This document shows, piece by piece, positions 1 to 64,000 of a DNA stretch of 64,000 bases. How positions within the stretch are numbered: position 1 is the first letter of the stretch; the number at the start of each line of letters is the position of its first letter. The notes beneath the pieces are model-generated. The model did not search any database. It saw only the letters and a program-made list of their open reading frames with translations, and had not been told where the DNA came from. Source of the DNA: Bacilli bacterium (lineage in GTDB: Bacteria; Bacillota_I; Bacilli_A; RF39; UBA660); assembly GCA_017527675.1 (NCBI GenBank), contig JAFXPU010000008.1, positions 8,114 through 72,113 of the forward strand, written 5' to 3'. The position numbers and the translations under genes are program-made.

Positions 1-203
1 GAGTTATAGCTGCTAAATGTGGTATTGATTGTGAAGGTATGGGAAGTACTACTAAATGGTATTTTTATACAAATGCTTTAATTAGAGAATTTATAGCTAA
101 TTTAGTTTTAGAACGTAAAAAACATATTGCTTTAATTATAATTATGAATATATCAGCAATAGTATTTGTGCTAATAGGTTATTATAATGATTTAATTATT
201 TAG
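1..203 (+). CDS. 3' end of an ORF truncated by the window edge; hydrophobic C-terminus, function unknown
   Basis: Frame 3 is open from the window edge to TAG 201-203. The tail ...KKHIALIIIMNISAIVFVLIGYY looks like a TM segment. Confidence 0.35.
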   Translation, partial: VIAAKCGIDCEGMGSTTKWYFYTNALIREFIANLVLERKKHIALIIIMNISAIVFVLIGYYNDLII

Positions 204-216
204 AAAGGGTGATAAG

Positions 217-1587
217 ATGAAAAAGAGAGTTATATTAAGCATTGTACTTGTAGCATTATTATTAATAACAGGATGTGGTAAGAAAAAAGAAGTTAAAGAA
301 GAAGTAAAAGTTGAAACTATTAAGGTAGGTAAATATACTTTAAAAATAGGTAGATATAAAACATCTAAAGAAGATGATATTTTAGTTTTAACTAAAAAAG
401 GTTTTTATTATGAAGGTGACGAAGATGAATTCTTTGATTTAACTATTGGTGAAGATTCTTTATTATTCTTAGATGAACCATTTTTCTTAGTCGAAAAGAA
501 TGATGAAATAATTTTAGAATCAGATCATAGCATTAAATATAGTTATGTAGGTGATAAAAAGAATAATAATAAAGATAATAAAGATGATAATAAAAAGGAT
601 AATAAGAAAGATGATAAAGTAAAAATAACACCATCAGAAGCAGCTAGTATAAAACTAGTACAATATGATGGTGGTGAATTTACAATGAATATTCCAAGTG
701 GCTGGAAAGTTTCTAAGGGTGGAACTGGTATGTTATATGGAATTAGAGTATATGATCCTAATGATGATCGTAATCAAATATTCTACATTTTAAAAGAGCA
801 ACCATTCTATAAATCAGCTGATGCTGAAAGTTTATATATGTTATCAACTGGTTACTTCCCAGGAATTTATATTGGTGGTCCTGCAACTACTGAACAAATA
901 TTTAAAATGAATAATACCTTTGCAGCTAAAGTTGATGAGCTTCATACCAAAGGTCAGACTGATTATAGAGGATTTGAATTTCCAAATATAAATAATTTTA
1001 CGGTTATTGAATCTTATGAAGGTAATTCAATTTTACATAATCAAGCTGTTGATGATAAAGTTTTAAGAGCAACATTTAATAATGGTAGTTCAGTAAATGA
1101 TGGGGAATCTGAGGGTTTATTTAATGCTTGTGTTGTTGATTTTGGTACACTAGGTTATGGTATGGATCAATTTAGTTATTATATGGCCTATAATGTGTCT
1201 GGTATTACAACAGCTAAAGATAATTTAATTAATTATGAAGATATTTTACTTGAATCATTAAACTCACTTAAATTCTCTGCGAAATATTCTCAAACCACAG
1301 TAGATGGAATTAATCAACAGACTAATAATGCTTTAAATTTATCTAATCAATTAAATCAAGCATATCAATCATATAATGATGCTTGGAGTAATAGACAAAA
1401 ATCATATGATATTCAAAGTCAAAAAAGATCAGATGCTACCTTAGGATATGAAAGAGTATATGATACTGAAACTGGAGAAATATATAAAGCTTATAATGGC
1501 TTTATGGATGATTATAAAGGAAAAAGATATAAAGCTATTAGTGATTCACAATATACTGATAAAGTAGTAGGATATATTGAAAAATAG
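217..1587 (+). CDS. Putative lipoprotein, function unknown
   Basis: Signal peptide with lipobox (LLLITGC). Has a D/N/K low-complexity linker (KKNNNKDNKDDNKKDNKKDD) and an RBS AAGGGTGA upstream. Confidence 0.6.
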   Translation: MKKRVILSIVLVALLLITGCGKKKEVKEEVKVETIKVGKYTLKIGRYKTSKEDDILVLTKKGFYYEGDEDEFFDLTIGEDSLLFLDEPFFLVEKNDEIILESDHSIKYSYVGDKKNNNKDNKDDNKKDNKKDDKVKITPSEAASIKLVQYDGGEFTMNIPSGWKVSKGGTGMLYGIRVYDPNDDRNQIFYILKEQPFYKSADAESLYMLSTGYFPGIYIGGPATTEQIFKMNNTFAAKVDELHTKGQTDYRGFEFPNINNFTVIESYEGNSILHNQAVDDKVLRATFNNGSSVNDGESEGLFNACVVDFGTLGYGMDQFSYYMAYNVSGITTAKDNLINYEDILLESLNSLKFSAKYSQTTVDGINQQTNNALNLSNQLNQAYQSYNDAWSNRQKSYDIQSQKRSDATLGYERVYDTETGEIYKAYNGFMDDYKGKRYKAISDSQYTDKVVGYIEK

Positions 1588-1596
1588 GTGGTTTTA

Positions 1597-2151
1597 ATGA
1601 ACGTTATATTTTTAGATTTTGATGGTGTTTTAGATACTATTCATTATAAAAGTGAAGAAGATATTGAAAGAAGAATAAAAATTCTAGCTGATGTATGTCA
1701 TGAATTTAATGCTAAAATAGTTATAGAAGCATCAGCAAAGATAGCAATTGATGAAAATACTATGGAAATAGAAGAAGGAGCTGAATGGGTAAAGTATTTA
1801 TTTAGTTTATTTAACAAATATAATATTGAAGTAATAGGTAGAACACCTGATGTTAAAAAATATACTCAAAATGATAAATCTGGTTACTTAGAAATGTGGA
1901 AAGAAGATGAAATAAGATTATATCTTATGAGACATCCAGAAATAGACCATTATTGCATAATTGATGATGATGATTTAGCATCCATGCATAGACAGTCTGA
2001 TTTAGATAAAGTTAGAAATCATTTAGTAAAAACCCTTGATTATTCAGATAATCCTGAGGAAGAAGGATTACTAGCCATTCATAAAGAGCAAATAGGTGAA
2101 GTATTAAAAAAAGAAAATAAAATAAGAAAATATGCTTTAATGAAAAAATAA
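1597..2151 (+). CDS. HAD-superfamily-like small phosphatase-fold protein
   Basis: N-terminal FLDFDGVLDT matches the DxDG(T/V) HAD motif I. ATG 1597 lies 5 nt after GGTGG, whereas the track start GTG 1588 sits inside the RBS. Confidence 0.55.
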   Translation: MNVIFLDFDGVLDTIHYKSEEDIERRIKILADVCHEFNAKIVIEASAKIAIDENTMEIEEGAEWVKYLFSLFNKYNIEVIGRTPDVKKYTQNDKSGYLEMWKEDEIRLYLMRHPEIDHYCIIDDDDLASMHRQSDLDKVRNHLVKTLDYSDNPEEEGLLAIHKEQIGEVLKKENKIRKYALMKK

Positions 2152-2171
2152 CTATCTTTGATAGTTTTTTT
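2150..2171 (+). terminator. Rho-independent terminator
   Basis: Stem aactatc/gatagtt followed by a T-run. Confidence 0.6.
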
Positions 2172-2219
2172 AACCTATTCTAATTTAAAACCATATATTA
2201 TCATAAGGGGGGTAATTAT

Positions 2220-3140
2220 ATGGAATATGATTATATGTTTGGAAATACATTTTATAACTATGAAGGTAATAAGGGAATAAAAAGTATAGTATATAATATT
2301 CTTGCACCGGAACAAGAACAAAACGTTCAACCGGGAATGGAGTATTTAATGCAACCTTTACCTATATTTGATAATCCTAATTATTTAGGTAGTAATAAAT
2401 TAAAAGATAAAGTAGCTATCATTACCGGAGGTGATAGTGGACTTGGTCGTGCCTGTGCTATAGCTTTTATTAAAGAAGGTGCAAAGGTTGTTATACCATA
2501 TTTAAATGAAGAAAAAGATGCTTATTATACTAAAGATTATATTGAAAATATGGGTGGAGAATGTTTACTTTTAAAGGGTGATATTACAGATCATAATTTT
2601 TGTAAGTATATTGTAGATTCAACCATAAACAGATTTGGAAAAATAGATATTTTAATTAATAATGCTGGTGTTCAGTATCAACAAGATATTTTAGAAAACA
2701 TTTCTGATGAACAATTTGATTGGACTATGAAGGTAAATATATATGGAATGTTTTATTTGACAAAAGAAGTATTGCCATATTTAAATAGTGGTTCATCTAT
2801 CATAAATTTATCATCTGTAACAGCATTTTATGGTGATCCACAATTAATTGATTATGTTACAACCAAAAGTGCTATTGTAGGCTTTACCAGGGCTTTAGCA
2901 CGCAACTTAGCTTTAAAAAATATTCGTGTTAATGCTATAGCACCTGGCTTTTTTTGGACACCTTTACAACCAGCCTGTTGGGAAGCAGAAAAAATACCAT
3001 CTTTAGGAGCTGATGCAGCTATGGCACGTGGCGCTATGCCATATGAACTTGCTCCAACTTTTGTTTATTTGGCATCTAATGATTCTAGTTATGTAACTGG
3101 TCAAGTATTTCATGTTAATGGTGGACAAGTTATGGGTTAA
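2220..3140 (+). CDS. Short-chain dehydrogenase/reductase (YhdF/YdaD general-stress-type SDR)
   Basis: Cofactor motif ITGGDSGLGRA, NNAG, and catalytic YxxxK (DYVTTKSA). Confidence 0.8.
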   Translation: MEYDYMFGNTFYNYEGNKGIKSIVYNILAPEQEQNVQPGMEYLMQPLPIFDNPNYLGSNKLKDKVAIITGGDSGLGRACAIAFIKEGAKVVIPYLNEEKDAYYTKDYIENMGGECLLLKGDITDHNFCKYIVDSTINRFGKIDILINNAGVQYQQDILENISDEQFDWTMKVNIYGMFYLTKEVLPYLNSGSSIINLSSVTAFYGDPQLIDYVTTKSAIVGFTRALARNLALKNIRVNAIAPGFFWTPLQPACWEAEKIPSLGADAAMARGAMPYELAPTFVYLASNDSSYVTGQVFHVNGGQVMG

Positions 3141-3162
3141 GGACTTATAAAAGTCCTTTTTT
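3139..3162 (+). terminator. Rho-independent terminator
   Basis: Stem aaggactt/aagtcctt plus TTTT. Confidence 0.7.
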
Positions 3163-3205
3163 GTATTTAATAATAAATAATATACATAATAATATGGGTG
3201 ATTAA

Positions 3206-4543
3206 ATGAAAAATATAAGTATTTGGCAAGATGAAATAATTCCTGATTATCCTTCTTTAGAACAAAACCTGGATTTGGATGTTTTAATTATTGGCGGCGG
3301 TATAACAGGTATTAGTAGTTTATATCATTTAAAAGATAGTAATTTAAAAATAGCTTTAGTGGAACAAAATAAAATAGGCTTAGGAATAACAGCAAAATCA
3401 ACTGGTAAGTTATGTTATTTACAAAATGATTTATTAGATAAAATAAGAAATTTTTATAATGATAAAATAGCATCATATTACTTAAAATCACAAATAGAGG
3501 CAATTAATAAAATAGTAAATATTATTAATAATAATAAAATAGATTGTAATCTTCAAAAAACGTCTGCTTATTTATATACTAATAATGAAAATGAAATACC
3601 TAAAATTAAAAATTTAGAATTATTTTTAAAAAATAATAATATAAAAGTTACTTACCCTCATCATAATATTGTTAAAAGTAAGTATATGATTGAAGTTGAA
3701 GATACTTATTTAATTAATCCCTATAGATTTATTCGTGGATTAATTAAAAGTAATACAAAATCTATTTATGAAAATACTAGGATTAAAAAAATAAAAAGAA
3801 TAGATAATAGCTATATATGCTATACAGATAAATATATAATTAAAACAAAAAAAATTATTATAGCATCACATTATCCATATTTTTTAGTACCACTTTTTTT
3901 TCCTCTAAAAGTTAGCTTAGAAAAATCATATTTATCTGCTTCAAAAATGAAAATAGATAATATATCATTAATAAGCTATAGCAATAAATTTATTTCTATT
4001 CGAAATTATCAAGATTATTTAATATATTTATGTAATTCCCATTCATTAAATAAGCATTTATGTGATCGTGAACAATTTAATGAATTAATAAAAAAAATTC
4101 ATGACTTAGATTTAATACCATCATATTTATGGAGTAATATTGATATTATTACTTCTGATGGCCTTCCATATATTGGTAAAATAAAAAAAGGTATTTATTT
4201 AGGAACAGGATATAATACATGGGGACTTACTAATGGTTTTTTAGCAGGTGAAATATTGTCTGATATGGTTTTAGGATATGATAATAAATATGAAGCATTA
4301 TTTAATCCTAAAAGAAGAAATATAAAACATCTACCATTTTATTTTTCTAATATTGGAAAAAATATTAGTGCCTTTTTTAAAAGCTATTTTATTCAAAATA
4401 AATCAAAATATATTTGCCCTCATCTAGGGTGTAAGCTAGTTTACAATGAAAAAGAAAATACTTATGATTGTCCTTGTCATGGTTCAAGATTTTATGCTAA
4501 TGGTAAGTGTTTTAGTGGACCAGCAAATAAAGATCTTAAATAG
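3206..4543 (+). CDS. FAD-dependent oxidoreductase fused to a C-terminal Rieske [2Fe-2S] domain
   Basis: N-terminal dinucleotide fold DVLIIGGGITG. C-terminal CPHLGC...CPCHGS matches the CxH...CxxH Rieske ligands. Confidence 0.7.
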   Translation: MKNISIWQDEIIPDYPSLEQNLDLDVLIIGGGITGISSLYHLKDSNLKIALVEQNKIGLGITAKSTGKLCYLQNDLLDKIRNFYNDKIASYYLKSQIEAINKIVNIINNNKIDCNLQKTSAYLYTNNENEIPKIKNLELFLKNNNIKVTYPHHNIVKSKYMIEVEDTYLINPYRFIRGLIKSNTKSIYENTRIKKIKRIDNSYICYTDKYIIKTKKIIIASHYPYFLVPLFFPLKVSLEKSYLSASKMKIDNISLISYSNKFISIRNYQDYLIYLCNSHSLNKHLCDREQFNELIKKIHDLDLIPSYLWSNIDIITSDGLPYIGKIKKGIYLGTGYNTWGLTNGFLAGEILSDMVLGYDNKYEALFNPKRRNIKHLPFYFSNIGKNISAFFKSYFIQNKSKYICPHLGCKLVYNEKENTYDCPCHGSRFYANGKCFSGPANKDLK

Positions 4544-4586
4544 ACATTTTTAAATTTTATTGTTATAATTGTTTTAGGGTGGAAAT

Positions 4587-5618
4587 ATGTCTAAAGTTAG
4601 TGTAATCGTTCCAGTTTATAATGCTGAAAAGTATTTGGAACAATGTATTTCTAGTATAGCTAATCAAACATTAAAAGATATAGAAATTATTGCTGTTGAC
4701 GATGGTTCAATTGATAATAGTTTAATGATTCTTGATAATTTATCTTTGAAATATCGTGGTAAATTAAAAGTTTTAACTAAAGAAAATGGTGGTGCTGGTT
4801 CAGCTAGAAATGTTGGTATAGATAATGCAACAGGTGAATTTATTAAATTTGTTGATGCTGATGATTACTTAAAACTAAATATTTTAGAAAAAATGTATAG
4901 TATTGCTAAAGATTATCGAGTTTCATTAGTTAGAGGTAACTATCAAACCATTTTGGGTCCAATTAAATTGCAGGATAAATGTAGTTTTAGTGATATAAAT
5001 GAAAATATTTTAATTTATCCAACAATAAAAAAAGATCATATTATAACTGAAACACCTGGTGTAGGTAATAAGCTAATATCACGTGATTTAATAGGTGATT
5101 TAAGATTTTCTGAACAAACTAAGTGGGAAGATTTAGCAATTATGCCAGTGATAGTAGCTAGTAGTGATAAAATATTCCATTTAGATGAACCAGTCTATAA
5201 TTATCGTGCTCATATGAATACAACTTTAAGTGATTTTATTAATAAGATTCCTCAAATTTTGGATATTATTAAATGCCTAGATATATTAAAAATGCATTTA
5301 GAAGAAAGAAATCTTTATGATCAATATCAAAAACAATTTGAAAGTCTTTATATTTTACATACTTTATTTAGAGTTGAAAATGCTATGTTGTGGGTAAATT
5401 TTCCTTATAGTAAAAAGAAAGTTGTTATTAGCTCATTAATTGCTATTTTAGATTCTAAATATCCGAATTGGCAGCAAAATGAAATATTTAATCTTTATCA
5501 ACAAAAAAACAGTTTATTTAGTTTTGATATGAAAAGACTAAAACACTATATTAATGATGATGCTCGTAGTGTGGATTTAAAAACAGCGGAAAATAATATA
5601 GGTAGAGCATTAAAATAG
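4587..5618 (+). CDS. Family 2 glycosyltransferase
   Basis: VSVIVPVYNAEKYLEQCISSIANQTLKDIEIIAVDDGSIDNS and a DADD motif, typical of GT2. Confidence 0.8.
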   Translation: MSKVSVIVPVYNAEKYLEQCISSIANQTLKDIEIIAVDDGSIDNSLMILDNLSLKYRGKLKVLTKENGGAGSARNVGIDNATGEFIKFVDADDYLKLNILEKMYSIAKDYRVSLVRGNYQTILGPIKLQDKCSFSDINENILIYPTIKKDHIITETPGVGNKLISRDLIGDLRFSEQTKWEDLAIMPVIVASSDKIFHLDEPVYNYRAHMNTTLSDFINKIPQILDIIKCLDILKMHLEERNLYDQYQKQFESLYILHTLFRVENAMLWVNFPYSKKKVVISSLIAILDSKYPNWQQNEIFNLYQQKNSLFSFDMKRLKHYINDDARSVDLKTAENNIGRALK

Positions 5619-5630
5619 AAGGTGAAATTA

Positions 5631-6392
5631 ATGGGTAATATGCGTATTGGATCATTTAATACACAAGATAGTAAAGTAAATAGTCATGGTGGTATGCGAA
5701 AAGATGGTATTAATAATGCCGATATTGTTGCTTCAATGGTTGAAAAATTTGATATACTTGGAACACAAGAATTAACCATCAACTTTGTTAATGCTTTAGC
5801 ATTACGTTTAAAAAATTATAAATTTTATGGTAATTATAGATATGGTAAAGTATTAAAATATTTACCCTATAATGAAAATAATCAAATTATAACTAAACTT
5901 TCAATAATTAAGAATAAAACAATATGGTTGCCATGGGTTGCAAAGAATATCCCAGATTTAAAAACGCAAATAACAAAATTATCTTTGATGCCACGAGTTG
6001 CAACACTTGCATTTTTTGATACAAATGATGGTAAAAAAATTTGTATTATTAATACTCATTTAGATTATCAGATACCTTCAGTTCAAGTTAGACAACTTGC
6101 CTGCTTAAAAAAAATAATTAGTAAATATCATAATGATTATGAAATAATATTGACTGGCGATTTTAACCTTGAACTTGGGGATGAAAAATTTGACTCATTT
6201 ATAAATGATGTTAAAGATGATTTAAAACATGTTGATATTGATAGAAAAACATGGCATGGTAAAAATGGTGATGAAACTAGTGTTGATCATATATTTGTTC
6301 CACCTAGTTGGGAGGTTATCTCATCTGGGGTAATAGACGCAAAAGGTGCATCTGATCATGATGCTATTTATGCTGATGTTAGGATAAAATAA
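5631..6392 (+). CDS. Endonuclease/exonuclease/phosphatase (EEP) family protein
   Basis: Motifs NTHL, GDFN and C-terminal SDHDAIYADV. ATG 5631 follows AAGGTGA, whereas the track start GTG 5622 sits in the RBS. Confidence 0.65.
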   Translation: MGNMRIGSFNTQDSKVNSHGGMRKDGINNADIVASMVEKFDILGTQELTINFVNALALRLKNYKFYGNYRYGKVLKYLPYNENNQIITKLSIIKNKTIWLPWVAKNIPDLKTQITKLSLMPRVATLAFFDTNDGKKICIINTHLDYQIPSVQVRQLACLKKIISKYHNDYEIILTGDFNLELGDEKFDSFINDVKDDLKHVDIDRKTWHGKNGDETSVDHIFVPPSWEVISSGVIDAKGASDHDAIYADVRIK

Positions 6393-6415
6393 AGTTACTA
6401 AATGTAACTTTTCTT
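6392..6415 (+). terminator. Rho-independent terminator after the EEP gene
   Basis: Stem aagttac/gtaactt followed by a T-rich tail. Confidence 0.55.
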
Positions 6416-6428
6416 AAATATAACAAAA

Positions 6429-6442
6429 CGAACAAATGTTCC
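6429..6442 (+). promoter_or_regulatory. LexA operator (Cheo/SOS box)
   Basis: CGAACAAATGTTCC matches every position of the Bacillus consensus CGAACRNRYGTTYC and abuts the -35 of the promoter below. Confidence 0.6.
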
Positions 6443-6470
6443 TTGATGGGGGTATAGTTTATTATATAAT
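6443..6470 (+). promoter_or_regulatory. Sigma-A-type promoter
   Basis: -35 TTGATG (6443-6448), 16-nt spacer, -10 TATAAT (6465-6470). Confidence 0.5.
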
Positions 6471-6517
6471 TACTATGTAGAGCATGTATATAAATCTACT
6501 TAAAATAAGGAGGAAAT

Positions 6518-6547
6518 ATGGAAGAAAATAAAAGAACTTCAAAATAA
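6518..6547 (+). CDS. 9-codon mini-ORF (MEENKRTSK) with a strong RBS; possible leader peptide
   Basis: AAGGAGG lies 5 nt upstream of the ATG. The stop codon sits in the loop of the hairpin at 6530-6561. Confidence 0.25.
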   Translation: MEENKRTSK

Positions 6548-6561
6548 TTTGAAGTTCTTTT
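6530..6561 (+). terminator. Perfect 14-bp hairpin (terminator/attenuator-like)
   Basis: aaaagaacttcaaa / tttgaagttctttt with a 4-nt loop. The A- and T-tracts are part of the stem. Confidence 0.5.
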
Positions 6562-6585
6562 CATATACTTTAATAGAGGTGAAAA

Positions 6586-7281
6586 ATGAATCAAACATAT
6601 ACGGTTAAACCAGGTGATACTTTATATGGTATATCTAACCAATTTGGTGTATCAGTAACGGAACTTGCTGAATTAAATGGTATTAAAGGTAGTAACTTAG
6701 CCATAGGTCAAGTACTTAAAATACCAAATAAAAGTGGAACTAATCCTAACAATATGTTTATGTATACAGTAAAAAGTGGTGATACTCTATACGGCATAGC
6801 ACGTAAATTTGGGACAACAGTTCAAAAAATAATGGATTTAAATTATTTTAAAGATACAAATTTAAAACCAGGTCAAATAATTAGAATACCTGAAATGTAT
6901 ACTAAAGAAGAAGATATGATTATTCCTAATTATATTAATTATATAGTAAAAAAGGGAGATAGTTTATATAGTATTGCTCGTGCTAATAATGTTGATGTTG
7001 ATACATTAATAAAAGATAATGGACTTACTTCTAATAATTTAGCTATAGGTCAAATAATTAGAATAAGAGTGCCTAAAAGTAATTTAGATGATGAGATTGA
7101 GGAATGCTATGGTGTTGATTACGTGCCACCTGCTTCTAGCAGTGAAACAATTTATATAGTAAAAAAAGGAGACAACTTATATTCAATAGCAAGAAAATAT
7201 AATACTAGTGTAAGCGAAATAAAAAGAAAAAATAATTTAAAAAGTAACTTACTAAGTATTGGTCAAAAATTAATTATTTAA
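6586..7281 (+). CDS. LysM-repeat protein (four LysM domains, no signal peptide)
   Basis: Four copies of Y.VK.GD(T/S)LY.IA...(V/T)....L...N.L.....L..GQ.L.IP. The protein begins directly with a LysM domain. Confidence 0.85.
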   Translation: MNQTYTVKPGDTLYGISNQFGVSVTELAELNGIKGSNLAIGQVLKIPNKSGTNPNNMFMYTVKSGDTLYGIARKFGTTVQKIMDLNYFKDTNLKPGQIIRIPEMYTKEEDMIIPNYINYIVKKGDSLYSIARANNVDVDTLIKDNGLTSNNLAIGQIIRIRVPKSNLDDEIEECYGVDYVPPASSSETIYIVKKGDNLYSIARKYNTSVSEIKRKNNLKSNLLSIGQKLII

Positions 7282-7289
7282 GGAGGATT

Positions 7290-7703
7290 ATGGATACAAT
7301 TAATTATAATGATATAACATTTCAACAAAGTGAAATGTATAAAAAATTTGTTAAAGAAAATACCACAAGTGGTATTTTAAATATTAGAGCATATGCTGCT
7401 AATAAAGCTTTACCAGTTGAAGGTATGGAAGTTATTGTCTATAAAATAATGGATAATAAACGCGTCGTTTTTTTTGATGGAAAAACAGATAATTCTGGTT
7501 TAATTGAAAATATTAATTTACCAACACCAGAAATATCAACAAATGATTTAGTAAAACCACCTTCACAAGATTATAATATTGAGGCAATATATGATATGCA
7601 GGATTTAAAATTTAAAATAACGATGTATGCAAATGTTTCAGTTAATCAAAATATAAATGTTGTACCTATTTTAAGAACGGATGGTAATTCATATGGCAAT
7701 TAG
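7290..7703 (+). CDS. SleC-like N-terminal (pre-peptide / carboxypeptidase-regulatory-like) domain as a separate ORF
   Basis: As I recall them, it resembles the N-terminal region of clostridial SleC precursors (beta-rich; GILNIRAY...PVEGMEVIVYKI...DNSGLIENINLP). Strong RBS AAGGAGG. Overlaps the next ORF by 23 nt in another frame. Confidence 0.45.
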   Translation: MDTINYNDITFQQSEMYKKFVKENTTSGILNIRAYAANKALPVEGMEVIVYKIMDNKRVVFFDGKTDNSGLIENINLPTPEISTNDLVKPPSQDYNIEAIYDMQDLKFKITMYANVSVNQNINVVPILRTDGNSYGN

Positions 7704-9036
7704 ATATCCAGTTGTTCCTAATAATATTACTATACATTTAGGTGCGCCGGATAAATATGCTAGGGATATAACTGTTCCATTTACTGATTATATAGCTAAT
7801 GTAGCATCATCGGAAATATATCCAACATGGCCACGCAATGCTTTGATTGCTAATATTTATACAATTATATCTTTTGCTATGAATCGTATTTATAACGAGT
7901 GGTATCGTTCAAAAGGATATAACTTTGATATAACCTCACTTCCAGCATATGATCAAACCTATACAGAAAATGGTTCAACTTATGAAAATATTAGTAATAT
8001 AGTTGGTGAAATATTTAATAACTATGTAGTTAAAGGTGATCAAGTTCAGCCATATTTTACTAGTTATTGTGATGGTAGAGTTACAACTTGCGATGGTTTA
8101 TCTCAATGGGGAACAGTAACTTTAGCTAACCAAGGTAAAAGTCCGTTAGATATTTTAAAATATTATTATGGTAATGACATTAAAATAAAATATGATGCAC
8201 CAGTTGGTGATACCAAAGAAGGATTTCCAGGTGATAATGTTGGTTTAGGTTATGCAGGTAATCCTGTACTTGCTATTCAAAGAGATTTAAAAAGAATTAG
8301 AAAAAATTATCCTGCTATTCCTAATATAACATCAACACTGGGTATATATGATGAAGAAACGGAAAATGCTGTAAAAAAATTTCAAGAAATATTTGATTTG
8401 CCTATAACAGGAATAGTTGATAAGGCTACATGGTATAAAATTAAATATGTTTATAATAGTGTTTTAAAATTAGCAGATTTGTATTCCGAAGGTTTAAAAG
8501 AAAAAGATATTTCATTTCGCTACGCAGATGAATTAAAGTATGGAGATACCGGAATAGAAGTTGAGTACATTCATTATTTTTTAGATGCTTTAGCTTTTTT
8601 AGATCCGGATATACCAAGACTTCCTACTAATTCTATTTATACTAATAACACTGAATCAATGGTTAAAGCTTTTCAGCAAAAATATAAATTACCAGTAACC
8701 GGTATTTTCACTTATAGTGATTGGACTGTTTTAAAAAATGCTTATCGTAATATTCTAAAATCTTTTCCTAAAGAGTATCAAAATTTTATTGATGATTTGT
8801 ATCCTGATTATTTTTTAACTCGCGGTATGAGTGGGGTAGATGTTAAAAGATTTCAAAAGTATTTATTAGCTATATGTCGCTATGATAAATCAATACCTGG
8901 TGTTCGAGTTAATGGTAATTTTGATGAATTAACAGAAAAATCAGTAATGAAATTGCAACAAGATTATGGTTTTGATATTAATGGTATTGTAGGACCACTT
9001 TTATGGCGCAAAGTAGTAGAACTTTCAAAACGCTAG
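7693..9036 (+). CDS. sleC: Spore cortex-lytic enzyme SleC-like catalytic region with three PG_binding_1-type repeats
   Basis: VVPNNITIHLGAPDKYARDITVPFTDYIANVASSEIYPTWPRNALIANIYTIISFAMNRIYNEWYRSKGYNFDITS resembles the conserved SleC core. Three repeats of the form G..V...Q..L........G.(F/Y)...T...V..FQ....L...G.......W follow. The start is ambiguous (7681 or 7693) and there is no good RBS. Confidence 0.6.
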   Translation: MAIRYPVVPNNITIHLGAPDKYARDITVPFTDYIANVASSEIYPTWPRNALIANIYTIISFAMNRIYNEWYRSKGYNFDITSLPAYDQTYTENGSTYENISNIVGEIFNNYVVKGDQVQPYFTSYCDGRVTTCDGLSQWGTVTLANQGKSPLDILKYYYGNDIKIKYDAPVGDTKEGFPGDNVGLGYAGNPVLAIQRDLKRIRKNYPAIPNITSTLGIYDEETENAVKKFQEIFDLPITGIVDKATWYKIKYVYNSVLKLADLYSEGLKEKDISFRYADELKYGDTGIEVEYIHYFLDALAFLDPDIPRLPTNSIYTNNTESMVKAFQQKYKLPVTGIFTYSDWTVLKNAYRNILKSFPKEYQNFIDDLYPDYFLTRGMSGVDVKRFQKYLLAICRYDKSIPGVRVNGNFDELTEKSVMKLQQDYGFDINGIVGPLLWRKVVELSKR

Positions 9037-9066
9037 TAATTTTGATATAATTTAAATGGTGGTAGT

Positions 9067-9783
9067 ATGCATGATAGAAAAGTAATAGGAATATTAGCAA
9101 CACCTGCTATTAATGATAATGGTTATACAGTTACAGCTATAATTGATGCATATCGTAAAGCAATAGTATCTCATGGCTGTATTCCTTTGTTAATTACTCC
9201 TTTAAAAGATATAGACTATTTAGATTTAAAAGACGAGGAAATACCTGAATTAACAATTATGGAAAAAAATATGTATTTAAAGTTATTAAATATGTGTGAT
9301 GGTTTAATTATACCTGGTGGTGGACGTATTTATAATTATATTTATTATGTAATTGAAGAGGCTTTAAAAAAAGATATGCCTATTTTAGGTACTTGTATGG
9401 GTATGCAAGCTTTAGCTATTATTGATAATAATTATACTAAGTGTATTTCTAAAAATGAAACAGGTATAAATCATTGTATGAGAAATACTAAATATGTTCA
9501 TAAAATTACTATTGAAAAGAATACAAAATTATATGATATTATAGGTAAAAAAGAAGTAGAGGTTAATAGTTGTCATAATTATCATATTGATAAAGTAAAT
9601 AATTTTATTATATCGTCTTATTCAGAAGATGGTATTATTGAAAGTATTGAATTACCCAATAAAAAGTTTGTAGTAGGAGTTCAGTGGCATCCAGAAAAGA
9701 TGTATGATTATGATTTAGATCAAGATAAATTAATTATGGCTTTTGTTGAAGCTTGTTATTCAAAAGAATATATCTCTTTATAA
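9067..9783 (+). CDS. Class I glutamine amidotransferase / gamma-glutamyl hydrolase (peptidase C26-like)
   Basis: Nucleophile motif GTCMGMQ and VQWHPE. Confidence 0.75.
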   Translation: MHDRKVIGILATPAINDNGYTVTAIIDAYRKAIVSHGCIPLLITPLKDIDYLDLKDEEIPELTIMEKNMYLKLLNMCDGLIIPGGGRIYNYIYYVIEEALKKDMPILGTCMGMQALAIIDNNYTKCISKNETGINHCMRNTKYVHKITIEKNTKLYDIIGKKEVEVNSCHNYHIDKVNNFIISSYSEDGIIESIELPNKKFVVGVQWHPEKMYDYDLDQDKLIMAFVEACYSKEYISL

Positions 9784-9797
9784 CGAACTAAGGTTCG
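9784..9797 (+). promoter_or_regulatory. LexA operator (palindromic CGAAC-N4-GTTCG) that also forms a terminator-like hairpin
   Basis: CGAACTAAGGTTCG is followed by TTTTTTTT. It lies about 40 nt upstream of the Y-family polymerase gene, with GATATAAT just downstream. Confidence 0.6.
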
Positions 9798-9839
9798 TTT
9801 TTTTTCTTTTTATGATATAATAAATTTGAGGTGATAAAG

Positions 9840-11336
9840 ATGGATAAAGTTTATATGTGTATAGATTTAAAAAGTTTTTATGCCTCAGTAGAATGTGTTG
9901 AAAGAGGACTCAATCCTTTAACAACTAATTTAGTTGTTGCTGATTTAACAAGAACTGAAAAAACAGTTTGTTTAGCTGTTACACCATCATTAAAAGAATA
10001 TGGATTATCAGGTAGATCACGTTTATATGAAGTAATTCAAACTGTAAAAAAAGTTAATCAAGAGCGTTTAAAGAATAATCATTATCATAAATTTAAGGAT
10101 AAATCTTTTGATGCTATAAAACTTCAAAATGATCAAAGTTTGGAATTAGATTTCATAGCTGCTCCACCGCGTATGGCATTTTATATAGATTATAGTACAA
10201 GAATTTATAATATATATTTAAAATATATTGCTAAAGAAGATATTGTTGTTTATTCAATTGATGAAGTTTTCTGTGATATAACATCTTATTTAAAAACATA
10301 TAAAATGACACCTATACAATTAGTTACTAAAATAATAAATGATGTGTATAAAGAAACGGGTATAACTGCAACGGCAGGTATTGGAACAAATTTATATTTA
10401 GCTAAAATAGCTATGGATATTGTAGCTAAACATGCTAAACCTGATAAGAATGGTGCTCGTATAGCTTATTTAGATGAAAGATTATATAGAGAACAATTAT
10501 GGAGTTTAAAACCAATTACAAAGTTTTGGCGTATAGGTCCTGGTATAGCTAAACGTCTAGCTAAATATGATATTTTAACAATGGGTGATATAGCAAGAAC
10601 TTCAATTAAAAATGAAGATTTCTTATATAAGTTATTTGGTATTAATGCTGAGGTGATAATTGATCATGCTTGGGGTTATGAACCATGTACAATTGATTAT
10701 ATAAAAAAATATAGACCAACTAATTCTTCATTATCAACAGGACAAGTATTACATACACCTTATGATTATATTAAAGCTAAAATTGTATTAAGAGAAATGG
10801 CTGATTCAATTTGTTTAGATTTAGTAGAAAAACACTTAGTTACTGATCAAATAATATTGACAGTTAATTATGATGTTACAAATTTAAATAATAAAAATAT
10901 TAAATATTTAGGCGAAATTACTAGTGATTTTTATGGACGTAAAGTTCCTAAGCCTGCTCATGGTACAGCTAATTTAAAATATAAAACTTCTTCTTCCAAA
11001 GTTATTGTTAATGAATTTGTTAAATTATACGATAAAATTATTAACCAAAACTTATTAGTTAGAAAAATTACAGTAGCAGTAAATAATTTAAAAGATGAAA
11101 AAGAAAGTTCTAATCAGAAAGTTTATGAACAATTTGATTTATTTACTGATTTAGAAGAGGAAGATGTAAATTTAAAAAATGAAATAGCAGATTTAGAAAA
11201 GGAAAATAAAATACAACATGTTTTAATTGATATAAAAAGAAAGTATGGTAAAAATGCAATTCTAAAAGGTACATCTTTAGAAGAAGGAGCAACAGCTAGG
11301 GACCGTAATAAACAGATAGGAGGTCATCGCCAGTGA
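9840..11336 (+). CDS. Y-family (UmuC/UvrX/YqjW-like) translesion DNA polymerase
   Basis: N-terminus MCIDLKSFYASVECVERGL and SIDEVF. ATG 9840 follows GAGGTGA. A LexA box lies upstream and a YolD-like gene downstream, as in B. subtilis uvrX-yolD. Confidence 0.85.
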   Translation: MDKVYMCIDLKSFYASVECVERGLNPLTTNLVVADLTRTEKTVCLAVTPSLKEYGLSGRSRLYEVIQTVKKVNQERLKNNHYHKFKDKSFDAIKLQNDQSLELDFIAAPPRMAFYIDYSTRIYNIYLKYIAKEDIVVYSIDEVFCDITSYLKTYKMTPIQLVTKIINDVYKETGITATAGIGTNLYLAKIAMDIVAKHAKPDKNGARIAYLDERLYREQLWSLKPITKFWRIGPGIAKRLAKYDILTMGDIARTSIKNEDFLYKLFGINAEVIIDHAWGYEPCTIDYIKKYRPTNSSLSTGQVLHTPYDYIKAKIVLREMADSICLDLVEKHLVTDQIILTVNYDVTNLNNKNIKYLGEITSDFYGRKVPKPAHGTANLKYKTSSSKVIVNEFVKLYDKIINQNLLVRKITVAVNNLKDEKESSNQKVYEQFDLFTDLEEEDVNLKNEIADLEKENKIQHVLIDIKRKYGKNAILKGTSLEEGATARDRNKQIGGHRQ

Positions 11337-11731
11337 ATAAATATGAAGATATTATCAATTTAGAATATCCATTTACATCAAAACATCCTAAGATGAGTAT
11401 GTTAGCACGTGCTGCTCAATTTTCTTCATTTGCTGCTTTAACTGGATATGATGATGCTATTTGGGAAAAGGGTAGATTAACAGATAAAAAAATAGAATTA
11501 GGTGAAGATGAAATAATTGAACTTGATAGTAAGTTACAAGAATTAGATCAAAGAATAAAAGAACAACCATATATAGTAGTTACATATTTTATTAAAGATA
11601 ACAAAAAAAGTGGTGGTAGGTATGATACTTATATAGGTAATTTATGTAAGATAGATACGTTAGATGGTACTATTATGTTTACAGATAAAAAGAAAATAAA
11701 AATAACTAATATTTTAGATATAAATTATTAG
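11333..11731 (+). CDS. YolD-like protein (partner of the Y-family polymerase)
   Basis: MSMLARAAQFSSFAALTGYDDAI fits the YolD-like pattern. GTG start overlaps the polymerase stop, with GGAGGT upstream. Confidence 0.65.
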   Translation: MNKYEDIINLEYPFTSKHPKMSMLARAAQFSSFAALTGYDDAIWEKGRLTDKKIELGEDEIIELDSKLQELDQRIKEQPYIVVTYFIKDNKKSGGRYDTYIGNLCKIDTLDGTIMFTDKKKIKITNILDINY

Positions 11732-11776
11732 TTATATATTTTCTTTTTTTTGCCATAATAAATTTGAGGTGATTAA

Positions 11777-12001
11777 ATGGAACAGAATTATGAAACAGTA
11801 CCTGATATTTTAACAGGTAAAGATGTAGATTATTTATGTGATATGTTTAATTGGAATTATGGTGCTTTAAAGAAGACTAATAGTTATTTAAATATGGTAT
11901 CTAGTTTAGATATAAAAAAAAGATTAGAAGAGGCTATTAGTTTATTTAATGAAAATTTAAACAATGTTTTAAATATTCTAAAGGAGGAATCACATGAATA
12001 A
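11777..12001 (+). CDS. Small hypothetical protein, co-oriented and overlapping with the CotF-like gene
   Basis: ORF with RBS GAGGTGA; no motif recognised. Confidence 0.4.
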   Translation: MEQNYETVPDILTGKDVDYLCDMFNWNYGALKKTNSYLNMVSSLDIKKRLEEAISLFNENLNNVLNILKEESHE

Positions 12002-12305
12002 TAAAATTAGTAATCCAAAACCTAATTTACCAACAGGTATGGCTTTAAATGATAAAGATATTATTATGTCTTTACTTACTTGTTTAAAGGAAATGGAAAA
12101 GAATTATGTGTATGCTTTAGAAGAAGCTAGTAATGAATTATTATATAATAAATATAAAGATAATTTTTTAGCTATTATTCAAATGCAAAGAGATGTTTAT
12201 GAGACAATGTTTCGTTTAGGCTTCTATGAATTGGAAGCTCAAGATAAAACCAAAATAAGTGAAAAATATAATATGTTAAATCAAGAATATTCTTCTTTGC
12301 AGTAA
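11994..12305 (+). CDS. Spore coat protein F (Coat_F domain)-like
   Basis: ALNDKDIIMSLLTCLKEMEKNYVYALEEASNELLYNKY resembles the Coat_F signature. RBS AAGGAGG. Confidence 0.55.
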   Translation: MNNKISNPKPNLPTGMALNDKDIIMSLLTCLKEMEKNYVYALEEASNELLYNKYKDNFLAIIQMQRDVYETMFRLGFYELEAQDKTKISEKYNMLNQEYSSLQ

Positions 12306-12347
12306 ATTAACAGTAAATTAAAATTGTAAACCTAAAAAACTTTACAA

Positions 12348-12379
12348 ATTTAGCAAAAAATATTGCTAAATTTTTTTTT
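12348..12379 (+). terminator. Rho-independent terminator
   Basis: Stem atttagcaa/ttgctaaat plus a T-run of about 9. Confidence 0.7.
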
Positions 12380-12413
12380 ATTTGTTATTATATGTGTAAG
12401 TGTGGAATAATAT

Positions 12414-12488
12414 TGCTCCTTGGCCAAGCGGTAAGGCATTGGACTCTGACTCCAATATGCATAGGTTCGAATCCTATAGGAGCAACCA
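12414..12488 (+). tRNA. tRNA-Gln (anticodon CUG), CCA encoded
   Basis: Cloverleaf folded by hand: acceptor TGCTCCT/AGGAGCA, D-arm GCC-AAGCGGTAA-GGC, anticodon stem TTGGA/TCCAA with loop CTCTGAC, T-arm ATAGG-TTCGAAT-CCTAT, then ACCA. Confidence 0.85.
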
Positions 12489-12518
12489 CTTATGATTATT
12501 CTTAAGGAGGTTTTGGTT

Positions 12519-12761
12519 ATGGAATTATTAGAAAAAATGATGGATGTTATTAAAAATGAGGGTGGAATTGTATTTGAAGATAACAGCGCTGCAATTATTT
12601 ACAATGATACTGTAATTGTTATTAACAAAGAAACTTATGAAAGACATATTTTAAAAGGGGAAGATTTAGTTAATTATTTAAACAATCATGCATTTGAAAT
12701 AGATGCTGCATATAAAGATATGGAAGAACATGAATTAACGGATATAAAAAAAGCTATGTAA
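12519..12761 (+). CDS. Small hypothetical protein (80 aa)
   Basis: ATG 12519 follows AAGGAGG. The track start at 12492 would begin 4 nt after the tRNA. Confidence 0.45.
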   Translation: MELLEKMMDVIKNEGGIVFEDNSAAIIYNDTVIVINKETYERHILKGEDLVNYLNNHAFEIDAAYKDMEEHELTDIKKAM

Positions 12762-12845
12762 TAGCTTTTTTTTGTCATAATTTGTCTACTTCTTTTTTAA
12801 TTAATTTGTCATAATTATGCTAAACTCATAATAGGAGGCAATTAT

Positions 12846-13040
12846 ATGTATAATTCAATAGAGGAACTAAAAGAAGTACTTTATTATGCTCAAGAAATTG
12901 ATAATCAAACTTTAATTAATACTTGTGCAGAGGAGTTAGCATTTAAAATGAAAGAACAAAATCCTAATCTAAATTATGGTGATTTATTATTTCAATATGG
13001 ATATTCAAATGATGATCATTCACTTTATAAAAGAAGATAA
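12846..13040 (+). CDS. Small hypothetical protein (64 aa)
   Basis: RBS AGGAGG; no motif recognised. Confidence 0.4.
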   Translation: MYNSIEELKEVLYYAQEIDNQTLINTCAEELAFKMKEQNPNLNYGDLLFQYGYSNDDHSLYKRR

Positions 13041-13066
13041 AAAAAAACGAGTAATCGTTTTTTATT
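13041..13066. terminator. Bidirectional terminator between convergent genes
   Basis: A-run, short stem (acga/tcgt extended by A:T pairs), then a T-run. Confidence 0.45.
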
Positions 13067-13067
13067 T

Positions 13068-13265
13068 TTATCTACTTATATGATTGAATAAAATACCTAT
13101 ATTTAAAATACCAGCAAGAGCTACTAAAACATAGACAGTACGGCTTAGCATTGTTTTTTCACCTAATAGAAAAGCAACTAAATCAAAATCAAATAAACCA
13201 ACTAATCCCCAGTTTAAAGCTCCAATAATGGTTAACACTAAAGCACATTTTTGTAAAGTTTCCAT
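13068..13265 (-). CDS. DUF378-family small membrane protein
   Basis: LTIIGALNWGLVGLFDFDLVAFL is the typical DUF378 signature; two TM segments. Confidence 0.7.
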   Translation of the reverse strand: METLQKCALVLTIIGALNWGLVGLFDFDLVAFLLGEKTMLSRTVYVLVALAGILNIGILFNHISR

Positions 13266-13349
13266 ATTAACTCCTTTCTATAGTTATATTTAACTAAATA
13301 GCATAAATTATACCAAAAATGTGTTATAATAATAACAATAGGTGATTAA

Positions 13350-15920
13350 ATGAATAAGATAATTTTGGTTGATGGTAATAATCTTTTATTTAGAAGTTAT
13401 TTTGCTACTGCATATACAGGTAATTTAATGATTAATTCTAAAGGTTTTCCTACTAATGCTTTATATGGATTTACTAATATGATAAATAAAATCATTAAAG
13501 AAGAAAAACCTACACATATTATGGTAGCTTTTGATAAAGGTAAGACATTTAGACACGATAAATATGATTTTTATAAACAAGGTAGATTAGAAACACCTGA
13601 TGAACTTAAAAAACAATTTAGTGTTGCAAAAGAAATGTTAACTTTAATGGGTATTAAATATTATGAAATAGATAATTATGAGGCTGATGATATTATTGGT
13701 ACTTTATCTAAAAAATGTGAAGATGATCCAGAATTTGAAGCTTTAATTATTTCTTCTGATAAGGATTTATTACAATTAGTATCTGATGAAACACATATAA
13801 AACTTTTAAAACAAAAAGATTATATTTATTATGATAGAAATAGTTTTGTAAAAGATTATGGAATTGAACCAATTAATATAATTGATTTAAAAGCTTTAAT
13901 GGGTGATTCATCTGATAATATTCCTGGTGTTAAAGGAATAGGTGAGAAAACTGCTTTAAAACTTTTAGTTGAATATAAAAACTTAGATGGTGTCTATAAT
14001 AATATTGATAGTATTAAAGGATCTGTCCATGATAAATTAGTTAATGATAAAGACAATGCTTATATGTCATATGAAATAGCTACTATTTATCGTGATGTTC
14101 CACTTGATATTAGTATAACCGATACCAAGTATTTAAAACCGGATACAGCTAAATTAAATGCTTTATATGAAGAATTAGAATTTTATTCATTTTTGAAAAA
14201 AGAAGAGAAAAAAGAAATAACAGAAGAAAAGTATTTAGAAATAGATAACTTTAATGATTTTGATTCTAGTAAATTAATATCTATTTTCCTAGAACTTGAT
14301 AATACTAATTACCATAAAGCTAATATTCAAGGATTAGGTATTTATGATGGCAAAAATAGTTATTATATGAATAAAGATAACTTTATTAATAATATTAATG
14401 AATTAGAAAAATATAATATTATAACTTATGATGCCAAACGTTTATTAGTTGTTTTAAAAAAGTATAATGTTAATTTAAATATTGCGTTCGATACTATGGT
14501 TGCCGCATATTTACTAGAATATAATATTAAAGAGGATGCTGCTTATCTTGCTAATCAAATGGGTTATGATATTCCTTTTTATGAAAATATTTATACTAAA
14601 AAAGGTATTGTTGAAGATTTAGTAAAAATAAGTGCAGTAAAAAAAGCACGTTTTATCTATGAAACTAAAGATGATTTTATGGATAAAATTAGCAAAGAAA
14701 GTATGGAAAATCTATTCTATGAAATAGAACTACCTTTAACCTTCGTTTTAGCAGATATGGAATATAATGGTATTAATGTTTCTAAACCAATCTTAGAAGA
14801 TATGGGTGAAGAAATAAAAATAAAAATATCAATGTTAGAAAGAGAAATATATAATTACGCTGGAGAAGAATTTAATATTGCTTCACCAATTCAACTTGGT
14901 AATATTTTATTTGAAAAATTAGAATTACCACATGGTAAGAAGGGTAAGACTGGTTATTCTACAGCTCAGGATGTTTTAGAAAAATTAAGAGATAAACATC
15001 CTATTATTGATAAAATTTTGGAATATCGTATGCTTTCTAAATTATATAGTACTTATATTGAAGGACTAATTAAAACAATTGATATAGATAATAAGATACA
15101 CACAATATATACGCAAACATTAACTAGAACTGGACGTTTATCATCTATTGAACCAAATTTACAAAATATACCTGTTCGTAATGAATATGGAAAATTAATT
15201 CGCAAAGCCTTTTTGCCAAGTACTGATTGTTGTATATTATCTAGTGATTATTCACAAGTAGAACTTAGAATACTTGCCCATATTGCTGATGAAAAAACTT
15301 TGCAAGATGCTTTTAATAATGATATAGATATTCACACTAAAACGGCATCCGATATCTTTAATGTGCCAATTGAAGGTGTAACTAAGGATATGCGTCGTAT
15401 GGCTAAGGCTGTTAACTTTGGTATTATTTATGGTATATCTGGATTCGGTCTTTCAGAAAATACAGGTATAAGTCCCAAAGAAGCTAAAAAGTTTATTGAT
15501 AATTATTTAAGTATTTATCCAGGTATAAAAAAATATATGGATTCAACTATTGAAAGAGCCCATGAGGATTTATATGTTAAAACATTATTTAACCGCAAAA
15601 GAACAATAACTGATTTAAATAATAAAAATTACTTAATTAGATCAGCTGCTGAAAGAATGTCTTTAAATACCCCAATACAAGGTACATCAGCAGATATTAT
15701 TAAAAAAGCTATGGTTAATATTTATAATCGTTTTAAAAAAGAAAACATTAAATCGAAAATGATTTTACAAGTACATGATGAATTAATTTTTGATTGTTTA
15801 AATAGTGAACTTGATAAAGTTAAGAATATTGTTTGTGAAGAAATGGAAAATGTTATTGAACTAAAAGTACCTTTAAAAGTTGATATAGAAACAGGAAGCG
15901 ATTGGTATCAAGCTAAATAA
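13350..15920 (+). CDS. polA: DNA polymerase I
   Basis: 5'-nuclease N-terminus (LVDGNNLLFRSYFA), then pol motifs A (SSDYSQVELRILAH), B (RRMAKAVNFGIIYG) and C (QVHDEL). Confidence 0.95.
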   Translation: MNKIILVDGNNLLFRSYFATAYTGNLMINSKGFPTNALYGFTNMINKIIKEEKPTHIMVAFDKGKTFRHDKYDFYKQGRLETPDELKKQFSVAKEMLTLMGIKYYEIDNYEADDIIGTLSKKCEDDPEFEALIISSDKDLLQLVSDETHIKLLKQKDYIYYDRNSFVKDYGIEPINIIDLKALMGDSSDNIPGVKGIGEKTALKLLVEYKNLDGVYNNIDSIKGSVHDKLVNDKDNAYMSYEIATIYRDVPLDISITDTKYLKPDTAKLNALYEELEFYSFLKKEEKKEITEEKYLEIDNFNDFDSSKLISIFLELDNTNYHKANIQGLGIYDGKNSYYMNKDNFINNINELEKYNIITYDAKRLLVVLKKYNVNLNIAFDTMVAAYLLEYNIKEDAAYLANQMGYDIPFYENIYTKKGIVEDLVKISAVKKARFIYETKDDFMDKISKESMENLFYEIELPLTFVLADMEYNGINVSKPILEDMGEEIKIKISMLEREIYNYAGEEFNIASPIQLGNILFEKLELPHGKKGKTGYSTAQDVLEKLRDKHPIIDKILEYRMLSKLYSTYIEGLIKTIDIDNKIHTIYTQTLTRTGRLSSIEPNLQNIPVRNEYGKLIRKAFLPSTDCCILSSDYSQVELRILAHIADEKTLQDAFNNDIDIHTKTASDIFNVPIEGVTKDMRRMAKAVNFGIIYGISGFGLSENTGISPKEAKKFIDNYLSIYPGIKKYMDSTIERAHEDLYVKTLFNRKRTITDLNNKNYLIRSAAERMSLNTPIQGTSADIIKKAMVNIYNRFKKENIKSKMILQVHDELIFDCLNSELDKVKNIVCEEMENVIELKVPLKVDIETGSDWYQAK

Positions 15921-15956
15921 TTTGACTTTTAATATTTTTAGTGTTAATATTTCTAT

Positions 15957-16148
15957 GTAATACGTTGATGAAGAATATAGTAAAATAATTACTTAAAGAG
16001 AGTCTATGGTTGGTGAAAATAGATAGTAAAGTTTTATGAATCTACTTCAGAGTGAACCTAATCCGTTCCGGTTTTAAGCCGTTATCAAATTAAGTTAAAC
16101 AAAGGATGGTACCGTCTTTATGACTCCTTATACCATTCTTTTTTTATT
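15957..16148 (+). ncRNA. T-box leader, serine specifier (UCU)
   Basis: Promoter TTGACT-17-TAATAT at 15922-15950. Contains AGAGA and GGTGAAA stem I elements, the specifier context TTTATGAA-TCT-A (16041-16043), the T-box AAAGGATGGTACCG (16101-16114), and a terminator stem ggatggta/taccattc plus T-run. Confidence 0.8.
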
Positions 16149-16161
16149 GTAGGAGGTAGTT

Positions 16162-16404
16162 ATGCGTAAATTAAAATTAAATACAATTTATAAACATTTT
16201 AAAGGCAACCTATACTTAGTAATTGATGTGGTTGTAGACTCGGAATCGGGTCGTGATATGGTTTTATATCGTGCTTTATATGATGATTTAAAATTATATG
16301 TAAGACCTATGGATATGTTTTTATCGGAAGTAGATCATGATAAGTATCCAGAGATTAAACAAAAATATCGTTTTGAAGAATATAGTATTGAAAGGGAGAG
16401 ATAA
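16162..16404 (+). CDS. DUF1653-family protein
   Basis: YKHFKGNLYLV...YRALYDD resembles DUF1653. RBS AGGAGG. Confidence 0.6.
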   Translation: MRKLKLNTIYKHFKGNLYLVIDVVVDSESGRDMVLYRALYDDLKLYVRPMDMFLSEVDHDKYPEIKQKYRFEEYSIERER

Positions 16405-16405
16405 A

Positions 16406-17695
16406 ATGATTGATATTAATTTAATAAGAGAAAATAAAGAATTAGTAAAAGAAAATATTAAAAAGAAATTTCAAGATAGAAAATTACCACTTGTTGATGA
16501 AATTGAAAAGTTAGATATTGAATATCGTACTTATAAAAAACAAGGTGATGACCTAAGAGCTTTAAAGAATACTAAAAGTGGTGAAATTGGTGCTTTAATG
16601 CGTGAAGGTAAGAAAGATGAAGCTGAAGCATTAAAAACAGAAATAGCTAAATATGGTGATGAAATAAATGAATTAACAGCTAAAGAAGAAGAACTTGAAA
16701 AAGTTATTAAGGAAAAAATGATGATGATTCCTAATATTATTGCTCCAGATGTACCAATTGGTGAAAGCGATGAACAAAATGTTGAGGAAGCTCGTTTTGG
16801 TGAACCAAAAGTTCCAGATTTTGAAGTACCATATCATGCTGAGATAATGGAAAGTTTTAATGGTTTAGATAAAGATGCCGCAGGTCGTGTATCTGGTAAT
16901 GGATTTTATTATCTAATGGGCGATATAGCACGTCTTCATTCAGCTGTACTTGCTTATGCTCGTGATTTTATGATTAATAAAGGATTTACTTATTGTATTC
17001 CTCCATTCATGATTCATGGCGATGCTGTTAATGGGGTTATGTCTTTTGAAGAAAAAGAAAATATGATGTACAAAATAGAAGGTGAAGATTTATATTTAAT
17101 AGGTACTTCTGAACATTCTATGATTGCTAAATTTAAAGATCAAATTTTAAATGAAAAAGAATTACCAATTACTATGACATCTTATTCTCCATGTTTTAGA
17201 AAAGAAGTAGGAGCTCATGGTATTGAAGAGCGTGGTGTATACCGTATTCATCAATTTGAAAAACAAGAAATGGTAGTTATTTGTAAGCCAGAAGATAGTG
17301 AAGCTTGGTATGATAAAATGTGGAACTTCTCTGTAGAATTATTTAGAACACTTGATATACCAGTTAGAAAACTTGTTTGTTGCTCAGGCGATTTAGCAGA
17401 TTTAAAATATAGATCTTGTGATATTGAAGCATGGAGCCCAAGACAACAAAAATATTTTGAAGTATGTTCTTGTTCTAATTTAACTGATGCTCAAGCTAGA
17501 CGTTTAGGTATCCGTTATAAAAAAGAAGATGGAACTAAAGAATTTGCTCATACTTTGAATAATACAGTTATAGCACCACCTCGTATGTTAATTGCTTTTT
17601 TAGAAAATAATTTACAAGCTGATGGTACAGTATTAATTCCTGAGGTATTAAGACCTTATATGGGTGGAACTGAAAAATTAATTCCTAAAAAATAA
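16406..17695 (+). CDS. serS: Seryl-tRNA synthetase
   Basis: MIDINLIRENKELVKENIKK plus a coiled-coil arm and class II motifs (FRKEVGAHG..RGVYRIHQFEK; TLNNTVIAPPR). ATG 16406 follows AAGGGAGAG. The track start at 16337 is an upstream in-frame extension overlapping the DUF1653 gene. Confidence 0.95.
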   Translation: MIDINLIRENKELVKENIKKKFQDRKLPLVDEIEKLDIEYRTYKKQGDDLRALKNTKSGEIGALMREGKKDEAEALKTEIAKYGDEINELTAKEEELEKVIKEKMMMIPNIIAPDVPIGESDEQNVEEARFGEPKVPDFEVPYHAEIMESFNGLDKDAAGRVSGNGFYYLMGDIARLHSAVLAYARDFMINKGFTYCIPPFMIHGDAVNGVMSFEEKENMMYKIEGEDLYLIGTSEHSMIAKFKDQILNEKELPITMTSYSPCFRKEVGAHGIEERGVYRIHQFEKQEMVVICKPEDSEAWYDKMWNFSVELFRTLDIPVRKLVCCSGDLADLKYRSCDIEAWSPRQQKYFEVCSCSNLTDAQARRLGIRYKKEDGTKEFAHTLNNTVIAPPRMLIAFLENNLQADGTVLIPEVLRPYMGGTEKLIPKK

Positions 17696-17718
17696 AAGAC
17701 ACGTAAGTGTCTTTTTTT
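17695..17718 (+). terminator. Rho-independent terminator
   Basis: Stem aaagacac/gtgtcttt plus a T-run. Confidence 0.75.
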
Positions 17719-17784
17719 GTTTAGGGGTAATAATTATTGAAGTACTTCTAATATATCGTATGATGTAAATAATAAAACAAATAA

Positions 17785-18906
17785 TTAATTTACTTCAAGA
17801 TAATATTTTAAATCATCAACATTAGTGCTATCAATTATAACTTTACGTGGTAATAAAAAATCATTATTACCTCTTCTAACACTAACATTTTCTCCAATAA
17901 AGGCTTCTTTAAAACCTAATTCTTTTAATGCTTCAATAAAGTTATCATTATAGTAATAACATGGATAAGCAAAGATTTTATGACTATTTACAATATCAAT
18001 CGATTTTTGCATATCAGCTTTTATTTCTTCAACTGACATATATCTAGCTTTATAAGTACATGCACCACCATCGTGAATAGCATCAGTATGTGATTCGATT
18101 TCTAAGTTTGGTGATATGTAATCATGAATATCCCAAAAACTAGTTATTAAAAATAAAGTAGCATGCATATCATATTTTTCTAAAAGAGGAATTAAATAAT
18201 TACCATTAATACGACTAGTACCAGCACCACCATCATCAAAGGTTATTAAAACAGATTTTTTAGGTAAGTCTATTTTACCTTCTTTCCAATCAATAAATTC
18301 TTGAACTGTTAGGGTTTTGTAACCATTTTCTTTCATATATATTAGATGTTGTTCAAACATTTCGGGACTTAAACATATTATTTCATTACAGTTTAAAAAA
18401 TGATAATTTAATACAGGAACTTTAGTAGCTGTTTCACTATAATCAAATTCTTCAGCAAATGATTTACCATCAATTATTTCTTTATATTTATCAGCTAACA
18501 TATTATCTTTAATTAAGTAAATAGGTTCATTATCAGCTGTATCATCCTTAGTAGCAGCTTTATTAAAATCTATATAACGTACATCAAAATTTTCAAAATA
18601 ATTTATTTGATAATTATAGGTTTTTAAAATATTATCTAAATTTTCACTTTTGTTTTCTACAATTATTAAAACACTTTTGTCATTTATTTCTTTTTCATTG
18701 TTTTGCCATTTTAAAAAATCTTCTAAAGTAATTGTTTCATAATTCATACTTTTTAAATACATTAATTGCATATTAAATAAACTTTCTGAGGTGCATGTTT
18801 CAGTTTCACAATTACCAATATTTTTATAATACATAATGCTAACTGAGTCCTTAGCTTTAACATTTAAAGGTAATAACAATAGTAAAAGCAATAACCATTT
18901 TTTCAT
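17785..18906 (-). CDS. Secreted polysaccharide deacetylase (NodB-type) family protein
   Basis: Signal peptide MKKWLLLLLLLLPLNVKA, NodB motif VLITFDDGG, and ESHTDAIH. The ATG at 18906 follows GGAGG. Confidence 0.7.
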   Translation of the reverse strand: MKKWLLLLLLLLPLNVKAKDSVSIMYYKNIGNCETETCTSESLFNMQLMYLKSMNYETITLEDFLKWQNNEKEINDKSVLIIVENKSENLDNILKTYNYQINYFENFDVRYIDFNKAATKDDTADNEPIYLIKDNMLADKYKEIIDGKSFAEEFDYSETATKVPVLNYHFLNCNEIICLSPEMFEQHLIYMKENGYKTLTVQEFIDWKEGKIDLPKKSVLITFDDGGAGTSRINGNYLIPLLEKYDMHATLFLITSFWDIHDYISPNLEIESHTDAIHDGGACTYKARYMSVEEIKADMQKSIDIVNSHKIFAYPCYYYNDNFIEALKELGFKEAFIGENVSVRRGNNDFLLPRKVIIDSTNVDDLKYYLEVN

Positions 18907-19012
18907 TTTTTCCTCCCTAATTATTTTAACTATGTTCATTATATCAAAAAAGTATAAACTTGTAAAAAAATGTTAAAAGTATTATAATCAATTATAGTAG
19001 GGAAGGTGAATT

Positions 19013-20842
19013 ATGGAAAATAATGATAAAATAGTAGAAGAAAATGTTCAACTTGTTGAAGAGTCAGTTGATGCTGCTGATACTAATTCAGAAGCAACAT
19101 CTGAGGTTGTAAGTGATACAATTAATCAAGAAGAAGTTGTAACACCAATTGTAACTGATAAACCAGTTAAAAGAAGAAAAAAAGATATAATTGGTTATAA
19201 TCCAGAAACAGGAGAACCAATTTATAAGGAAATTGTACCAGGTAGTGAACCACCAAAGAAGTCTAAAAAAGGATTGGTTATTACTCTTATTTCTTTGCTT
19301 TTAATCGCTGGTATTGTTGTAGGTGTTATACTATTACTAAATGGTAATGGTGATAAAAAAGAAACTAAAGATAATAAAGAGAAAGAAAAACCAACTGAAC
19401 AAAAACCAGATAAACCAGAAAAACCAGAAGTATTAAGTGAATATAAGTTACTAGCAAGTGATGTTAGTGAATATGATTTATTCTTTTTAAAAACAGAAAA
19501 TAAAGAAAAGAATATGATTTATAGCCCACTATCAATTAAGTATGCCTTAATTATGTTAAATGAAGGTACTGATGGTGATTCGCATGATCAAATTAAAAGT
19601 GTGGTTGGTGATTACGCTCCTAAAAAGTATGCTAATAGTTCTAATATGTCATTTGCTAATGCTTTATTTATAAATAATAAATATAAAGATGATATAAAAA
19701 AGGATTATCAAAATACTTTAAAAAGTAAATACAATGCAGAATTAATCTATGATGATTTTAGTGGACCATCTACAATAAATAGTTGGGTTAAAGAAAAAAC
19801 TTTAGATTTAATTGAGAATTTATTAGATGGTTTAGATAAAAATGAAGTATTTGTTTTAGTTAATGCTTTAGGTATTGATATGGAATGGAATAAGTATTTC
19901 CATGATAAAACAAAAGATTGGTATATAAGATATCCTCATTTAAAATTCTATCCAAAACCTGTATATAGTATTGCAGGTGGTTATCCTTCAACACAATTTA
20001 ATGATGTTAAAGATAAATCATTCTTTGCCGTTGATTTTGTTGGTGTTGTTGATAACTATGATGTTATTGCTGATATTGGTGAAGATAATATCCGTAAAAC
20101 AGTAGGTGAAAAATATAAAAAATGGTTAGAAGATGGGGCATGTGGTAGTCCAGAATCAGAACCATCAGTAGAAGAATATTTGGATAAATATATCAATGAA
20201 ATTAAAACTGGCGTTAATGAAACAAAGATGTCTACAGATTTTAAAATTTATAATGATGATAGTGTTAAAGCATTCTCTAAGGAATTAAAAGAATATAATG
20301 GAACGACTTTAGAGTATATAGCTATTATGCCAAATAAAGAAAAATTAAGTGATTATGTTAAAAATGTTAAGGCTGAAGATATTAATAAAATTATTGAAGG
20401 TTTAAAAGAAATAAATAATGATAATTTTGCTAAAGATAAAATTACATATATTTATGGTTCTTTACCAATATTTGAATATGAATATGAGTTAGACTTAATT
20501 AATGATTTAAATAAACTAGGTATAACAGATATATTTGATGATACAAAAGCAGATTTATCAAAGATTTCTAAAATGAAAGGATTATTTATTGATACTGCTG
20601 TTCATAAAGCAACTATATCTTTCTCAAATGAAGGTATTAAAGCTGCTGCAGCTACAGCCTTAGGTGGTAAAGGTGCTGCTGGTTGTGAATTTGATTATTT
20701 CTATGAACCACCAATTGAAGAAATTGATATGACTTTTGATAAACCATTTATTTATATGATTGTTGATAAAGATACAAAAGAAGTATGGTTTATGGGTACA
20801 GTATATGAACCAAAAGAATATGAATATCATTATAATTATTAA
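19013..20842 (+). CDS. Serpin-family protein with a long N-terminal acidic/Pro-rich region and one TM anchor
   Basis: Serpin core begins IYSPLSIKYALIMLNEGTDGDS. The hinge/RCL is NEGIKAAAATALGGKGAAG and the C-terminal motif is FDKPFIYMIVDKDTKEVWFMGTVYEP. TM segment GLVITLISLLLIAGIVVGVILLL. Confidence 0.8.
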   Translation: MENNDKIVEENVQLVEESVDAADTNSEATSEVVSDTINQEEVVTPIVTDKPVKRRKKDIIGYNPETGEPIYKEIVPGSEPPKKSKKGLVITLISLLLIAGIVVGVILLLNGNGDKKETKDNKEKEKPTEQKPDKPEKPEVLSEYKLLASDVSEYDLFFLKTENKEKNMIYSPLSIKYALIMLNEGTDGDSHDQIKSVVGDYAPKKYANSSNMSFANALFINNKYKDDIKKDYQNTLKSKYNAELIYDDFSGPSTINSWVKEKTLDLIENLLDGLDKNEVFVLVNALGIDMEWNKYFHDKTKDWYIRYPHLKFYPKPVYSIAGGYPSTQFNDVKDKSFFAVDFVGVVDNYDVIADIGEDNIRKTVGEKYKKWLEDGACGSPESEPSVEEYLDKYINEIKTGVNETKMSTDFKIYNDDSVKAFSKELKEYNGTTLEYIAIMPNKEKLSDYVKNVKAEDINKIIEGLKEINNDNFAKDKITYIYGSLPIFEYEYELDLINDLNKLGITDIFDDTKADLSKISKMKGLFIDTAVHKATISFSNEGIKAAAATALGGKGAAGCEFDYFYEPPIEEIDMTFDKPFIYMIVDKDTKEVWFMGTVYEPKEYEYHYNY

Positions 20843-20862
20843 GATGTTTAAAGGGGATTAAT

Positions 20863-21204
20863 ATGAAAAAAATAGTTTTAAGTTTAGTTGTTGTTTTATC
20901 AGTTGTATTATTAGTAGGATGTGGAAAAAAGAATGATCAACTAATTGGATCTTGGAAAGGTGAAACTGAAGATGGTTTAGTTACAACATTTACTTTTGAA
21001 AAAGATAATAAAGTAAAATATGATAATGAATATGGTTTTTCATCAGAAGGTACTTATAAAAAAGAAGATAAATATATTTATATTAATTTAGAATCATGGA
21101 CTGAAGAAAAAAAATATGAATATACTCTAAAAGATGATAAATTAGATTTAAAAGCAACTGATCTTTATTCACCAAGTTATAAAGGAATGAAGAAACAAAA
21201 ATAA
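20863..21204 (+). CDS. Small lipoprotein
   Basis: Signal peptide plus lipobox LLVGCG. Confidence 0.6.
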   Translation: MKKIVLSLVVVLSVVLLVGCGKKNDQLIGSWKGETEDGLVTTFTFEKDNKVKYDNEYGFSSEGTYKKEDKYIYINLESWTEEKKYEYTLKDDKLDLKATDLYSPSYKGMKKQK

Positions 21205-21230
21205 AAATCGAATTAAATTCGATTTTTTTT
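21204..21230 (+). terminator. Rho-independent terminator
   Basis: Stem atcgaat/attcgat flanked by an A-run and a T-run. Confidence 0.7.
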
Positions 21231-21235
21231 ATTTA

Positions 21236-21309
21236 TGGTGCTGAATGACTGAATTGAACAGTCCTCTAAAGCTTACCATGCTTTTGTTTTACCACTAAAC
21301 TAAATCAGC
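21236..21309 (-). tRNA. tRNA-Thr (anticodon GGU), CCA encoded
   Basis: Reverse complement folds as GCTGATT-TA-GTTT-AGTGGTA-AAAC-A-AAAGC-ATGGTAA-GCTTT-AGAG-GACTG-TTCAATT-CAGTC-ATTCAGC-ACCA. There is one T:T mismatch in the acceptor stem. Confidence 0.75.
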
Positions 21310-21353
21310 AATTAAAGAAAAACTCAAACAATTTTGTTTGAGTTATTTTTAAA

Positions 21354-21430
21354 TGGTGTCCCAGAAGGGATTCGAACCCCTGACACCCGCCTTAGAAGGG
21401 CGGTGCTCTATCCAGCTGAGCTACTGAGAC
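21354..21430 (-). tRNA. tRNA-Arg (anticodon UCU), CCA encoded
   Basis: Reverse complement is GTCTCAG-TA-GCTC-AGCTGGATA-GAGC-A-CCGCC-CTTCTAA-GGCGG-GTGTC-AGGGG-TTCGAAT-CCCTT-CTGGGAC-ACCA. Confidence 0.85.
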
Positions 21431-21474
21431 GTCTTGCTCTTTTAAAAGGACAAGACAATTATACAATATTATTT

Positions 21475-22419
21475 TTAATTATTCAAGACTTTATCTTTAT
21501 TTTTATAAATTTCTTTACCATTAACTTTAAATATTACATCATTAATATTATAGTTATCATGGATAGATAAATTAATTGTTTCTAAAACTTCATCAAGTAT
21601 TTCCAAATTATCATAATCATTTAAAATATATTCATTAAAATCTAATAGCATATTATTATCTTTTATTTCACTACTAACAAGTTTAGTATTGTAATTTAAA
21701 TAACTATTTAAGGTATTATTATCTTTTAATTCTTCAATAATAATATTTATTTTATCACTGGTATCATTATTTATTTTGGTAACGGGTATGTAATATTCAT
21801 TATTATTAAAACTGTTTAAATAATATATTGTTGTTTTAGTAATATTTTTGGTTTTCTTTAAATTGTATTCTTTGTTTATACCATATTCACGTGTTAGAGG
21901 AGATGGTATATTTATCTTGTTTTTAGGTAAATAGTTTAAAATAACGCCATTAATATATATTAAGACTTTATTAATATTTTCAATAGAAGTTAAATTATAA
22001 ATAATTGCTTCAATGGTTTTTTCTTCTAAATTTTTTTTAGTATCTAGCAAGTAATCATTAAAATCTATTTTAATTAAATCATCTATTATCTCTATACTAT
22101 TTATTTTAGTATTTTCATTTAAAAAGGCTTTAAAACCACTTGGTAATTTATCTTCATTAGGAGAATTAATAATTAAATCTTCTATTAATTCTTTAGCTAG
22201 TTTTTCTTCTTCTTTTTCTTTAACAATTATTTCGGTTTTAGCAAGATAATTATTATTATCAAGTAAAAAGATGTCATGCATAATCAAATCTTGATTAACA
22301 TATTCAACAATATAGTCATATTCTTTATCCTTCTGATTAGGAATTAAATACATTAAAAAAAGTAGTAGTAAGGCAAATGATGAGAGAATAATTTTTTTTA
22401 CAGATCTTCTAAGTAACAT
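21475..22419 (-). CDS. gerM: GerM-like protein (two GerMN-like halves, N-terminal anchor)
   Basis: Two halves fit the GerMN pattern (...IYYLNSFNNNEYYIPVTKIN....IIIEELKD...LNSYL...TKLVSSEIKDNNMLLDFNEYI). The neighbours are gerE and a spoIIIAH-like gene. Confidence 0.5.
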   Translation of the reverse strand: MLLRRSVKKIILSSFALLLLFLMYLIPNQKDKEYDYIVEYVNQDLIMHDIFLLDNNNYLAKTEIIVKEKEEEKLAKELIEDLIINSPNEDKLPSGFKAFLNENTKINSIEIIDDLIKIDFNDYLLDTKKNLEEKTIEAIIYNLTSIENINKVLIYINGVILNYLPKNKINIPSPLTREYGINKEYNLKKTKNITKTTIYYLNSFNNNEYYIPVTKINNDTSDKINIIIEELKDNNTLNSYLNYNTKLVSSEIKDNNMLLDFNEYILNDYDNLEILDEVLETINLSIHDNYNINDVIFKVNGKEIYKNKDKVLNN

Positions 22420-22465
22420 AAAATCACCTAATTAAATATATGAAAAAAATGCATATAAATGCATT

Positions 22466-22672
22466 TTATAATGAAATTTCTCCTAGTCTTATAAATTCTA
22501 TAACCGCTTGAGCACGTCCTTTAACACCTATTTTTTGAATAGCATTAGATATGTGGTTTCTAACTGTTTTATCACTAATATTTAAAATATCAGCTATTTC
22601 TTTAGTAGTTTTACCAGCAACTAATAAATCAAAGACTTCTTTTTCTCTTTTTGTTAGGATATTTTTCAACAT
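22466..22672 (-). CDS. gerE: GerE, LuxR-type HTH sporulation transcription regulator
   Basis: LTKREKEVFDLLVAGKTTKEIADILNISDKTVRNHISNAIQKIGVKGRAQAVIEFIRLGEISL is near-colinear with B. subtilis GerE as I recall it. Confidence 0.85.
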   Translation of the reverse strand: MLKNILTKREKEVFDLLVAGKTTKEIADILNISDKTVRNHISNAIQKIGVKGRAQAVIEFIRLGEISL

Positions 22673-22713
22673 CGTCCCTCACTTTCTTTAAGGGTGGTTT
22701 TATAATCTCATAA

Positions 22714-22740
22714 TATTTTATGAAGAATATAAAAATAGGT
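22714..22740 (-). promoter_or_regulatory. Candidate sigma-K-type promoter for gerE
   Basis: On the minus strand: AC, 16 nt, CATAAAATA (consensus AC-16/17-CATAnnnTA), about 40 nt upstream of the gerE start. Confidence 0.3.
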
Positions 22741-22762
22741 GTAAAAAAAATAACTAGATTAG

Positions 22763-23248
22763 TTATTTTTGAAATTTAACAGTTATATTTTTTTTAATTT
22801 CATAGTTTTCTTGAATTAAACGCATAATGTTATTAGCAATTTCGTTACTATTATCATCACTTTTAACAGTAACACTAATATCATTGCCATCTATTTTAAC
22901 TATACTATTATATTTATATTTCGTTTTAATCTTATCTTCTAAAGTATTTTCTTCACTTCTAACTTTATTTAACTGTTGTATTCTTTCAAAAGCATTATTT
23001 TTGTCTTCAATAGTGGCATCTGAATTACTAATTATTTTTTTTAAGGAATCTATTTCTTCATCAATAGCAGTATTTTTGGAAACTCTAAGAGCAAGCAAGG
23101 AATCGCTTTCTTCAACTTTAACAGTAGGTAATACTTTATCCTTTTCTTTAGTAATTAATAGTTCAGTTGGCATTGTAATATAATATATACTTAATACAAG
23201 TACTAAACTAAATAATGTAACAAACCATACACCATTTTTATTTATCAT
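22763..23248 (-). CDS. spoIIIAH: SpoIIIAH-like protein
   Basis: N-terminus KNGVWFVTLFSLVLVLSIYYI resembles the SpoIIIAH anchor, followed by a coiled/charged region. RBS AAGGAGG. Confidence 0.55.
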   Translation of the reverse strand: MINKNGVWFVTLFSLVLVLSIYYITMPTELLITKEKDKVLPTVKVEESDSLLALRVSKNTAIDEEIDSLKKIISNSDATIEDKNNAFERIQQLNKVRSEENTLEDKIKTKYKYNSIVKIDGNDISVTVKSDDNSNEIANNIMRLIQENYEIKKNITVKFQK

Positions 23249-23368
23249 TTTAACTCCTCCTTAATTTCTAATTAATAATATTCTAATAAGTCAAATATAT
23301 GTCTAAATATTTAAAAAAGATTTAAATAAGTTTTTTTTTGTGGTAAAATTATAATCGGAGATGATAAG

Positions 23369-24601
23369 ATGAAAATAAAGAATATACATGCTCGTGAAGT
23401 ATTAGATTCACGTGGAAATCCAACTGTTGAGGTTGATTGTTTACTTGGGAATGGTATCTTAGGACGTGCTATTGTTCCATCAGGTGCTTCAACTGGTGAA
23501 AGAGAGGCTTTAGAACTAAGAGATAATGATGATAGATTTTTAGGAAAAGGTGTTTTAAAAGCTGTTAATAATGTTAATACTATTATAGCTCCAAAGATTA
23601 TTGGTTACGATGCTAATAACCAAGAGGAAATTGATAATAAATTACTTGAAATAGATGGTACAGAAAATAAAACTAATTTAGGTGCTAATGCTACTTTAGG
23701 TGTTTCTTTAGCAGTATTAAAAGCAGCTGCTTTAGATAATAAAATGCCACTTTATAGATATGTTGGTAATGGTAAAACTTTACCTCGCCCAATGATGAAT
23801 ATTATAAATGGTGGAGCTCATGCTGATAATAAATTAGATTTCCAAGAATACATGATTATTCCTGTTCGTGATACAATTCACGAAAGAATTCGTGTAGGTG
23901 CTGAAGTATTCCATAATCTTAAAAAAGTTTTAAAAGGAAAAGGATTAGTTACGTCAGTTGGTGATGAAGGAGGATTTGCACCAGATTTAAATTCTAATGC
24001 TGAAGGATTTGAACTTATCTGTGAAGCAATTAAAAAAGCAGGTTATGAACCAGGTGTTGATGTTAATATAGCAATTGATGTTGCAGCATCTGAATTCTAC
24101 AATAAAGATACTGGTTTATATGAACTTGTTGGAGAAGGTAGAAATTTAACTACTGATGAATTAATTGAATACTATAAAGAATTAGTAACTAAGTATCCAA
24201 TTATTTCTATTGAAGATCCTGTAGATGAAAATGATTGGGAAGGATTTACAAAAATTACGGCTGAATTAGGAGATAAAATTCAATTAGTTGGTGATGATTT
24301 ATTCGTAACGAACATTAAATGTTTAAGTAAAGGAATTGAATTACATGCTGGTAATGCCATTTTACTTAAATTAAATCAAATTGGTACATATACAGAAACT
24401 TTAAAAACAATTAATCTTGCTAAAGAAGCTGGTTATAAAACTATTATTTCTCATCGTAGTGGTGAATCAGAAGATACTACTATTGCTGATTTAGCAGTTG
24501 GTTTAGATTTAGGACAAATTAAGACTGGTTCAATGTCACGTACAGATAGAATTTGTAAATACAATCAATTGATGCGTATTGAGGAGGAATTAAATGATTA
24601 A
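23369..24601 (+). CDS. eno: Enolase
   Basis: [57 protein letters not shown]. Confidence 0.95.
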
Positions 24602-24743
24602 TAAAAAGAAGATGAAGAATCCTCTTCCTAAAATTATTTTAATTGCTGCTATTATAGCTTTTCTTGTAATCTTTGTTGCACCTAAGGTATATGATATATT
24701 TAAAGATAATATTAATGATGTAGGTAATAGATCTAGTAAGTAA
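24594..24743 (+). CDS. 49-aa single-TM small protein overlapping the eno stop (not in the track)
   Basis: ATG 24594 follows GAGGAGGAAT, which lies inside the eno 3' end. Product [50 protein letters not shown] hairpin agtcac/gtgact plus T-run lies at about 24778-24800. Confidence 0.4.
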
Positions 24744-24857
24744 TTATTAATATGTCAAAGAAGTGTAAGAAATAAAGAGTCACTATGTGACTTTTTTATT
24801 TTTAAGAAAAAAAATAATTTAATTTATGGTATAATATGGTTAGTATTGGAGGTCAAT

Positions 24858-27149
24858 ATGGCAAAGACTAAAAAGAGAAAAGATACGAATAAAAAGAATA
24901 TTGGCGGTATGATAGAATTAAAAGGTATAGGACTTGTTTTATTAGCTATTATTGGTTGTTGCCCATTTGGTATTGTAGCTAAATTAATTAAAGGTTTTGC
25001 AGTATTCCTAGTTGGTGCTTGGTGGGCTGTTTTACTTTTAATGATTGGTGCTATCGGTATTTATATGATAGCTAAAAGAGAAGTACCTCGTCTTTTAAAT
25101 GCTAAGTATATTGGTTTATATATTATGATACTTGCTGTTTTGGTTTTAACACATACAGGATATATTAAAGGCGTTGAAGGTATCAATGTTGACAAATTTG
25201 ATTTCTTTAAAGACATGCCTAAAGTTATGGATGAAACAACAAAAAGTATTATGACTTTTGTTAATAATAATTATGATACAGGTAGTTTTTTTGATACAGC
25301 CACTGGTGGCGGTTTAATTGGAGCTTTCTTTGCCTCATTATTTACGGCTCTATTAACTTTAGATGGCACTTTAGTTGTAGCAGTTGCATTATTTATATGT
25401 GGCTTTATTCTATATACAGGTATTTCTATTTATGATATTTTTAGAAATACTAAAGAAGGTATTAAAAAAGCCGTTAAACATGATAATGAAAAAATTAGAC
25501 CAACAAAGAATGAAAAAGAAAAAGAATTTAAAATTATTAATAACATTTTTGATAATGAATCAGAAGATAATAATGAAGAAGAGTTAGAAGATACAAGAAG
25601 AATTGTAACAAGAGAAGAATTACATCAGCAAAATGAAGTAAAAGAAGAAGTAAAAGAAGAAAAAGAAGAAATAGTAGTAACTGAAGCAGATGATCCAACA
25701 CCTAGTGATTGGAAATATCCACCACTTTCTTTATTAAATAAAAATTCTAAAGTTAATAGTCGTGAGAATAATGAAGCTATTAAAAATAATGTGCCAATTA
25801 TTATGCAGGTATTAAAAGACTTTGGCATTGATGCTAAAGTAGTTGCTGCACATGTTGGCCCATCTGTTACTCAATATGAACTTGAAATGAAAGCAGGAAC
25901 ACGTGTTAATAAAATTTTAGGTTTAAATCGTGAAATAGCTTTAGCTTTAGCTGCTAAAGATGTTCGTATTCAAGCACCAATTCCTGGTAAAAGTACTGTT
26001 GGTATAGAACTACCTAATAAAGTAATATCTCCAGTTTTAGTTCGTGAAGTATTAGCTGCTGTACCAGAAAGTTTAAATGATAGTCATTTGCTAGCAGTTT
26101 TAGGTAAAGATATTAACGGTGATCCTAAATGGATGGAAATTAATAAAACACCACACTTGCTTGTTGCTGGTTCTACTGGTTCAGGTAAATCAGTATGTAT
26201 TAACTCTATTTTAGCATCACTTATTATGCGCAACAAACCAGATGAAGTTAAATTAGTTTTAGTTGATCCAAAGAAAGTTGAACTTTCTATGTATAATGGT
26301 GTACCACATTTACTTGCTCCTGTTGTAACTGATCCTAAAAAAGCTAATATAGCTTTAAAGAAAATTGTTTCAGAAATGGAAAGACGTTATGACGTATTTG
26401 AAGCTAGTGGTACTAAAAATATTATCAGTTATAATGAATATTTAAAGAAGAAAAACGAATCATTACCTGATGAAGAAAAAGTTAAATTAATGCCTTATAT
26501 TGTAGTTGTCATTGATGAGTTAGCTGACTTAATGTTAGTAGCAGCTAAAGAGGTAGAAGATTCAATTATGCGTATTACGCAAATGGCACGTGCTGCAGGT
26601 ATTCACTTAATTGTTGCAACTCAAAGACCATCTACAGATGTTATTACAGGTGTTGTAAAAGCTAATATTCCATCACGTATATCATTTGCAGTATCATCTG
26701 GTATTGATTCACGTACTATTTTGGATATGGTTGGTGCTGAAAAACTTCTTGGTAAAGGTGATATGTTATATTTACCACAGGGAGAGAATACCCCAATACG
26801 TATTCAAGGTACATTCATTTCAGAAGAAGAAACACATGCCATTGTTAATTATGTTTGTAAACAGCAAAAGGCTCGTTATGATGAAACGTTAACAATGTCT
26901 GATGAAGAAGCACATGCAACTACTGGGGTAGATGAACATGATGCCACTGAAGAACCTTTATATAATGAAATAGTAGATTTCGTTGTTGAACAAGGTAAAG
27001 CATCTACATCTTTACTTCAAAGAAGATTTAGATTAGGTTATAATCGTGCTGCTCGTTGTATAGATTTACTTGAAGAAAGAGGTATAGTTGGACCACAAAA
27101 TGGTTCTAAACCTCGTGAAGTTTTAATAAAATACGATAGCGAAGATTAA
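24858..27149 (+). CDS. ftsK: DNA translocase FtsK/SpoIIIE
   Basis: N-terminal TM domain, acidic linker, Walker A GSTGSGKS, Walker B VVVIDELADL, and a C-terminal winged-helix gamma domain (LLQRRFRLGYNRAARCIDLLEERGIVG). ATG 24858 follows GGAGG. Confidence 0.95.
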   Translation: MAKTKKRKDTNKKNIGGMIELKGIGLVLLAIIGCCPFGIVAKLIKGFAVFLVGAWWAVLLLMIGAIGIYMIAKREVPRLLNAKYIGLYIMILAVLVLTHTGYIKGVEGINVDKFDFFKDMPKVMDETTKSIMTFVNNNYDTGSFFDTATGGGLIGAFFASLFTALLTLDGTLVVAVALFICGFILYTGISIYDIFRNTKEGIKKAVKHDNEKIRPTKNEKEKEFKIINNIFDNESEDNNEEELEDTRRIVTREELHQQNEVKEEVKEEKEEIVVTEADDPTPSDWKYPPLSLLNKNSKVNSRENNEAIKNNVPIIMQVLKDFGIDAKVVAAHVGPSVTQYELEMKAGTRVNKILGLNREIALALAAKDVRIQAPIPGKSTVGIELPNKVISPVLVREVLAAVPESLNDSHLLAVLGKDINGDPKWMEINKTPHLLVAGSTGSGKSVCINSILASLIMRNKPDEVKLVLVDPKKVELSMYNGVPHLLAPVVTDPKKANIALKKIVSEMERRYDVFEASGTKNIISYNEYLKKKNESLPDEEKVKLMPYIVVVIDELADLMLVAAKEVEDSIMRITQMARAAGIHLIVATQRPSTDVITGVVKANIPSRISFAVSSGIDSRTILDMVGAEKLLGKGDMLYLPQGENTPIRIQGTFISEEETHAIVNYVCKQQKARYDETLTMSDEEAHATTGVDEHDATEEPLYNEIVDFVVEQGKASTSLLQRRFRLGYNRAARCIDLLEERGIVGPQNGSKPREVLIKYDSED

Positions 27150-27197
27150 ACGACAAAATTCGCCAATTGAGTTTGTTAAGATAGTAATGGTGATAAA

Positions 27198-27659
27198 ATG
27201 AAAAAATATATATTATTAACTATCTTAGCTATTTCAATTGGTTTTTTTATGGGTAAATTATTTTTAGAACAATATGATAATTACGAAGGTATTAAATTAA
27301 CATCTTCAAATGGAGAAATATTATACTTTATTAAGTATGGTGAATATAATTCGGCTGATGAGATGGAACAAGGAACTCTTAATTTAGAAAATTATATTTA
27401 TAATGTAATTAATAACCGCTATTATGTATATGTTGGTATAACTAATGATAAAGATAATTTAGTAAAACTTCACAACTATTTTTCTAAAAAGGGGTTTAAT
27501 GTTTTAACTGAAGAGTTTTTAATAACAAATAAAAAGTTTTTAGAAGTATTAAAAAACTATGATGATATTATTAAAACTACAGATGATGAAGTAGTATTAT
27601 CATCTATTTGTAGTCAAGTATTATCTAAATATGAGGAAATAGTTGTCAATGACGGTTAA
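27198..27659 (+). CDS. Membrane-anchored protein, possibly SPOR-like
   Basis: N-terminal TM. The segment YYVYVGITNDKDNLVKLHNYFSKKGF loosely resembles a SPOR repeat. Confidence 0.3.
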   Translation: MKKYILLTILAISIGFFMGKLFLEQYDNYEGIKLTSSNGEILYFIKYGEYNSADEMEQGTLNLENYIYNVINNRYYVYVGITNDKDNLVKLHNYFSKKGFNVLTEEFLITNKKFLEVLKNYDDIIKTTDDEVVLSSICSQVLSKYEEIVVNDG

Positions 27660-28332
27660 GATAAAAGAAATACCTATTTTAGATAGGCCATGCGAAAGAT
27701 TAATTAATGAGGGTAGTGAGGCTTTATCCAATGAAGAATTATTAGCTATTATTTTTAAAACTGGTACAAAAAATATGTCTGCTAAAGAATTAGCTTTGAA
27801 AGTTTTAAAAGAAGTTAATACTGTTTCTAATTTAAATGAACTTAATTATAATTATTTAACTAATATAAAAGGTATTGGTATGATGAAAGCTTGTGCTTTA
27901 TTAGCGACAATTGAATTAGGTAAAAGAATTAATAGTAAAATAACAAATTTGAATAATATTTCTTTTACAAATGCTGATATAGTATTTGAATATTTTAAAA
28001 ATAAATTAGGTGATAAAAAACAGGAATATTTCTATTGTATTTATTTAGATAATGCAAAAAAAATAATTAAGGAAAAATTGCTATTTATTGGTACTATTAA
28101 TTATAGTATTGTTCATCCTCGTGAAGTTTTTAAAGAAGCCTATATGTTATCAGCTTCAGCTATTATTTGTCTTCATAATCATCCATCTAATAATTTAAAA
28201 CCTAGTCGTGATGATATTGAAATAACTAAAAGATTAATTGAAATAGGAAATATCCTAGATATTAAAGTATTAGATCATTTGATTATTGGTCATAATACTT
28301 ATTTTAGTTTTTTAGAAAATAATTTGATTTAA
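27649..28332 (+). CDS. radC: RadC-family JAB-domain protein
   Basis: IKEIPILDRPCERL, an HhH region, the JAMM-like HNHPSN motif and PSRDDIEITKRL. Confidence 0.85.
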   Translation: MTVKIKEIPILDRPCERLINEGSEALSNEELLAIIFKTGTKNMSAKELALKVLKEVNTVSNLNELNYNYLTNIKGIGMMKACALLATIELGKRINSKITNLNNISFTNADIVFEYFKNKLGDKKQEYFYCIYLDNAKKIIKEKLLFIGTINYSIVHPREVFKEAYMLSASAIICLHNHPSNNLKPSRDDIEITKRLIEIGNILDIKVLDHLIIGHNTYFSFLENNLI

Positions 28333-28378
28333 CTTTAAAAAGATATAAATATATATTATAATTGAATTGGGTGATACT

Positions 28379-29212
28379 ATGCATAATAATCGCAAATACA
28401 TCGTTTTAGTTATATTATTTATTGTAGCATTTTTATTATGCTTAACAGTATCTTCGACTAAATCTAATCGTAAGTTAACATTTGTTGAAAGCGTTGTTAA
28501 GGACAGTACTTTATTTATTGGTCGTGTCGTTTATGCACCTTTTGGTTTTGTTAAAGATAAGATAAATGATTTTAGAGAGCTTATCAATGTTAAAAAGAAA
28601 TATAATAAGATAAAAAAAGATAAGGATAAGATTGAAGTATATAAACAGGAAATTAAGACTTTAAAACAAGAAATAAATGATCTAAAAGAGTTAAATGGTA
28701 TTGATGAAGTATTATCCTTATATAACTATAAAAATGCCACTGTAATAGCCCGTAATTATAATACATGGTATAATTCTTTAACTATTGATAAAGGTTCTAA
28801 AAATGGCCTTAAAATAGGAAATGCTGTTACTTATAATGGAATCTTAATTGGAAAAATATCTAAACTATCTAATTTTACTGCTGAAGTTCAATTGTTATCA
28901 GCTGATACTTTAAATAATAACATATCAGTAGAATTAATAATTGATGATAAAGAAGTGTATGGTATACTTACAAGATATGATAGCAAAGATAAAGTATATA
29001 TTGTTGAAGGTATAACCGATGATGTTAAAATAGAAGTAGGTACTAAAGTAATAACATCTGGTTTAACGGATAGTTTTAAAAAAGGTATTATTATAGGTGA
29101 AGTTGATGATCTATCAACTGATAGTTTTGATTTAACAAGAATCTTAAAAGTAAAACCAGCTACTAATTTTGATGATATAAATTATGTAAGTGTTATTATA
29201 GGTGAGAAATGA
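28379..29212 (+). CDS. mreC: Rod shape-determining protein MreC
   Basis: TM, coiled coil (EIKTLKQEINDLKELN), then a beta-rich C-terminus. Sits between radC and mreD. Confidence 0.75.
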   Translation: MHNNRKYIVLVILFIVAFLLCLTVSSTKSNRKLTFVESVVKDSTLFIGRVVYAPFGFVKDKINDFRELINVKKKYNKIKKDKDKIEVYKQEIKTLKQEINDLKELNGIDEVLSLYNYKNATVIARNYNTWYNSLTIDKGSKNGLKIGNAVTYNGILIGKISKLSNFTAEVQLLSADTLNNNISVELIIDDKEVYGILTRYDSKDKVYIVEGITDDVKIEVGTKVITSGLTDSFKKGIIIGEVDDLSTDSFDLTRILKVKPATNFDDINYVSVIIGEK

Positions 29213-29673
29213 TTTTATATATAATTGTTTCTTTCTTTTTAGAAAATGTTGTTGGTTTGCTTTTTAATAATAGTTTTATAATACCTTTATTCTTTTTAGT
29301 GTCTTTAATTACTTTATATCAATTTAAAAATATGGATTATGAAAAATATTTATTTTTGCTTACTATTTTAGGTTTTATTTATGATGTAGTTTATACAAAC
29401 ATTTATATTAATTCTTTGTTATTCTTAATTGTAGGTAGTTTAGTGGTTTTATATAGTAAATATATTAGTAATAGTTTTTTATTAAATTTACTTGCTGTTT
29501 TTTTATCTTTAATAGTTTATGAATCAGTATATTATTATATTTATATATTACTTGGTTTAAATGATTTTAGTTTATCTATATTAATAAAATCTTTAATATC
29601 TACTATACCTATTAATGTAGGATATTATATATTATCTTATTTATGTTTAAATAAAGTTAAAGCGGGAAGGTGA
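29209..29673 (+). CDS. mreD: Rod shape-determining protein MreD (by position and topology)
   Basis: Polytopic small membrane protein whose start overlaps the mreC stop (ATGA). Confidence 0.6.
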   Translation: MILYIIVSFFLENVVGLLFNNSFIIPLFFLVSLITLYQFKNMDYEKYLFLLTILGFIYDVVYTNIYINSLLFLIVGSLVVLYSKYISNSFLLNLLAVFLSLIVYESVYYYIYILLGLNDFSLSILIKSLISTIPINVGYYILSYLCLNKVKAGR

Positions 29674-29677
29674 TGTT

Positions 29678-30496
29678 ATGCCTGAAATAGCTGAAGTTAG
29701 AACTGTTAAAAAAGTTTTAAAAGAAAAATTAGTTGGTAGAACTATAATCAATATATCTTATAGATATGATGGTATTGTTAAGTCTAATAAAGAGGAATTT
29801 AAAAAAGTTTTAATAGGTAAAACAATAACAGATGTTGATAACTTTGGTAAATGGCTTTTTATTAAATTAGGTGAATATACAATACTATCGCATCTAAGAA
29901 TGGAAGGTAAATATTATATAAAACCCACTTGCGAAGAATATGAAAAGCATGAACATATTATCTTTAATTTAGATGATGGAACAAATTTAAGATATAAAGA
30001 TGTAAGAAAGTTTGGAGTAATGTATTTAGTTAAAACTAAAGATATTTATTCTACTGCTGAAATAGTTAAATTAGGGCTAGAACCAGATGATAATAAATTA
30101 ACTAATGAATATATCTATAATAAGATACATAGTTCTAATAAACCAATTAAAGAATTATTATTAGATCAAACTATTATAAATGGTTTTGGTAATATTTATG
30201 TAGATGAAGTATTATTTGCCTCATTTATTTTACCAACAAGATTGGGTAATACAATTAGTTTAGCTGAATGTGATCGTATTAAAAAAGAGGGTTCTAGAAT
30301 AATAAAAAAGGCAACCAGTTGTGGAGGTACTACTATTAGAAGTTACACATCTTCATTAGGAGTAGAAGGAACTTATCAAAAATATTTAAAAGTTCATACT
30401 AAACAAAATCAAAAGTGTCCAACATGTGGAGAATTAATTAAGAAAATACGTGTAGGCGGAAGAGGTACTTATTACTGCCCTAAATGCCAAAAATAA
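29678..30496 (+). CDS. mutM: Formamidopyrimidine-DNA glycosylase
   Basis: N-terminal MPEIAEV (Pro2/Glu3), an H2TH region (LLLDQTIINGFGNIYVDEVLF) and a C-terminal zinc finger CPTCG...YYCPKCQ. Confidence 0.9.
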   Translation: MPEIAEVRTVKKVLKEKLVGRTIINISYRYDGIVKSNKEEFKKVLIGKTITDVDNFGKWLFIKLGEYTILSHLRMEGKYYIKPTCEEYEKHEHIIFNLDDGTNLRYKDVRKFGVMYLVKTKDIYSTAEIVKLGLEPDDNKLTNEYIYNKIHSSNKPIKELLLDQTIINGFGNIYVDEVLFASFILPTRLGNTISLAECDRIKKEGSRIIKKATSCGGTTIRSYTSSLGVEGTYQKYLKVHTKQNQKCPTCGELIKKIRVGGRGTYYCPKCQK

Positions 30497-30797
30497 AAAC
30501 AAATGTTTGAATTAATACGAACATATTTTTATGAAACAAAAATAGTAAAAAAACGAAAAATAAAAAAATAGAAAAAAGCCAAAAATGAATTTTTCTATTT
30601 TTTTTATTTTTTGTAATAAGTACATAAAAATGATTTAGGCTTTATTTTAAAAGGAAAAACGTAGTTTTGCTGTTAAAATACAATTTTAAGAAAAAATATC
30701 AAAAAAACAAAAATGTCAAAATTTACAAAATTATATTTTGAAAAAAAATACCAAAAAGTAATATTTTTGAAAGATTGCAAAAAATGCGAAAAAATGT

Positions 30798-30826
30798 TTG
30801 ACATTGGTATGCCAGATTGCTATACT
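30798..30826 (+). promoter_or_regulatory. Sigma-A promoter of nrdD
   Basis: TTGACA (30798-30803), 17 nt, TATACT (30821-30826). Confidence 0.6.
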
Positions 30827-30853
30827 AGTAGGTAGTGAAGGGATGTATGATGT

Positions 30854-33145
30854 ATGACAAAAACAACAGAACCATTAATGGTAATTAAAAGAAATGGAAA
30901 AAAGGTCGAATATAATGGTAGTAAAATTGCTATAGCTATCAAAAAAGGTTTTGATAGTATTACTACTACTAATGAATTAGGAGAAGAAGTTAAGGTATAT
31001 TCTGAAAAAGATATCAATAAAGTATTTGTTGACGTTGAAAAAGATATACTTAAAAATTATGATGAAAAAATTAAAATTGAAGAAATTCAAGATTTAATTG
31101 AAAAACATCTTCAAAAATTAGGTTATGAAGATGTATATAAATCATTTTCTGAGTATCGTGAAAGAAGAAATCATTCACGTGAAGTATTCTTTGATGATAA
31201 GAAAATTCATAAATTCTTAAAAACAATTGAAGGATTAGGACTTAAATCTGCAGATGAAGATGATACAAAAAGAGAGAATGCTAATGTTGATGGAGATACT
31301 GCCATGGGAACAATGCTTCAATATGGTTCTACTGTATCAAAAGAATTTGCAAAGTCATACTTAATAAAAAAGAGATTTGCAGACTTACATGATGCTGGTG
31401 ATATTCATATTCATGATATGGATTTTGAAGCTATGGGTACTACAACTTGTATGCAAATTGAATTAGATAGATTATTTAAAAAAGGTTTTTCAACTGGTCA
31501 TGGTTATTTAAGACCTCCAAAAGATATCATGTCATATAGTGCTTTAGCTGCTATAGCTATTCAAGCAAATCAAAATGATCAACATGGTGGACAATCAATT
31601 CCTGCATTTGATTATTACATGGCACCTGGTGTTTTAATGACATTCAAAAAACAATTTAAGCAACATATTGCTGATATGTTAGATTACGAAGATATGTATA
31701 GTTTTGTTAATATGGATAAAGTTGCTGCTATCATTGACAAATTAGATAGTATTGATGTTGACTTAACAATTTTTGAACCATTCTATAAAGAATCAGAATT
31801 ATTAGAAAGCAGATTTGCTAAATGTTATGATAAAGCTGTAGCTAAAACAAATCGTACAACATATCAAGCTATGGAAGCATTTGTTCATAATTTAAATACA
31901 ATGCATTCACGTGCTGGTGCTCAAGTACCATTCTCATCAATTAACTTTGGTACTGATACTACACCAGAAGGAAGAATGGTTATTGAAAACTTCTTGCTTG
32001 CAACAGAAGCTGGTTTGGGAAAAGGTGAAACACCAATTTTCCCAGTATCAATTTTTAAAGTAAAAGAAGGAGTTAACTATAATCAAGAAGATCCAAACTA
32101 TGATTTATTTAAATTAGCATGTAAGGTATCTGCTGAAAGATTATTCCCTAACTTCTCATTTTTGGATGCACCATTTAATATCTCATATTATAAAAAAGGA
32201 GATCCAAAGTCAGAAGTTGGTTATATGGGATGCCGTACTCGTGTTATGGCTGATGTTACTGATCCTGATAATGAAACAACAGGTGGACGTGGAAACTTAT
32301 CATTTACATCAATTAACTTACCTCGTATAGCTATTAAACATGGTATTTGTTTAGGTGAACGTGATAAAGCTGATATGAAAGGTTTCTATGCTGAACTTGC
32401 TGAAAGAATGGATGATGTAAGAGATCAATTACTTGAGAGATTTGAGATTCAATGTTCTAAACATAGTTATAATTTCCCATTCTTAATTCAACAAGGTGTA
32501 TGGACTAATGGTGAAAAATTAGAACCAGGTGATAGAATGAGAAAGATTCTAAAACATGGTACATTAACAACTGGATTTATTGGACTTGCTGAAACTCTTG
32601 TTGCTTTAATTGGTAAACATCATGGTGAATCAGCAGAAGCTCAAAAATTGGGCTTAGAAATTGTTAAATTTATGCGTGAAAGATGTAATCAATATTGTAA
32701 GGATTACAACTTAAACTTCACATTAATAGCAACTCCTGCTGAAGGTTTATCTGGAAGATTTGTTAATATTGATAAATCAATTTATGGAAATATTAAAGGA
32801 GTTACAGATAAAAAATTCTATACTAACTCATTCCATATTCCAGTAAACTTTAATATATCTATTAAAGATAAGATAACTTTAGAAGCACCATATCATAATT
32901 TAACAAATGGTGGTCATATTTCATATATTGAACTTGATGGCGAAGCTGTTAAGAACTTAGATGCATTTGAAAATATCATTCGCTTGATGAAAGAAGCAGG
33001 CATTGGTTATGGGGCAATAAACCATCCAGTAGACCGTGATCCAGTATGTGGATACGTTGGTGTTATTGGCGATACTTGTCCAGGTTGTGGTAGACATGAA
33101 TTTGAAGCTGTACCACTAGAAGAAATTAGAAACGTAAGTTGTTAG
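30854..33145 (+). CDS. nrdD: Anaerobic (class III) ribonucleoside-triphosphate reductase catalytic chain, ending before the glycyl-radical motif
   Basis: ATP-cone-like N-terminus (VIKRNGKKVEYNGSKIAIAIKKGF), SRAGAQVPFSSINFG, the thiyl-Cys loop YMGCRTRV, and Zn-ribbon cysteines CGYVGVIGDTCPGCG. TAG at 33143-33145 with no RxxGY in this ORF. Confidence 0.9.
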   Translation: MTKTTEPLMVIKRNGKKVEYNGSKIAIAIKKGFDSITTTNELGEEVKVYSEKDINKVFVDVEKDILKNYDEKIKIEEIQDLIEKHLQKLGYEDVYKSFSEYRERRNHSREVFFDDKKIHKFLKTIEGLGLKSADEDDTKRENANVDGDTAMGTMLQYGSTVSKEFAKSYLIKKRFADLHDAGDIHIHDMDFEAMGTTTCMQIELDRLFKKGFSTGHGYLRPPKDIMSYSALAAIAIQANQNDQHGGQSIPAFDYYMAPGVLMTFKKQFKQHIADMLDYEDMYSFVNMDKVAAIIDKLDSIDVDLTIFEPFYKESELLESRFAKCYDKAVAKTNRTTYQAMEAFVHNLNTMHSRAGAQVPFSSINFGTDTTPEGRMVIENFLLATEAGLGKGETPIFPVSIFKVKEGVNYNQEDPNYDLFKLACKVSAERLFPNFSFLDAPFNISYYKKGDPKSEVGYMGCRTRVMADVTDPDNETTGGRGNLSFTSINLPRIAIKHGICLGERDKADMKGFYAELAERMDDVRDQLLERFEIQCSKHSYNFPFLIQQGVWTNGEKLEPGDRMRKILKHGTLTTGFIGLAETLVALIGKHHGESAEAQKLGLEIVKFMRERCNQYCKDYNLNFTLIATPAEGLSGRFVNIDKSIYGNIKGVTDKKFYTNSFHIPVNFNISIKDKITLEAPYHNLTNGGHISYIELDGEAVKNLDAFENIIRLMKEAGIGYGAINHPVDRDPVCGYVGVIGDTCPGCGRHEFEAVPLEEIRNVSC

Positions 33146-33155
33146 GAGGTAAATT

Positions 33156-33317
33156 ATGGAAAAATTAGTTGGTGAAGGTGTTGGATTTGAAAGAATTAGA
33201 AGGGTAACAGGATACCTTTCAGGAGATGTTAAAAGATTCAACGATGCAAAAAGAGCTGAAGAAAAAGCTCGTGTAAAACACACTGGTATCAAAGAATTAT
33301 CTAAAAAGGGTTGTTAA
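33156..33317 (+). CDS. Stand-alone 53-aa NrdD glycyl-radical segment (not in the ORF track)
   Basis: AGGAGG (33144-33149) lies 6 nt before ATG 33156. Product MEKLVGEGVGFERIRRVTGYLSGDVKRFNDAKRAEEKARVKHTGIKELSKKGC carries the RVTGYL...FN.AK...R.KH signature of NrdD C-termini. It is in a different frame from nrdD. Confidence 0.75.
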   Translation: MEKLVGEGVGFERIRRVTGYLSGDVKRFNDAKRAEEKARVKHTGIKELSKKGC

Positions 33318-33319
33318 TT

Positions 33320-33880
33320 ATGGAAATAAGACTAGCTGCCGATTTACAAATAGATAGTATTGTTGATGGCCTAGGTATTAGAACAGTTATTTGGACACAA
33401 GGATGCAAACATAAATGTCCTGGTTGTCATAATCCAGAAACTTGGCCATTTACTGGTGGTGCTTTGGTTGATGTTAAATACATTACAAAAGAAATGGATA
33501 AATTAGAAGGTCAAACTGGAGTAACTTTCTCTGGTGGAGATCCTTTTTATCAGCCAAAAGAATGTGCTTATTTAGCTAAACATGCTCATAAATTAGGCTT
33601 AAATGTTTGGTGTTATACTGGCTTTACTTATGAGCAATTAATGTCCTTAAATAAGAAGAATCCTGATATTATGTCTTTTATGAAAGAAATAGATGTTTTA
33701 GTTGATGGACCATTTATGCAAGATAAAAAGAGTTTAGATATTAAATTTAGAGGCTCATCTAATCAAAGAGTTATTGATGTTAAAAAAAGTCTTGCTGAAG
33801 ATAAGGTAATAGAATTAGATCTTGATTCTAAACCATCTCATCATCATTTTGGAAGACATGATCATAAATTATATATTTAA
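33320..33880 (+). CDS. nrdG: Anaerobic ribonucleotide reductase activating enzyme (radical SAM)
   Basis: CKHKCPGCHN cluster motif, FSGGDPF, and its position directly after nrdD. Confidence 0.9.
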   Translation: MEIRLAADLQIDSIVDGLGIRTVIWTQGCKHKCPGCHNPETWPFTGGALVDVKYITKEMDKLEGQTGVTFSGGDPFYQPKECAYLAKHAHKLGLNVWCYTGFTYEQLMSLNKKNPDIMSFMKEIDVLVDGPFMQDKKSLDIKFRGSSNQRVIDVKKSLAEDKVIELDLDSKPSHHHFGRHDHKLYI

Positions 33881-33910
33881 AAGAATGAATTATTATTCAT
33901 TCTTTTTTTT
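33881..33910 (+). terminator. Rho-independent terminator
   Basis: 10-bp stem aagaatgaat/attcattctt plus a T-run. Confidence 0.8.
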
Positions 33911-33939
33911 AGTTATGGTATAATTAATATGGTGATACT

Positions 33940-34869
33940 ATGTTGAAAGTAGTTTTTATGGGAACACCTGATTTTGCGGTTCCAGTATTAAAAGGATTAA
34001 TAGAAAATTATGAAGTTATTGGTGTAGTTAGTCAACCAGATAAACCTGTTGGAAGAAAAGGTATAATGACACCACCTCCAGTTGCTAAAGTTGCTACTGA
34101 TAATAATATTAAATTATTCCAACCTACAAAAATTAGAAATGAATATGAAGATATTTTAGCTTTAGAACCAGATATCATTATTACCTGTGCTTATGGTCAA
34201 ATAATACCCAAAGCTATTTTAGATTATCCTAAATATGGTTGTATTAATGTTCATGCATCATTGCTTCCAAAATTAAGAGGAGGAGCACCAATTCATCATG
34301 CTATTATAGATGGTTATGATAAGACTGGTATAACTATCATGTATATGGATGAAAAGATGGATAATGGTGATATTATTTCTCAAGAAGAAATTAAAATAGA
34401 AGATAGTTTTACAACTGAAATATTACATGATAAATTATCTATTATGGGACGTGATTTGTTACTTAAAACTTTGCCTGATATTATATCTGGAAACATTAAG
34501 CCAATTAAACAAAATTTAGTTGAAGTAACATTTGGTTATAATATATCTAAAGAAGATGAAAAAATTGATTTTAATAAAACTTCACGCGAGGTATTCAATC
34601 AAGTTAGAGGATTAAATAGTTGGCCTGTTGGCTATACTTTAATTAATGGCAAACGTATGAAAATTTATAGTGTTATTGTTTCTAACAATAATTCAGATAA
34701 ATTGCCTGGTCAAATAACTAATATTTATAAAAATGGTATTGGAGTTAAAACTGGCGATGGTGAAGTTATTATTACAGAATTACAAATGGAAGGTAAAAAT
34801 AAAGCTATAGCTTCAACTATGGTTAATAATTTAGATAAAAATATTATTGGTTTAAAATTAGGTGAATAA
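33940..34869 (+). CDS. fmt: Methionyl-tRNA formyltransferase
   Basis: VVFMGTPDFAVPVL and NVHASLLPKLRGGAPIHHAI. Confidence 0.95.
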   Translation: MLKVVFMGTPDFAVPVLKGLIENYEVIGVVSQPDKPVGRKGIMTPPPVAKVATDNNIKLFQPTKIRNEYEDILALEPDIIITCAYGQIIPKAILDYPKYGCINVHASLLPKLRGGAPIHHAIIDGYDKTGITIMYMDEKMDNGDIISQEEIKIEDSFTTEILHDKLSIMGRDLLLKTLPDIISGNIKPIKQNLVEVTFGYNISKEDEKIDFNKTSREVFNQVRGLNSWPVGYTLINGKRMKIYSVIVSNNNSDKLPGQITNIYKNGIGVKTGDGEVIITELQMEGKNKAIASTMVNNLDKNIIGLKLGE

Positions 34870-35496
34870 ATGAAAGAATATATTGAAAAATATAAGGAAT
34901 TTAAACAAAATAGACGTCAAGTTGGTTTGACTAAATTAGGTTTTTGGATAGTTTTTTTTGGTGTAATACTTTTAATTTATCTAATTCCCACAGGTGGCCA
35001 TAAAACAGTGTATACACCAAATGCTGATGCACCAAAAGATGAACAAAATATTGTTAGTAGTTATGCCTTTGAATATACTATAAATGGAAAAAAATATACG
35101 GGATTATATAATGGTAATATTGAATTAATTGGTGAAGATGGTTCATTCTTTATTCAAAGGGATAAAATATTGATGGATAAAGAAGATGCTGTATTACCAG
35201 ATCATACCTATACTAATATTCATAAATTAGACAATTTAATTGCAAGTTCTGAATTAGAAGCAACAACTAGTTATAAAGATGGTCGTGAAGAATATAAATA
35301 TATTAATAAGGAAAATGATAATGAAACTATAATTACTTATACTAAGAATAGTGATGAGACAATTGATGCTCATCTTGAATATAGTGACAATATAGTAGAT
35401 ATTCATTATTATGATATTAATAAAATAGAATTAAAATTAGATGAGGAAAAATATATATATGAGTTAAAAGAGGTGGAAGATGAACATAAAGACTGA
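34870..35496 (+). CDS. Membrane-anchored hypothetical protein
   Basis: One TM (LGFWIVFFGVILLIYLIP); no motif recognised. Confidence 0.45.
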   Translation: MKEYIEKYKEFKQNRRQVGLTKLGFWIVFFGVILLIYLIPTGGHKTVYTPNADAPKDEQNIVSSYAFEYTINGKKYTGLYNGNIELIGEDGSFFIQRDKILMDKEDAVLPDHTYTNIHKLDNLIASSELEATTSYKDGREEYKYINKENDNETIITYTKNSDETIDAHLEYSDNIVDIHYYDINKIELKLDEEKYIYELKEVEDEHKD

Positions 35497-36838
35497 TTCT
35501 AGACGCTGCAAAGAGGGCGATATATTTGTTGCTTTAAGAGGCGTTGAAGGTGATGGACATCGTTTTATAGCTGATGCTGTTAAAAATGGTGCTAAAAAAG
35601 TTATAGTTGAAGAAGAAGGAGACTATGGTGTTGAAACATTAATTGTTAAAGATACTAGAGTATATTTAAATGCTTATTTAGAAAGTCAATATGGTTCTAT
35701 TATTGATGCGATGAATATTATTGGTATAACTGGTACTAATGGTAAAACAACCACAGCCTATTTAATATATGAAGCTTTAAATATGCTAAATATTAAATGT
35801 GCTTATATTGGTACAATTGGCTTTTATTTAGATAAAAAAGTAGCACCACTTGATAATACATGTCCGGATATAGCTTTAATATATGAAATGATTTTAAAAG
35901 CTTATGATAAAGGATATAAATATGTAGTAATGGAAGCTAGTTCTCAAGGTTTAAGTTATGGCCGTTTAGATACAATTAAGTTTGATTATGCATTGTTTAC
36001 TAATTTAACACAAGATCATTTAGATTTTCATAAAACAATGGAAAATTATGCTAAAGCCAAACAAAAATTGTTTGAAAATTTAACTCATGATGGTTTATCT
36101 ATTGTTAATAATGATGATGATTATGTGGATTATTTTAAAACAGATAAATCAATCACTTATGGTTTTACTTCATCAGATTATCAAATTACTAGTTATGAAT
36201 TAACTGCTCATGGAACTAATTTTGTTATTAATGGTGTAGATAATATTCAAACTAAATTAATTGGCAAATATAATATTTATAATGTTTTATTAACATATGT
36301 CTTTTTAGATAGAATAGGGGTTTTAAAAAAGGATATTATTAAAATTATTAGTATGTTAACTCCGCCACCAGGACGTATGGATATAATAAAATATAATGAT
36401 AATAGTATTATAGTTGATTATGCTCATACACCAGATGCTATGAATAATATTATTTCAACAGTAAAAGAAATAGCAAAGGGAGACATTTATATAGTATTTG
36501 GTTGTACAGGTTCAAGAGATAGAACTAAAAGACCTATTATGATGGATATTGCTCTTTCTAATGCTAAGTTTGTTGTAGTAACATCTGATGATTTACATAA
36601 TGAAGAATTTGTTCAAATTGTTGCTGATATGGAACAGGGTGTAAAAAGTAAGAATTATATAGTTCATCGTGATAGAAGAAAAGCAATTGAAAAAGGAATT
36701 GATATGTTAAATCATAATGATGTTTTACTAGTTTTAGGAAAAGGTCATGAAGATTTTATTATTGATAAAAATTTAAAAATACCTTTTAATGATCATAAGG
36801 TTATTGAAAGTATAATTCGTGAGAAAGTAGAAATTTAA
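35480..36838 (+). CDS. MurE-family Mur ligase paralog lacking the DNPR motif (amino-acid specificity unknown)
   Basis: DSRRCKEGDIFVALRGVEGDGHRFI, P-loop GITGTNGKTTT, MEASSQG and DYAHTPDA. SDDLHNEE occupies the position where DAP-type MurE has SDNPR. Confidence 0.8.
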   Translation: MNIKTDSRRCKEGDIFVALRGVEGDGHRFIADAVKNGAKKVIVEEEGDYGVETLIVKDTRVYLNAYLESQYGSIIDAMNIIGITGTNGKTTTAYLIYEALNMLNIKCAYIGTIGFYLDKKVAPLDNTCPDIALIYEMILKAYDKGYKYVVMEASSQGLSYGRLDTIKFDYALFTNLTQDHLDFHKTMENYAKAKQKLFENLTHDGLSIVNNDDDYVDYFKTDKSITYGFTSSDYQITSYELTAHGTNFVINGVDNIQTKLIGKYNIYNVLLTYVFLDRIGVLKKDIIKIISMLTPPPGRMDIIKYNDNSIIVDYAHTPDAMNNIISTVKEIAKGDIYIVFGCTGSRDRTKRPIMMDIALSNAKFVVVTSDDLHNEEFVQIVADMEQGVKSKNYIVHRDRRKAIEKGIDMLNHNDVLLVLGKGHEDFIIDKNLKIPFNDHKVIESIIREKVEI

Positions 36839-36843
36839 TTAAT

Positions 36844-36871
36844 ACCTCATATAATAATATGAGGTGTTTTT
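36844..36871 (+). terminator. 9-bp hairpin plus U-tract between the two murE paralogs; the 3' arm contains the murE RBS
   Basis: acctcatat / atatgaggt with a 4-nt loop, followed by GTTTTT and ATG 36872. The GAGGTG of the RBS is in the 3' arm. Confidence 0.5.
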
Positions 36872-38173
36872 ATGCTTAGAAGTAATTCCAAAGATATCCA
36901 AAAAGGTGATACTTTTATAGCTTTAAAAGGTGAAAGTGTTGATGGACATGATTATATAAATGAAGCAATTCAAAATGGTGCTGTACGTGTAATAGTTGAA
37001 AAAGGTAATTATAATATTGAGACTGTTAAAGTTAAATCAACAATTGATTATTTAAATTCTTATTTAAGAGCAATAATGCCTAATATTAAAATAATTGGTA
37101 TAACTGGTACTAATGGTAAAACAACAACAGCTTATTTAATATATGAAGCATTGAATATGTTGAATATTAAATGCGCTTATATAGGTACAATAGGTTTTTA
37201 TTTAGATAAGAAAATAAAAGATTTAAATAATACTACACCAGGTAATATAGAATTATATGAATACATAAAAATGGCTTACGATAATAATTATAATTATATT
37301 GTTATGGAAGTAAGTAGTCATGCTTTAAAACAAAAAAGATGTGATTTTATTGATTTTTCCTATGCTATTTTTACTAATTTAACAGAAGATCATTTAGATT
37401 ATCATAAAGATATGAGTGATTATATGGAAACTAAAAAAATACTATTTGAAAAATTATGTAAGGGTATTAATATAATTAATAATGATTCTGCTTATGCTTT
37501 GAATTACAAAATAAATAATTATGTAACTTATGGTTTTACTAAATCTGATTATAATATAGTTGAGTTTAAAAAGAATGTAATTGTAAATAATGTAAAATAT
37601 AAGACAAATTTAATTGGTAAACATAATGTCTACAATATGTCATGTGTAATAATTATACTATTACTTCTTAATATTGATTCTAAAACAATTCAAAATGTTA
37701 CTAAAAAGTTATTACCGCCACCAGGACGTTTAGAATGTCTAAAATATAAAACAAATTTTATTTATATAGACTATGCTCATACACCGGATGCTGTTTTAAA
37801 GGCCATAGAAACTGTAAGTAAAATAAAGCATAATCGGCTTATTACCATTTTGGGCTGTGGGGGAAGAAGAGACCCTTATAAACGACCTATAATGGGTATG
37901 ATTGCTATTAATAATTCTTCCTATACTATTATTACTAGTGATAATCCTCGTGATGAAGATCCTAATACTATTGCTAAGCAAATGGTTCAAGGACTTGACA
38001 ATTCTAACTATGAAATTATCTTAAATCGTGCAAAAGCCATTAAAAAAGGTATACAATTGCTTCAAAAAAATGATATACTATTAGTACTGGGAAAAGGTCA
38101 TGAAGACTATCAATTTGTTGGTAATCGAAAAATTCATTTTAGTGACCTTGAACAAATAAAAAAATATATATAG
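36872..38173 (+). CDS. murE: UDP-MurNAc-L-Ala-D-Glu:meso-diaminopimelate ligase (DNPR-type MurE)
   Basis: P-loop GITGTNGKTTT, MEVSSHA, DYAHTPDA and ITSDNPRDEDP (DNPR motif). Lies directly upstream of mraY. Confidence 0.85.
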   Translation: MLRSNSKDIQKGDTFIALKGESVDGHDYINEAIQNGAVRVIVEKGNYNIETVKVKSTIDYLNSYLRAIMPNIKIIGITGTNGKTTTAYLIYEALNMLNIKCAYIGTIGFYLDKKIKDLNNTTPGNIELYEYIKMAYDNNYNYIVMEVSSHALKQKRCDFIDFSYAIFTNLTEDHLDYHKDMSDYMETKKILFEKLCKGINIINNDSAYALNYKINNYVTYGFTKSDYNIVEFKKNVIVNNVKYKTNLIGKHNVYNMSCVIIILLLLNIDSKTIQNVTKKLLPPPGRLECLKYKTNFIYIDYAHTPDAVLKAIETVSKIKHNRLITILGCGGRRDPYKRPIMGMIAINNSSYTIITSDNPRDEDPNTIAKQMVQGLDNSNYEIILNRAKAIKKGIQLLQKNDILLVLGKGHEDYQFVGNRKIHFSDLEQIKKYI

Positions 38174-38182
38174 GTGATTATT

Positions 38183-39175
38183 ATGTTAATACTTGCTAAA
38201 TCTGTTTTAGCTATGATGATAGGATTTATAATCTCTGTTATTTTTGGTTTGATAGCTGTTCCAATGTTAAGAAAACTTAAGGCTTCTCAACATTTAAGCA
38301 CTTATCTAGGAAAAGCCCATTCAAAAAAAGAAGGAACACCAACGATGGGAGGAATAATATTTATTATTCCAACACTTATCTCGATGGTTATTTTACTTGC
38401 TTTAAATAAACTGGAATTAACGGAGAACTTATTAATTGTTTTATTTGTTTTCTTATCATATGCTGCTTTAGGATTTATTGATGATTATTTAATTATTAAA
38501 AGAAATAATAATATTGGTTTAACAGAAATACAAAAATTAATAGGGCAAATTGCCATAGCCATTGTATTTTACATTATTTATATGAAGAGTGGTGCTGAGG
38601 CAACCATTGATATTGATGCTTTAAATATTTCTATTCCAATGGGATGGTTTTATACAGTGTTTATTTTGTTTATGCTTGTTGCATCATCAAATGCCGTTAA
38701 TATTACAGATGGTTTAGATGGACTTGCTGGTGGCCTATCATTAATGGCTTTTGTTGCTTTTGCCTTAATAAGCTGGGGTTCAGTTGGTATAGCCGGTTCT
38801 TCAGATATAGCAATATTCTGTTTTATTCTAGCTGGTTCACTACTTGGATTTTTAGTATTTAACTCACATCCAGCTAAAGTTTTTATGGGCGATACAGGAT
38901 CCTTATCATTGGGAGCTACACTTGCATCTGTTGCTATTATTACTCGTCATGAAGTAACATTTATTGTTATAATGGGTGTATTTATTTTTGAAACATTAGT
39001 ATGTCTAATTCAAATTGTTTCAATGATATATTTTAAAAGAAAAGTATTTTTAATGACACCATACCATCATCATTTAGAAAAACTTGGATGGCAAGAAACA
39101 GATATAGTTAAATTATTCTTAGTAATAGGTTTAATTTTATCTATGGCTGCTATTACATTTGGTGTATGGATTTAG
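38183..39175 (+). CDS. mraY: Phospho-N-acetylmuramoyl-pentapeptide transferase
   Basis: GTPTMGG, DDYLIIKR, NAVNITDGLDGLA, FMGDTGSLSLG and PYHHHLE. Confidence 0.95.
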   Translation: MLILAKSVLAMMIGFIISVIFGLIAVPMLRKLKASQHLSTYLGKAHSKKEGTPTMGGIIFIIPTLISMVILLALNKLELTENLLIVLFVFLSYAALGFIDDYLIIKRNNNIGLTEIQKLIGQIAIAIVFYIIYMKSGAEATIDIDALNISIPMGWFYTVFILFMLVASSNAVNITDGLDGLAGGLSLMAFVAFALISWGSVGIAGSSDIAIFCFILAGSLLGFLVFNSHPAKVFMGDTGSLSLGATLASVAIITRHEVTFIVIMGVFIFETLVCLIQIVSMIYFKRKVFLMTPYHHHLEKLGWQETDIVKLFLVIGLILSMAAITFGVWI

Positions 39176-39230
39176 TTATTGAAATATTAAGAAAAATATT
39201 ATATAATAGATTAAGAAGATAGGTGATTAG

Positions 39231-39581
39231 ATGAATAAGAAGGGTTTTACTTTAATAGAATTACTTGCTGTAATTGTTATACTTGCTTTAATAGCTATAA
39301 TAGCATTTCCAAATGTTACTAAGTTAATTAAAGGTGCTAAAGAAGACACTAATACAGTTCAATTTAAAGTTATAAAAGATACTTTAAAAGATTATATTGC
39401 TGAACATGCAACTGAATTAAATGATGGTGATGAAGTTTGTATATCTGATTTAAAAGAAGATGGATTATTAGAAAATAAAAAGATTGTTAATCCAGATACT
39501 AAAGAAGAATATAAAGGATGCTTCACTTTAACATGGGATGATACCTATAATCAATTTACTTATGAATATGCTGAAAATTAA
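39231..39581 (+). CDS. Type IV pilin / ComGC-like pseudopilin (prepilin N-terminal motif)
   Basis: MNKKGFTLIELLAVIVILALIAIIAFPN is the class III signal with G-F-T-L-I-E. Two Cys in the C-terminal half. Confidence 0.8.
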   Translation: MNKKGFTLIELLAVIVILALIAIIAFPNVTKLIKGAKEDTNTVQFKVIKDTLKDYIAEHATELNDGDEVCISDLKEDGLLENKKIVNPDTKEEYKGCFTLTWDDTYNQFTYEYAEN

Positions 39582-39605
39582 AAGTACTAGTTAGTACTTT
39601 TTTTC
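39581..39605 (+). terminator. Rho-independent terminator
   Basis: Stem aaagtacta/tagtacttt plus a T-run. Confidence 0.7.
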
Positions 39606-39672
39606 TTGTATTATTTACTTTTTATGGTATAATTATATTTAGTAAATAGAATAAAAAATAGGGAGTGATACT

Positions 39673-42090
39673 ATGGAATATGAAATGGGTAATCAATTTG
39701 CTTTAGATATGGAATCAGCTAAAGCTAATCAAGCATGTATTTATAAAGGAAATAAATATCGTATTACAGTTTTAACTGAAAGACTTATTCGTTTAGAGTA
39801 TAATGATTCAGGTATTTTTACTGATGAACCAACTGAATTAGTTTGGCATCGTAATTTTGAAAAACCAGAATTTGAAGCAGATGAACATGGTAATACTTTA
39901 ACTATCACAACAAAATATTTTAGATTAACTTATACCAAAGAAACTCCATTTGCAGGTTCTCAAGTTAGTAAGACAAATAATCTAAAAATTGAATTATTAG
40001 GTACAGATAAAATCTGGTATTATGGTCATCCTGAAGCACGTAATTACAAAGCACCATCTTCATTAGATGTTTCTAAACCTGATACAATTAAAGGTTTATA
40101 TTCAATTGATGGATTCACGACCTTAGATGATTCTAATCATAAATTACTTAATAGTAAGGGTAATGTTAAAGAAAGAGAAAATAAAGGTATAGATATTTAT
40201 GTCTTTATGTATTTAAAAGATTTCTCTTTATGTTTAAAAGATTATTTCATGTTAACAGGTTATCCTGCCTTAGTACCACGTTATGCACTAGGTAACTGGT
40301 GGAGCCGTAATAATGATTACAATGAAGCTCGTTTAGATGAACTTGTTGATAATTTTGAATTTAATAAAATTCCAATGTCTATCATTATGTTAGATAAAGA
40401 CTGGCATGTACGTTTAAAAGAAAAGAATTCACATTTAAAAACAGGTTTTACTTTTAATGCTGAATATTTTCCAAATCCAGCTAAGACAATTGAAGTATTA
40501 CATTCAAAAGGTATTAGACTTGGTTTAAATGTTAACCCAACTGAAGGTTTTTATCCAATTGATACATATTATGAACAAGCTAAAAAATATTTAAAAACTG
40601 ATGAAAAGGGTGTTATACCATTTAATGTTTATGATGCTAAGTGTGTAGATGTATATTTAAAAGTATTTATCCATCCACTTGATAATTATGGTATTGATTT
40701 CTTTTGGTTAGATTTCTATGATAAAAATCGTTTAGAAGAATTAACACTTCTTAAGCATTATCATTTCTATGATATGATGAGAAACTATCAAAGAAGACCA
40801 ATGGTATTTGCTTATAGTGCTGATGTAGCTCCACATAGATATCCAGTATTATATGCTGGTAAAACAACTGTTAGTTGGGATACTTTAGCAGCTATACCAT
40901 TATTTAATAGTAGTGCTACTAACTTAGGTGTTTCTTGGTGGTGCCATGATATAGGTGGATACTTTAAAGGTGTTGAAGATTCTGAATTATATACACGTTA
41001 TGTCCAACTAGGAGTATTCTCACCAATTTTAAAACTTGGTGCTGATGCTGGACGTTTCTACAAACGTGAACCATGGCGTTGGGACATTAGAACAGCAACA
41101 ATTGCTGCTGATTATTTAAGATTACGTCATAAATTAATTCCATATTTATATTCAGAAGCTTATAAATATCATAAATTTGGTATTCCTCTAATTCAACCAA
41201 TTTATTATCGCTATCCAGAAACATATGATGACACTTTATATAAAAATGAATATTATTTTGGTGGACAATTATTTATTTGTCCTATAACAACTAAAAAAGA
41301 ATTAGTCATGAATAGGGTTATTAAAAAATTCTATTTACCACAAGGTATTTGGTATGACTTTGTAACTGGTAAAAAATTCCCAGGTGGTCGTAAATACGTA
41401 TCATTCTTTAAAGACCAAGATTATCCAGTATTTGCTAAAGCAGGTGCTATTATTCCTATGGCTTTAAATAAAAACTTAAATGATACAACACCACCTAAAG
41501 ATATGGAAATTCATATCTTCCCAGGACAAAATAATAACTATCGTATGTATGAAGATGATGGCGTATCAGATTTACACTTAAAAGGATATTACCTACTTTC
41601 AACTATTGATTATAACTACTTGCCAAATAACTATACAGTTATTATAAGACCAATAGAAGGTAAATCTGGTATTGTTCCTGATACTCGTAATTATAAAATT
41701 AGATTTAGAAATACAAAAAAATCTAGTGATGTTCAAGCATACATTAGAGATCAAAAAATAGAATGTACAACATATGTTGATGGACCAGACTTCATAGTTC
41801 AAGTTGATGATGCTCCAACAACACAACAATTAACTATCAACTGTAAGGGTAAAGATATTGAAATTGATGCTGTACGTGTTATCATGGATGATGTTGAGTC
41901 AATCATTTCTGACTTACCAATTTTAACAGAATTAAAAGATAAGATTTATAATATCTTTGTTGATGAAAATTTATCTATACGTAAAAAACGTATTGAGATC
42001 CGTAAATTAACAAAATCAAAAGTTGGTAAATTAGAGAAAAAATATGTTCAATTATTCATAAATTTACTTGAATATATTTCTCAAGTGTAA
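39673..42090 (+). CDS. Glycoside hydrolase family 31 (alpha-glucosidase/xylosidase-like)
   Basis: GYPALVPRYALGNWWSR, DFFWLDFYD (nucleophile region) and WWCHDIGGY, which are typical GH31 blocks. Confidence 0.75.
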   Translation: MEYEMGNQFALDMESAKANQACIYKGNKYRITVLTERLIRLEYNDSGIFTDEPTELVWHRNFEKPEFEADEHGNTLTITTKYFRLTYTKETPFAGSQVSKTNNLKIELLGTDKIWYYGHPEARNYKAPSSLDVSKPDTIKGLYSIDGFTTLDDSNHKLLNSKGNVKERENKGIDIYVFMYLKDFSLCLKDYFMLTGYPALVPRYALGNWWSRNNDYNEARLDELVDNFEFNKIPMSIIMLDKDWHVRLKEKNSHLKTGFTFNAEYFPNPAKTIEVLHSKGIRLGLNVNPTEGFYPIDTYYEQAKKYLKTDEKGVIPFNVYDAKCVDVYLKVFIHPLDNYGIDFFWLDFYDKNRLEELTLLKHYHFYDMMRNYQRRPMVFAYSADVAPHRYPVLYAGKTTVSWDTLAAIPLFNSSATNLGVSWWCHDIGGYFKGVEDSELYTRYVQLGVFSPILKLGADAGRFYKREPWRWDIRTATIAADYLRLRHKLIPYLYSEAYKYHKFGIPLIQPIYYRYPETYDDTLYKNEYYFGGQLFICPITTKKELVMNRVIKKFYLPQGIWYDFVTGKKFPGGRKYVSFFKDQDYPVFAKAGAIIPMALNKNLNDTTPPKDMEIHIFPGQNNNYRMYEDDGVSDLHLKGYYLLSTIDYNYLPNNYTVIIRPIEGKSGIVPDTRNYKIRFRNTKKSSDVQAYIRDQKIECTTYVDGPDFIVQVDDAPTTQQLTINCKGKDIEIDAVRVIMDDVESIISDLPILTELKDKIYNIFVDENLSIRKKRIEIRKLTKSKVGKLEKKYVQLFINLLEYISQV

Positions 42091-42102
42091 TATAATATGT
42101 GT

Positions 42103-42310
42103 ATATTTTTGAAAAAACGTTGAAAAAGAGTAGTAATAAATAAAACATTTATTTAGAGAAAAAGTGGTTGGTGAAAACTTTTAAATGTTATTTATGAACT
42201 TGCTTTGGAGTTTATGCGTATATCTGCGTTAAAGATTAAAGATAATCTAAGTATTATGAAAAAGGGTGGTACCACGATCAAGTCGTCCCTTTAACATAAT
42301 ACTTTTTTTT
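42103..42310 (+). ncRNA. T-box leader, leucine specifier (CUU)
   Basis: Promoter TTGAAT-17-TATAAT (42068-42096) overlaps the GH31 stop. Contains AGAGA, GGTGAAA, the specifier context TTTATGAA-CTT (42199-42201), the T-box AAAGGGTGGTACCACG, and a long terminator helix (aagtattatg...cataatactt) plus a T-run of 8. Confidence 0.8.
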
Positions 42311-42320
42311 GGAGGTAAAT

Positions 42321-42695
42321 ATGATTTTTAATATAATATTATTTATAAGTTTATTTTTAATTGTTTACTTAATGTATTACCTGTTTGTAATACGTAGTAA
42401 AAAAGCCATGATTAAAATGCAAAATGGAAAAGAGATGTTATTCTTAAAAAGAAATTATCATCTTGATTATGATAAATTAGATACTAAGAAAGTAGCTAAT
42501 TCAGTTGCTTTAATAAATGCGTTTATTATATCTTTTACAACAGAAGTTGTATGTTTATTAAATAGCTGGATTTCTAATTTCTACTTATGGCTTATATGTT
42601 CAATGTTTATGGCTATAGTTATCTTATTTCCTCTAATCATTATCCTATATCATTTAGTTGGTACTTATTATAATAAAAAACAAAAGGAGATGTAA
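42321..42695 (+). CDS. Small polytopic membrane protein between the Leu T-box and leuS
   Basis: ATG 42321 follows GGAGGT. About three hydrophobic segments; no motif recognised. Confidence 0.5.
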   Translation: MIFNIILFISLFLIVYLMYYLFVIRSKKAMIKMQNGKEMLFLKRNYHLDYDKLDTKKVANSVALINAFIISFTTEVVCLLNSWISNFYLWLICSMFMAIVILFPLIIILYHLVGTYYNKKQKEM

Positions 42696-42698
42696 TTT

Positions 42699-45113
42699 AT
42701 GTACAATCACATTAAAATAGAAAAAAAATGGCAAGATTATTGGGATTCAAATAAAACGTTTAAAACTGATTCTTATGATTTTTCAAAACCGAAATTCTAT
42801 GCCCTAGATATGTTTCCATATCCATCAGGTGTAGGTCTTCATGCGGGGCATCCAGAAGGATATACAGCAACTGATATTGTTTCTCGTATGAAAAGAATGC
42901 AAGGATATAATGTACTTCATCCAATGGGATTTGATTCATTTGGTTTACCTGCTGAACAATATGCAATTAAAACAGGTAATCATCCAGCTAAATTTACTAA
43001 TGAAAATATTGAAACCTTTAAAGGACAATTAAAACGTTTAGGTTTTTCTTATGATTGGGATCGTGAAATATCTACATCAGATCCATCATACTATAAATGG
43101 ACTCAATGGATATTTAAAAAATTATGGGAAGATGGTTATGCTAAACAAATCGATATGCCAGTTAATTGGTGTGAAGAATTAGGAACTGTTTTAGCTAACG
43201 ATGAAGTTATTGATGGTAAATCTGAACGTGGTGGTTATCCAGTTGTTAGAAAAAATATGAAACAATGGGTAATTGATATTCCTGCTTTTGCCGAAAAATT
43301 ACTTGCAGGTTTAGAGAATATTGATTGGCCAGAATCAACTAAGGAAATTCAAAGAAACTGGATAGGTAAATCAACAGGTGTAGAAGTAGAATTTGAAATT
43401 AAAGATGGTGGAAAATTCTCTATTTATACAACTTGTATTGAAACTATTTATGGTATTACTTTTATGGTTTTAGCTCCAGAAAATAAATTGGTTGATGATT
43501 TAAAAGATCGTATTAAAAACTGGGATGAAGTAGTTGCCTATAGAGAAGAAACAGCTAAGAAATCAGATATGGATAGAACTGAATTAAATAAAGGTAAAAC
43601 TGGTGTTAGACTAGAAGGTATCTATGCTATTAATCCCGTTAATGGTAAAGAAGTAGAAGTATTCTTAGGTGACTTCGTACTTGCATCTTATGGAACTGGT
43701 GCTGTTATGGCTGTACCTTCTCATGATCAACGTGACTTTGAATATGCTATTTATCATAAAATTCCAATGATTCAAGTTATTGATGGTGCTGATGTATCTA
43801 AATGTGCCTTTGAAAAACAAGATTACTTAGGAAAAGGTTGTAAATTAATTAATTCAGAAGAATTCACTGGTTTAACAGTTGAAGAAGCAAAAGAAGCAAT
43901 CACTGATAAATTAGTTAAGATGGGTGTTGCTAAACGTAAAACAAATTATAGATTACGTGAATGGATCTTTGCTCGTCAAAGATATTGGGGAGAACCAATC
44001 CCAGTAATTCATATGGAAGATGGTACAGATGTAGTGTTATCAGATAAAGAATTACCATTAATCTTACCAGAAATGGAAGACTATAAAGGTAAAAATGGTA
44101 AGGCACCACTTGAAAATGCTACTGAGTGGAAAAATGTTACAATTGATGGTAAAAAAGGTGTTCGTGAAACATCAACTATGCCAGGTTCTGCAGGTTCATC
44201 TTGGTATTTCTTAAGATACATTGATCCTAAGAATGATAAGGAATTTGCTGATAAAAAATTAGTAGACCATTGGATGCCAGTAGACTTATATGTAGGTGGT
44301 CCAGAACATGCAGTAGGTCACTTACTATATGCTCGTATGTGGAATAATTATCTATATGATAAAGGTTATGTATCTGTTGCTGAACCATTTAAAAAATTAG
44401 TTCATCAAGGTATGATATTAGGTTCAAATGGTATAAAGATGGGTAAACGTTTCCCAGAATACGTTATTAATCCAGACGATATTGTTAATGAATATGGTGC
44501 TGATACTTTAAGAATGTATGAAATGTTTATGGGACCACTTGAAGCCGATAAACCATGGAATGATGAAGCCGTAAATGGTATTCGTAAATTCTTAGATAGA
44601 ATATATAGACTATATATGGAAGAACCAAAACCAACTGGTGAAAATAAAAATCTTGAAAAGATTTATAATCAAACAGTTAAAAAAGTAACTGAAGATTATG
44701 AAACTCTAAACTTTAATACAGCAATCTCACAAATGATGATATTTATAAATGCTGTTTCTAAAGAAGATGTTTATCCAGCCGAATATGCTGAAGGATTTAT
44801 TAAACTTTTAAATCCAATTGCTCCACATCTTACAGAAGAGATATGGCATGAAGCATTTAAACACGATAATACTATTTCTTATGAACCATGGCCAACATAT
44901 GATGAGGCTAAAATGGTAGATGAAACATTTACCATGGTAGTTCAAGTAAATGGTAAAGTACGTGGTAAAATTGAAGTAGATAGTGATACCTCAAAAGAAG
45001 AAATGGAAACATTAGCTAAGGAAATAGATAATGTTAAAACTTATATTGATGGTAAAGAAATTGTCAAAATTATCACAGTTCCTAAGAAATTAGTAAATAT
45101 TGTTGTAAAATAG
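42699..45113 (+). CDS. leuS: Leucyl-tRNA synthetase
   Basis: PYPSGVGLHAGHPEGY (HIGH region), a CP1 editing domain, and a KMGKR (KMSKS-like) motif. Confidence 0.95.
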   Translation: MYNHIKIEKKWQDYWDSNKTFKTDSYDFSKPKFYALDMFPYPSGVGLHAGHPEGYTATDIVSRMKRMQGYNVLHPMGFDSFGLPAEQYAIKTGNHPAKFTNENIETFKGQLKRLGFSYDWDREISTSDPSYYKWTQWIFKKLWEDGYAKQIDMPVNWCEELGTVLANDEVIDGKSERGGYPVVRKNMKQWVIDIPAFAEKLLAGLENIDWPESTKEIQRNWIGKSTGVEVEFEIKDGGKFSIYTTCIETIYGITFMVLAPENKLVDDLKDRIKNWDEVVAYREETAKKSDMDRTELNKGKTGVRLEGIYAINPVNGKEVEVFLGDFVLASYGTGAVMAVPSHDQRDFEYAIYHKIPMIQVIDGADVSKCAFEKQDYLGKGCKLINSEEFTGLTVEEAKEAITDKLVKMGVAKRKTNYRLREWIFARQRYWGEPIPVIHMEDGTDVVLSDKELPLILPEMEDYKGKNGKAPLENATEWKNVTIDGKKGVRETSTMPGSAGSSWYFLRYIDPKNDKEFADKKLVDHWMPVDLYVGGPEHAVGHLLYARMWNNYLYDKGYVSVAEPFKKLVHQGMILGSNGIKMGKRFPEYVINPDDIVNEYGADTLRMYEMFMGPLEADKPWNDEAVNGIRKFLDRIYRLYMEEPKPTGENKNLEKIYNQTVKKVTEDYETLNFNTAISQMMIFINAVSKEDVYPAEYAEGFIKLLNPIAPHLTEEIWHEAFKHDNTISYEPWPTYDEAKMVDETFTMVVQVNGKVRGKIEVDSDTSKEEMETLAKEIDNVKTYIDGKEIVKIITVPKKLVNIVVK

Positions 45114-45135
45114 GAAGATTTTTCTTCCTTTTTTT
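45112..45135 (+). terminator. Rho-independent terminator
   Basis: Stem aggaaga/tcttcct plus a T-run. Confidence 0.7.
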
Positions 45136-45158
45136 GATATAATGATAATGGTGATGTT

Positions 45159-45713
45159 ATGAATAAAGAATCAATTATTAAATTTTTAAAAGAACATGTT
45201 GGAATATTTTTAATAAATGTAATAATATTTATTGTATTATTCTTATTAATTCCATTAATGATTAATCATGTTAATCCAATTATCTGGCGTACATTATTTG
45301 TATTAACTATTATTGTGGTTACAGATTTATTTTATTTATTTAATAAAATGAAATATGAACATATATTATATAGTTTGTTAATATTATTTATTTTTAATTT
45401 AATATTCTTAGATTACTGTACAATACGTGATTTATATGGTATTACATCTCATGGTAGTTTGGATAAATCTCCTGCTATAATAGATGCTTTACTAGTTGAT
45501 ATGGTAATTGTCTTTATTGAGTATTTAACTTTATTTGTAACTCGTTTTATTAAAAATATAATAAATAAAAAGAAAAAAGTTAATAATACTACAGAAGAGC
45601 AAATAAAGGAAGAAAAAGTTGAAGAGAAAAAAATAGAACCAAAGAAAAAAACAACTACTAAGAAAGTAACTACTACTAAGAAAAAAACAACAACTAAAAA
45701 AACTACTAAATAA
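45159..45713 (+). CDS. Polytopic membrane protein with a K/T-rich repetitive tail
   Basis: Four hydrophobic segments. The C-terminus is KKKTTTKKVTTTKKKTTTKKTTK. Confidence 0.5.
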   Translation: MNKESIIKFLKEHVGIFLINVIIFIVLFLLIPLMINHVNPIIWRTLFVLTIIVVTDLFYLFNKMKYEHILYSLLILFIFNLIFLDYCTIRDLYGITSHGSLDKSPAIIDALLVDMVIVFIEYLTLFVTRFIKNIINKKKKVNNTTEEQIKEEKVEEKKIEPKKKTTTKKVTTTKKKTTTKKTTK

Positions 45714-45756
45714 TAGAAAGGAAAATATAGTTTAAACTATATTTTTTGTTGGGAAT

Positions 45757-47106
45757 ATGATGAAAAAAAGAAAATTAAAGTTTGATAATATTTTTATTGC
45801 TGTAAGTATTCTTTTTTTAGGTACATTATTTATTATTTATAGTACTCGTTTTATTCATTATTATCGTATAGAACATAAAAAGTTAAAAGCAGCTGATGTT
45901 ATTACTTTCAGCGAGTATTTAATTGATAATGATACTAATTTGAAAAAAGAAGGAAATAAATATATTTATACTGGAAATGATGTTAATAATTATGTAACAT
46001 ATTCTGGTTTAACTTTTAGAATTGTATCTATTGAAGATGGTAGTATTAAATTAGTTACTGATGAAACTATAACATCATTAGTTATGGATTATGATGATAG
46101 TGATTATCAAGATACTTATACTAATATTTGGTTAAATGATATTAAAGATGATTTAAATAGCGGTAAATTTGCATCTATCTTACAAGATAAAAATAAATAT
46201 TTAGTAAATACTAAAACATGTATTGATACTTTAGATAATTATGAAACTAAAAAATGTAAAAAATATAATGATGATTATTTAATTGGTATACTTTCTATTG
46301 ATGAATACATGAATGCTCTTGCTAATAATAGTTATTTAAATAATGGTACTTATTTTTGGTTAAGTAATAAGAATAAAGATGGAAATTACTGGTATGTATT
46401 TGATCAAGGTGGTATTGCGGATAAATCTAAAACAGAAACAACATATCATATATATGGTATTAGACCAACTATTACTTTAAATAAGAATGTTGCTTTTATT
46501 GATGGTAATGGTACTAAAGAAAATCCATATTATTTTGCTTTAAATGATAATAAATTACTAGTTAACCGTAATACCGGTGAATATGTTAATTATGGTGGAT
46601 ATACTTGGCGTATTATGGGCTTTGATAAAAATCAAAATGTTAAATTAGTTTTAGCTGATAAATTAAAAGTAAATGGCGAATTAATTGAACTTGCATATGA
46701 TCAAGGTGATAGTGCATATCTTAATACTATTGTTTATAATTATTTAAATAAAACATTCTATAATAGTTTAAAAAATAAGGAATTAGTTGTTAAACATACT
46801 TTTGATGATGGTATGTATAATAACTCAACTAAATATGATTATCGTGCTATTTATAATAAATCTACTGAATGTTATGTTGGTCTTTTAAATATTGGTGATT
46901 TATTTATTAATGATGTTGATAATGTATATTTAGCAACTAGATCAACTGTAAAGATGGAATATAGTATTCAAAATAATAAATTGTTTGTTGATTTAATAAC
47001 TAAGAAATTAAATATTAGACCTGTTATTTATTTAGATGGTAAATTGAATGTGAAGGGTACTGGTACAAAAAAAGACCCATTTGAAATAGGAGGTACTAAT
47101 GAATAA
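45757..47106 (+). CDS. Membrane-anchored extracellular protein with an internal two-module duplication
   Basis: N-terminal TM. Both modules start Y(V)(T/N)Y(S/G)G(L/Y)T(F/W)RI and end IRP(T/V)I.L......G(N/T)GTK(E/K)(N/D)P(Y/F). Confidence 0.55.
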   Translation: MMKKRKLKFDNIFIAVSILFLGTLFIIYSTRFIHYYRIEHKKLKAADVITFSEYLIDNDTNLKKEGNKYIYTGNDVNNYVTYSGLTFRIVSIEDGSIKLVTDETITSLVMDYDDSDYQDTYTNIWLNDIKDDLNSGKFASILQDKNKYLVNTKTCIDTLDNYETKKCKKYNDDYLIGILSIDEYMNALANNSYLNNGTYFWLSNKNKDGNYWYVFDQGGIADKSKTETTYHIYGIRPTITLNKNVAFIDGNGTKENPYYFALNDNKLLVNRNTGEYVNYGGYTWRIMGFDKNQNVKLVLADKLKVNGELIELAYDQGDSAYLNTIVYNYLNKTFYNSLKNKELVVKHTFDDGMYNNSTKYDYRAIYNKSTECYVGLLNIGDLFINDVDNVYLATRSTVKMEYSIQNNKLFVDLITKKLNIRPVIYLDGKLNVKGTGTKKDPFEIGGTNE

Positions 47107-48133
47107 GAAAACTAAAAAGAAAATATTTATGGGTATTTTAGGTTTTGGCGATGTTATGGCAATTATTTGTTTAGTTATCTTCTATAGTCCATTTTTTGGT
47201 TTTAAAGATTGGCTAGTTACAACAGCTATGTCAACAATGAAGCATAAATACATTGCTCGTACTTTTTATACTGATAAGATGATTAATGAAGTAATGTCTA
47301 GGAACTATATTGAGGATTTTAAAGAGAATACTGATACATCAAAGATAAATATTAATCAAATAGAAGAACAAGAGACATATGAATCAGTTTATGAACAAGA
47401 AATATTAGAACATAAAAAAGGTGAAGATTATAAAATAATTGAATTTGATGGTAATAATTATCATGTTAAAATAGCAGTTATTTATGATCCATCACGTGTA
47501 AGTTTATATACAATTCCAGCTTTTGGTAATTATGGAAACACTATAACTGAAATAGCTGAAGAATCGGGTGCTAAAGTAGCTATGAATGCTTCTGGTTTTA
47601 TGGATGCCAGTGGAAAAGGTCATGGTGGTACGCCAACTGGTACAGTTATAAAAAATGGCGAAGTTGTCTATCGTGGATATCCAACTGGATGGCCTGGAGG
47701 ATTCATTGGCTTTAATAAAGATCATATTTTAGTTTTAACTAAAGATTCAGCAGAAGATGCTATTGCTAAAGGTATGGTTGACGCTGTTGAATTTGGACCA
47801 TTCTTAGTTGTTAATGGTGAACCAGCAGAAATAGCTGGAAATGGTGGTAGTGGTACTCAACCACGTACTGCTATTGCTCAAAGACAAGATGGTGTAGTTT
47901 TATTTATTGTAGTTGATGGACATGGCCATGGTGGTATGAATTTCTCAGCACGTGGTGGTGTTACTTATAGTGAACTTATTGATATTTTAATGCGTTATAA
48001 AGCATATAATGCTGCTAACTTAGATGGTGGAGCTTCAACATCACTTGCTATTGAAGGCAGTCTATATAATAAGCCATGTGGCGTTGGTGGAACTGGTGAA
48101 CGTAATTTACCAACAGCTTGGATATTTAAATAA
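47099..48133 (+). CDS. Phosphodiester glycosidase (DUF2233) family protein, membrane-anchored
   Basis: AMNASGF, QPRTAIAQRQDGVVLFIVVDG and ANLDGGASTSL. Confidence 0.6.
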   Translation: MNKKTKKKIFMGILGFGDVMAIICLVIFYSPFFGFKDWLVTTAMSTMKHKYIARTFYTDKMINEVMSRNYIEDFKENTDTSKININQIEEQETYESVYEQEILEHKKGEDYKIIEFDGNNYHVKIAVIYDPSRVSLYTIPAFGNYGNTITEIAEESGAKVAMNASGFMDASGKGHGGTPTGTVIKNGEVVYRGYPTGWPGGFIGFNKDHILVLTKDSAEDAIAKGMVDAVEFGPFLVVNGEPAEIAGNGGSGTQPRTAIAQRQDGVVLFIVVDGHGHGGMNFSARGGVTYSELIDILMRYKAYNAANLDGGASTSLAIEGSLYNKPCGVGGTGERNLPTAWIFK

Positions 48134-48205
48134 AATTAAAAAAATTACTTTTAAAAAAAAGGAAATTGGAAAAAAAACAATAATAATATAATTAGGAGGA
48201 ATAAA

Positions 48206-49654
48206 ATGAAAAAGATTATATTATTGTTGTTTTTATTTTGTTTTAGTGTTTCACGTGTTTGGGCTGTATATTTTTATTATGGTGATTCATTAGTTCCTAA
48301 TATGTATATGGTTAGAAATAGTGGAAGTGCTGCTGAATCATCTGCTGTTTACCTAGTAAAAAGGGTAGATACTAAGGAATATGCTTATTGTATTGAACCC
48401 TTAACGCTTTTAAATCGTGATAGTAATTATATTGAATATAATTACAATAATCCTGGTTTTAATTTATCTGATGAAATAATAAAAAAAATTAATTTAATAG
48501 CCTATTATGGTTATGAATATCCAACCCATAATGATATTACTTGGTATGGAGTTACGCAGTATTTAATTTGGAAAACAATTTATCCAACTTATGCTTTTTA
48601 TTTTGCTGATGCGCGTTTTGGTAACATGGTAAATACTTATGATAGTATGGTTTTAGAATTAATGAATTTAGTTGATAAAGATTTAAAAGGGTTAGATTTA
48701 AAAAATAGTTATGATTTAAAAACAGGAAAGGAATATATTCTTTTAGAAAATGATTTATTAAATAATTATGAGATTGAAAATAATAATGATTTAGATATTA
48801 AAATTATAGATAATAAACTTGTAGTTAAGTCTTTAAAAAGTGGTAATTATAGTATTAAATTAAAACACAAAAATTGGCGTTTTAATCATTATTTTTTATA
48901 TGATAGTGCTGATGCTCAAGATTTATTTATTAGTGGTCATATTGATACAGAATATAGTATTAATTTAAGTTTTGAAGATACTAAGTTAACCATCTATAAA
49001 GTTGATAGTGATTATCCTAAATATGGTAATTTTAAAACTGATGGGGCAATTTATAATCTATATGATAGTGCTAATAAGTTAGTAGCATCATCAGTAGTTA
49101 GGGATAGTAAAATGGAATTTATTTTACCTCTAGGTATTTATTATTTAGAAGAGGTAAAACCAAGTCTAGGTTTTAAACTTAATTTAGAAAAAGAAAAAAT
49201 TAATCTAGATAAAGAAATGGAATATACAACTTATGAAGATAGAGATTATAAACATGTTAAAATTCATAAGCAATATAATATAAAAAAAGAATTATATGAT
49301 GAAGAAGGTGCTATTTTTGATTTATATTTAGATGATACTAAAATAGAAGAATTAACAACCAATGATAAAGGAATAATCGAAATAGATTTACCTTATGGTA
49401 ATTATAAATTAATACAAGTAGGTGGAATAGATGGTTATAATTTTAGTACAGATTATAAGTTTATTATTGATTCAAATTATAAAGATGATACTATTGAATT
49501 AATTAATTATAAAAAGGAAGTATTAGGTGATAAAACAATTATTATTAAGTATGAAGATGTACCTAATACTTATTTAGATGATACTGATACTTATTATTCT
49601 TTATATAAATTAATATTAATATTAATGGATATTTTTGAAAAAATTTATCTTTAG
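48206..49654 (+). CDS. Secreted thioester-domain (TED)-like adhesin with Cna-B/SpaA-type stalk domains
   Basis: Signal peptide. YAYCIEP and VTQYLIW match the Cys and Gln thioester motifs as I recall them. Two Cna-B-like motifs are present (GIYYLEEVKPSLGFKL; GNYKLIQVGGIDGYNF). There is no canonical LPXTG. Confidence 0.55.
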   Translation: MKKIILLLFLFCFSVSRVWAVYFYYGDSLVPNMYMVRNSGSAAESSAVYLVKRVDTKEYAYCIEPLTLLNRDSNYIEYNYNNPGFNLSDEIIKKINLIAYYGYEYPTHNDITWYGVTQYLIWKTIYPTYAFYFADARFGNMVNTYDSMVLELMNLVDKDLKGLDLKNSYDLKTGKEYILLENDLLNNYEIENNNDLDIKIIDNKLVVKSLKSGNYSIKLKHKNWRFNHYFLYDSADAQDLFISGHIDTEYSINLSFEDTKLTIYKVDSDYPKYGNFKTDGAIYNLYDSANKLVASSVVRDSKMEFILPLGIYYLEEVKPSLGFKLNLEKEKINLDKEMEYTTYEDRDYKHVKIHKQYNIKKELYDEEGAIFDLYLDDTKIEELTTNDKGIIEIDLPYGNYKLIQVGGIDGYNFSTDYKFIIDSNYKDDTIELINYKKEVLGDKTIIIKYEDVPNTYLDDTDTYYSLYKLILILMDIFEKIYL

Positions 49655-50147
49655 TTTAATATGCCTTATGTTTGTTTGCTTTATTTCTTTTAATTATCCA
49701 GAATGTAAAAAGATTATTAAAAGAAATGTTATAAAGGATAATACGTATAATTATAATGATACATATATAGCAGTATTAGAAATACCTATAATAGGTTTTA
49801 AAAGGGGATTATATGATAAAGATTCTCCTTTAAATGATGTTGATAAGCAAATAGCTTTTTTACCCAATACAGAGTATCCTAATAATAATTCCAATACAGT
49901 TATTGTGGGTCATTCTGGTAATAGTCAATATGCTTATTTTAATGATTTAGATAAACTAGATATAGGAGATATAATATTTTTTTACTATGACAAGACAAAG
50001 TATGAATTTATTATTGATAATATTTATTTGGTTTTAAAAACAGGTGCTGTTGAAGTTCAAAAGAATGAAAATAAGATGACGTTAACTTTAATAACTTGTT
50101 TTAAAGACAATTATCAATTAGTAATTGTAGCCAACAAAAAAGAGTAG
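49635..50147 (+). CDS. Small sortase-family transpeptidase (atypical)
   Basis: TM anchor, His motif VIVGHSG, and Cys motif LTLITC. The start is uncertain: TTG 49635 has no clear RBS, and an in-frame ATG lies at 49668. Confidence 0.65.
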   Translation: MKKFIFSLICLMFVCFISFNYPECKKIIKRNVIKDNTYNYNDTYIAVLEIPIIGFKRGLYDKDSPLNDVDKQIAFLPNTEYPNNNSNTVIVGHSGNSQYAYFNDLDKLDIGDIIFFYYDKTKYEFIIDNIYLVLKTGAVEVQKNENKMTLTLITCFKDNYQLVIVANKKE

Positions 50148-50167
50148 ATAACTACTCTTATTTTTTT
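50136..50167. terminator. Bidirectional terminator between the convergent sortase and rnj genes
   Basis: Stem aagagtag/ctactctt flanked by an A-run and a T-run; it covers both stop codons. Confidence 0.6.
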
Positions 50168-51828
50168 ATGTTCATAATGATTGGTAAAATAATTGGATTA
50201 CGTCCAACACTATCATAAATAAATGTTGATAGGCTGTTTGTTACTTCTTGTTTAATATCTTGATAGTTGATTGGTAATTTAAGTTTTCTTAAACAAGCTT
50301 CTTTAGCAATATCTTCCATTTGCTTTAATAATTCTAAATTTTCTTGAATAAGTACAAATCCTCTTGTTGTGATATTTGGACTTGTTAGTAGGGTACCTGT
50401 TTTAACATCTATATTTAAAACAGCTATAACAATACCATCAGATGACATAATTTTACGATCATGCATAACAGCTGCACCAATTTCACCAATACGTTCACCA
50501 TCAATATAGACATCACCAGCTGGTACTTTACCACCGCGTTTAGCAATACCATTATTAATAGTAACAACATCACCATTTTCACATACAAAGGTATTTTCTT
50601 TAGGCATACCACAATCAACAGCTAAATCAGCATGGCTTTTAAGCATACGATATTCACCATGGAATGGCATAAAGTATTTTGGTTTAAATAATCTTAACAT
50701 TAATTTTAATTCTTCTTGATTACCATGTCCAGATGTATGAACTTCAGCTAAAGAAGTATTAGTACATACTTTAACACCTTGTAAATATAGCATATTAATG
50801 GTTTTAGCAATGCTTAACGAATTACCTGGTATAGCAGATGATGATAAGATTACTAAATCATCCTGTTGCAATTTTATTTGTCTATGAGATCCATTAGCAA
50901 TACGTGAAAGTGCTGCTAGCGGTTCACCTTGAGAACCTGTACAAAGTAGACATACTTCATTAGGATCTAATTGATTTGCTTCTTCAGGTGTTACAAAGAC
51001 ATCTTTATGCTTGATATATCCTTCTTTTAGGGATATTTCAATATTGTTTTCCATACTACGACCAAATATAGCTATTTTACGGTTATTTCTTTTACAAGAA
51101 TCAACAATATGTTTTAAACGATATATATTAGAAGCAAATGTAGCTATAATAATACGTCCATTATGTTCTTCAAATATTTCAGATAAAGCCATATCAACTT
51201 TAGATTCAGATACACTCATACCTGGATTTAGAGCATTAGTACTATCACTTAATAATAATGTTACACCTTCAGAACCAATTTTAGCCATCTTATGTAAGTT
51301 AGCCATTGGACCAATTGGTGTTAAGTCGAATTTAAAGTCACCTGTTGTGACGATAGTACCATTTGGTGTACGGATAATAATTCCGTGTGAATCAGGGATT
51401 GAGTGAGTAGTGCGATAAAACTCTACTGACATATTTTTAAACTTAACAACCGTATCTTCATTATAAACAAATAAGTTATCATATCTAATATTATGATCTT
51501 CTAGTTTCTTTTTTATTAGGCCTACAGCTTGGTTAGGAGCATAAATAGCTGGTATATTTACTGTTTGTAATAAATAAGGAATACCACCGATATGATCTTC
51601 ATGACCATGGGTTATAAATAAAGCTTTAATTTTATCTTCATTTTTCTTTAAAAATGTGAAATCCGGAATAATATAATCGACGCCAAGAAGTTCATTTGAT
51701 GGAAATGTAATACCTACATCAGTAATGATTAGTTCATTTCCTGTCATTACACAATACATATTTTTACCAACTTCTCCTAAACCACCTAAAGCAAAGACAC
51801 TAGTTTCTTTACTATTTAATGTTTTCAA
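50158..51828 (-). CDS. rnj: Ribonuclease J
   Basis: Metallo-beta-lactamase motif THGHEDHIGG, a beta-CASP region and the RNase J C-terminal domain. TTG start follows AAAGGAG. Confidence 0.9.
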   Translation of the reverse strand: MKTLNSKETSVFALGGLGEVGKNMYCVMTGNELIITDVGITFPSNELLGVDYIIPDFTFLKKNEDKIKALFITHGHEDHIGGIPYLLQTVNIPAIYAPNQAVGLIKKKLEDHNIRYDNLFVYNEDTVVKFKNMSVEFYRTTHSIPDSHGIIIRTPNGTIVTTGDFKFDLTPIGPMANLHKMAKIGSEGVTLLLSDSTNALNPGMSVSESKVDMALSEIFEEHNGRIIIATFASNIYRLKHIVDSCKRNNRKIAIFGRSMENNIEISLKEGYIKHKDVFVTPEEANQLDPNEVCLLCTGSQGEPLAALSRIANGSHRQIKLQQDDLVILSSSAIPGNSLSIAKTINMLYLQGVKVCTNTSLAEVHTSGHGNQEELKLMLRLFKPKYFMPFHGEYRMLKSHADLAVDCGMPKENTFVCENGDVVTINNGIAKRGGKVPAGDVYIDGERIGEIGAAVMHDRKIMSSDGIVIAVLNIDVKTGTLLTSPNITTRGFVLIQENLELLKQMEDIAKEACLRKLKLPINYQDIKQEVTNSLSTFIYDSVGRNPIILPIIMNIKK

Positions 51829-51954
51829 AATAATCTCCTTTCTTAAAGTTTCAAATTCAACTACTTAATTATACCTTTTTTTTAAAATCTTGTCTATATT
51901 TGTTTATTTTTTTTTGAAAATATAGTAAAATGATTAAAGAATAGGGTGGATGAA

Positions 51955-52926
51955 ATGGGTATATTTAACAAAATTAAAAATATCTTTAGTACCAATAATA
52001 AGGATCCGGAAATTCAAAAATACGATGAAGGTTTAGAGAAGAGTCGTAAGTACTTTTCTAATAAAATAAATATTTTAAATTCTAAATATAAAAAAGTTTC
52101 TAATGCTTATTTTGAAGAATTAGAAGAAATACTTATTATGGCTGATATTGGTGTTAATACAGTTATGGAGTTTATTGATAAACTTAAAAAACGTGTTAAA
52201 AGTGAAAATATCGAAGATACAGAAGATTTAAAAGAAGTAATTGTTGATGAAATGTTTATTATTTATGTTAATGATGAAATAGTTGTTAATAAAATTAACT
52301 TTGCTTCTGAAGGGCCAACAGTTATCTTATTTGTTGGTGTTAATGGTGTTGGTAAAACAACTACTATAGGTAAGATAGCCAACAAGTTAGTTAATGATAA
52401 TAAGAAAGTTATGATGGTAGCTGGTGATACATTCAGAGCTGGTGCTATTGAACAATTAAAAGAGTGGGGTGCAAGAACAAATTCATATGTTGCTTCATCT
52501 GAAAATAAAGACCCATCTAGTGTTATTTTTGATGCCTGTAAGAAAGCTAAAGATGAAAACTATGATGTAGTTTTGATAGACACAGCTGGGCGCTTACAAA
52601 ATAAAGTTAATTTAATGTCTGAGTTGGAGAAGATGAATAAAGTGATTGGTAAAGTAATTGAAGGTGGACCTCACGAAACTTTACTTGTTATTGATGCCAC
52701 TACAGGTCAAAATGGTATTTCTCAAGCTAAGGAATTTAAAAATATAACTAATATAACTGGTATTGTTTTAACCAAATTAGATGGTACTGCTAAAGGTGGT
52801 ATTGTACTAGCTATTAAGGAAAATTTAAATATACCAGTAAAGTTTATTGGTTTAGGTGAAAAAGCCGAAGATTTGAGAGTCTTTGATATTGAAAAATATA
52901 TCTATGGCTTATTTAAGGATATGTGA
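51955..52926 (+). CDS. ftsY: Signal recognition particle receptor FtsY
   Basis: GVNGVGKTTTIGK, DTAGRLQNK and TKLDGTAKGG. Confidence 0.95.
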   Translation: MGIFNKIKNIFSTNNKDPEIQKYDEGLEKSRKYFSNKINILNSKYKKVSNAYFEELEEILIMADIGVNTVMEFIDKLKKRVKSENIEDTEDLKEVIVDEMFIIYVNDEIVVNKINFASEGPTVILFVGVNGVGKTTTIGKIANKLVNDNKKVMMVAGDTFRAGAIEQLKEWGARTNSYVASSENKDPSSVIFDACKKAKDENYDVVLIDTAGRLQNKVNLMSELEKMNKVIGKVIEGGPHETLLVIDATTGQNGISQAKEFKNITNITGIVLTKLDGTAKGGIVLAIKENLNIPVKFIGLGEKAEDLRVFDIEKYIYGLFKDM

Positions 52927-52929
52927 TTT

Positions 52930-53196
52930 ATGAACGATAAAGTTGTAAAAGTTAAGACTGATAAAAAGCAATTATTCTTTATAATACAAATAATAGCTGT
53001 TTCTATTATGTTAGTAATAGGTGGTGTATCATTATTTATTAAGAATCTATTACCATTCTTTTATCTAGCACTTTCTATTAATATGATTGTTTTAACAGTT
53101 AATAATTTTTTGTTTTTAAAAAAACCATATATGTGGTTAGTATATTTAGCATTTGCTATTTATACCTTTATTTTATTTATTAAAGGAATAATGTAA
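52930..53196 (+). CDS. Small membrane protein (88 aa)
   Basis: Three hydrophobic segments; lies between ftsY and ylxM. Confidence 0.45.
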   Translation: MNDKVVKVKTDKKQLFFIIQIIAVSIMLVIGGVSLFIKNLLPFFYLALSINMIVLTVNNFLFLKKPYMWLVYLAFAIYTFILFIKGIM

Positions 53197-53489
53197 TGGA
53201 AAATAGTATTTATTTAAGTACTTTATATGATTATTATGGTGAATTATTAACCGATAAGCAAAAAAATATTTTTGAAAGTTATTATTTTGATAATTTATCT
53301 TTACAAGAAATAGCTGATGATGAAGGGGTTTCACGTAATGCTATTCATAAGACTTTGCAAGCAACAGAAGATAAATTAAATTATTATGAAGATAAGTTAA
53401 ATTTATATAAGAATAGAAAAAAGATTAATAAACTTCTAGAAAAGATAGATGATGATAAATTAAAAGAAAGTATCAATGAATTGATATAG
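53196..53489 (+). CDS. ylxM: YlxM/UPF0122 putative HTH protein
   Basis: LYDYYGELLTDKQKNIFESYYFDNLSLQEIADDEGVSRNAIHKTLQ is the typical YlxM sequence. Confidence 0.85.
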   Translation: MENSIYLSTLYDYYGELLTDKQKNIFESYYFDNLSLQEIADDEGVSRNAIHKTLQATEDKLNYYEDKLNLYKNRKKINKLLEKIDDDKLKESINELI

Positions 53490-53505
53490 GAAAGGGGTTA
53501 TATAT

Positions 53506-55263
53506 ATGTTTGGAAAAATAGTATATATTACAGATAACTTGGCACATATTGCTATACCAGAAGGCACACCAGTTGCTATGAATCTTATGAATATGCACGT
53601 TATATTTGAAGATGATAAAAAGAAAATATTAGGTGAAGTTGAAGATATTTCTAATGAATTAATTAAAGTACGTTTCTTAGGTGAAATTGTCAACAATAAA
53701 TTCGTTGGTGGTGTTATTCGTAAACCTACATTATCTGCAAATATTCGTATTATTTCTCAAGATGAATTAAAACTAGTTGTAGGTGAGGCTAAACCAGGAA
53801 CATTTATGTTAGGTGTATCACCTTTATATGATGATATTCCAATTAATGTTGATATTAATGAAATATGTTCAAACCACTTAGCAATATTTGGTAATACAGG
53901 TTCAGGTAAATCATATGGTGTTGCTAGATTCTTACAAAGTTTATTTTATAATAAAGACTTTGTTCCATTTAAAGCAAACTTTATGATTTTTGATGCTTAT
54001 GGTGAGTATCATAATGCATTTAATCGTATTAATGAAGTTAATCCTAATTATAACTTTAAATTCTATACAACAAACCGTATGCAATTAAAAGAGGGTGGCG
54101 AATTACTTCGTATTCCACTTTGGCTATTAACACTTGACGACTTTGCATTACTTTTAAATGCTGAACGTCATTCACAATTGCCAATTATTGAGCGTATGCT
54201 TAAATTAGTACGTGTATTTGCCACAGATTCAGATATTTCTGAAAGATATAAAAATCACTTAATAGCATCAGCTATTATGAATATTATGTATACTAACCAA
54301 ACTGCTGCTTCTAAACGTAATGACATCTTTGCTATTCTAGCATCATGTTCAACAGAAAAATTTAATCTTGAAGCACCTGTTCAAGGATTAGGTTATGTTC
54401 GTAAGTTCCGTGAATGTTTCTTAATTGATACATCTGGACAATTTACTGAAAGTATTTTAGTTACTCAATATATAACTTCATTTATAGATGAAGATTTGGA
54501 AAAATATGAACCAACAGCTGATCATTTCTTTACTCTAGAAGATTTGGAAAAAGCTTTACAATTTACTTTGATTTCTGAAGGTTTACTTCGTAATGAAAGA
54601 TTATATGATGAAGCTGTAACTTTAAAGGTTAGACTTCACTCTATAGCTATTGGTGAAGCAAAAGATTTCTTTGATTTTCCAAACTATATTACAGCAGAAG
54701 ATTATATAGCATCACTTGTTACTTTAAATGGTAAAAAAGCTCAAATAGTTAACTTCAACCTTGAAGATGCTGATGATCGTATAGCTAAAACAATTGTTAA
54801 AATTTATGCCAAATTATTATTTGATTTCTGTAAACGTTTACCTGTACGTGCTTCTATTCCATTCCATGTAGTATTGGAGGAATCACACAGATACGTACAA
54901 AATGATAATGATAATTTCTTACTTGGTTATAATATATTTGAAAGAATTGCTAAGGAAGGCCGTAAATTTGGTATTCTTTTATACTTAATTTCTCAAAGAC
55001 CAGTTGAACTTTCTGAAACCGTTATTTCACAGTGTTCATCTTTCTATATCTTTAAGATGACCCATCCACGTGATTTGGATTATATTAAAAAGATGTTACC
55101 AAATATGTCGGCAGAGATTATGGAAAAACAAAAGAGTTTGCAGCCTGGTACTTGTGTCGCGTTTGGTAAGGCATTTAAAATACCAATGCTAGTAAAGATG
55201 CCATTACCAAATCCAGAACCATATTCTTCAAATGCTGATATTGTAGCTCGTTGGACGTCTTAA
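53506..55263 (+). CDS. HerA/DUF87-type (FtsK-HerA superfamily) P-loop ATPase
   Basis: N-terminal beta-barrel-like region (GKIVYITDNLAHIAIPEG...GEVEDISNELIKVRFLGEI), Walker A FGNTGSGKSYG, and Walker B FHVVLEESHRYV. It follows ylxM by 17 nt with no intervening terminator. Confidence 0.7.
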   Translation: MFGKIVYITDNLAHIAIPEGTPVAMNLMNMHVIFEDDKKKILGEVEDISNELIKVRFLGEIVNNKFVGGVIRKPTLSANIRIISQDELKLVVGEAKPGTFMLGVSPLYDDIPINVDINEICSNHLAIFGNTGSGKSYGVARFLQSLFYNKDFVPFKANFMIFDAYGEYHNAFNRINEVNPNYNFKFYTTNRMQLKEGGELLRIPLWLLTLDDFALLLNAERHSQLPIIERMLKLVRVFATDSDISERYKNHLIASAIMNIMYTNQTAASKRNDIFAILASCSTEKFNLEAPVQGLGYVRKFRECFLIDTSGQFTESILVTQYITSFIDEDLEKYEPTADHFFTLEDLEKALQFTLISEGLLRNERLYDEAVTLKVRLHSIAIGEAKDFFDFPNYITAEDYIASLVTLNGKKAQIVNFNLEDADDRIAKTIVKIYAKLLFDFCKRLPVRASIPFHVVLEESHRYVQNDNDNFLLGYNIFERIAKEGRKFGILLYLISQRPVELSETVISQCSSFYIFKMTHPRDLDYIKKMLPNMSAEIMEKQKSLQPGTCVAFGKAFKIPMLVKMPLPNPEPYSSNADIVARWTS

Positions 55264-55287
55264 AAAGCGATTAATTCGCTTTTTTTT
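55262..55287 (+). terminator. Rho-independent terminator
   Basis: Stem aaagcga/tcgcttt plus a T-run. Confidence 0.75.
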
Positions 55288-55320
55288 ATTTATTATGATA
55301 TAATCTAATTAGGTGATAGT

Positions 55321-55740
55321 ATGGCATTAATTAAATGTAGTGAATGTGGAAAACAAATAAGTGATCAAGCTTCTACTTGTCCTCACTGTGGTATTGCGGT
55401 TAAGGCATATACATATTGTTCTAATTGTGGAGCAAAAGTCGTTAGTGATAATTTTTGTACAAATTGTGGTGTAAGTACTAATAAATCATTTAATAATCCA
55501 AACAATAAAAAAATGTGTGGTATTGCCCTTGCTGGTGGTATTACAGGTATATGTTCATTGATTATTTATGTTATGATTTTTTATGTTGTATCTGTTATAG
55601 GTATTACAGCAATTGTTTTATCTAGCGTTGGATTAAGTAAAACTATTAATAACAACTCTTTAAAGGGTAAAGGATGGGCTATTACTGGTCTTGTATGTGG
55701 TATAGTTGATGTCATTATTAGATTTATAATTAATTTATAA
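55321..55740 (+). CDS. Zinc-ribbon (three CxxC pairs) plus two-TM membrane protein
   Basis: CSECG...CPHCG, CSNCG...CTNCG, then a Gly-rich hydrophobic C-terminal half. Confidence 0.6.
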   Translation: MALIKCSECGKQISDQASTCPHCGIAVKAYTYCSNCGAKVVSDNFCTNCGVSTNKSFNNPNNKKMCGIALAGGITGICSLIIYVMIFYVVSVIGITAIVLSSVGLSKTINNNSLKGKGWAITGLVCGIVDVIIRFIINL

Positions 55741-55741
55741 T

Positions 55742-55767
55742 AAAAGTTCATTTTTTGAACTTTTTTT
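55742..55767 (+). terminator. Rho-independent terminator
   Basis: Stem aaagttca/tgaacttt plus a T-run. Confidence 0.7.
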
Positions 55768-55822
55768 CATTGACTATTTAAAAACAATTATATATAATAA
55801 ATGACAAAAAAAGGTGGTTTTT

Positions 55823-57973
55823 ATGAAGTATTCTATTATTCAAAAAATGATGATTGAAAAAATTTTGGATGAAAATTCAAATGTTAAACTAGAAGATTTT
55901 TATGATATTTTTGCATACGATCTTATTGAGGATGATGTAGAACTACGTTTAGGTAATAACTATAACAAAATAGAACATAAAATAGATGTTGTAGATATTA
56001 CTAAAGTAGCAAGTTTTTTAATCAATAGAAATAAATTATCTACTGAGGAAATACATAGCTTTGTATTATATTTAAATGATGTTTTTAAACCATCTTTAAT
56101 GAGTAATAGTGAATTTTTATATGCTTATGAAAATATCAGTGGAAAATTAAAAACAGAAATTGGCGCCTTAGATGTTGAAATAAAGAAATATAAAAACCAA
56201 GAAAAGATGGCTAAAGAATTAGTTTCTATAAGTAATAGAAAAGAAATTGCTATTGATAGTAAAATTAAAATATCATCTAATAAAAGATTTATTAAAATTG
56301 CTATTTCTGAATTAGAAAAAATAAGATTTACTTTACCTTTTAATAGACATAAGAATAAAAAAGAATTACTTCTTAAAAAGCATATTAAATATTATGGTAA
56401 TGATATTGAATTAAGAAAACCAGAAATAGAAGATGAATATATTGTTAATATGCATCACGCTTTTACTCGTTTAGGTTTGCTTATTGATAGTAGAAAGATT
56501 ACTGATGAAGAAATAACAACCTATGTTGTCAATTTAATAAGTAGTATTGATATAAAAGATGGTCGTATTCGAAAAGACGTAGTTACTATTATTAGTAAAT
56601 TAAAAGAACGTTTAAAACAAGCAAGTAAAGAATATAAAAGTGTTAGCACTGAGATTAAAAATTTAGAATTATTAATTGATGAATATGAAAATCTAGATGT
56701 TATTGATGAAGATACATTAGAAGAATATAAGAATCATAAAAAGGAATTAAAATCAATTTACAGTTTATTAAGTTCTTTGAAAGAAGATATTCATTTATCA
56801 AATAGAGAGTTTAAAGAAGCAATACGTTCAGAACGTAATTCAGTTCGTAGAAATAATAAAAATGAATCAGAACAAAGTATTAGTACATTTAAAGAAAAGA
56901 AATATTATTTGGATGAAGATTTAGGTGATAAAGATTACTTTGTTGGTTTAGGATTATTTAGTAATAAACAAGATGATATGCTTGCAATGCATGTTCAATA
57001 TTTATTTAAAGATTATGTCAGCAATCAAACACCACGTAGAATGTATTATTTAGCTAATGAAAAAGGATACCCTATATCACATAATTATGCTGTATCTTTA
57101 GAAGAAAATGAAAATCAGACAAAAGTTAGATTACATGTTTTGAATGCTTCACCATATTTATCTAAAGATGTATCAGGATTTATGTTAGATGATTATTATA
57201 AAAAATTGAATTATAGTTTTGAACCAGATAAATGCTTATCTAGTATTGTTGCTGGTAACTTAAAATTTAAAAATAATCAAGTTTTACCTACGATAGCTTA
57301 TACATTTACCTTTGATCGTAATTATCAATTAAAAGATTTTAATATTGAAAAATGTGATGGTATATTAAAAACAATTACTCCTGAAGAAAATACTATTTTA
57401 AATGTTATTTATGATGTTAATAATACTGAGGAAAAATATAAACGCAGTAGTAGATTTTGGGAAACATTACTTCAAGAGGAATTTATTAAATATGCTGTAA
57501 ATAAAAATTTACCTATTATTTATTATGGTAGATATTTAGATGAAAGTTATGGTAAATACAAAGCAGGTGTTAAAATTGGTTACCAAAAAATGGATGATAG
57601 ACTTGCTAAATTATCAGATTTATTAGAAGATTTTGACCGCAACCTATTTAATAATGTATGTTTCAAATGGTTTAAGAACTATCGAATGAAACACTTTTCA
57701 ATGGAATATGATCCTGAATCATATTACTATTTGGAGGATATTGGTATTATTAATCCAGCAACATTCATGGGTTATAATTTACAACAAGTTATTAATGAAT
57801 GTGTATTTAATCATAAATATGAAAATAGTTCTAGTTATCAAAAAATTGTTAAAGATCAACAAGAATATATTAAACATTTTAATGATGTTATAGGTTATAT
57901 TGAACTTGAAGATTTCATTGAATTAGTTTCTGAAGCAGGTCAATTGGATATTAAAGGTAAAAAGAAGTTCTAA
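55823..57973 (+). CDS. Large (716 aa) hypothetical protein with a coiled-coil-rich N-terminal half; no recognisable domain
   Basis: ATG 55823 follows AAGGTGG. Long uninterrupted ORF with its own terminator; I recognise no catalytic motif. Confidence 0.6.
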   Translation: MKYSIIQKMMIEKILDENSNVKLEDFYDIFAYDLIEDDVELRLGNNYNKIEHKIDVVDITKVASFLINRNKLSTEEIHSFVLYLNDVFKPSLMSNSEFLYAYENISGKLKTEIGALDVEIKKYKNQEKMAKELVSISNRKEIAIDSKIKISSNKRFIKIAISELEKIRFTLPFNRHKNKKELLLKKHIKYYGNDIELRKPEIEDEYIVNMHHAFTRLGLLIDSRKITDEEITTYVVNLISSIDIKDGRIRKDVVTIISKLKERLKQASKEYKSVSTEIKNLELLIDEYENLDVIDEDTLEEYKNHKKELKSIYSLLSSLKEDIHLSNREFKEAIRSERNSVRRNNKNESEQSISTFKEKKYYLDEDLGDKDYFVGLGLFSNKQDDMLAMHVQYLFKDYVSNQTPRRMYYLANEKGYPISHNYAVSLEENENQTKVRLHVLNASPYLSKDVSGFMLDDYYKKLNYSFEPDKCLSSIVAGNLKFKNNQVLPTIAYTFTFDRNYQLKDFNIEKCDGILKTITPEENTILNVIYDVNNTEEKYKRSSRFWETLLQEEFIKYAVNKNLPIIYYGRYLDESYGKYKAGVKIGYQKMDDRLAKLSDLLEDFDRNLFNNVCFKWFKNYRMKHFSMEYDPESYYYLEDIGIINPATFMGYNLQQVINECVFNHKYENSSSYQKIVKDQQEYIKHFNDVIGYIELEDFIELVSEAGQLDIKGKKKF

Positions 57974-57988
57974 TTAGAACTTCTTTTT
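57961..57988 (+). terminator. Rho-independent terminator
   Basis: 12-bp stem aaagaagttcta/tagaacttcttt plus a T-run; it includes the stop codon. Confidence 0.7.
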
Positions 57989-58001
57989 CATATGATTTAA
58001 T

Positions 58002-58532
58002 ATGAAAATTATAACCAATCAATTATTTAAAATATTAATTACTATTATTATATCTTTAGTGATTTTAATTGGTATTAAAGCTAGTACTTCTTTTAAAACA
58101 AAGTTTTATAAAAAAGTATATGAAACAAGTATTACATTTGCTAAAATAAATACTATATATAATACTTATTTTGGTAAAATAATTCCTGTAAATAATTTAG
58201 AAGTTGTTAAACCAGTATTTAATGAATCATTAGTATATCAAAAAAAAGAGGCTTATTTAGATGGTGTTAATCTACATATTGAGTCTGAGTATCTAGTACC
58301 ATCCTTATCATCAGGAGTAGTAGTTTATATAGGTAATAAAGAAGGATATGGCAATACTTTAATTATAAGTAGTAATGATGGAACTGATATATGGTATGGT
58401 AATATGGATAAAATAGATTTAAAATTATATGATTATGTAGATAAAGGAACTTATATTGGAGCAACTAGTAATAATCTTTATTTAGTATTTAAGAAAAATG
58501 GTAAGGTTATACCATATGATAAATATATATAA
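58002..58532 (+). CDS. SpoIVFA-like membrane protein with a degenerate LytM/M23 domain
   Basis: N-terminal TM and a C-terminal M23-like fold (GVVVYIGNKEGYGNTLII...YGNMDKIDLKLYDYVDKGTYIG) without HxxxD/HxH ligands. Sits directly upstream of the M50 protease and rplU, as in B. subtilis. Confidence 0.55.
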   Translation: MKIITNQLFKILITIIISLVILIGIKASTSFKTKFYKKVYETSITFAKINTIYNTYFGKIIPVNNLEVVKPVFNESLVYQKKEAYLDGVNLHIESEYLVPSLSSGVVVYIGNKEGYGNTLIISSNDGTDIWYGNMDKIDLKLYDYVDKGTYIGATSNNLYLVFKKNGKVIPYDKYI

Positions 58533-59229
58533 AAAGATTTATATTCATCCACTATATTATTTATTCCTTTTAATTGTCCTTTTAACGGCTAATATAAGAC
58601 CTTTTATTGAATTTAGTATAATTATTTTAACTCATGAATTAGGACATATTATTACGGCTTTAATTTTAAAATGGAGAATATCTAAAATAGTAATTTTACC
58701 ATATGGTATGATTACTTTTTTTTCAAATTCATTATCTAAACCAATAATACAAGAATTATTAATATTAATTATGGGACCACTTACACAGTTAATTTTTAAT
58801 ATCTATTTTAAAAGCACATATAGTAATATTATCTTATTTATTAATTTACTTCCTATATATCCCTTGGATGGTTCTAAGATTGTATTTTTATTCTTTAATA
58901 AAGTAACTACCTATTATAAGAGTTATATCTATACTTATCTTATATCTTTTATAACCATTATCTATTTATTTTTAAATTATCATAGTATGTTAATTATTCT
59001 AATGCTTATTTATCTTTTATATCATTTAATAGATTATTTATATCACTTAAATGAGACTATAATATCATTTTGTTATGAGCGGTTTAAAACAAAATTTTAT
59101 ACAACTAAATATCTAATAATTAATGGGCCTAATATTAAACTTATGCATCGAGATAGATATCATTTCTTTAAAATAAATAAAAAATGTGTTAAAGAAGCTG
59201 ATTTTATGCTTAAAATGTTTGACAAATAA
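58498..59229 (+). CDS. spoIVFB: SpoIVFB-like site-2 (M50) intramembrane metalloprotease
   Basis: HELGH in a TM segment and NLLPIYPLDGSKI (NxxPxxxLDG). The position matches spoIVFB-rplU synteny. Alternative start at ATG 58516. Confidence 0.7.
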   Translation: MVRLYHMINIYKKIYIHPLYYLFLLIVLLTANIRPFIEFSIIILTHELGHIITALILKWRISKIVILPYGMITFFSNSLSKPIIQELLILIMGPLTQLIFNIYFKSTYSNIILFINLLPIYPLDGSKIVFLFFNKVTTYYKSYIYTYLISFITIIYLFLNYHSMLIILMLIYLLYHLIDYLYHLNETIISFCYERFKTKFYTTKYLIINGPNIKLMHRDRYHFFKINKKCVKEADFMLKMFDK

Positions 59230-59345
59230 ACGTTTTTATGCTAAAATTTATTACTGTGTAGAGCCTCACTCTACAACCGCACAGATAAGGTTTTAAACTT
59301 AGGTGCCTTAAATGGCGAGTCTTAGATTATAAAGGAGGTATATAA
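59219..59345 (+). promoter_or_regulatory. rplU promoter (TTGACA-17-TAAAAT) plus structured leader, probably an L21-leader-type element
   Basis: -35 at 59219-59224 and -10 at 59242-59247. The leader contains nested stems CTGTG-TAGAG...CTCTA...CACAG. A ribosomal leader upstream of rplU-prp-rpmA is known in Bacillota. Confidence 0.45.
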
Positions 59346-59648
59346 ATGAAAGCAGTTATCGAAACAGGTGGAAAACAATATTATGTTTCTGAAGGTTCAG
59401 TTGTATATGTTGAAAAATTAGATTCTGAAGCAGGTAAAACAGTTAAATTTGATAAAGTTTTAATGATCGATTCTAAAGTTGGTACACCATATATAAGTGG
59501 AGCTTCTGTTGAAGGTGAAGTTTTAAAACAAGGTAAAAACAAAAAAATAATTGTATATAAATACAATCAAAAGAATAATTACCATAAAAAACAAGGACAC
59601 CGTCAACCATATACAAAAGTTGAAATTAAGAAAATCGTGGTAAAATAA
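59346..59648 (+). CDS. rplU: 50S ribosomal protein L21
   Basis: [17 protein letters not shown]...[14 protein letters not shown]. Confidence 0.95.
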
Positions 59649-59649
59649 T

Positions 59650-59955
59650 ATGATAAAAATTCATATAAAGAAAGAAAAAGATAAAGTAAATTACATAAAA
59701 ATATCTGGTCATTCAGGTTATGCTGAAATAGGTTCAGATATTGTATGTGCGTCTATATCCTCAATCTGTGTTACAACAGTTAATGCTATAGTTCGTTATA
59801 ATGAAAATGCATTATTATATACAGATTCAGATGGATTACTTGAGATGGGTATTACTTTTCATGATAAGGTAATCGATATGTTAGTTGAAAATATGATTGA
59901 TTTATTAGATAACTTATCAAGTCAATATCCTGAAAATGTTAAAATAATGAAATAA
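59650..59955 (+). CDS. prp: Ribosomal-processing cysteine protease Prp (YsxB)
   Basis: GHSGYAEIGSDIVCASIS (His/Cys dyad), encoded between rplU and rpmA. Confidence 0.85.
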   Translation: MIKIHIKKEKDKVNYIKISGHSGYAEIGSDIVCASISSICVTTVNAIVRYNENALLYTDSDGLLEMGITFHDKVIDMLVENMIDLLDNLSSQYPENVKIMK

Positions 59956-59972
59956 GGTAGGAGGTGCTCCGC

Positions 59973-60260
59973 ATGAAATTAATGTTATTAAATATCCAAT
60001 TATTTGCTCATAAAAAAGGACAAGGTTCTACTAAGAATGGTAGAGATTCAGCAGGTCGTAGATTAGGAGCAAAAGCAGCCGATGGTGAATATGTAACTGG
60101 AGGTTCAATTATTTATCGTCAAAGAGGTACAAGAATTTATCCAGGTGTTAACACTGGTATAGGTTCTGATGATACTGTTTATGCTAAAATTAGTGGATAC
60201 GTTAAATTTGAGCGTTTAGGAAAAGATAAAAAACAAGTAAGTGTTTATGAAAATTTATAA
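59973..60260 (+). CDS. rpmA: 50S ribosomal protein L27 with a cleavable N-terminal extension
   Basis: [26 protein letters not shown] shows the Prp cleavage-type motif. ATG 59973 follows AGGAGGTG. Confidence 0.95.
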
Positions 60261-60376
60261 GAGCAAAATACTTGCTTTTTTTTTGTTTCTAAAGCCTAAA
60301 AAATGTAAAAAATTAGAAACTGTAATAATTCTTTATCCCTTATTAAATAATGGTAAAACCACTTTTGTAAATATTA

Positions 60377-60390
60377 CGAACAAATGTTTG
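60377..60390 (+). promoter_or_regulatory. LexA operator upstream of recA
   Basis: CGAACAAATGTTTG has one deviation from CGAACRNRYGTTYC and lies 9 nt upstream of the -35. Confidence 0.65.
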
Positions 60391-60399
60391 AAAAAAGTA

Positions 60400-60428
60400 T
60401 TGACATTAGTATTTGGGAATGTTATAAT
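60400..60428 (+). promoter_or_regulatory. recA sigma-A promoter
   Basis: TTGACA, 17 nt, TATAAT. Confidence 0.7.
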
Positions 60429-60457
60429 TAAGTTGTATTTATCAAGGGAGGAAAGTT

Positions 60458-61510
60458 ATGACAAAGTCAGCTGCTGATCAAGCAATTGAACAAGTAATGC
60501 GTGATATCGAAAAACAATTTGGAAAAGGTGCAGTCATGAAATTAGGAGATCACGAACATGTTAAAATAGATACAATTCCTAGTGGATCAATTTCACTTGA
60601 TATTGCTCTAGGAATTGGTGGATATCCAAAAGGAAGAATTATTGAAATATATGGACCTGAATCAAGTGGTAAAACAACATTTGCTCTTCATGCCATAGCT
60701 GAAGCTCAAAAGAAGGGTGGTAGAGCAGCATTTATTGATGCTGAGCATGCTTTAGATCCATCTTATGCAGCTAAAATAGGTGTTAATATAAATGATTTAT
60801 TATTATCTCAACCAGATAATGGAGAACAAGCTTTAGAAATATGTGAAGCATTAGTACGTAGTGGAGCAATTAGTATAATTGTAATTGACTCTGTTGCTGC
60901 TTTAGTTCCACAAGCCGAAATTGAAGGAGAAATGGGTGATTCTCATGTTGGACTTCAAGCTCGTTTAATGAGCCAAGCTTTAAGAAAATTATCAGGTATA
61001 ATTAATAAGACTAATACTATTTGTATTTTTATTAATCAATTAAGAGAAAAAGTTGGTGTATTATTTGGTAATCCAGAAGTAACACCAGGTGGACGTGCAC
61101 TTAAATTTTATTCATCTATTCGTTTAGAAATTAGAAAAGGTGAAGCGATTAAATTAGGTGCTAATGTTATTGGTAATCGTGCTAATATCAAAGTAGTTAA
61201 AAATAAAATGGCTCCTCCATTTAAAACTTGCTCAGTTGATATTATGTATGGTGAAGGTGTATCTGCAACCGGTGAACTTGTTGATTTAGGAACAGAAGCC
61301 AATGTCCTTGTTAAAAGTGGTGCTTGGTATTCTTATAAAGGTGAGAAGGTTGGCCAAGGTAAAGAAAATGTCAAAGAATGGCTAAAGAAAAATCCTAAAT
61401 TAATGGAGGAAATTAATAAGCAAGTAAGGGATTATTACAATAATAATACGAAATTAGAAATTGGTACTCCATCAACAGATGATGATATTGATGAAATGTT
61501 AGAAAATTAA
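60458..61510 (+). CDS. recA: Recombinase RecA
   Basis: [14 protein letters not shown], Walker [10 protein letters not shown], and [28 protein letters not shown]. Confidence 0.97.
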
Positions 61511-61529
61511 CTTTTAGTTAATTTTTTTT
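61504..61529 (+). terminator. Rho-independent terminator
   Basis: Stem aattaac/gttaatt plus a T-run. Confidence 0.6.
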
Positions 61530-61608
61530 CTTTCTTGACTTATTTTATAATCTAGACTAAAATTAATAGTAGGTGGAAACACTTTTATATATAGAAATGG
61601 AGGATAAT

Positions 61609-63162
61609 ATGCCAAATATGGTCATCTCCATTTTGCTAGTCATTTCCGGGTTAACCGTTGGAATCATCGTAATGTTTATATTTAATTATGTTAAGAAAAA
61701 CAGTGCCTTAGCAAATGCTGATAAGATTGTAGCAGATGCTAAAACTGAAGCTGAAAGAATAAAGAAAGAAAGTATTTTAGAAGCTCGTGAAGAGGCTAAT
61801 CAAATTAAGTTAGCAACAGATGAGGAAGTAAAAGAAAGAAAAGCCGAATTAAAAGAATCTGAGCAAAGATTATATGCTCGTGAAGAAAGTATTGAAAGAC
61901 GTGATCAAAGTTTACAAAATCGTGAATCAATGCTTGATGAAAAAGAAAATAATTTAATTGATAAACAAAACCAAATCCAAAATGAACAAGCAAAAGTGGA
62001 GGAAATTAAACAAGAACAATTAAGATTACTTGAAGAGATTGCTGGTTATTCAAAAGAAAAAGCAAGAGAATTAGTTATGAAGAATGTGGAAGAACAAATG
62101 TCTAAAGAGATTTCTTCATACATTAAAGAAAGAGAAACGGAAGCAAAACTTGTAGCAGATAAAAATGCTAAAAGTTTATTAGTTGCTTCAATGCAAAAAT
62201 ATGCATCTGACGTATCATCTGAACAAACTGTTACAGTTGTTGATTTACCAAATGATGATATGAAAGGTCGTATAATTGGTCGTGAAGGTAGAAATATTCG
62301 TACAATAGAAGCAGTTACAGGAGTTGATTTAATTATTGATGATACACCTGAAGCTATGGTTGTATCTTCATTTGATCCATTACGTCGTGAAATTGCAAAA
62401 TTAACAATTGATTCTTTAATTAAAGATGGACGTATTCATCCAGCTCGTATTGAAGAAATCTATGATAAAACTTGCAAAGAAATGAAAGAAAAAATCTATG
62501 AATATGGTGATTCTGCATGTTTTGAATTAGGAATTACTAAAGTAGATCCTGAATTAATTGAAATATTAGGTAAATTACATTTTAGAACAAGTTATGGTCA
62601 AAATGTTTTAACACATTCAATTGAAGTTGCACACCTTGCAGGTATTATGGCAGCTGAACTTGGAGAAAATGTTAACCTTGCTAAACGTGCTGGTTTATTC
62701 CATGATATTGGTAAAGCAATAGATCATGAAATGGAAGGTAGTCATGTTGAAATAGGTTCTAATATTGCCAAAAAATATCATGAGAATGATGTTGTTATTA
62801 ATGCCATTGAATCACATCATGGTGATACAGAAGCAACAAGTATTATTTCATGTTTAGTAGCTGTAGCTGATGCTTTATCAGCATCAAGACCTGGTGCACG
62901 TAATGACTCACTTGAAAACTATGTTCAAAGATTACATGATCTTGAAAATATTGCTAATGAGACAGATGGTGTTGATAATTCATTTGCTATTCAAGCTGGT
63001 CGTGAACTACGTGTTATTGTTAAACCACAAGAAATTGATGATTTAAAAGCTCAAAAAGTTGCTCGTGATATTAAAACACGTATTGAAAATGAATTACAAT
63101 ATCCTGGTACTATTAAAGTAACAGTTATTCGTGAAACACGTGTTACAGAAGAGGCTAAATAA
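61609..63162 (+). CDS. rny: Ribonuclease Y
   Basis: N-terminal TM, coiled coil, KH domain ([17 protein letters not shown]) and HD domain (FHDIGKA...ESHHGD). ATG 61609 follows GGAGGA. Confidence 0.95.
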
Positions 63163-63166
63163 AGAA

Positions 63167-63192
63167 ATGGTGTTAAATACATCATTTTTTTT
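63167..63192 (+). terminator. Rho-independent terminator (copy 1 of a repeated hairpin)
   Basis: Stem atggtgt/acatcat (one G:U pair), loop taaat, plus a T-run. Confidence 0.6.
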
Positions 63193-63227
63193 ATATTTTC
63201 ATGTTATAATTAATGTGGAGGTAGAAT

Positions 63228-63665
63228 ATGGGAAAAGTATCAGTTTATAAATTTAATATTAGCGATTCCAATGAGCAAATGAGAGCAGAACAAATAATTC
63301 AACAATATTTAGTTGATAAGAATTTTATATATGACGATAAGTATAATTGTTATAGAGTTACTCAACAAAATTATACCAATTCAATTGATGTACGTTATGG
63401 ATTGGAATATCGTTTTGAAAACAATCAATTAGTAATAAATGCATTTACTATAAATGAAATACTTAATATAAAACAATCAATTAATGGAACATCATTTGTT
63501 CCATATATTAAAGAATTAATAAAATTATTGGAACAAAATGGATTTATGTATTTGGGAAAAGGAAAGAGTAATTCAGATGATAATAGTGCATTTAAAAGAT
63601 TAATGGTTATTTTAGTGTGTGTTTTACTTATTGCTATTTTGTTTTTTATAGCAATGTATGCTTAA
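63228..63665 (+). CDS. Hypothetical protein with a C-terminal TM anchor
   Basis: RBS GGAGGT. C-terminal segment LMVILVCVLLIAILFFIAMY. Confidence 0.45.
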   Translation: MGKVSVYKFNISDSNEQMRAEQIIQQYLVDKNFIYDDKYNCYRVTQQNYTNSIDVRYGLEYRFENNQLVINAFTINEILNIKQSINGTSFVPYIKELIKLLEQNGFMYLGKGKSNSDDNSAFKRLMVILVCVLLIAILFFIAMYA

Positions 63666-63672
63666 TATAAAA

Positions 63673-63700
63673 ATTGATGTTAAATACATCAATTTTTTTT
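63673..63700 (+). terminator. Rho-independent terminator (copy 2 of a repeated hairpin)
   Basis: Stem attgatgt/acatcaat, the same loop taaat, plus a T-run. Confidence 0.65.
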
Positions 63701-63765
63701 ATATGTTTTTTTGTGGTATAATTTATCTAGTTAGGATATGTTATCTTACTTAAAGGAGTGAAAAA

Positions 63766-64000
63766 ATGAAAAAACTAAATGAATACATAGATGTAAAAGC
63801 AGCAATAATAACCTTAGTAGGAATAGGTCTATTCTTATTTTTGGTTTCAAGGTGCAATAGTATAGGCAGTGATAGTACTATTATAAAAAAAACACAAGAA
63901 TATATTAGTGGAGAAAGATTTGAACTAATATCTTCTGAAAAATATAAAGAATCCGATAATGGAAAAATTTTTTATTTTCGTTCTTTAGAAAGAGATTTAA
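63766..64000 (+). CDS. 5' part of a membrane-anchored or lipoprotein-like hypothetical protein, truncated by the window edge
   Basis: RBS AAAGGAG. N-terminal hydrophobic segment ending LVSRCNS. The frame is still open at the window end. Confidence 0.4.
   Translation, partial: MKKLNEYIDVKAAIITLVGIGLFLFLVSRCNSIGSDSTIIKKTQEYISGERFELISSEKYKESDNGKIFYFRSLERDL

Follow-up and report, generated by a model that had tools for sequence, protein, structure and literature searches.

Reviews and surveys of ribonucleotide reductases (RNRs) place the radical glycine of class III on the catalytic chain itself (PMC9531940, PMC9669993), and spare-part glycyl proteins are, according to a 2026 review, known for formate lyases only (PMC13450708). 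The review is in line with the original prediction on this DNA, which had named GrcA/YfiD as the only well-known stand-alone glycyl-radical protein. The canonical one-chain enzymes (PDB 8P23, the NrdD proteins of phage T4 and E. coli) possess an ATP-cone, a barrel, a thiyl-Cys loop, a Zn ribbon and an RxTGY segment, with a radical-SAM activase adjoining. The locus analysed here resembles them in these features, the Zn ribbon being a putative one, but the glycyl-radical segment is encoded by a separate gene, about 19 extra residues are found at the junction and Asp stands in for the first Zn-ribbon Cys. The pyruvate formate-lyase (PFL) cofactors GrcA/YfiD of E. coli and Y06I of phage T4 are, like the peptide described below, small stand-alone proteins of the glycyl-radical domain, both types have phage-encoded versions, and in both cases the activase of the parent enzyme would activate the small protein. 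Unlike GrcA/YfiD, our peptide is homologous to NrdD (Pfam NRDD) and not to the PFL C-terminus, and the adjacent NrdD has no glycyl domain of its own to be replaced, which argues that the peptide would be an obligate subunit, not a repair part.

RNRs made of pieces are known from classes I and II. In the class II enzyme NrdJa/NrdJb of Pseudomonas aeruginosa (Crona et al. 2015, cited in PMC9669993), as here, a pair of adjacent genes encodes the catalytic polypeptide and the two products have to come together; unlike here, the enzyme is B12-dependent and works without a glycyl radical, the chain is broken at another place, the C-terminal part NrdJb is large and folded, and a phage-borne orphan piece is not reported for it. 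In Aeromonas phage Aeh1, NrdA is a genes-in-pieces protein (Friedrich et al. 2007, as cited by PMC3322345), likewise a functional RNR large subunit put together from two pieces that are translated separately. There the split was caused by an inserted homing-endonuclease gene, whereas at the break studied here we found no mobile element (homing-endonuclease gene, intron or intein) but a 10-nt gap, a duplication scar and chain ends that add 13 and 6 residues. The literature searched yielded no description of a split NrdD or of an NrdD-type autonomous radical peptide. For a split gene combined with a glycyl radical, the single match dealt with inteins in a Campylobacter phage. We estimate at roughly 85% the probability that this locus specifies a class III RNR that naturally consists of two chains and is transcribed as one operon, composed of the large nrdD gene, a small ORF and nrdG.

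Organisation of the nrdD locus

The large-chain gene nrdD (763 aa) occupies positions 30854..33145 of the plus strand of the window, i.e. the whole 64-kb stretch of DNA that was analysed. Its product carries an ATP-cone, a catalytic barrel and a putative Zn ribbon, contains YMGCRTRV and CGYVGVIGDTCPGCG, and ends with ...EEIRNVSC in front of a TAG stop (33143-33145); the glycyl-radical segment is missing and no RxxGY motif occurs in the 763-aa sequence. The TAG overlaps the AGGAGG Shine-Dalgarno sequence (33144-33149) of the small ORF, the two together covering 33143..33149 (plus strand). Six nt past AGGAGG, and thus after a gap of 10 nt from nrdD, the small ORF (33156..33317, plus strand) starts with ATG at 33156 in frame +1 relative to nrdD and runs for 53 codons to a TAA (33315-33317). 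Its product, MEKLVGEGVGFERIRRVTGYLSGDVKRFNDAKRAEEKARVKHTGIKELSKKGC, is a predicted 53-aa autonomous glycyl-radical subunit, in which Gly19 of RRVTGY (GGA codon, 33210..33212, plus strand) is the predicted radical site according to the sequence and the alignment with QRITGY of Prevotella copri NrdD. The nrdG gene for the radical-SAM activase (186 aa, 33320..33880, plus strand) begins with ATG at 33320, 2 nt past the stop of the small ORF; the protein has Fer4_12 and Radical_SAM domains and scores 154.3 bits against TIGR02491 (cutoff 126.1). All coordinates and motifs named by the original prediction agreed with the sequence, and its observation of a two-piece nrdD locus was confirmed in every detail. 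About 27 nt upstream of nrdD lies a promoter-like site (30798..30826, plus strand) with TTGACA, a 17-nt spacing and a TG-extended TATACT, which matches the consensus at 11 of 12 positions and is the top scorer of the region; it is a candidate by consensus match only. Inspection of 30490-30853 revealed no convincing NrdR box upstream of nrdD.

The large chain was recognised by Pfam NRDD PF13597 (624.8 bits, cutoff 26.2), TIGR02487 (571.1 bits, cutoff 326) and NCBIfam NF005497 (999 bits, cutoff 764), and the closest solved structure is Prevotella copri NrdD, PDB 8P23, to which it aligned over residues 9-709 with an E-value of 1.8e-169. The class II RNR models of NCBIfam gave only 23-32 bits against cutoffs of 1125-2400, with matches confined to the ATP-cone. 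This domain spans residues 9-106 (30878..31171, plus strand; PF03477, E 1.6e-16, 61 bits). The YMGCRTR loop (32222..32242, plus strand) is invariant from Y457 through M458, G459, C460, R461 and T462 to R463 among 64 homologues, and Cys460 is presumed, as in NrdD enzymes, to be the thiyl-radical cysteine. Alignment with the RCLDC...CPKC of P. copri pointed to a putative Zn-ribbon segment, D729-x2-C732 ... C742-x2-C745-G746 (33038..33091, plus strand), whose D-x2-C ... C-x2-C pattern, with Asp replacing the first canonical Cys, is conserved in the subfamily; the Asp is common to fused relatives too.

The models and the structure are divided between the two chains. Of the 562 positions of Pfam NRDD, the large chain matches 1-533 and the peptide 533-562, NF005497 (746 positions) is tiled by 3-715 and 712-744, and 8P23 (743 residues) by 9-709 and 707-740, respectively, so that the large chain and the peptide together cover all three end to end and gaplessly. 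The large chain stops past the putative Zn ribbon, and RRVTGY lies on the peptide. For the peptide, PF13597 was the sole Pfam match, PF01228 (PFL Gly_radical) did not match, and among NCBIfam models only those of NrdD were found. AlphaFold2 modelled the concatenated pair with a mean pLDDT of 65.6, below 50 at residues 725-816, on a shallow alignment of large-chain homologues only, so that the model lends docking no structural support; predicted from the bare concatenated sequence, the pair reached a mean pLDDT of just 33.6, which is meaningless as a model. With MAFFT, free peptides were misplaced when aligned to the long chain.

Conservation of the two-piece arrangement

In a single sequence, a small ORF in another frame 10 nt past a stop looks like the trace of an indel, as expected if a one-chain nrdD had been disrupted by a recent frameshift, be it an error of assembly or sequencing or a pseudogene of this strain. 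However, an in-frame TAA (33150-33152) stands directly 5' of the small-ORF ATG, and the frames therefore cannot be rejoined by a single-base indel. The exact peptide was found beside the 763-aa nrdD and nrdG on at least 24 independently assembled metagenome contigs, and a 90%-identical peptide in another chromosomal neighbourhood has the three-gene layout unchanged. The closest 120 NrdD homologues (76-100% identity) all have no glycyl tail, with motifs intact, so the continuous nrdD in close relatives that had been named as grounds for rejecting the prediction was not encountered. Among 72 species-level genomes with an adjacent nrdD, the split is kept in 70, the remaining two being fused. Across the 72 loci (two fused) the relative frames of the small ORF number 27, 24 and 21, and the stop codon is TAA in 42, TAG in 21 and TGA in 9. 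The gap between nrdD and the peptide ranges from -1 to 298 nt; such varied junctions exclude one systematic artefact common to all assemblies. The small ORF of the split loci starts with ATG (GTG in two) and is preceded by a Shine-Dalgarno match in 69 of 70, in 41 of them by one of 5 or 6 bases located 3-7 nt upstream.

The small ORF has a dN/dS of 0.06-0.33, with 7 synonymous and 0 non-synonymous changes within the species, and dN/dS is well under 1 on either side of the junction. Purifying selection and the near-universal ATG with a Shine-Dalgarno sequence argue that the small ORF is translated. The prediction of a genuine two-piece NrdD, as opposed to decay, is supported by the 24 and more contigs, the split in 70 of 72 species, the varied junctions and the dN/dS values, and the same results, together with the in-frame TAA, reduce the probability of a recent frameshift to almost nil.

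The short spacing and the +1 frame in the window would also fit recoding, by a programmed +1 frameshift or translational bypass, or a protein ligation, each of which would yield one fused NrdD chain. Yet frames 0, +1 and +2 are about equally frequent across species, the distance reaches 298 nt, and in one phage (L130) the gene order is reversed with the small ORF upstream of nrdD, which indicates that nrdD and the small ORF are independent cistrons. One recoding signal could not serve all of these frames, distances and orders. Moreover, many phages carry the small ORF without any nrdD, a dedicated Shine-Dalgarno sequence and ATG are nearly universal, intein-like sequence is absent, and the chain ends add just about 13 and 6 residues. 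We therefore regard a fused product as extremely improbable.

Hundreds of gut bacteria share the two-piece arrangement. Peptide carriers comprise at least 588 species-level genomes of several phyla, and the family ranges over Bacilli, Clostridia, Desulfovibrio, Succinatimonas and Fibrobacter. A search with the single peptide gave 1859 matches, of which the best 120 were all 53-83 aa long. At 50% identity there were 1794 clusters, the best 150 of which were all 45-193 aa and each consisted of Met, a variable leader and a conserved core, and a search with the peptide profile found at least 8000 protein clusters, the best 120 all 47-81 aa. Members of the family measure 45-90 aa, or 45-70 aa in the comparison with YfiD, whose length is 127 aa. 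The core has 14 invariant positions including G19 among 47 diverse peptides, and the peptide keeps the whole post-glycine segment ...RFNxxKRAEExDRVKH.

Duplication scar and origin of the split

The C-terminal tail of the large chain, EAVPLEEIRNVSC (33104..33142, plus strand), is a degenerate copy of the head of the peptide, EGVGFERIRRVTG, and the terminal Cys763 of the large chain aligns with the radical Gly19 of the peptide. In the window the similarity between tail and head has a z of 4.25, with none of 300 shuffles reaching the score, and tail and head align in this one register in each of 68 split loci (68/68; mean z 3.5). Such a copy suggests that the split arose when a segment was partly duplicated in tandem. 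In the fused relatives L088 and L066 the ancestral junction is visible, relative to which the approximately 19 extra residues at the junction consist of the large-chain tail of about 13 residues and the peptide leader of about 6. The split probably goes back to a one-chain precursor resembling ...CGRHEFDEGIGFERIRRITGY, in which the segment that starts the radical domain would have been partly duplicated in tandem. The first copy would now form the end of the large chain, closed by a stop, and the second would have acquired a ribosome-binding site and a start codon. A metal clasp shared by Cys-containing chain ends was considered separately and rejected, as Cys in the large-chain tail showed no association with Cys in the tail of the peptide (12, 32, 6 and 21 loci; Fisher p 0.78).

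A proposed separable radical subunit and its phage-borne copies

In the proposed mechanism, the 763-aa chain would supply the ATP-cone, the catalytic barrel with thiyl Cys460 and the Zn ribbon, while the 53-aa protein made from its own AGGAGG and ATG would be the glycyl-radical domain. NrdG would abstract hydrogen from Gly19 of the peptide, and the activated peptide would dock non-covalently in the barrel, at the site of the attached domain in one-chain enzymes, and there generate the thiyl radical. What the data show is the arrangement of the genes, how widely it is kept, purifying selection, homology and the scar of duplication; translation of the small ORF, radical formation on the peptide, its docking and the advantage of exchange are inferred. 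The radical-bearing part would then be a small, separately made and exchangeable unit, such that oxygen cleavage at the radical glycine would cost just a 6-kDa peptide; that a cheap, replaceable radical subunit is advantageous, as the original prediction had suggested, is proposed by analogy with GrcA. Alternatively, the peptide could act as a regulator or decoy, e.g. a substrate mimic that titrates NrdG, and be no catalytic subunit. Its small size and its homology to the NrdG substrate segment, from which recognition by NrdG is expected, are compatible with such a role, but this would leave the large chain useless for want of a radical source, in spite of the strong constraint acting on it, and the conserved post-glycine segment, which belongs to the buried domain in one-chain NrdD, extends beyond the activase-recognition loop. 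We hence consider a decoy very unlikely.

If the two-chain form is natural and widespread, a split class III enzyme would join the split RNRs already known from classes I and II, there would be a simple explanation for how oxygen damage to RNR is kept cheap in strict anaerobes, and gut phages would have a candidate auxiliary metabolic gene of very small size. The exit of the radical domain from the barrel for activation and its re-entry could then be tested directly with separable parts. Annotation would also prove to have a systematic gap: radical peptides are annotated as hypothetical or missed altogether, and NrdD proteins of about 760 aa would seem complete to profile models and yet be unable to work alone.

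Orphan copies of the peptide occur in phages and on some chromosomes, and together with the analogy to YfiD/GrcA and T4 Y06I (PMC8683613) they are what one would expect of a strict GrcA-type spare part that merely rescues an oxygen-cleaved full-length NrdD encoded elsewhere. At our locus, however, oxygen would have no target for cleavage in the adjacent large chain, because this chain lacks a glycine segment; in 70 genomes the large chain is conserved together with its linkage to the peptide and nrdG, and the 64-kb window contains neither a second nrdD nor a second copy of the peptide. A pure rescue function is therefore unlikely for the locus, but for the orphan copies of phages it is still conceivable. 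Of the best 80 viral contigs, 64 have the peptide as a solitary gene, without nrdD in its vicinity. Phages would exploit an exchangeable radical part by carrying the small gene alone, and phage genomes with only this gene lend some indirect support to the advantage of exchange.

The odds tilt slightly towards a broader reading of the two-chain RNR, namely that glycyl-radical peptides of the NrdD type constitute a large family, not recognised before, of radical cofactors that are proteins and can diffuse. The class III RNR of many anaerobes would then be an apo-enzyme with an exchangeable radical subunit of 50-60 aa, and temperate as well as lytic phages of these hosts would carry only the gene of about 150 nt as a minimal auxiliary metabolic gene that recharges or boosts the host RNR during infection. 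If so, a spare-part or cofactor-like protein would be known for an RNR for the first time, and so would a glycyl radical enzyme with its radical normally on a separate polypeptide. Among GenBank phages the peptide had few matches, and large phages of Clostridioides difficile have a fused nrdD.

The split nrdD locus and its conservation

The nrdD gene on the plus strand of the window (30854-33145) encodes a large chain of 763 aa, in which Pfam profiles identified an ATP-cone (PF03477, E 1.6e-16) and the NRDD domain (624.8 bits), and which carries the GYMGCRTRV motif, the ribbon CGYVGVIGDTCPGCG and the C-terminal end ...EFEAVPLEEIRNVSC. Its stop codon TAG (33143-33145) overlaps a Shine-Dalgarno sequence AGGAGG (33144-33149, plus strand), followed after 6 nt by the ATG (33156) of a 53-codon ORF on the same strand (33156-33317, stop TAA 33315-33317), which lies in the +1 frame relative to nrdD and encodes the glycyl-radical peptide. 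The plus-strand nrdG gene, encoding 186 aa, starts with ATG at 33320 (TIGR02491, 154.3 bits, cutoff 126.1). The original prediction had placed and characterized these three genes from the sequence alone, and its coordinates and motifs match the sequence. A promoter-like site (30798-30826; TTGACA and a TG-extended TATACT separated by 17 nt) is positioned 27 nt upstream of nrdD, and no terminator-like site was found on the plus strand between nrdD, the peptide gene and nrdG. Neither a second peptide copy nor the second, intact nrdD considered in the original prediction was found within the 64-kb window (G+C about 26%). Elsewhere the window holds a T-box leader, an L21 leader, tRNA-Gln, tRNA-Thr and tRNA-Arg (42111-42293, 59265-59332, 12414-12488, 21236-21430), ordinary for a low-GC Bacilli chromosome.

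Large chain and peptide together tile gaplessly the Pfam NRDD model (positions 1-533 and 533-562 of 562), NF005497 (3-715 and 712-744 of 746) and the Prevotella copri NrdD (PDB 8P23; residues 9-709 and 707-740 of 743), which puts the break after the Zn ribbon and before the RxTGY loop, where it had been predicted. The first Cys of the canonical four-Cys ribbon is Asp in this NrdD subfamily, in split and fused members (RDPVC at 33038-33049 of the window; RCLDC in P. copri).

A sequencing or assembly error is difficult to reconcile with this locus, since a TAA (33150-33152) in frame with the small ORF stands just upstream of its ATG and one indel therefore cannot restore a single reading frame. 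Within the assembly collection, 32 index blocks contain the exact 53-aa protein, and all 24 contigs read, from different samples, carry nrdD (763 aa), the 53-aa ORF and nrdG flanked alike, with mreC, mreD and fpg upstream and fmt and mur ligases downstream; a 55-aa peptide, 90% identical, has the same three-gene layout in another neighbourhood, with a two-component system upstream. The closest 120 NrdD homologues (76-100% identity, 763-786 aa) all stop shortly past the ribbon. Across its 45-codon core the small ORF shows dN/dS of 0.06-0.33 against relatives, and between two contigs of the same species 7 synonymous substitutions stand against 0 non-synonymous ones.

The nrdD gene is split in 70 of the 72 bacterial loci with an adjacent nrdD, and a Shine-Dalgarno match precedes the peptide start in 69 of these 70 (in 41 it spans 5 or 6 bases and lies 3-7 nt upstream), so that the arrangement of stop, ribosome-binding site and start, which the original prediction had singled out for comparison, is kept in related loci. 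Counted over all 72 loci, the two fused ones included, the peptide frame relative to nrdD is +1 in 27, +2 in 24 and 0 in 21, and the nrdD stop codon is TAA in 42, TAG in 21 and TGA in 9; the gap between the genes ranges from -1 to 298 nt. The peptide start codon is ATG, with GTG in two loci, and in many Bacilli-type loci nrdG starts -11 to +4 nt from the peptide stop. This variety of frames, gaps and stops excludes both a frameshift error shared by the loci and a single recoding mechanism for all of them; the peptide gene and nrdD are independent cistrons. Taken with the 24 contigs, the 120 homologues and the dN/dS values, it bears out the earlier suggestion of a genuine split instead of an assembly error or a strain-specific pseudogene.

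A duplicated segment at the junction

The junction of the fused relatives reads ...CPQCGRHEFDEGIGFERIRRITGYL... in L088 and ...CPNCGRSEEEGPHFQRIRRITGYL... in L066, while that of the window reads ...CPGCGRHEF-EAVPLEEIRNVSC, stop, Shine-Dalgarno, start, MEKLVG-EGVGFERIRRVTGYL... The 14 residues of the peptide head, the last of them the radical Gly, were slid ungapped along the large-chain tail, with shuffled tails as control. The best register was identical in 68 of 68 split loci, beginning at the fourth residue past CPxCG, with a mean z of 3.5 against shuffled tails and p < 0.05 in 61 of the 68. In the window, the tail EAVPLEEIRNVSC (33104-33142) matches the head EGVGFERIRRVTG with z 4.25 and the terminal Cys763 (33140-33142) aligns to the radical Gly19; in the Succinatimonas locus L071, the tail RKD-GEGVSIERLRKLG faces the head GEGVKFERIRRVTG. 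The large-chain tail is a degenerate copy of the peptide head (GEGVGFERIRRxTG) and, judged by this constant register, the split bears the scar left when the start of the radical domain was partially duplicated in tandem. The tail pattern GE.[VI]..E[KR][LIV]..[LI] is kept across phyla where large chains are only 45-55% identical, which suggests that the pseudo-copy may still be in use, perhaps as a docking partner or placeholder for the peptide. At least one Cys, mostly in a CxC or CC pair, lies beyond tail residue 14 in 44 of 71 large chains. A Cys-mediated clasp between the C-termini of both chains is unsupported, as Cys in the large-chain tail and Cys in the peptide tail do not correlate (Fisher p 0.78).

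Proposed function and relation to known systems

The closest kin of the window locus is the ordinary NrdD-NrdG system, with which it shares the family profile, the Cys loop and the activase; in the ordinary system, however, the radical glycine resides on the catalytic chain. We consider it probable, at roughly 0.85, that the enzyme consists of two chains, with the peptide as the subunit that normally bears the radical. By analogy with the established class III mechanism, NrdG would take hydrogen from Gly19 while the peptide is free or loosely bound; the peptide would fill the barrel position of the covalent radical domain, and the radical would move on to Cys460 of the large chain. Oxygen damage would then be confined to cleavage of the peptide, for which a newly made one could substitute; that such exchangeability is the selected advantage of the split is about an even bet. 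AlphaFold2 prediction of large chain plus peptide reached pLDDT 33.6 without an alignment and 65.6 overall (below 50 at residues 725-816) with an alignment of 63 large-chain homologues, and in neither case did it place the peptide relative to the large chain.

The peptide resembles GrcA/YfiD, the stand-alone glycyl-radical protein of pyruvate formate-lyase, in being an autonomous radical domain, but it falls outside that family because it has no PF01228 homology and its partner enzyme has no radical domain of its own. Split ribonucleotide reductases are on record for class II (NrdJa/NrdJb, cited in PMC9669993) and class I (a phage enzyme broken by a homing endonuclease, cited in PMC3322345). 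In surveys of the family the radical domain forms the C-terminal part of the alpha chain (PMC9531940, PMC9669993); a 2021 paper speculated that spare-part proteins may exist for other glycyl radical enzymes (PMC8683613), and a review of June 2026 states that they have been identified for formate lyases alone (PMC13450708). The split nrdD with its peptide is real, conserved and widespread, and no description of a split class III enzyme was found in the full texts searched; nor was one of an NrdD-type stand-alone peptide, an earlier mention being possible in subscription journals, which were covered in part.

The peptide family and its phage copies

Queried with the single peptide, a collection of 5.8 billion proteins yielded 1859 matches, the best 120 all of 53-83 aa, and a 50%-identity representative library yielded 1794 clusters at E <= 0.001, the best 150 all of 45-193 aa. 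Nearly all of these 150 begin with Met and a short leader that varies, continue with the conserved core vGEGVgFERIRRiTGYLvGtxDRFNnaKRAEExDRVKH and finish in a short tail that varies as well; 14 core positions, Gly19 included, are invariant in a diverse sample. A profile search matched at least 8000 clusters (top 120 all 47-81 aa), named "hypothetical protein" or generically "anaerobic ribonucleoside-triphosphate reductase" at source, e.g. a 61-aa protein of the cultured Agathobaculum sp. Marseille-P7918, and NCBIfam, Pfam and PHROG hold no dedicated model. In one library representative (P0284, 175 aa) the peptide core comes first, directly followed by the NrdD C-terminal region ending just past the Zn ribbon, as could result from a chimeric gene call, from a tandem arrangement or from faulty assembly.

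When each GTDB species is represented by one genome, a relative is encoded in at least 588 of them. The best 80 comprise MAGs of Bacilli, Tenericutes and Mycoplasmatota, Clostridia (Oscillospiraceae, Lachnospiraceae, Ruminococcaceae, Acutalibacteraceae, Peptococcaceae), Desulfovibrio and Mailhella, Succinatimonas and Anaerobiospirillum, and Fibrobacter; the peptide occupies a short open frame in 78 and is fused only in L088 and L066. No nrdD adjoins it in 8 of the 80, most of them prophage-like.

At least 572 IMG/VR viral contigs also encode a relative. Among the best 80, it is a short ORF in 79 (called peptides mostly 45-72 aa); in 64, neither nrdD nor nrdG lies within 5 kb, and in 15 the peptide adjoins a phage nrdD from which the radical segment is likewise absent. 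In the viral contig L130 the usual order is reversed, the peptide gene (4959-5156) lying upstream of nrdD (5140-7374) and overlapping its start. Small terminase, Holliday-junction resolvases or RusA, and DNA invertase are neighbours in the viral contig L094 and the bacterial loci L021, L050 and L063, L050 being a prophage-like region of the cultured Desulfovibrio falkowii 13CB8C. The orphan phage peptide gene is a candidate minimal auxiliary metabolic gene, closely paralleled by phage T4 Y06I, a GrcA homologue whose partner is pyruvate formate-lyase; by this analogy, the partner of the orphan peptide would be the host class III enzyme. Neither the orphan phage peptides nor the duplication scar had been noticed originally, and these two are the most promising leads.

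In the cultured Eggerthella phage EL753P1 (OP172808.1, 3741-7172), a 952-aa nrdD is followed by hypothetical ORFs of 102 and 42 aa, and the glycyl-segment match (7042-7169) comes in two pieces and runs past the 42-aa ORF as annotated; in this record the small gene has probably been called wrongly or carries a frameshift. Orphan peptide genes in bacterial genomes were seen in L021, L025, L027, L038, L050 and L063. A further one, in a Succinatimonas MAG (L065, 1534-1707), lies in an apparently non-phage chromosomal context, between ORFs that by eye resemble an iron-containing alcohol dehydrogenase and a ThiF/MoeB-like protein; another Succinatimonas genome (L071) carries the normal split operon.
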